Shown piece by piece: positions 1-6,302 of a DNA stretch of 6,302 nucleotides. The translations under genes were made by a program, and so were the position numbers. This DNA is from a virus (Duplodnaviria > Heunggongvirae > Uroviricota > Caudoviricetes). The notes beneath the pieces are model-generated. The model was not told where the DNA came from and did no database searches. It was given only the letters and a program-made list of their open reading frames with translations. Within the stretch, counting starts at the first letter, position 1, and each line of letters begins with the position of its first letter. The DNA lies in IMG/VR virus record IMGVR_UViG_2619619127_000006; one strand, written 5' to 3'.

Positions 1-78
1 ACACGAAAGATCACATACAAAGAGAAAATTTGTTTGTTTTCAATTCATTGCGCATCCATCTAGCCAACAGTCGCTAAA

Positions 79-102
79 TTGGTACACAATTTGGTACACA
101 AA
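79..102. repeat. Tandem direct repeat, 2 x 12 bp (TTGGTACACAAT / TTGGTACACAAA)
   Basis: Exact 11-mer TTGGTACACAA at 79-89 and again at 91-101, head to tail, in a non-coding stretch. Function unknown; could be a protein-binding site. Confidence 0.4.
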
Positions 103-639
103 TGAAAAATCGACACAGCAAGTTTTTCACCCAGTAAAATCATGGTAACACTAAAAAAGTAGTGATTGCACTATCTCTGTTTGACATTGACTAACATTGT
201 CATCGCTTCAATGAAGTACATCGTCTAACCAGGCTGTTTTAGTTGATAATTGTGACTTTATATCGCTGATTGTTGGTACAAACGGAAAAGGAAGGAGACA
301 AAAAATAACACTATTTATTCATCGAATTAATGGTAACCACAAATTAATACAGATGGACACCATCCGAACCTAAAGAAAGATAAGCGGAAGGTTTCCTGAT
401 AGTGACGCCAGCAACTGACAATGATCTAGTTAATTCTCACGACTAGCGACTACTAGCACTGTCGGCATATAAAGCTCACTAGGGTATGAGGTCAGATGAT
501 GGAGAAAAGAGGCTGAGGTGATAGTTGCCGATGATACAATACCGACAAGTAAGTTTATCTGGCACGATGTGTCTCGCACTGTACGGATGATTAAAAATCA
601 AGTAGGGAGCCTTGTGTCTGCTGTTTGAGATGGATTATC

Positions 640-690
640 ATTTTTTATAAGATTACAGGAAAATTATTTTCATATACTGTTTTATTTTTA
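640..690 (+). promoter_or_regulatory. Possible sigma70-type promoter region for the NTPase gene
   Basis: AT-rich stretch with a TATACT hexamer at 673-678 about 30 nt upstream of the ATG. No well-spaced -35 (TTACAG at 653-658 leaves only a 14-nt spacer). Shine-Dalgarno before ATG 711 is weak. Speculative. Confidence 0.2.
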
Positions 691-710
691 ACAGCGAGCC
701 AGAAAACTTG

Positions 711-2453
711 ATGAAATACTCTAACAGCAATCTTATTATAAAAATAATACATCTACTTTCACAAAAAAGAGATGGTCTGATTTTGCTTGATGGGAGCTGG
801 GGCACAGGAAAGACTCACTTTATCAGAAAAAAATTCCCCAAGTACTATGATAAAAACATTTTCTATTATATTTCTTTACTAGGTATTAAATCCTTATCAG
901 ATTTCAAAGCTAAAATTATAGATTGTTACTACCTGCAAGATATACAAACATTTAAATCCGGGCTCGAAAGTCTATCAGGGATAGGTAGCATTGCCAGCGG
1001 CTCACCTGCAAGTGCCAATATTATTAACAGCATGTTTAATTCTATTGGTGCAAGTGTTAGAGAAAACATTTTATCAAAACTGGATGGTATTTTTATATTG
1101 GATGATATAGAGAGAATATCCGAAAAATCATTAGTTAGTGAAATTTTGACATATTGCCATTCTCTTTATATGTCCGAGATGAACTCAAATTTAGACTTTA
1201 TTATTATTACCAATACATCAACTGAGTCTGGTTTAAAAATAGAACACAAGGAAAAACTCATTGCAGAAACACTTCATTATAATCCGCATCCAGAGGAAAT
1301 ATTGGATATAGATATAATAAATGGAAAGCTTTCCCAATTCCCACAGGAAGATAAAATTCTCTTTGAGGATATAGTAAAAAATAACAACATAGTTAACATC
1401 CGTATTTTGATGCGTATTTTGGACACAGTTACGCCATTATATGAATACGTTAAATCATATCCTCATCTTTCTTGGCGAATACCATCAACAATTCTTTTAA
1501 ACTCAATATGCTCTTTCTTCATTTTATTATTTTTGCATAATCACTCTCTTGAGGATCTTCTCAAGGACAAAGATCCAACTTTTTTATTAAACACCGAGAA
1601 ATCAAGTGATAGTGAGAGAGTGCTATGGTTAGCATTGAATAATTACAAAATAAAACCTGAGATTAAAAGGTATTATAGCGGACAAGCTTCATTAAATGAC
1701 ATATTGGATGTTTTGTTTTATGAAGCAAAACGGCTTACTATGAGAGAAATTGCAATATCAGCACGTCCAGAATTACATGAGATAAATGAAAAGGAACTTT
1801 CAAATACACTTGTCGACTTAATTTGCCGTAAGATTGACTGTAATTTCTATGAATGGATAAAAGCGTTTCAGAATTATGAGTATTTAACCACACATAAATA
1901 CCTACCAAAATCACCAATTATAACTCTAAAGTTTGTCACTTCGATTCTGAACGGATTCACTGACAATGAAGTTGCAGAATGCTTTGAGCTATACTCACTT
2001 GATAGAAAAAATAGCTTAAATAGTGGTTTTGAAGATAGCAAATTGCTGTACTCAATTTCATTTTACCGTTATGAAAGCACGATCAAAATGCGTGAACTCA
2101 ACACTATTAAGTTGCAATTAGAATTGAATGGCTGGGCATCATTCAATGCTAACCAATTAACCACTTTAGATCCATTCGGAAATTATAAGCCGCTTGAAGT
2201 ACTTGGTGTATCATTTGTAACAAAATGCGTTTTAAAGAATTGGGCAGTTAATGATATTGAGCAATTTAGTTCTTTCTTGCGTAGCAACTATCAAATCAGC
2301 AACATAAAACAATTCGCCACTAATGAAAAAAACAAACTTATTTATCTTAGTCAAAAACTTGATATTTTTTGCCTTTCCTATAAAGAAAGCTTTAAATTTG
2401 GAGCCATATACGATCTAAACAGAACAGTTAAAATTGCCATTAACAAATTATGA
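711..2453 (+). CDS. KAP-family P-loop NTPase (putative), about 580 aa; candidate accessory/defence protein
   Basis: Long uninterrupted ORF in the track (708..2453). Position 708 is TTG, immediately followed by ATG at 711, which I take as the more likely start. Walker A 'LLDGSWGTGKTHF' near the N-terminus has the GxWGxGKT form typical of KAP NTPases; Walker B 'GIFILDDIER' lies about 90 aa downstream. The remaining ~360 aa have no motif I recognise. The gene is markedly AT-rich and Ile/Asn/Lys/Tyr-rich compared with the tail genes. Confidence 0.7.
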   Translation: MKYSNSNLIIKIIHLLSQKRDGLILLDGSWGTGKTHFIRKKFPKYYDKNIFYYISLLGIKSLSDFKAKIIDCYYLQDIQTFKSGLESLSGIGSIASGSPASANIINSMFNSIGASVRENILSKLDGIFILDDIERISEKSLVSEILTYCHSLYMSEMNSNLDFIIITNTSTESGLKIEHKEKLIAETLHYNPHPEEILDIDIINGKLSQFPQEDKILFEDIVKNNNIVNIRILMRILDTVTPLYEYVKSYPHLSWRIPSTILLNSICSFFILLFLHNHSLEDLLKDKDPTFLLNTEKSSDSERVLWLALNNYKIKPEIKRYYSGQASLNDILDVLFYEAKRLTMREIAISARPELHEINEKELSNTLVDLICRKIDCNFYEWIKAFQNYEYLTTHKYLPKSPIITLKFVTSILNGFTDNEVAECFELYSLDRKNSLNSGFEDSKLLYSISFYRYESTIKMRELNTIKLQLELNGWASFNANQLTTLDPFGNYKPLEVLGVSFVTKCVLKNWAVNDIEQFSSFLRSNYQISNIKQFATNEKNKLIYLSQKLDIFCLSYKESFKFGAIYDLNRTVKIAINKL

Positions 2454-2934
2454 GAACATCCACTTTACCAAAAAATCATTTTTTTGGTGGGGTAATACCT
2501 GGCGATTAACAAATCTGAAACAAAGCTCTAATACAGCGGCGAAAGCATGATTTACTTGTGTATATTTAGTTCAAGACGTGCTTCGCCGTGCATCTCTCAC
2601 TATTTCCCTCCAGAGCAACATTAAAATACTTCATATAATATATGATATAAGTATCATCTAGCCAAAAACCATTTGAATCCACATGCATTCCAGCTTTTAT
2701 TGATACTCTATCTGATATATCATCCCACCAATTCAGCCATTAATGCTATGACAGGAATTCTAGTTATTCATCATTTTGAGCTGATGATGCAATAACGCAA
2801 TTCATTAATATATAATATTTTTTCACTCACCCCTATTACTTCTGTGGCGCTTGCAAAAAATCATTCAGTCTGAAGCAGGTAATTAATCTCGCCACTTACT
2901 ATCAGTTTCGGGAAAGTACACTAAACATGCTTTT

Positions 2935-3234
2935 TCACCCACGATTAACTAACCGCCAGACCAGCAGACACGCCACCACCGGCACAGCAAAATCCATCAT
3001 GCTTGCCACATCCCACGCGCGTGGATCAAAACCGCCCCACCACGGCATATTCATACGCTTGCCATGCCCGAACATTTCAATCCAGCGATATTCTGCCTGG
3101 GTGTGTTCACGCGCAATGAAGAACGTACAACCGGCTATCGCTCCGTAAGCCCAGTTCCCGGTAAAAAGACCAATCAGTAGCTGCGCAGCCACAGCACAAA
3201 GAGCATGAAGGAAAGGTGTTATATCCATTTTCAT
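2935..3234 (-). CDS. Small hydrophobic (probable inner-membrane) protein of unknown function, about 97-102 aa
   Basis: Track ORF 2935..3243 begins at a TTG. In-frame ATGs at 3232-3234 and 3226-3228 follow an AGGA Shine-Dalgarno-like sequence, so the true start is probably one of these. The protein has two to three hydrophobic stretches (FLHALCAVAAQLLIGLF, AYGAIAGCTFFIA, FAVPVVACLLVW) and a Trp/Gly-rich loop (MPWWGGFDPRAW). Stop TGA at 2935-2937. No family recognised. Confidence 0.55.
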   Translation of the reverse strand: MKMDITPFLHALCAVAAQLLIGLFTGNWAYGAIAGCTFFIAREHTQAEYRWIEMFGHGKRMNMPWWGGFDPRAWDVASMMDFAVPVVACLLVWRLVNRG

Positions 3235-3243
3235 CCTACCCAA

Positions 3244-3265
3244 TAAAACGGGGCGCTCGGCCCCT
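3244..3265 (-). terminator. Putative intrinsic terminator after the 346-aa fibre gene
   Basis: GC stem GGGGC (3250-3254), loop GCTCG, GCCCC (3260-3264). Read on the minus strand it is followed by GTTTTATTG, immediately after the TAA stop at 3271-3273. The U-tract is short and interrupted, and the next gene's start lies directly after it. Confidence 0.4.
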
Positions 3266-3270
3266 TAATA

Positions 3271-4311
3271 TTATTTAGACGCAAGCGCCGCCTCAATTGC
3301 AGATAATCTTTGTCTTAATTCTGCGTTTTCTTCTTCCAGTGCTGTTATCCTGTCGTCTGACTCTCTGGCTCCCTGAACAAGCAAGCCAGTAACACCAGAA
3401 TAATCTACAGTGTAATACCGTTCACCTTCTTCTCCATCTAATCCACTCCCGCCGTCTGGATATTTCATCATAGACCCTACGGCTTCGGGGATGGCTTCCA
3501 GGGTTTCTTGTGCAATAACACCAGCGTAAGGCATACCGTTTTCTTTAAGCGTGTATGTATAGCCGTTCATTTTACGAATGCGGTCGATTGCATTATCGAT
3601 CACCTGAATATTGTCTTTCAGATCCCGGTCAGAGCCTTGATTAAATGCACTTGCATTGCACGCGCCGTTAACCGTTAATTCGTAGGTATTGCTGGTAGTT
3701 TTCTGCGCATAGAACATATAAGCGCCACCATCAACACCGACTTCATAAACAACAGGACGGCTGGAGTTGCCCCACAATTGAGCAGTAACACCAGCATAAG
3801 CGGTTCCCTGTGTGTTTAATGTCATGGTTGACCCATGATTGGCATATTTGATCTGTAATGTGTCGGTGTAATCAAATTTAATAAGCGCGTTACTTCCACG
3901 CTTGCTGTATGACATAAGGCAGTTACCCATTTTGAGGTATCCGCTGTCACCGGGAAAAATCATCGTACCGCCATAAAGGTTGGTAAAGTCCCAGCAAATG
4001 TTTGTCCCGTTATCGTTCAGGTTAAGGCGCGCCATTGCGTTACCTGGACTGTCTATCCATTTTTTGAGGTATAGTTCGCAATACGCATCCTCAACACCTG
4101 CCGTCCTGTGAGTTGAGCGGAGTTTTCTCCCAAATATAGCTCCGCTAGTTGGCAATACCTGCTGATACCATGAAGCAGACCAGTCACCAACGATTTCATC
4201 TTTGCTGTCTACATATAATTTTGTTGCGTAGCTTCCTTGATCGTTTTTTAATTTGCTAACGTCGGATTTTAGCGTTTTGATGTCATCAGGAATTACTGTC
4301 GATGTAGCCAT
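3271..4311 (-). CDS. Tail fibre / tailspike distal protein with C-terminal intramolecular chaperone (peptidase S74-like) domain, 346 aa
   Basis: ATG at 4309-4311 preceded by GAGGAAG. The C-terminal ~120 aa carry 'GSDRDLKDNIQVIDNAIDRIRKMNGYTY ... YAGVIAQETLEAIPEAV ... YTVDYSGVTGLLVQGARE ... ITALEEENAELRQRLSAIEAAL', which matches the S-D-x-x-L-K-x-N-I signature, GxIAQE core and terminal coiled coil of the autoproteolytic chaperone domain of endosialidase / T5 L-shaped fibre type proteins. Codon usage matches the neighbouring tail genes. Confidence 0.8.
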   Translation of the reverse strand: MATSTVIPDDIKTLKSDVSKLKNDQGSYATKLYVDSKDEIVGDWSASWYQQVLPTSGAIFGRKLRSTHRTAGVEDAYCELYLKKWIDSPGNAMARLNLNDNGTNICWDFTNLYGGTMIFPGDSGYLKMGNCLMSYSKRGSNALIKFDYTDTLQIKYANHGSTMTLNTQGTAYAGVTAQLWGNSSRPVVYEVGVDGGAYMFYAQKTTSNTYELTVNGACNASAFNQGSDRDLKDNIQVIDNAIDRIRKMNGYTYTLKENGMPYAGVIAQETLEAIPEAVGSMMKYPDGGSGLDGEEGERYYTVDYSGVTGLLVQGARESDDRITALEEENAELRQRLSAIEAALASK

Positions 4312-4320
4312 TTTTCTTCC

Positions 4321-4602
4321 TCACATCCAGCCACGAAGTTGATGCTCAACAGCAACCACGTATTCATCGAATAATGACGATATTTGCGAATCATTAATGA
4401 TGCGCACGTTTACAAAATATCCGTCTTCCTTAACACATACCGGTTCGCCATCTTCAGTCAGTTCTCCGGTTTCTTTGTACACGTTACCTATCACGTCAAT
4501 AAGAATATCATCCTGCATCGACTCGTCATCATAATAGCCAGTGCTATCCATAAAGGCCGAAAAGTCGGCCCTGTCGGCAAATTTGAGTGTTAAATCTTTC
4601 AT
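4321..4602 (-). CDS. Small acidic protein, 93 aa, translationally coupled to the tail fibre gene; possible fibre adaptor or assembly factor
   Basis: ATG at 4600-4602 overlaps the fibre gene's TAA stop (4602-4604) by one base. Its own TGA stop (4321-4323) overlaps the Shine-Dalgarno of the next gene. Asp/Glu-rich; no similarity to lambda Tfa that I can recognise. Function is inferred from position only. Confidence 0.55.
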   Translation of the reverse strand: MKDLTLKFADRADFSAFMDSTGYYDDESMQDDILIDVIGNVYKETGELTEDGEPVCVKEDGYFVNVRIINDSQISSLFDEYVVAVEHQLRGWM

Positions 4603-6302
4603 TAGATTGACTCCCCCACCTGAGCATCAGTCAATGCCTTGTGCCATATTCTGAAATTCCTGACATGACCAAATAAATGACGTAACCCGGCTGTAGTCTG
4701 GCCTCCAATACGGATAATTGCGGTGTTCTGAATACAGGACCATGTGGTTTTTGTTTCGCTGGATATATGCCCGTTACTTACTGAGCACGTAGACTGCTCT
4801 GACTTTACACGCATCCCCATAACCATTTTTTCAAGCGATGCGTTTTCGTTTACCCGTCTGTTAGCTCCTCCAATATCGCAATAAGGAAATCCGTCGTAAT
4901 CTGTTGAACGACCGAAGCCAAGAATAATAGCCGCTCCGGTTTGATGACCGCCGGTATCAAAAACACGTGGCGCTGCATTTGGCGTTTTATACCAGTTCTT
5001 ATGTACCTCACAAAGAACCGTAAAAGGAAGATTATAAAGATTATTCTTAATTGGAACTGTAACTATATCGCTTGCGCGGGTCGCCGCCGTCGCTCCTGAT
5101 ATAATAAAAGATGATACACAAGGCCCATCTTCTACTTGTGGGGTGGCCAGATAAATATAGTCACCAGATACGGTTGCCCCGCTCTGCTTAGGAGAATACT
5201 GTATCTGAGAGCCTATTTTTAACTCCCCATCAATTGCCTGAATTGTTGCCTCTGCAAAAATCCATCCGGTAGCTTCGTCCTTTCTGACTCTCGCTGTGAT
5301 CCTTGAGGCAGCACCGCCTGTCATATTAATTTCAAGCGTTTGTGTATCAATATACGCATCACCAAGAAAAGTTGTTGCGCTACCGTCATATTTATCAAAC
5401 CGGATACGCAACCTTACCTGCAGTTCTGTTTTAAAACGACATGAGGTTGTCACGTGTTTATTATCGCCTGAGACATCAACTGACTTTGTTGCAGCAATTG
5501 ATGCCATATTAATGGCTGAGGTTTGCCCAATCAGAGAATCGTTACAGACAAACTTTCCATAGGTAAAACCAAAACTATCCGTCCCGGTTTCGGGAACATC
5601 CATATTTGACGATCGCCCCCAACTGGCAGGGCTTTCCGAATTGAGCATGTAGTTTGTTCTTTGCCCCTCAATAAGCAGGCCATCACGTTCAAATCGTGGC
5701 TCGTCAATGGCAGCCTCTGTCAGCACACCAGATTTGTTAATATAGGTTGCTTTCGATGCACGTTTAAACTTAACAATCTTGTCGCCAGGCATCGTTATTT
5801 CATCGTCACCAATAACAATTTTTTTATATGATGGCGAAAAGCCCGTAATCATATCCAGCGAATCGTTAAATGGTATCCACACATCAGGCAGCGGCTGTAA
5901 GACATATTTATACGGCTCCGCAGCCTGGCTTGCGTACTCTCTGGCTGCATCTTCGCTTGCTTTAGCTGCCGTCTGGCTTGCTGCCGATGCTTTCGCTGAG
6001 TTCGCAGCCGCTGTTTCGCTCACCTTTGCGTTGGTTTCACTGGTTTTTGCTGCTTTTTGACTGTTAGCTGATGCAGTAGCAGAAGCAGCCGCCGCGCTTG
6101 CAGAACTGGCTGCGGCACTCTCGCTTTGGGCCGCTGCATCCTGACTGCTTTTCGCCGCAGTTTCACTGGCTTTGGCATTCGTTTCGCTGGTCTTCGCTGC
6201 CGTCTGGCTGGACTTTGCGTTAGTTTCACTCGTCTTCGCAGCTTTCTGGCTGTTAGCCGCAGCAGTTGCTGATCCAGCTGCTGAAGTCGCAGAACCGGCT
6301 GC
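4602..6302 (-). CDS. Side tail fibre protein (Stf-like), 5'-partial; N-terminus lies beyond the window edge
   Basis: The track's 473-aa ORF starts at a GTG (6021-6023). Translating the same minus frame by hand from 6302 downward gives an uninterrupted 'AAGSATSAGSATAAANSQKAAKTSETNAKSSQTAAKTSETNAKASETAAKSSQDAAAQSESAAA...NSQKAAKTSETNAK' run with no stop, continuous with 'SETAAANSAKASAASQTAAKASEDAAREYASQAAEPYKY...'. These 'AAKTSETNAK' repeats are characteristic of lambda Stf and the related enterobacterial prophage side tail fibres. The C-terminal ~440 aa are Gly/Thr/Ser-rich, consistent with a fibre shaft. Confidence 0.85.
   Translation of the reverse strand, partial: AAGSATSAAGSATAAANSQKAAKTSETNAKSSQTAAKTSETNAKASETAAKSSQDAAAQSESAAASSASAAAASATASANSQKAAKTSETNAKVSETAAANSAKASAASQTAAKASEDAAREYASQAAEPYKYVLQPLPDVWIPFNDSLDMITGFSPSYKKIVIGDDEITMPGDKIVKFKRASKATYINKSGVLTEAAIDEPRFERDGLLIEGQRTNYMLNSESPASWGRSSNMDVPETGTDSFGFTYGKFVCNDSLIGQTSAINMASIAATKSVDVSGDNKHVTTSCRFKTELQVRLRIRFDKYDGSATTFLGDAYIDTQTLEINMTGGAASRITARVRKDEATGWIFAEATIQAIDGELKIGSQIQYSPKQSGATVSGDYIYLATPQVEDGPCVSSFIISGATAATRASDIVTVPIKNNLYNLPFTVLCEVHKNWYKTPNAAPRVFDTGGHQTGAAIILGFGRSTDYDGFPYCDIGGANRRVNENASLEKMVMGMRVKSEQSTCSVSNGHISSETKTTWSCIQNTAIIRIGGQTTAGLRHLFGHVRNFRIWHKALTDAQVGESI
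5940..6302 (-). repeat. Imperfect tandem coding repeats inside the tail fibre gene
   Basis: Nucleotide blocks recur with variation, e.g. 'tttcactggtttttgctgctttttgactgttagc' near 6036-6068 against 'tttcactcgtcttcgcagctttctggctgttagc' near 6222-6254, and 'gctgccgtctggct' at 5966-5979 and 6197-6210. They correspond to the AAKTSETNAK / AAKSSQ peptide repeats. Confidence 0.6.

Follow-up and report, generated by a model that had tools for sequence, protein, structure and literature searches.

Examples of cargo in the slot of the lambda b region are the lom/bor-type morons, sitABCD in a prophage of UPEC 536, and the O-antigen acyltransferase located near att in P22/Sf6-like phages. Some phages bring their own substitute for the gene part that they displace, among them phage 21 and e14, at icd, and the tRNA-gene integrators. 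The KAP family P-loop NTPases, reportedly described by Aravind and colleagues in 2004, are said to have transmembrane helices within the NTPase domain as a typical, not universal, feature; F-plasmid PifA belongs to this family. Tmn, a transmembrane YobI/KAP-like NTPase, is a defence system reportedly described by Gao and colleagues in 2020. For KAP NTPases with C-terminal regions of uncharacterised kind, phage protection has been demonstrated in E. faecalis (PMC13552941). In Vibrio cholerae, the prophage-like T6SS element Aux3 is found between gcvT and thrS (PMC7721734).

The window analysed here, a stretch of 6,302 nucleotides, is 100% identical to part of NZ_OU701452.1 (E. coli CNR65D6) and starts 29 nt upstream of thrS, the threonyl-tRNA synthetase gene. 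In CNR65D6, thrS lies immediately to the left of the window, and tail, head, and terminase genes follow to the right, in a 47-kb lambda-like prophage between thrS and espL1/arpB whose integrase gene is 47 kb off, next to espL1. The window is the tail-side end of this prophage, which a tyrosine integrase brought into the thrS 5' leader. The overall explanation that we favor, and consider highly probable, combines a prophage end in the thrS leader, an internal mosaic joint at a step in G+C content, and an NTPase cargo gene from a decayed cassette. These findings are ordinary biology, and the current understanding of prophage architecture is unchanged.

The attachment site in the thrS leader

The left end of the window contains three features that relate to integration:

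1-23, no strand: tail-side att core (attR in the lambda convention), ACACGAAAGATCACATACAAAGA; the same 23 nt are found beside int and in K-12
24-240, minus strand: phage-borne replacement for the 5' leader of thrS, including its upstream operator hairpin, and for the promoter region, from alignment A1 and blastn
79-101, plus strand: two tandem TTGGTACACAA motifs, putative arm-type integrase binding sites, perfectly repeated near int

The 23-nt core has a second copy beside the integrase gene (L002 21329-21351) and is single in K-12, which has the empty site; we defined the core and its host and phage arms from that site and alignment A1. The outer arms of both cores (the left one on the thrS side, the right one on the int side) are host sequence, 97% identical to K-12, and the inner arms are phage sequence (alignment A1, blastn). 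This is the pattern of a tyrosine-integrase att site whose target is reconstituted: each end has the core, the empty site has it once, and a phage arm resembles the displaced host DNA. With one core at the very start of the window (1-23) and the other by the integrase gene, the whole window is prophage DNA. The true prophage boundary is therefore the core at 1-23, about 2.9 kb to the left of the G+C step, where the preliminary description had put an island or prophage boundary. That description had proposed a comparison with prophage-free genomes, and the comparison locates the att site at 1-23 with the NTPase gene on the prophage side; the site is uninterrupted in 5351 of 5426 E. coli genomes, and K-12 is also empty.

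We thus document a little-used E. coli integration site inside the thrS operator, occupied in about 1.4% of complete genomes. The same integrase (≥99% identical) is present in 73 genomes, including those with P22-like prophages, and 71 of the 5426 genomes carry the NTPase gene. In the four carriers whose wider context was checked (CNR65D6, 2452, FG92-1, and PSS-10), the gene adjoins thrS within a prophage or prophage remnant (4/4), and in heavily deleted remnants it is still intact and linked.

Window 24-240 shares about 87-88% identity with the native thrS leader, whose own copy (97% to K-12) has moved to the int side. Integration joins the phage-borne leader and promoter copy to thrS, and the upstream hairpin is retained when the native, lambda-like, and P22-like leader copies are folded to a consensus. 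The free phage vB_SosS_Oslo, with an integrase 75% identical to this one, carries a thrS-leader-like stretch homologous to 24-240 in its attP, between umuC and int, and this arm is therefore phage DNA. The twin TTGGTACACAA motif also flanks the core in the Oslo attP. In CNR65D6, window 76-103 is repeated perfectly (28 nt) at L002 21173-21200, 25 nt from the int start codon, and there are two exact matches against 0.15 expected. The tandem motifs are probably arm-type sites to which the integrase would bind.

Like Aux3 (PMC7721734), this prophage has a tyrosine integrase and direct att repeats adjoining thrS, a likeness of arrangement. Aux3 was the only thrS-adjacent element in the literature searched, which gave nothing relevant on a prophage att at thrS/arpB in E. 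coli. As in phage 21/e14 and the tRNA-gene integrators, a phage-borne copy restores the interrupted sequence. However, the core here falls inside the hairpin of the thrS translational operator, and what is replaced is a regulatory leader at the 5' end together with the promoter, whereas in those integrators and in Aux3 it is a 3' coding or tRNA end.

The G+C step and the mosaic joint

Right of the NTPase gene and its downstream spacer, the window holds a joint and the tail-fibre module:

2930-2931, no strand: mosaic joint, with a rare cargo block on its left and the common tail-fibre module on its right, from the homology break and the G+C change point
2935-3228, minus strand: orf102, a small conserved phage gene and the last of the tail-fibre module, annotated at 97 aa and 102 aa long from TTG 3243 (phrog_1443, 6.8e-58)
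3271-4311, minus strand: tail fibre protein that ends in an S74 intramolecular chaperone domain (Pfam Peptidase_S74, 6.6e-14; phrog_4563, 6e-214)
4321-4602, minus strand: orf93, a conserved 93-aa phage protein between the two fibre genes (phrog_1361, 7e-46)
4602-6302, minus strand: 3' part of the side-tail-fibre gene (791 aa), which exits the right end of the window (RefSeq L001 24602-26977; phrog_1419, 1.5e-257)

We found no match for orf102 in Pfam, NCBIfam, or PADLOC, and none for orf93 in NCBIfam.

Computation confirms a step in composition, with a G+C of 0.335 (33.5%) in 1-2934 versus 0.465 (46.5%) in 2935-6302. The preliminary description had estimated roughly 30% for 708-2453 with AT-rich flanks, which agrees with the computed 0.316 for that segment, 0.372 for 1-707, and 0.351 for 2454-2934. 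Its estimate of roughly 50% for 2935-6302 was right in being higher than the left side but a little high as a figure; values of 0.50-0.56 occur only in 2851-3300 and 5851-6302. The best single change point by maximum likelihood falls after base 2823 (2-log-unit support 2814-2960). Its log-likelihood ratio is 55.2; 200 block shuffles averaged 3.9 and reached 11.1 at most, so the step is significant far beyond the shuffles. It falls in the 481-nt gap separating the convergent genes, at about 2454-2934, as had been noted by eye.

Codon usage also changes across the step, as the same description had held. GC3 is 0.293 in the NTPase gene versus 0.39-0.53 in the four phage genes to the right. With 13 neighbouring host genes as the reference, the NTPase gene has the worst codon-usage score of the region (-0.142), compared with -0.07 to +0.04 for the tail-fibre module, -0.02 to +0.25 for host genes, and +0.08 to +0.19 for the prophage structural core. 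G+C follows suit: the NTPase gene has 0.316, the tail module 0.42-0.52, and the structural core 0.54-0.59.

The homology break is equally sharp. When window 2400-3300 was used as a query, the matches in 1905 of 5426 genomes start at query 531-532, i.e., window 2930-2931, 4 nt past the orf102 stop codon. DNA to the right of this joint, orf102 included, is thus present in 1905 genomes and DNA to the left in only 71, and 70-71 of these 71 carriers retain the junction between cargo and tail module. The G+C step (∼2820-2930) is an internal mosaic joint with prophage DNA on both sides, and what lies to the right is a tail-fibre module that roughly one in three E. coli genomes carries in lambdoid prophages.

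The sharp break at 2930/2931 could also be taken to mean that the step is the prophage boundary after all and that the NTPase gene sits on an islet of its own, with thrS on one side and the prophage on the other; an islet just outside the prophage had been one option of the preliminary description. A Cronobacter homologue, 60% identical, does occur in this way, as a solitary AT-rich islet amid host genes with no phage genes nearby. However, the att mapping refutes an islet outside the prophage: the core at 1-23 has its partner beside the integrase, with host sequence only outside both cores, and the NTPase gene lies inside. In addition, Oslo identifies the thrS-leader-like arm as phage DNA, the block is joined to orf102 and the tail fibre in nearly all carriers and stands alone in none, and remnants of SRAP and umuC genes (below) link it to the prophage cargo of other genera. 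In 1-3300, a repeat search gave weak inverted pairs but not one direct repeat, so there is no sign that the NTPase block inserted independently, and no recombinase gene was found in 1-2934. Altogether, we regard the islet as extremely unlikely. These results relocate the prophage end, and they illustrate that a compositional step within a prophage can be an internal mosaic joint; taken as a boundary, the step would have misplaced the NTPase cargo gene.

The cargo block and its history

Between the att region and the joint lie four further features:

279-628, plus strand: decayed SRAP gene (YedK-like, PF02586) of which ∼120 C-terminal codons are left, interrupted by in-frame stops and a frameshift, from tblastn
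629-710, plus strand: conserved region that precedes the NTPase gene and contains TATAAGAT (∼644-653), which resembles a promoter -10 element, from alignment A4 and a consensus scan
711-2453, plus strand: AT-rich cargo gene for a soluble KAP-family P-loop NTPase of 580 aa, from the conserved ATG at 711 (the mechanical open reading frame begins at TTG 708)
2454-2930, no strand: AT-rich non-coding spacer of the convergent genes, part of the rare cargo block and present only in the 71 NTPase carriers

Of the two options first put forward, the one that held makes the NTPase gene a moron, or cargo gene, at the end of the prophage, with att on one side and the last tail-module gene on the other. It lies inside the prophage, is replaced or absent in relatives that share its flanks, and deviates in composition from its neighbours. 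The block fills a slot bounded by the last tail gene and att, the counterpart of the lambda b region. P22-like prophages with the same integrase have an acyltransferase in this slot, and other prophages have sitABCD or a recombinase after orf102. The likeness to the lambda b-region morons thus includes the same slot, deviant composition, transcription towards the late operon from what may be its own promoter, and alternative genes in relatives. Unlike those morons, the NTPase gene is uncharacterised and is embedded in the remnants of a larger SRAP-KAP-umuCD cassette, and it is therefore no clean single-gene insertion.

The remnants lie on both sides. Upstream, the SRAP proteins that precede the NTPase homologue in Citrobacter and Enterobacter match 279-628 by tblastn (E = 4e-17 and 4e-13, respectively), in a match that is split over two frames, contains stops, and ends at the identical stop position. 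Downstream, a umuC 3'-end remnant at 2498-2548 on the minus strand gives a 54-nt blastn match (77.8%, E 1e-5), in which 10 of 17 amino acids match the C-terminus, and its relative position is as in Citrobacter. Intact SRAP-KAP-umuCD blocks, syntenic with these remnants, are found at Citrobacter and Enterobacter prophage ends. The cargo block is the leftover of an SRAP - KAP NTPase - umuCD cassette in which SRAP and umuC have decayed and the NTPase gene alone is intact. Given this syntenic, partly decayed cassette, the phage lineage already carried the gene as cargo before there was an E. coli form of it. The homologue of Citrobacter and Enterobacter stands among SOS and DNA-damage genes (SRAP, umuDC, and dinI), neighbours that could indicate a role other than defence.

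The region just upstream of the NTPase gene is shared with the Citrobacter and Cronobacter loci, with TTTTTTATAAGAT / TTTCTTATAATAT conserved in alignment A4, and a consensus promoter scan identifies TTGAGA-17-TAAGAT at 625-653. In the lysogen, transcription of the gene would start at a promoter of its own and converge on the late operon. The downstream spacer has no open reading frame of at least 50 aa in 2454-2930; a scan of 2454-2934 gave no terminator-like site, and a distant blastn search of that segment in E. coli returned the same 71 loci only. Rfam, searched with the entire window at E ≤ 1, returned nothing, so no described RNA accounts for either spacer.

It is tempting to attribute the low G+C of the gene (31.6%, with a GC3 of 29%), its poor codon-usage score, and its presence in only 71 of 5426 E. 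coli genomes to recent horizontal import from a low-G+C donor. However, all 37 homologue clusters are enterobacterial, and exhaustive searches revealed no homologue more than 80% identical in a low-G+C phylum. The homologues in Citrobacter, Enterobacter, and Cronobacter, at 39-70% identity, are just as AT-rich, with a G+C of 0.31-0.32 in four genera (about 32% in every host), and synonymous sites between genera are saturated (dS 1.5-3.1). Because this composition persists despite saturation, low G+C is a long-standing property of the gene family rather than the mark of a recent import, which we consider very unlikely. Between genera, dN/dS is 0.09-0.12, and within E. coli it is 0.72, a value drawn from just 23 changes, too few to be informative. 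The gene is under purifying selection.

The NTPase and its candidate role in defence

The protein matches Pfam KAP (PF07693) over residues 8-170 with 29 bits against a gathering cut-off of 20 (E 8.4e-7). Its Walker A motif is GxWGTGKT and its Walker B motif is ILDDIER; G29, W31, G32, G34, K35, and T36 of the former and D132, D133, I134, E135, and R136 of the latter are invariant in 26 homologues. The NTPase domain has no transmembrane insert (Kyte-Doolittle 19-residue means ≤ 0.61 in residues 70-110). Where the KAP insert would correspond, residues 78-113 form a Gly/Ser/Ala-rich loop with pLDDT < 50, and a lone hydrophobic helix, 258-276, lies within the helical region past the Walker B strand. 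The C-terminal half gave no structural match.

Among defence databases, the best match is PADLOC PDC-S49 (7e-16), where the direct HMM match spans residues 25-250 only. A profile of the NTPase family finds roughly 100 relatives of full length and reaches P0164 over positions 16-579, P0164 matches PDC-S49 over its full length (4e-92), and the intermediates P0072, P0081, and P0113 are full-length PDC-S49 matches too; the NTPase and PDC-S49 proteins are also of similar length. Because the direct match covers the NTPase domain only, we assign the protein, by profile comparison, to what seems to be a divergent branch of this candidate family, which we take to be a prediction only. The literature searched does not mention PDC-S49. 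The NTPase had no match in NCBIfam, and tblastn found none in 50,697 phage records and only two in the plasmid collection, from Enterobacter (69.5%) and Vibrio (27%). F-type E. coli plasmids were absent from these plasmid matches, so PifA went undetected there.

The protein resembles the KAP proteins of PMC13552941 in having an NTPase domain followed by ∼300 aa without a known fold. It resembles Tmn as a single-gene P-loop NTPase on mobile elements. Unlike the validated members of KAP and Tmn, which are membrane proteins, this one lacks the transmembrane insert. Membership in Tmn is ruled out, since PADLOC Tmn (Gao_Tmn) gave no match at E ≤ 0.1 and there is no transmembrane segment.

Does the NTPase protect its host against phages? 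These likenesses suggest that it may be a single-gene anti-phage defence, a reading that we hold to be evenly balanced. The KAP-type P-loop NTPase would control an uncharacterised, all-helical C-terminal domain. Given its SOS neighbours in other genera, the protein might instead serve a DNA-damage tolerance cargo (SRAP, UmuDC, and DinI), or it might be a relic without host benefit, but we find these alternatives rather unlikely. SRAP and umuC have decayed in E. coli, yet the NTPase open reading frame is intact at all loci inspected, and the Cronobacter gene stands alone. A dN/dS of about 0.1 between genera also argues against a relic or accessory, and family-level matches are only to the defence-candidate family PDC-S49 and to KAP, with its validated anti-phage members. 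The NTPase is a testable prophage-borne defence candidate, conserved, under purifying selection, and persistently AT-rich.

A bolder proposal, which we offer tentatively and on balance doubt, takes two readings jointly: that the NTPase is a functional, prophage-borne, single-gene system against phages whose all-helical domain is a new effector or sensor, and that the integrase targets the thrS operator hairpin as a mimic of an anticodon arm. The tRNA-gene integrators aim at anticodon loops, and operator-hairpin targeting here would parallel that. If this is true, ThrRS in the lysogen would be made from a phage-supplied operator and promoter, 87-88% identical to the native ones, and threonyl-tRNA synthetase autoregulation might change.

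Composition step

The preliminary description had placed a compositional step at about 2454-2934 of the window and read it as a probable island or prophage boundary. A sliding-window profile and segment counts confirm the step itself. G+C is 0.335 over 1-2934 and 0.465 over 2935-6302, so the right side is indeed richer, if slightly below the estimate of roughly 50%; within the left side, the segment counts are 0.372 (1-707), 0.316 (NTPase ORF) and 0.351 (2454-2934). The best single change point by maximum likelihood falls after base 2823 (support 2814-2960), with a log-likelihood ratio of 55; the maximum over 200 block shuffles was 11. Codon usage changes as well: GC3 is 0.29 in the NTPase gene and 0.39-0.53 in the phage genes to its right, and the codon-usage score against neighboring host genes is lowest for the NTPase gene (-0.14). 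There are three tiers of G+C in all, namely the prophage structural core (0.54-0.59), the tail-fiber module (0.42-0.52) and the NTPase gene (0.32).

At the right end of the window (5851-6302), G+C climbs to 0.54-0.56 and the AT skew is strongly negative (-0.34 to -0.47). The segment falls within the N-terminal-ward part of the side-tail-fiber gene, which continues past the window edge, and probably is an Ala-rich repeat region; the ORFs of 69 and 93 aa listed there are frame artifacts.

Prophage ends in the thrS leader

The window is 100% identical to Escherichia coli CNR65D6 (NZ_OU701452.1, 1894324-1900625), where window base 1 has the end of thrS 29 nt to its left. On the other side follow Lom, J, tape measure, capsid, portal and terminase genes, and farther on lysis, Q, replication, cI-like and recombination genes and a tyrosine integrase, then espL1, yniD and ydiY. 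In K-12, thrS directly adjoins arpB, the counterpart of espL1. We aligned the K-12 intergenic region with both prophage ends to map the attachment site. This located a 23-nt core, ACACGAAAGATCACATACAAAGA, at window 1-23, with a second copy beside the integrase (21329-21351 in L002, the int-side coordinates of the same prophage). On the int side, all sequence beyond the core shares 97% identity with K-12. At the thrS end, sequence left of the core is host, and sequence to its right, from window 24 to ~240, is only ~87-88% identical to the native thrS leader. Such arms are typical of phages that insert into a gene region and supply their own substitute for the part they displace. A perfect 28-nt repeat with two TTGGTACACAA motifs, which probably are arm-type integrase sites, has one copy at window 76-103 and the other 25 nt from the int start codon.

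A sequenced free phage, vB_SosS_Oslo, shows that the leader-like arm is phage DNA. Its integrase is 75% identical to that of the CNR65D6 prophage, and between umuC and int lies a stretch that shares 78% identity with the thrS leader and contains the same core and twin motifs. This Salmonella phage is predicted to integrate in the Salmonella thrS leader; its attP region, with twin TGTGTACCAA-type motifs, is at L018 3520-4000. Of 5426 complete E. coli genomes, 5351 have the empty site intact. Since the att cores, the host and phage arms and the empty sites map its ends, the prophage is ~47.0 kb long and includes the entire window. Both sides of the step are thus prophage DNA, which overturns the boundary reading, and the NTPase gene sits on the prophage side of att. 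The prophage architecture is ordinary.

In the mRNA sense, the att core covers the 5' stem and loop of a predicted hairpin, GUGAUC-UUUCGUGU-GGUCAC, at -42 to -22 from the thrS AUG. The core itself spans -29 to -51, and the predicted loop contains CGU. This hairpin corresponds to domain 2 of the thrS operator, the anticodon-arm mimic described in the thrS autoregulation work of the Springer and Romby laboratories. The site can be likened to tRNA-gene att sites, except that the integrase would here be aimed at an mRNA leader that mimics a tRNA. Both the lambda-like and the P22-like phage-borne copies keep the upstream operator hairpin, with a few paired changes. In the lysogen, the leader and promoter in front of thrS come from the phage (window 24-240, minus strand; 87-88% identical to native), and the native leader copy is displaced next to int. 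A literature search found no report of a thrS-leader integration site in E. coli; in Vibrio, an element inserts beside thrS (PMC7721734).

Cargo slot and origin of the cargo block

When window 2400-3300 was searched against the E. coli genomes (n = 5426), 1905 matched only from 2930/2931 rightwards, 4 nt past the orf102 stop codon. Searches with bases 1-2934, or with the spacer alone, matched just 71 genomes, always together. The step is therefore a mosaic joint between a very common tail-fiber module and a rare cargo block. With the att core at 1-23 and the block always joined across 2930/2931 in the 71 carriers, the proposal of a separate islet outside the prophage is refuted; the other proposal, a moron at the prophage end, was right, the gene lying between att and the tail module. 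The same slot holds sitABCD in a UPEC 536 prophage, a recombinase and tail-fiber-assembly remnant in AMSCJX02, and an acyltransferase that probably modifies O antigen in P22-like prophages sharing this att and integrase (at least 99% identical; L005 8345-9055, L007 7342-8052). Heavily deleted lambda-like prophage remnants keep thrS, NTPase, orf102 and tail fiber together, with the NTPase ORF intact.

The small gene that ends the tail-fiber module in the 1905 of 5426 genomes, orf102 (phrog_1443; 2935-3228, minus strand), has no match in Pfam, NCBIfam or PADLOC searches, and variable cargo always begins within a few bases of its stop codon. In a subset of carriers the side-tail-fiber gene is broken by an IS3-family element, and one carrier has IS1 near the spacer/orf102 junction; these insertions (hits H21-H30 and H71) indicate that the prophage continues to decay, with the NTPase gene remaining intact. 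Other cargo of this prophage, in DLP12-like regions (L002 1410-1703 and 11695-12027), includes iss, for a serum survival lipoprotein, and emrE.

The NTPase belongs to a small family of enterobacterial homologs (37 clusters at 90% identity). Its counterparts in Citrobacter (70% identity) and Enterobacter (39%) likewise lie at a lambdoid prophage end, in the order SRAP, NTPase, convergent umuC-umuD, then tail fiber and J. The E. coli block carries two relics.

Relics flanking the NTPase gene
279-628, plus strand: decayed SRAP (YedK-like) pseudogene with stops and a frameshift (tblastn 4e-17)
2498-2548, minus strand: short umuC 3'-end remnant, in a position syntenic with Citrobacter and Enterobacter

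Because these relics flank the NTPase gene in syntenic positions, the E. coli block is a reduced form of an older SRAP-KAP-umuCD cassette that is intact in the Citrobacter and Enterobacter prophages. The AT-richness of the flanks of the NTPase gene would fit pseudogene decay. In Cronobacter, the homolog (60% identity) stands alone as an AT-rich islet with host genes around it. In C. sakazakii (L014-L016, 7183-10323), it lies between frmR-like/ADH genes and an MFS transporter gene, with flanks of ~27-29% G+C and no phage genes seen nearby.

The gene has a G+C of 0.31-0.32 in all four genera despite saturated dS between them (1.5-3.1). We therefore regard low G+C as a trait that the family has maintained, and reject it as evidence of recent import. 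Between genera, dN/dS is ~0.1.

NTPase family and putative function

The protein matches Pfam KAP_NTPase above cut-off, with Walker A and B residues invariant among homologs, and PADLOC matches residues 25-250 to PDC-S49 (7e-16). A profile search of 1.84 billion representatives returned 74 relatives at E <= 1e-30 and 381 at E <= 1e-10, many of them full length (550-620 aa). Intermediates match PDC-S49 over their entire length, with P0164 a bona fide member (4e-92). Together, these searches point to a divergent member of the candidate family PDC-S49. In Enterococcus faecalis, KAP NTPases that carry an unknown C-terminal region confer Walker-B-dependent protection from phage (PMC13552941). We infer that defense is the most likely function, a reading to which we give about an even chance; the chief competing reading ties the protein to the SOS cargo. 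As a member of a known candidate kind, the gene is new and its function putative. Upstream of it, a -10-like TATAAGAT is kept across genera.

Follow-up and report, generated by a model that had tools for sequence, protein, structure and literature searches.

A prophage gene of E. coli encodes a P-loop NTPase of the KAP type that, judging from its family, genomic position and evolutionary pattern, is most likely a soluble, ATP-driven, one-protein defense against superinfection, borne as a moron in the cargo slot close to attR. The 6,302-nucleotide stretch of DNA that we analyzed, called the window below, is part of the E. coli chromosome and covers the attR-proximal end of a lambdoid prophage beside thrS. 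Its features are collected in Table 1.

Gene call and prophage position

The preliminary description had called the gene from 708 to 2453. The uninterrupted plus-strand open reading frame with these limits is real and intact, but its start differs. An in-frame TTG at 708 lies one codon 5′ of the ATG at 711, at which the RefSeq entry for the gene product (WP_000877736.1, “P-loop NTPase fold protein”) begins. Because RefSeq and every aligned homologue start there, the latter with the pattern M-[KE]-Y-S-N, we take this ATG as the true start and the protein as 580 rather than 581 residues long. The gene is very AT-rich (31.6% GC), a composition that presumably makes it a likely H-NS target, such that it may be silent.

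Table 1. Coordinates of features in the window
Feature	Position	Strand	Evidence and remarks
Putative att core (attR), 28-bp exact direct repeat	76..103	.	blastn
SRAP remnant (YedK-like, PF02586), frameshifted, C-terminal ~118 aa	279..625	+	tblastn
Sigma-70-like promoter candidate, TTGAGA-17-TAAGAT	625..653	+	consensus scan, no better than chance alone; conserved spacer
KAP-type P-loop NTPase gene, 580 aa, ATG start	711..2453	+	ORF list, RefSeq, Pfam, dN/dS
Walker A, GSWGTGKT, aa 28-35	792..815	+	sequence; conserved in homologue alignment
Gly/Ser/Ala-rich insert between Walker A and B, aa 77-111	939..1043	+	predicted disordered, conserved
Walker B, IFILDDIER, aa 127-135	1089..1115	+	sequence; conserved in homologue alignment
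Strand LDFIIITN, ending at nearly invariant N168, sensor-1-like	1191..1214	+	alignment; modeled strand E161-168
VNIR motif, aa 228-231, start of lid helix	1392..1403	+	alignment; modeled helix H230-249
C-terminal all-alpha domain, aa ~250-580	1458..2450	+	~330 aa; faster-evolving half
umuC remnant, last 17 codons	2498..2548	-	tblastn 59% over 17 aa, weak alone, plus blastn
Small hydrophobic protein gene, 97 aa, phrog_1443, function unassigned	2935..3228	-	PHROG match

The putative att core is 100% identical to positions 21173-21200 of locus L002, 25 bp past the start of int. Because the window here repeats sequence found just outside the prophage integrase, the NTPase gene lies inside the prophage, between the tail-fiber module and att. 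Homology with phages Tritos, HannyBb and 2G7b begins at window position 2931, and the 97-residue protein gene, as the first gene common to sequenced phages, therefore marks the inner edge of a variable cargo segment (1-2930). Within that segment, six-frame translation, tblastx and blastn of region 2549-2934 against all related loci returned only the same sequence in other E. coli, and we leave this region as non-coding filler. No Rfam family reached its gathering score anywhere in the window.

The gene had been taken for horizontally acquired cargo that might be variably present at this position in related prophages, and both points hold. It is carried by 71 of 5426 complete E. coli genomes (1.3%) and is absent from closely related sequenced phages, in which other genes fill the slot (PinR and an HTH gene in Tritos). 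A search of 50,697 sequenced phage genomes found no homologue. Identity is 99% or higher for 65 of the 71 E. coli copies, and almost all of those listed are annotated as intact coding sequences; strain A3 has a frameshifted copy. The gene also occurs in a Qin-like prophage context, and it is retained where the surrounding prophage decays, being intact in one IS1-deleted and one decayed prophage. In other phages the slot holds sseI (Gifsy-2), csp genes (PHB10) or XRE/ImmA. Since sseI and csp are non-defense morons, cargo position is a weaker argument for defense. The prophage of the window additionally carries iss and emrE, and has pseudogenes (rusA and an HTH gene) elsewhere.

The middle of a cargo cassette

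The NTPase gene is what survives of the middle of a SRAP-KAP-umuCD cargo cassette. When SRAP proteins from Citrobacter and the P0027 locus were used as tblastn queries, residues 88-166 aligned to window 279-509 (44%) and residues 166-205 to 506-625 (57%), with an E value of 5×10−17. Window positions 551-2548 align by blastn with locus L006 at 74%, and homology to the Citrobacter cassette stops at 2548. The gene had been regarded as lone, with no adjacent partner; no intact partner ORF is indeed present, but pseudogene remnants of SRAP and UmuC lie on either side. Intact cassettes of the form SRAP→KAP→←umuC←umuD are found in Citrobacter and Enterobacter as well as in two more lineages; SRAP and KAP there lie on the same strand, 65-82 bp apart. 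Homologues stand alone in Cronobacter, C. freundii and Pseudomonas, and also on an ICE-like element and in a colicin island. None of the neighboring genes is conserved as a partner across 10 close contexts, and the single-gene arrangement proposed at the outset is borne out as far as partners go.

Among cassette relatives, identity between KAP alleles is 35-94%, whereas their flanks match at 85-97%. The Citrobacter allele is 70% and the P0027 allele 39% identical to that of E. coli. Two loci (L013 and L099) share no nucleotide similarity over the length of the ORF; the breakpoints coincide with the 3′ ends of SRAP and umuC. The alleles are swapped as a discrete module between conserved flanks, and such a pairing of hypervariable alleles with modular exchange is typically seen in immune genes. 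Comparison with Citrobacter and Enterobacter alleles gives a dN/dS of 0.12-0.14; the rate of evolution in the C-terminal domain is about twice that in the N-terminal domain. The value within E. coli is ~0.7, derived from 23 substitutions only. The gene is under purifying selection, and it is rare and mobile among prophages.

A TATAAGAT element in the upstream spacer is common to the Citrobacter and Enterobacter cassettes, and the sigma-70-like candidate of Table 1 may serve as the gene's own promoter. Match counts in promoter and terminator scans of the window were not above shuffled expectation. Control of the NTPase gene by LexA was rejected, as no perfect CTGT-N8-ACAG box occurs in the window and none stands before the gene. 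One-mismatch boxes number three against 1.8 expected, which is chance level, and none of them precedes the gene; an upstream CTG-N12-CAG was discarded because its spacing is wrong. In Enterobacter, LexA boxes are found before the flanking dinI and umuD.

Motifs and fold of the NTPase

The Walker A and Walker B motifs of KAP form that the preliminary description had pointed out are both present. GSWGTGKT and FILDDIER conform to the patterns GxWGxGK[ST] and hhhhDD[LI][DE]R, and G28, W30, G31, G33, K34, T35, D131, D132, E134 and R135 are invariant in 31 homologues. Through the AAA+ fold match, N168 would occupy a sensor-1-like position. Both N229 and R231 of the VNIR motif are invariant in the homologue alignment, and an ORC/Cdc6-type fold match suggests that R231 may act as a sensor-2-like arginine. 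As aligned, the NTPase appears to carry the complete set of AAA+-like catalytic residues.

The Pfam model KAP_NTPase (PF07693) matches with 29.0 bits against a gathering cut-off of 20 (E = 8.4×10−7), which confirms the earlier family assignment at the level of the Pfam domain. This match is confined to residues 8-170 (profile positions 6-192 of 293), and the N-terminal domain is predicted by modeling to have an AAA+/ORC-Cdc6/TnsC-like fold. The C-terminal ~330 residues match no solved fold, in agreement with their previous description as unassigned; this helical domain is a putative sensor or interaction module. No effector domain is recognizable in the protein (no nuclease, TIR, protease or pore-forming fold). 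The PDB holds no sequence homologues, and the single match obtained (E = 0.046) was dismissed as spurious.

Residues 77-111 sit where canonical KAP proteins hold transmembrane helices. Their pLDDT in the AF2 model is below 50, and column identity among the 25 closer homologues is 68-74%. A hydropathy scan gave no transmembrane hairpin, the top windows excluding this insert. Both the predicted disorder and the hydropathy agree with the Gly/Ser-rich, non-membrane Walker A-B spacer described before. Transmembrane helices within the P-loop domain, which are typical of most prokaryotic KAP members though not universal, are accordingly absent. The sole hydrophobic window, residues 257-275 (Kyte-Doolittle 2.09), lies beyond the lid. 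We rejected it as a transmembrane segment and read it as a buried core helix, because the model places it with high confidence as a helix of the helical domain, and because its hydrophobicity is lost in distant homologues. A signal peptide, secretion motif or conserved transmembrane segment was not found in the NTPase protein.

Relationship to defense families

Comparison with defense catalogues, which had been suggested for this gene, yielded two candidates in PADLOC. PDC-S49 is by far the strongest match (E = 7×10−16), PDC-S20 is much weaker (E = 0.0015), and there are no others. The PDC-S49 match, assessed by E value, spans residues 25-250 and profile positions 27-258 of 624. Three intermediates (L019, L022 and L023) match PDC-S49 over their full length and align to the E. 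coli NTPase family over residues 23-551; intermediates aligning full-length to both groups come from Pseudoalteromonas, Alteromonadaceae and Rheinheimera. Linked by these alignments, the NTPase appears to be a divergent branch of candidate PDC-S49, of which only the NTPase half is matched directly because the C-terminal domain has diverged too far for detection. The two groups are alike in length (~580-625 residues), in an N-terminal GxWGxGKT/DDxER NTPase and in a long helical C-terminus. PDC-S49 is a single-gene “guilt-by-embedding” candidate of the PDC set (Payne et al. 2024, bioRxiv 10.1101/2024.01.29.577857). Embedding in or beside BREX, DISARM or type I RM systems was the basis of that candidate call; in the window, as in all 10 close contexts, the gene instead belongs to prophage cargo or a small islet. 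Relatives in the contig search are 21-34% identical among the matches listed, and the neighbors of distant homologues include Olokun, PDC-S06, JukA, CapP, methyltransferases and AriA (a raw list without background comparison). Our literature search found no mention of WP_000877736 or PDC-S49.

An experimental precedent, alike by description, comes from Enterococcus, where KAP NTPases with a C-terminal region of no known function were shown to be single-gene defenses (PLoS Biol 2026, PMC13552941). EF_KAP and three gut-metagenome proteins depend on Walker B and on the C-terminal region for defense (PMC13552941). Like the E. coli protein, these begin with a KAP P-loop NTPase, after which come ~320 residues without domain or structural match. 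The EF_KAP-type systems reside on mobile elements near small serine recombinases (PMC13552941). Several loci of the E. coli NTPase family adjoin Pin-type invertases, although the nearby recombinase is then a tail-fiber invertase, which confounds this likeness. EF_KAP-type hosts are Firmicutes. Transmembrane helices, of which one falls within the NTPase domain, are present in EF_KAP, whereas the E. coli NTPase has none.

The proposed link to PifA, the single-protein T7 exclusion system of the F plasmid, a mobile element, holds for the common Pfam domain (KAP_NTPase, with a GxWGxGKT Walker A) but goes no further. The PADLOC PifA profile does not match the E. coli NTPase at E ≤ 1, and it grazes two distant relatives only (E ~1×10−4). 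PifA is larger (model length 720) and membrane-associated. The defense protein Tmn (Gao et al. 2020) is likewise a one-gene P-loop NTPase with an insert after Walker A and, as cited in PMC13552941, is reported to act through ATP hydrolysis. However, the Tmn insert is a transmembrane hairpin rather than a soluble Gly/Ser loop, and the PADLOC Tmn profile does not match the E. coli NTPase. Members of the AAA+ initiator/loader clade (ORC, Cdc6, TnsC, MuB and BrxC) and STAND NTPases are only 8-18% identical to the NTPase in sequence and lack the KAP-specific Trp of its Walker A. Avs/NLR proteins have an N-terminal effector domain, which the E. coli protein lacks.

Function of the NTPase and alternative explanations

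Family membership, genomic position and evolutionary pattern suggest that the NTPase is an anti-phage or anti-MGE defense, a reading to which we give a somewhat better than even chance. Several observations speak against it: the lack of a recognizable effector, a PDC-S49 match restricted to the NTPase half, the non-defense morons in the slot, the missing homologues in sequenced phage genomes, the low GC content, the frameshift in strain A3 and the dN/dS within E. coli.

The recurrent cassette (same-strand 65-82 bp spacers in Citrobacter, Enterobacter and two more lineages), the remnants of both SRAP and umuC in the window, the LexA boxes preceding dinI and umuD in Enterobacter and the resemblance to DNA-binding AAA+ loaders are consistent with an accessory of prophage SOS or damage-tolerance cargo. 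SRAP crosslinks to abasic sites and UmuD′2C performs translesion synthesis, and the NTPase might work with both, for instance as their loader or regulator where DNA is damaged or being replicated. We consider this very unlikely. In E. coli the KAP gene is intact while SRAP and umuCD are decayed or deleted, lone homologues exist in the five settings named above, unrelated genes occupy the SRAP-umuC slot in other phages, and a LexA box before the NTPase gene is absent. The KAP alleles are also far more divergent than their flanks, which fits poorly with a complex co-adapted to SRAP and UmuD′2C. The decay of these neighbors might instead extend to the gene itself, which in E. coli would then be without function today, a silent and decaying leftover of a degraded cassette, as the rusA and HTH pseudogenes elsewhere in the prophage, the A3 copy, the within-species dN/dS and the AT-richness of the gene could suggest. 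This too has little probability, given that a 1.74-kb ORF is intact at a GC content where chance stops are frequent, that nearly all listed copies are intact and most are nearly identical, that the catalytic residues are all conserved, that the gene persists where adjacent prophage is deleted, and that between-genus dN/dS is low.

It is also conceivable, though unlikely, that the NTPase is a lysogenic-conversion or selfish moron that affects the physiology of the host, the maintenance of the prophage itself, or plasmids and other mobile elements. The virulence and stress morons (sseI, csp, XRE/ImmA) in the slot of other phages, the iss and emrE genes of the same prophage and the functional diversity of the KAP NTPase class (Aravind 2004, as cited in PMC13552941) are in keeping with such a role. 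Nonetheless, family-level matches with functional content are to defense candidates or validated defenses only, hypervariable alleles exchanged as modules are what immune genes typically show, and the protein has no signal peptide, secretion motif or conserved transmembrane segment.

If the NTPase is a defense, its own promoter would drive the gene in the lysogen, and the fast-evolving C-terminal helical domain would recognize a component of the infecting phage. Binding might then flip the ORC/Cdc6/TnsC-like module to an ATP-bound oligomer. Since the protein lacks any nuclease, TIR, protease or pore-forming fold, ATP hydrolysis itself could be the block, through remodeling or sequestration of a phage target or through ATP drain. 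The conserved flexible Gly/Ser loop, in place of the usual KAP transmembrane hairpin, probably participates in this step. Taken as a whole, this series of sensing, switching and hydrolysis is tentative and rather doubtful. A bolder variant, which we hold to be improbable, is a soluble KAP lineage with a Gly/Ser loop for the hairpin, no effector and interchangeable cassettes between SRAP and umuDC, in which the ATPase would sense phage DNA replication or damage intermediates directly and would afterwards either assemble on nucleic acid or, when activated, bury its loop in the membrane. If true, such a direct-sensing lineage would be a defense mechanism without a described counterpart.

Implications

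The SRAP-umuC interval would be documented as a cargo-exchange slot in enterobacterial lambdoid prophages. Should the NTPase be inactive or silent, it would be an ordinary prophage moron, already annotated as a P-loop NTPase in RefSeq. One-gene KAP defenses against phages have only recently been shown to be active in other bacteria, and the E. coli protein, which has the same architecture, is a good candidate for another. If active, it would provide a KAP-type single-gene defense in E. coli K-12, the most tractable of hosts, for which the BASEL and lambdoid phage panels are available. Since this cassette comes with naturally diverse alleles (35-94% identical), specificity could be mapped to the C-terminal domain, and a soluble member that has neither transmembrane helices nor an effector domain would help to explain how phages are stopped by this class of NTPase.

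Genomic context and mobility of the KAP gene

The window is 100% identical to positions 1894324-1900625 of the Escherichia coli CNR65D6 chromosome; the 5′ end of thrS is 29 bp from its first position. Reading inward from thrS, the KAP gene is followed by a 97-aa gene, a tail fibre gene with an S74 chaperone domain, a 93-aa gene, stf, lom and J, beyond which the prophage continues by way of terminase to Q, P, O, a cI-like gene, bet/exo and int, and then espL1. A 28-bp exact direct repeat, whose distal copy lies 25 bp beyond the start codon of int, brackets this element. The NTPase gene therefore resides inside the prophage, ~600 bp from attR, at the counterpart of the b region of lambda. Window positions 1-107 recur, at 87% identity, ~130 bp past the integrase-side repeat, and this second copy may be the scar of an older or a tandem integration at the thrS-espL1 site. 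Outside the window, the CNR65D6 prophage (locus L002) carries iss (serum-survival lipoprotein), emrE and a ybcK recombinase gene (L002 1410-1703, 11695-12027). Its rusA and HTH genes are frameshifted, and the prophage may thus be partly defective.

The tail-fibre modules of phages Tritos, HannyBb, PhiR63_1 and 2G7b are 96-97% identical to that of the window. However, this homology begins only at position 2931, and at the counterpart of the KAP site Tritos encodes PinR together with an HTH regulator, such that positions 1-2930 constitute a variable cargo segment. Of 5426 complete E. coli genomes, 71 have the segment, in each case as one chromosomal copy, and 65 of these copies are at least 99% identical. 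We inspected six E. coli loci and describe four at thrS and one that is Qin-like. At thrS, the KAP gene is found in a full lambdoid prophage (CNR65D6), in a P22-like tailspike prophage where it is frameshifted (A3), intact in a deleted prophage remnant (PSS-10), and intact and identical in an IS1-truncated prophage (20A24). In KK05-19, the segment lies not at thrS but beside tfaQ/pinQ in a Qin-like prophage context. Homologues are absent from 50,697 phage records and number two among 72,556 plasmids; the related PHROGs family phrog_4740, annotated without function, matches the N-terminal half. The KAP gene is clearly a mobile accessory gene rather than a housekeeping one, in agreement with a preliminary description of horizontally acquired cargo. 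The contrast in composition noted there is likewise evident, with 31.6% GC (GC3 29%) for the KAP gene, 35-37% for its flanks and 46.5% for the tail genes.

Several neighbouring features merit mention (see table). An AT-rich stretch of ~390 bp downstream of the gene lacks ORFs, is homologous to none of the related loci and is confined to KAP-positive E. coli genomes. The 97-aa gene (phrog_1443, annotated without function), which ends the tail-fibre module and whose product looks hydrophobic from its sequence, accompanies both lambda-like fibres and the P22-like tailspike prophage of strain A3. At the far end, a listed 473-aa ORF with a GTG start covers just the C-terminal portion of an stf-like tail fibre of 791 aa (RefSeq WP_138585055.1) that runs off the window and matches the NCBIfam 'GTA/phage head spike fiber' domain.

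Features of the KAP locus and related loci (window coordinates unless stated)
Feature	Position	Strand	Evidence or remark
28-bp direct repeat	76-103; L002 21173-21200		exact
Second copy of 1-107	L002 21329-21434		87% identical
SRAP/YedK-like peptidase pseudogene, C-terminal ~118 aa	279-625	+	frameshifted; tblastn E 5e-17
Candidate σ70-like site	625-653
KAP gene	711-2453	+	580 aa
Walker A GSWGTGKT	aa 28-35		sequence, alignment
Walker B IFILDDIER	aa 127-135		sequence, alignment
umuC pseudogene remnant, last 17 codons	2498-2548	-	tblastn
AT-rich stretch	2549-2934
97-aa gene	2935-3228	-	phrog_1443
stf-like tail fibre, partial	4602-6302	-	WP_138585055.1
LexA boxes, ahead of dinI and umuD flanking KAP	L099 5732-5747, 10490-10505; L013 13486-13501		perfect matches

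Origin in a decayed cassette

The close homologues, proteins of ~580 aa in Enterobacteriaceae, make up a compact family (38 clusters). In four lineages, the gene belongs to a cassette, (dinI)-SRAP→KAP→ ←umuC←umuD, beside lambdoid tail genes. Its carriers are Citrobacter amalonaticus, Enterobacter cloacae and the loci of homologues P0026 and P0027, whose KAP proteins are 70%, 69%, 49% and 39% identical to that of E. coli, respectively; the locus of a 58% identical protein (P0020) has umuCD only. In the window, remnants of SRAP and umuC flank the KAP gene, and positions 551-2548 are homologous to the Citrobacter cassette at the nucleotide level. Thus, the E. coli gene is the sole survivor of such a cassette. 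Its earlier portrayal as a lone gene holds in that no intact partner is present, but overlooked these pseudogenes, which tblastn detects.

Lone homologues also occur in Cronobacter and Pseudomonas islets, an ICE-like or IncC-like element with AcaB/TraU, a colicin/CP4-like island, and a C. freundii islet with a second KAP gene close by. No conserved partner gene emerged across the cassette and lone-gene contexts compared. The second C. freundii gene (L101 15659-15740; KAP_NTPase, 746 aa) lies ~7 kb from the homologue and beside an 885-aa CHP02642 protein, and this islet may be a small defence island.

In the Enterobacter cassette, dinI and umuD have one LexA box each. The KAP gene of intact cassettes therefore sits between two SOS-regulated units while itself being boxless, and no LexA box precedes it in the window. 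The candidate σ70-like site, with the TATAAGAT element common to the Citrobacter and Enterobacter spacers, suggests that the gene may have its own promoter.

Between cassettes, identity is 85-91% for SRAP, 85-97% for UmuC and 76-96% for UmuD, versus 35-94% for KAP. For the cassette loci L013 and L099, the flanking proteins are 89.6, 97.2 and 96.4% identical (SRAP, UmuC and UmuD) and KAP 39.0%. Their flanking DNA is 85% identical and the KAP interval has no detectable similarity, with breakpoints in the 3′-terminal ~35 nt of SRAP and ~30 nt of umuC. Thus, old divergent alleles have been swapped as a module. Elsewhere, the SRAP-umuC (or SRAP-tail) interval holds csp genes (PHB10), XRE and ImmA (Klebsiella phage ST846-OXA48phi9.2) or the T3SS effector gene sseI (Gifsy-2), and so is a general cargo slot, not one reserved for defence.

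The protein is under purifying selection: dN/dS is 0.118 between E. coli and Citrobacter, 0.136 between E. coli and Enterobacter, and 0.144 between Citrobacter and Enterobacter. Its C-terminal half changes at about twice the rate of the NTPase half (dN 0.23 vs 0.11; ω 0.15-0.22 vs 0.08-0.09).

Features of the KAP protein

The ORF listed at 708..2453 (+), 581 aa from a TTG codon, is real, but its start is the next codon, ATG 711. RefSeq entry WP_000877736.1 ('P-loop NTPase fold protein') begins there, and all aligned homologues start with the matching M-[K/E]-Y-S-N-S-N; the protein is therefore 580 aa long. Pfam KAP_NTPase matches aa 8-170 with 29 bits (gathering score 20; E 8.4e-7), which bears out the proposed class, and Pfam and NCBIfam yield no match outside this region. 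Both Walker motifs are conserved in an alignment of 31 homologues extending down to 18% identity. Invariant residues are G28, W30, G31, G33, K34, T35, D131, D132, E134, R135, E181, K182, N229, R231 and W382, and N168 is nearly so. In the predicted model, N168 ends strand 161-168 and R231 lies at the start of helix 230-249, which places them at the putative positions of sensor 1 and sensor 2, respectively.

Canonical KAP proteins have transmembrane helices inserted between Walker A and Walker B. The corresponding insert (aa 77-111) has none; it is disordered in the model, yet 68-74% conserved. The sole hydrophobic window of the protein, aa 257-275, is a confidently predicted helix within the helical domain, and its hydrophobicity is lost in distant relatives.

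Relation to known defence systems

A PADLOC search returned only candidate families: PDC-S49 (E 7e-16), over the NTPase half alone, and PDC-S20, at a marginal E of 0.0015. The protein matches neither PifA, Tmn nor any validated system in PADLOC, so that the suggested kinship to PifA extends to the common KAP domain but not to the PifA model. The 145 PDC systems are candidates, put forward on the ground that their genes lie within BREX, DISARM and type I RM loci (10.1101/2024.01.29.577857). At E < 1e-30 an exhaustive profile search recovered 253 representative clusters, a number that rises to 8060 at E < 1e-3; many of them align end to end (~550-615 aa). Among the matches listed by a separate genome scan, distant full-length relatives from Pseudoalteromonas, Alteromonadaceae and Rheinheimera match the whole PDC-S49 profile. 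The E. coli protein thus probably represents a divergent branch of this superfamily. Some of 150 neighbours of 17 distant homologues match Olokun, PDC-S06, JukA, CapP, methyltransferases, mad genes and AriA, each family in at most three proteins, raw counts that serve as a qualitative indication.

In a 2026 PLoS Biology study, single proteins with a KAP NTPase and a C-terminal region of unknown function protected Enterococcus from phages, depending on Walker B and the C-terminal region (PMC13552941). One of these, EF_KAP, acts without abortive infection and has transmembrane helices, unlike the E. coli protein (PMC13552941).

Possible function

On balance, the gene probably encodes a single-protein, ATP-dependent anti-phage defence carried by the prophage. 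In such a defence, sensing might fall to the fast-evolving helical C-terminus, and the AAA+-like KAP module might serve as an ATP switch. With no separate effector fold present, the output would be hydrolysis or oligomerisation of the KAP module itself. Linkage to SRAP and umuDC might instead point to an accessory role in SOS/TLS, but we consider this quite improbable, since the gene survives alone in E. coli, its homologues occur without these neighbours, and its alleles are exchanged independently of their flanks. A silent relic is equally hard to credit for an intact ORF of such low GC content with conserved catalytic residues and ω ≈ 0.13. Some other moron function is unlikely, though less so.

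The putative defence function is plausible, and the protein is probably a divergent, transmembrane-less member of a catalogued kind (PDC-S49) rather than a new category. Defences that combine KAP with an unknown region have recently been validated in principle (PMC13552941). The main facts added here are the origin of the gene in a decayed SRAP-KAP-umuCD cassette and the modular swapping of highly divergent alleles between conserved flanks.

Follow-up and report, generated by a model that had tools for sequence, protein, structure and literature searches.

The window analysed here, a 6,302-nucleotide stretch of viral DNA, holds three open reading frames (ORFs) of a tail-fibre locus, all on the minus strand and at the coordinates given in the initial annotation, which had described an Stf-like gene, an overlapping ORF for an acidic 93-aa protein and a separate ORF for a 346-aa protein (Table 1). 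The source is a lambdoid prophage of E. coli, and the locus is judged rather likely to encode a two-component side (lateral) tail fibre. The locus follows J and lom, as in lambda. The stf gene enters from beyond position 6302 and ends in a TAA stop at 4604-4602 that shares one base with the ATG of the 93-aa gene (TAATG), while the 346-aa ORF starts 9 nt past the 93-aa stop and is preceded by a GAGGA Shine-Dalgarno sequence.

Table 1. Features of the fibre locus and its downstream neighbour
Feature	Position	Strand	Description
stf, 3' two-thirds	4602..6302	(-)	From translation; full gene encodes 791 aa in the source genome and extends past the window; PHROG phrog_1419
Ala-rich coiled-coil shaft of Stf	about 6302-5900	(-)	Upstream of the ~430-aa globular C-terminal region
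Hypervariable cassette 1, within the Stf C-terminal region	4700..5650	(-)	Stf residues ~441-760
Conserved junction block	4265..4690	(-)	Last ~30 stf codons, whole 93-aa gene and first ~15 codons of the 346-aa gene
93-aa acidic protein gene	4321..4602	(-)	Translationally coupled to stf; assigned to PHROG 1361 (function unknown)
346-aa short tail fibre gene	3271..4311	(-)	Pfam PF13884; PHROG phrog_4563, E=6e-214
Parts of the 346-aa protein			Residues 1-29, putative docking motif and helix; ~40-226, variable body modelled as beta-rich; 227-346, C-terminal S74 intramolecular chaperone
Terminator-like GC hairpin and T run	3250..3264	(-)	Directly 3' of the 346-aa gene; consensus match only
97-aa two-TM membrane protein gene	2935..3228	(-)	RefSeq CDS; PHROG 1443 (phrog_1443, E=6.8e-58)

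The 97-aa membrane protein gene is the closing gene of lambdoid versions of the locus, is found in nearly all of them and is absent from the virulent-phage loci examined; it is listed here as a neighbour of the fibre genes only. The phage 21 homologue of its product is annotated with two TMDs.

The N-terminus encoded by the full stf gene matches the Pfam family phage_tail_N (PF08400, E=5.9e-67) and the N-terminus of the lambda Stf/tail fibre (PDB 9E7M, E=1.4e-49). The window Stf also contains a conserved C-terminal region of ~430 aa ('PDVWIPFNDSLDM...RNFRIWHK'), a profile of which matched Rcc01080 (PDB 6TB9, E=3.9e-14, with residues 43-289 of the region aligned), and the NCBIfam model GTA_spike_fiber (NF048003) was found in Stf at 50.1 bits (cut-off 36). 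The Pfam domain Laminin_G_3 scored 17 bits in the window Stf, below the cut-off of 27.6, and was found in seven of seven homologues of the C-terminal region (best E=4.6e-9). From these matches, the region is predicted to consist of an Rcc01080-like head-spike-fibre domain followed by a ConA/LamG-like lectin domain. Across 63 prophage alleles, Stf column identity falls from >0.9 to 0.45-0.7 at residues ~441-760, and the corresponding cassette 1 forms 12 clusters at 85% identity and can be aligned at the DNA level in only about half of 80 loci. Since the C-terminal ~430 aa match Rcc01080 and a ConA-like lectin domain and are hypervariable, Stf itself probably serves as a receptor-binding protein. 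Head spikes of RcGTA bind capsule polysaccharide, and by homology a surface glycan is probably the target of the Stf C-terminal region. The term 'shaft gene' used in the initial annotation is therefore too narrow, and a role for Stf as a mere shaft was ruled out by its globular, hypervariable, Rcc01080- and lectin-like C-terminus.

The assignment of an S74-type signature to the 346-aa protein was confirmed by a profile search, in which Peptidase_S74 (PF13884) matched residues 227-278 with E=6.6e-14 and 52.4 bits (Pfam cut-off 22). The motif GSDRDLKDNI occupies residues 226-235 and aligns with SDRRIKKDI of PDB 6F45, in an alignment that spans residues 214-331. Ser and Lys lie five residues apart at the start of the domain (S227-D-R-D-L-K232, or S-D-x-x-x-K), and S227, D228, R229, L231 and K232 are nearly invariant among 43 homologues. 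We take S227 and K232 to be equivalent to the Ser/Lys dyad of endosialidase, and self-cleavage of the 346-aa protein at S227 is predicted by homology. An AF2 monomer of the whole protein is poor (pLDDT 59.5), and the C-terminal helix at residues 304-345 is modelled with pLDDT 79-88. An S74 domain above the Pfam cut-off was found in this and all other products of the third gene of the locus that were tested, the split KarlBarth genes excepted.

The proposal that the 346-aa protein is a swappable module fits the comparison of prophage loci, in which the first ~15-30 residues of the third gene product are conserved and then followed by alternative bodies of 346 or 234 aa, and in which Stf C-terminal clusters reassort against gene-3 clusters; the third gene thus behaves as an exchangeable S74 fibre module. 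The distal module is also found, at 95.8% nucleotide identity, in ESCO3, a virulent Nonagvirus. Positions 3271-4602, for which exchange as a unit was to be checked by synteny, do not form one such cassette: two cassettes are exchanged independently around a constant 93-aa gene. This gene is the constant junction between them: the junction block aligns in all 80 loci with a mean nucleotide identity of 0.84-0.98, and the spacer between the 93-aa gene and gene 3 measures 9 nt in 80 of 80 prophage loci; most virulent phages have about 10 nt there, and VogelGryff has an overlap instead.

The 93-aa protein has a pI of 4.05 (21 D+E vs 7 K+R). It was said not to resemble Tfa, and searches of Pfam, NCBIfam and PDB indeed returned no Tfa or chaperone family match, nor a relative of any kind, while no lambda Tfa-type (Caudo_TAP) chaperone gene is found in the locus. 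It is modelled as a small alpha/beta protein, for whose fold no informative relatives were found, and its C-terminal tail, in which R90 and W92 are invariant, is conserved and poorly modelled in the monomer. Its frame, the conservation of which in homologous loci had been named as a check, is intact in all 80 related IMG/VR loci (pN/pS 0.25), and the coupling of the gene to stf by TAATG or ATGA is kept in every locus. With the S74 match also present, neither of the refuting outcomes named in the initial annotation occurred. Within E. coli prophages, identity among copies of the protein stays at 92% or more and that of the Stf cassette drops to 40%, so that recognition of the variable part of the C-terminal region by the 93-aa protein can be excluded. 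The family (PHROG 1361) comprises about 106 clusters at 50% identity worldwide, and its profile recovers IrisVonRoten gp23 (E=2.6e-48) and AKFV33 ORF136 (E=2.7e-17). Homologues lie downstream of the same Stf C-terminal region in phage 21, ev243, tunus, KarlBarth, VogelGryff, ESCO3, BRET, IrisVonRoten, AKFV33 and JeffSchatz, so that the family tracks this domain across lambdoid, T1-like, Dhillonvirus, Queuovirinae, T5-like and rV5-like phages; among the loci inspected, all members lie next to a fibre of this kind.

A window-type 93-aa allele is followed by the third gene in 80 of 80 loci, counting copies that are disrupted or cut by contig ends, and a phage-21-type allele never is. Allele-specific linkage of this kind would also be predicted by an adaptor role for the 93-aa protein. 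In the phage-21-type loci, which have no third gene, the family member is nevertheless intact in 48 of 50 cases and under purifying selection (pN/pS 0.34), and intact members without a third gene are also found in ev243 and PhiR41_1. Because the protein is maintained in phage-21-type loci, it is tied to the Stf C-terminal domain, and the sequence comparisons indicate that it belongs with this domain and is not merely a linker of shaft to tip. The linking function put forward in the initial annotation is accordingly unsupported as the defining role of the 93-aa protein, although a docking role for it is conceivable. Its position and co-occurrence make it most likely that the 93-aa protein is dedicated to the Stf C-terminal region and partners the conserved ends of that region, acting as an assembly factor or a cap; such a role would resemble that of Tfa for lambda Stf, though the two proteins are unrelated.

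Other explanations for these genes differ in what the 93-aa protein would contact and where the 346-aa protein would attach. It is possible, if on balance doubtful, that the 93-aa protein, in line with the idea of the initial annotation, is retained in the virion as a structural adaptor or hinge and, in a role like that of T4 gp35, binds the conserved C-terminal ~30 residues of Stf and presents a docking site for the conserved N-terminal peptide of the S74 fibre. This proposal is consistent with the existence of a single block, 84-98% identical and with variable flanks, that runs from the Stf end through the 93-aa gene into the first ~15 codons of gene 3; with the pairwise identities of the 93-aa protein, which follow those of the last 45 aa of Stf (r 0.58-0.72) and of the 25 N-terminal residues encoded by gene 3 (r 0.79) more closely than those of the mid-part of the C-terminal region (r 0.29-0.48); with the allele-specific presence of the third gene; and with the conserved C-terminal tail bearing R90 and W92, since poor modelling in the monomer is expected of a binding peptide. 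However, physical linkage in a recombining mosaic predicts the correlations and the conserved block equally well, the family members in phage-21-type loci, ev243 and PhiR41_1 have nothing to link, and published AlphaFold-Multimer models of IrisVonRoten (BASEL 2025) dock the distal fibre gp24 on the proximal fibre gp22, with a 'galectin-like' C-terminal domain, and do not discuss gp23 (PMC11990801).

A function for the 93-aa protein outside fibre biology, such as that of an acidic anti-defence factor, DNA mimic or passenger regulator of the late operon, would account for its strong acidity, the absence of a structural-protein family match and a fold without informative relatives, but we regard it as highly improbable, given that, in temperate as well as virulent phages from six or more groups, members strictly adjoin one fibre C-terminal domain, with a stop overlap in most, that none in the examined loci lies apart from such a fibre, and that the window protein has no PADLOC match. 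It is also unlikely, if somewhat less so, that the 346-aa protein has no physical link to Stf and is an independent fibre on the tail tip, tail tube or head, or what is left of a longer fibre. The body and S74 region of the protein do match the C-terminal ends of far longer tail fibres (phrog_6578, 1210 aa; phrog_5668, 1567 aa), the unit is closed by a terminator-like hairpin, and the gene is disrupted in 5 of 80 prophages, as might be expected of a dispensable function. Yet a Pfam search found no recognisable anchor domain in the protein, and a 93-aa-type gene directly precedes the third gene in every locus of all five carrier phage groups. In addition, the lambdoid, T1-like, Dhillonvirus, Queuovirinae and T5-like third genes have in common the N-terminal motif TxT[VN]IPxDIxxLK. 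As these phages have unrelated tail tips, the common partner must be encoded in the locus, and the parts that their loci share are the Stf C-terminal region and the 93-aa protein.

The explanation that we favour, with reasonable confidence in it as a whole, is a two-component fibre in which anchor, lectin tip, 93-aa partner and docked S74 short fibre act together. By homology, the lambda-type N-terminal domain would anchor Stf trimers at the tail tip and the Ala-rich coiled coil would extend them, with each chain ending in the ~430-aa Rcc01080-like and ConA-like lectin region, which probably binds a surface glycan. The 93-aa protein would be made by translational coupling with Stf and then serve the ends of the C-terminal region as assembly factor or cap. 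Trimerisation of the 346-aa protein would be aided by its C-terminal S74 intramolecular chaperone, which is expected to cut itself off at S227 by means of the S227/K232 dyad and leave a short fibre of ~226 residues. The N-terminal peptide of this short fibre (MATSTVIPxDIxxLK) could then dock on distal Stf, with or without the 93-aa protein, and provide the particle with a second receptor specificity; the published models of gp24 on gp22 in IrisVonRoten are a precedent for such docking (PMC11990801). The mosaic pattern shows independent exchange of the two receptor-binding cassettes, with recombination at three conserved linkers, namely the beginning of the Stf C-terminal region; the Stf end, 93-aa gene and gene-3 start; and the 97-aa gene.

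The O-antigen or capsule types that a siphophage gets past are set by its side or lateral fibres, and this fibre locus provides an active path by which prophages and lytic phages exchange host range, since a virulent phage carries it at 96% DNA identity. The three linkers and the docking motif should be useful for the design of chimeric fibres, as in phage therapy or lambda-based delivery particles, and anyone who transplants such fibres would have to allow for the 93-aa protein, which may be needed in folding, in attaching the second fibre or in both. The layout itself is ordinary. A bolder proposal, which we hold only tentatively and consider rather unlikely, is that PHROG 1361 constitutes an unrecognised class of tail-fibre accessory protein, a distal socket on lectin-tipped lateral fibres for plug-in S74 fibres that carry TxTxIPxDIxxLK. 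If so, this socket would be a standard connector common to lambdoid, T1-like, Dhillonvirus, Queuovirinae and T5-like phages, and would let receptor-binding tips move between temperate and virulent phages.

The arrangement had been described as unlike lambda stf-tfa, and this holds in that Tfa is missing and an S74 fibre gene is added. The layout is, however, widespread, common and already partly described, if little-studied (PMC3326045; PMC11990801), and the 93-aa gene is present in 988 of 5426 complete E. coli genomes (roughly a fifth). The stf-tfa genes for the side tail fibres of Ur-lambda agree with the window in position, N-terminal anchor, Ala-rich shaft and a small gene downstream of the fibre gene; in contrast, the lambda tip is unrelated to the window Stf C-terminus, and the small gene of the window has no Caudo_TAP/Tfa match and a different fold.

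Alike in organization are the lateral tail fibre loci of the T5-like phage IrisVonRoten (Bas32; gp22-gp23-gp24) and of AKFV33 (ORF137-136-135), in which, as in the window, a proximal fibre and a ~90-aa ORF (overlapping the fibre gene stop/start in IrisVonRoten, adjacent in AKFV33) are followed by a distal fibre with a C-terminal S74 domain. A two-protein fibre was proposed for AKFV33 in 2012, and the proximal ORF137 was found in virions (PMC3326045); the proposal for IrisVonRoten dates from 2025 (PMC11990801). The window Stf C-terminal region is 63% identical to IrisVonRoten gp22 and 36% to AKFV33 (full 424 aa), the 93-aa protein is 38% identical to gp23, and the third genes share the N-terminal motif and S74 domain. 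These phages differ from the window in having a T5 pb1/LtfA-type N-terminus and an LtfC collar, where the window has the lambda Stf N-terminus, and a distal fibre of 557-574 aa as opposed to 346 aa; the window distal fibre is without the gp12-like first receptor-binding domain of 'T-shaped' fibres, and the window phage, unlike them, is temperate with a 97-aa membrane protein gene downstream. The branched LTFs of DT57C and DT571/2 likewise have two receptor-binding proteins from separate genes (LtfA and LtfB), of which the second is attached via the first, and show dual O-antigen specificity (PMC4728585; PMC10713586). A small coupled ORF of the 93-aa family is not reported for them, and DT57C LtfC, the homologue of which in IrisVonRoten is gp21, is a collar protein encoded upstream of LtfA and not related to the 93-aa protein (PMC10713586).

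Individual domains also have precedents in other settings. The S74 domains of endosialidase and T5 L-shaped fibres resemble that of the window in family (PF13884), S-D-x-x-x-K motif, C-terminal position and subsequent helix, but the window domain is carried on a very small stand-alone fibre without an anchor. Rcc01080 (PDB 6TB9, 6TBA) is a capsid spike of RcGTA, whereas its counterpart in the window lies distally on a long tail fibre, with a lectin domain after it. Finally, the phage 21/ev243-type locus contains Stf, a 92-aa ORF and the 97-aa membrane protein, which in phage 21 are 71% (Stf C-terminal region), 54% and 94% identical to the window, and has no third gene in about 50 such loci, so the window locus can be read as a phage 21-type arrangement with an inserted S74 fibre gene.

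The window is 100% identical to a segment of Escherichia coli CNR65D6 (NZ_OU701452.1, 1894324-1900625) and spans the right-hand end of a lambdoid prophage next to thrS. The tail genes of this prophage are on the minus strand, in the order tape measure, L, K, I, J, lom, a 791-aa Stf (annotated as a 'prophage tail fiber N-terminal domain-containing protein') and three small or medium-sized genes. Beyond these, an AT-rich stretch that holds a plus-strand gene for a P-loop NTPase precedes thrS. The end of the Stf gene, the acidic 93-aa ORF that overlaps it and the following 346-aa ORF were all found where the initial annotation had placed them, and the four proteins of the locus all belong to families already defined in PHROG: 1419 (tail), 1361 (unknown), 4563 (tail fiber) and 1443 (unknown).

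Features of the fiber locus and its flank (window positions)
Feature	Position	Strand	Remarks
Stf gene	beyond 6302 to 4602	-	frame enters from beyond 6302; stop TAA at 4604-4602
Variable cassette	5650-4700
Conserved middle linker	4690-4265		last 30 Stf codons, whole 93-aa gene, first ~15 codons of third gene
93-aa ORF	4602-4321	-	ATG overlaps Stf stop by one base (TAATG)
Gap between 93-aa and 346-aa ORFs	4311-4323		TGA GGA AGA AAA; ORFs share frame
346-aa ORF (third gene)	4311-3271	-	9 nt after TGA of 93-aa ORF; GAGGA Shine-Dalgarno ahead
Variable cassette	4265-3245
Terminator-like hairpin	3250-3264
97-aa two-TM membrane protein	2935-3228	-	phrog_1443; gene sits after the hairpin
AT-rich stretch	~600-2850		GC 0.30-0.35; between fiber locus and thrS; contains the NTPase gene
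KAP-family P-loop NTPase, 581 aa	708-2453	+	Pfam KAP_NTPase E=8.4e-7; phrog_4740; PADLOC candidate defense family PDC-S49, E=7e-16

The Stf protein opens with the lambda Stf anchor (Pfam phage_tail_N, E=5.9e-67; PDB 9E7M 'tail fiber protein', E=1.4e-49), which is followed by an Ala-rich repeat shaft and, from 'QPLPDVWIPFNDSLDM' on, by ~430 residues of non-fibrous sequence. Part of this C-terminal region is a GTA head-spike-fiber domain in NCBIfam (50.1 bits against a cut-off of 36), and a profile of seven homologs matched the RcGTA head-spike fiber Rcc01080, the structure of which is solved (6TB9 and related entries; E=3.9e-14), over residues 43-289 of the region. The last ~140 residues gave a ConA-like Laminin_G_3 match in all seven of seven homologs (best E=4.6e-9), with the window Stf itself scoring under the cut-off. 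Among 63 prophage alleles, residues 1-440 and 761-791 are conserved at >80-90%, and column identity drops to 45-70% across residues 441-760. Stf thus ends in a module that is hypervariable and probably lectin-like, a type that would be predicted to bind glycans at the cell surface, and the earlier description of Stf as the 'shaft gene' is misleading.

The 346-aa product of the third gene contains the sequence GSDRDLKDNI, and the S74-type signature that had been read from it was borne out by an HMM search (Pfam Peptidase_S74, E=6.6e-14, 52.4 bits against a cut-off of 22, residues 227-278). The protein aligns with the matching segment of PDB 6F45, residues S227 and K232 hardly vary across 43 homologs, and an AF2 monomer model, of low confidence overall (pLDDT 59.5), places a long C-terminal helix at 304-345. 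Among 80 IMG/VR prophage loci that carry the window-type 93-aa gene, the third gene starts at a fixed 9 nt after the 93-aa stop, and encodes an intact S74 protein of ~346 aa in 40 or an intact protein of ~234 aa (227-241 aa) in 26; it is disrupted in five, cut by the contig end in seven, and in two the contig has no downstream sequence. The ~234-aa form also contains an S74 domain (E=4.6e-6, over the Pfam cut-off), and the two forms have in common only their first ~20-30 residues (MATSTVIPxDIxTLKxDVSK). The same motif starts the third genes of phages tunus, VogelGryff, KarlBarth, IrisVonRoten, AKFV33 and BRET, all of which end in an S74 domain with the exception of the split KarlBarth genes. 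What the loci of these phages, with their quite different tail tips, have in common is the C-terminal region of Stf together with the 93-aa protein; most simply, the motif would serve to dock the short fiber onto this distal end. In the five loci with a split or truncated S74 gene (L019, 90+254 aa; L039, 189+148; L051, 323; L072, 194+148; L080, 299) the 93-aa gene is intact; resident prophages seem better able to do without the second fiber.

The proposal that the locus carries a modular, swappable tip is supported by the reassortment of third-gene clusters against clusters of the Stf variable region, together with the shared N-terminus of the alternative bodies. At the DNA level, the 80 loci form a mosaic of two variable cassettes flanked by three conserved linkers, and the segment 3271-4602 is therefore not exchanged as one unit. 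The 93-aa gene is the fixed junction between the variable cassettes.

This arrangement is not confined to the window. All four genes recur in Tritos, HannyBb, PhiR63_1 and 2G7b, with a nucleotide identity of 96-97%, and at the megablast level the 93-aa gene is present in 988 and the body of the S74 gene in 706 of 5426 complete E. coli genomes. The virulent Nonagvirus ESCO3 (vB_EcoS_ESCO3, Queuovirinae; locus L004) shares 2.55 kb with window positions 3343-5897, a stretch that takes in the C-terminal region of Stf and the genes for the 93-aa and S74 proteins; the 95.8% nucleotide identity of this stretch points to recent movement of the whole distal fiber module between temperate and virulent phages. 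More distant homologs of the 93-aa protein (35-54% identity) are encoded directly after fiber genes with the same C-terminal region in lambdoid phages (phage 21, ev243 and the plasmid-prophage PhiR41_1), Drexlerviridae (tunus), Dhillonvirus (KarlBarth), Queuovirinae (VogelGryff, BRET), T5-like phages (IrisVonRoten gp23, AKFV33 ORF136) and rV5-like myoviruses (JeffSchatz), and in most of these the small ORF overlaps the stop codon of the fiber gene. Even where the Stf C-terminal region is just ~35% identical to that of the window, an 88-aa family member still follows. In all, 181 phage records contain a homolog of the 93-aa protein. E. coli-type fiber loci that match the window at up to ~80% nucleotide identity also occur in records labeled 'Campylobacter phage' (MG065692, MG065676, MG065635) or 'Listeria phage' (OR848352, OR849447), which look mislabeled or contaminated.

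The 93-aa ORF is a real gene, as its pN/pS of 0.25 across 39 alleles indicates, and its frame is intact in all 80 related IMG/VR loci. Its product is strongly acidic (pI 4.05) and, as first supposed, does not resemble Tfa; searches of Pfam, NCBIfam and PDB gave no match to Tfa or any other chaperone family. An AF2 model built from 52 diverse homologs is a confident small alpha/beta fold (pLDDT 85.5), yet the C-terminal tail, with its invariant R90 and W92, is poorly modeled. When 1.84 billion representatives were searched exhaustively with a profile, just 106 clusters were returned, nearly all of them stand-alone proteins of ~90-100 aa. A few long proteins with multi-stretch matches (PKD-repeat, TPR and Bacillus-toxin-like) were not accepted as distant relatives; these matches, among them those to giant PKD-repeat surface proteins of 1300-2700 aa (P0310, P0314, P0366 and similar; E to 1e-15), are probably repeat or composition artifacts, because the modeled alpha/beta fold is unlike the all-beta PKD fold. 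A second IMG/VR scan, with the 93-aa family alignment, recovered the same close relatives as the first and nothing further, and scans that started from the homologs in phage 21 and IrisVonRoten proved informative. In one protein from a metagenome contig (P0267, 193 aa) an ev243-type 92-aa protein is fused in frame with the 97-aa membrane protein, either by a sequencing or frameshift artifact or as a natural fusion.

The initial annotation had proposed that the 93-aa protein may link shaft to tip, a role that needs correction in view of the phage-21-type locus. In this type (~50 IMG/VR loci, phage 21, ev243 and PhiR41_1) a third gene is lacking: after Stf come a 92-aa ORF and then the gene of the 97-aa membrane protein. 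Even so, the 92-aa ORF is intact in 48 of the 50 loci (pN/pS 0.34). Its retention without a third gene argues that the core function of the protein is tied to the Stf C-terminal region, where it would most likely act as a dedicated cap or assembly partner, in a role like that of Tfa but with no relation to it. The protein may alternatively be an adaptor: a third gene accompanies the window-type allele in every case, and in mirror-tree comparisons the 93-aa protein covaries most with its two immediate neighbors (r 0.58-0.72 for the last 45 aa of Stf; r 0.79 for the first 25 residues of the third-gene product). Interaction and plain linkage both predict this pattern, so these correlations were not used to decide. 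Fusion of the 93-aa ORF to the 346-aa ORF by read-through was also considered and rejected; the spacer has a good, conserved Shine-Dalgarno sequence, no sign of read-through was seen, and no natural fusion of the two was present among the longer-than-usual family members inspected.

Almost all lambdoid versions of the locus end with the 97-aa membrane protein (90-100% identity), with or without a third gene, and the virulent-phage versions examined lack it; its function may be one expressed in the lysogen, for example exclusion or receptor masking. The NTPase gene is low in GC and lies in the opposite orientation, which suggests a moron or defense cargo gene at the prophage end.

In the literature open to search, no discussion of a small ORF of the 93-aa type was found, and the Eligo/Bikard lambda-Stf engineering preprint deals with lambda-P2 chimeras only and does not cover this fiber type. 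The fibers of AKFV33 were proposed to consist of ORF137 and ORF135, with ORF137 detected in virions (Niu et al., 2012; PMC3326045), and the lateral fibers of small siphoviruses may comprise one, two or more proteins (BASEL 2021; PMC8594841). In IrisVonRoten, gp24, which has an IMC domain, was modeled docked on the proximal fiber gp22, the C-terminal domain of which was called 'galectin-like', and JakobBernoulli and RuthEpting were described as having short coiled-coil fibers that bear T5-like tips and IMC domains (BASEL 2025; PMC11990801). LtfA/LtfB of DT57C are the classic case of a branched fiber (PMC4728585). DT57C LtfC was ruled out as an equivalent of the 93-aa protein: its gene lies upstream of LtfA and its product is a collar protein of 140 aa that is not a homolog (PMC10713586), matched in IrisVonRoten by gp21 and not by the 93-aa homolog gp23. 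The locus is an ordinary, widespread lambdoid version of a known two-component lateral fiber, and its remaining interest lies in the uncharacterized 93-aa family.
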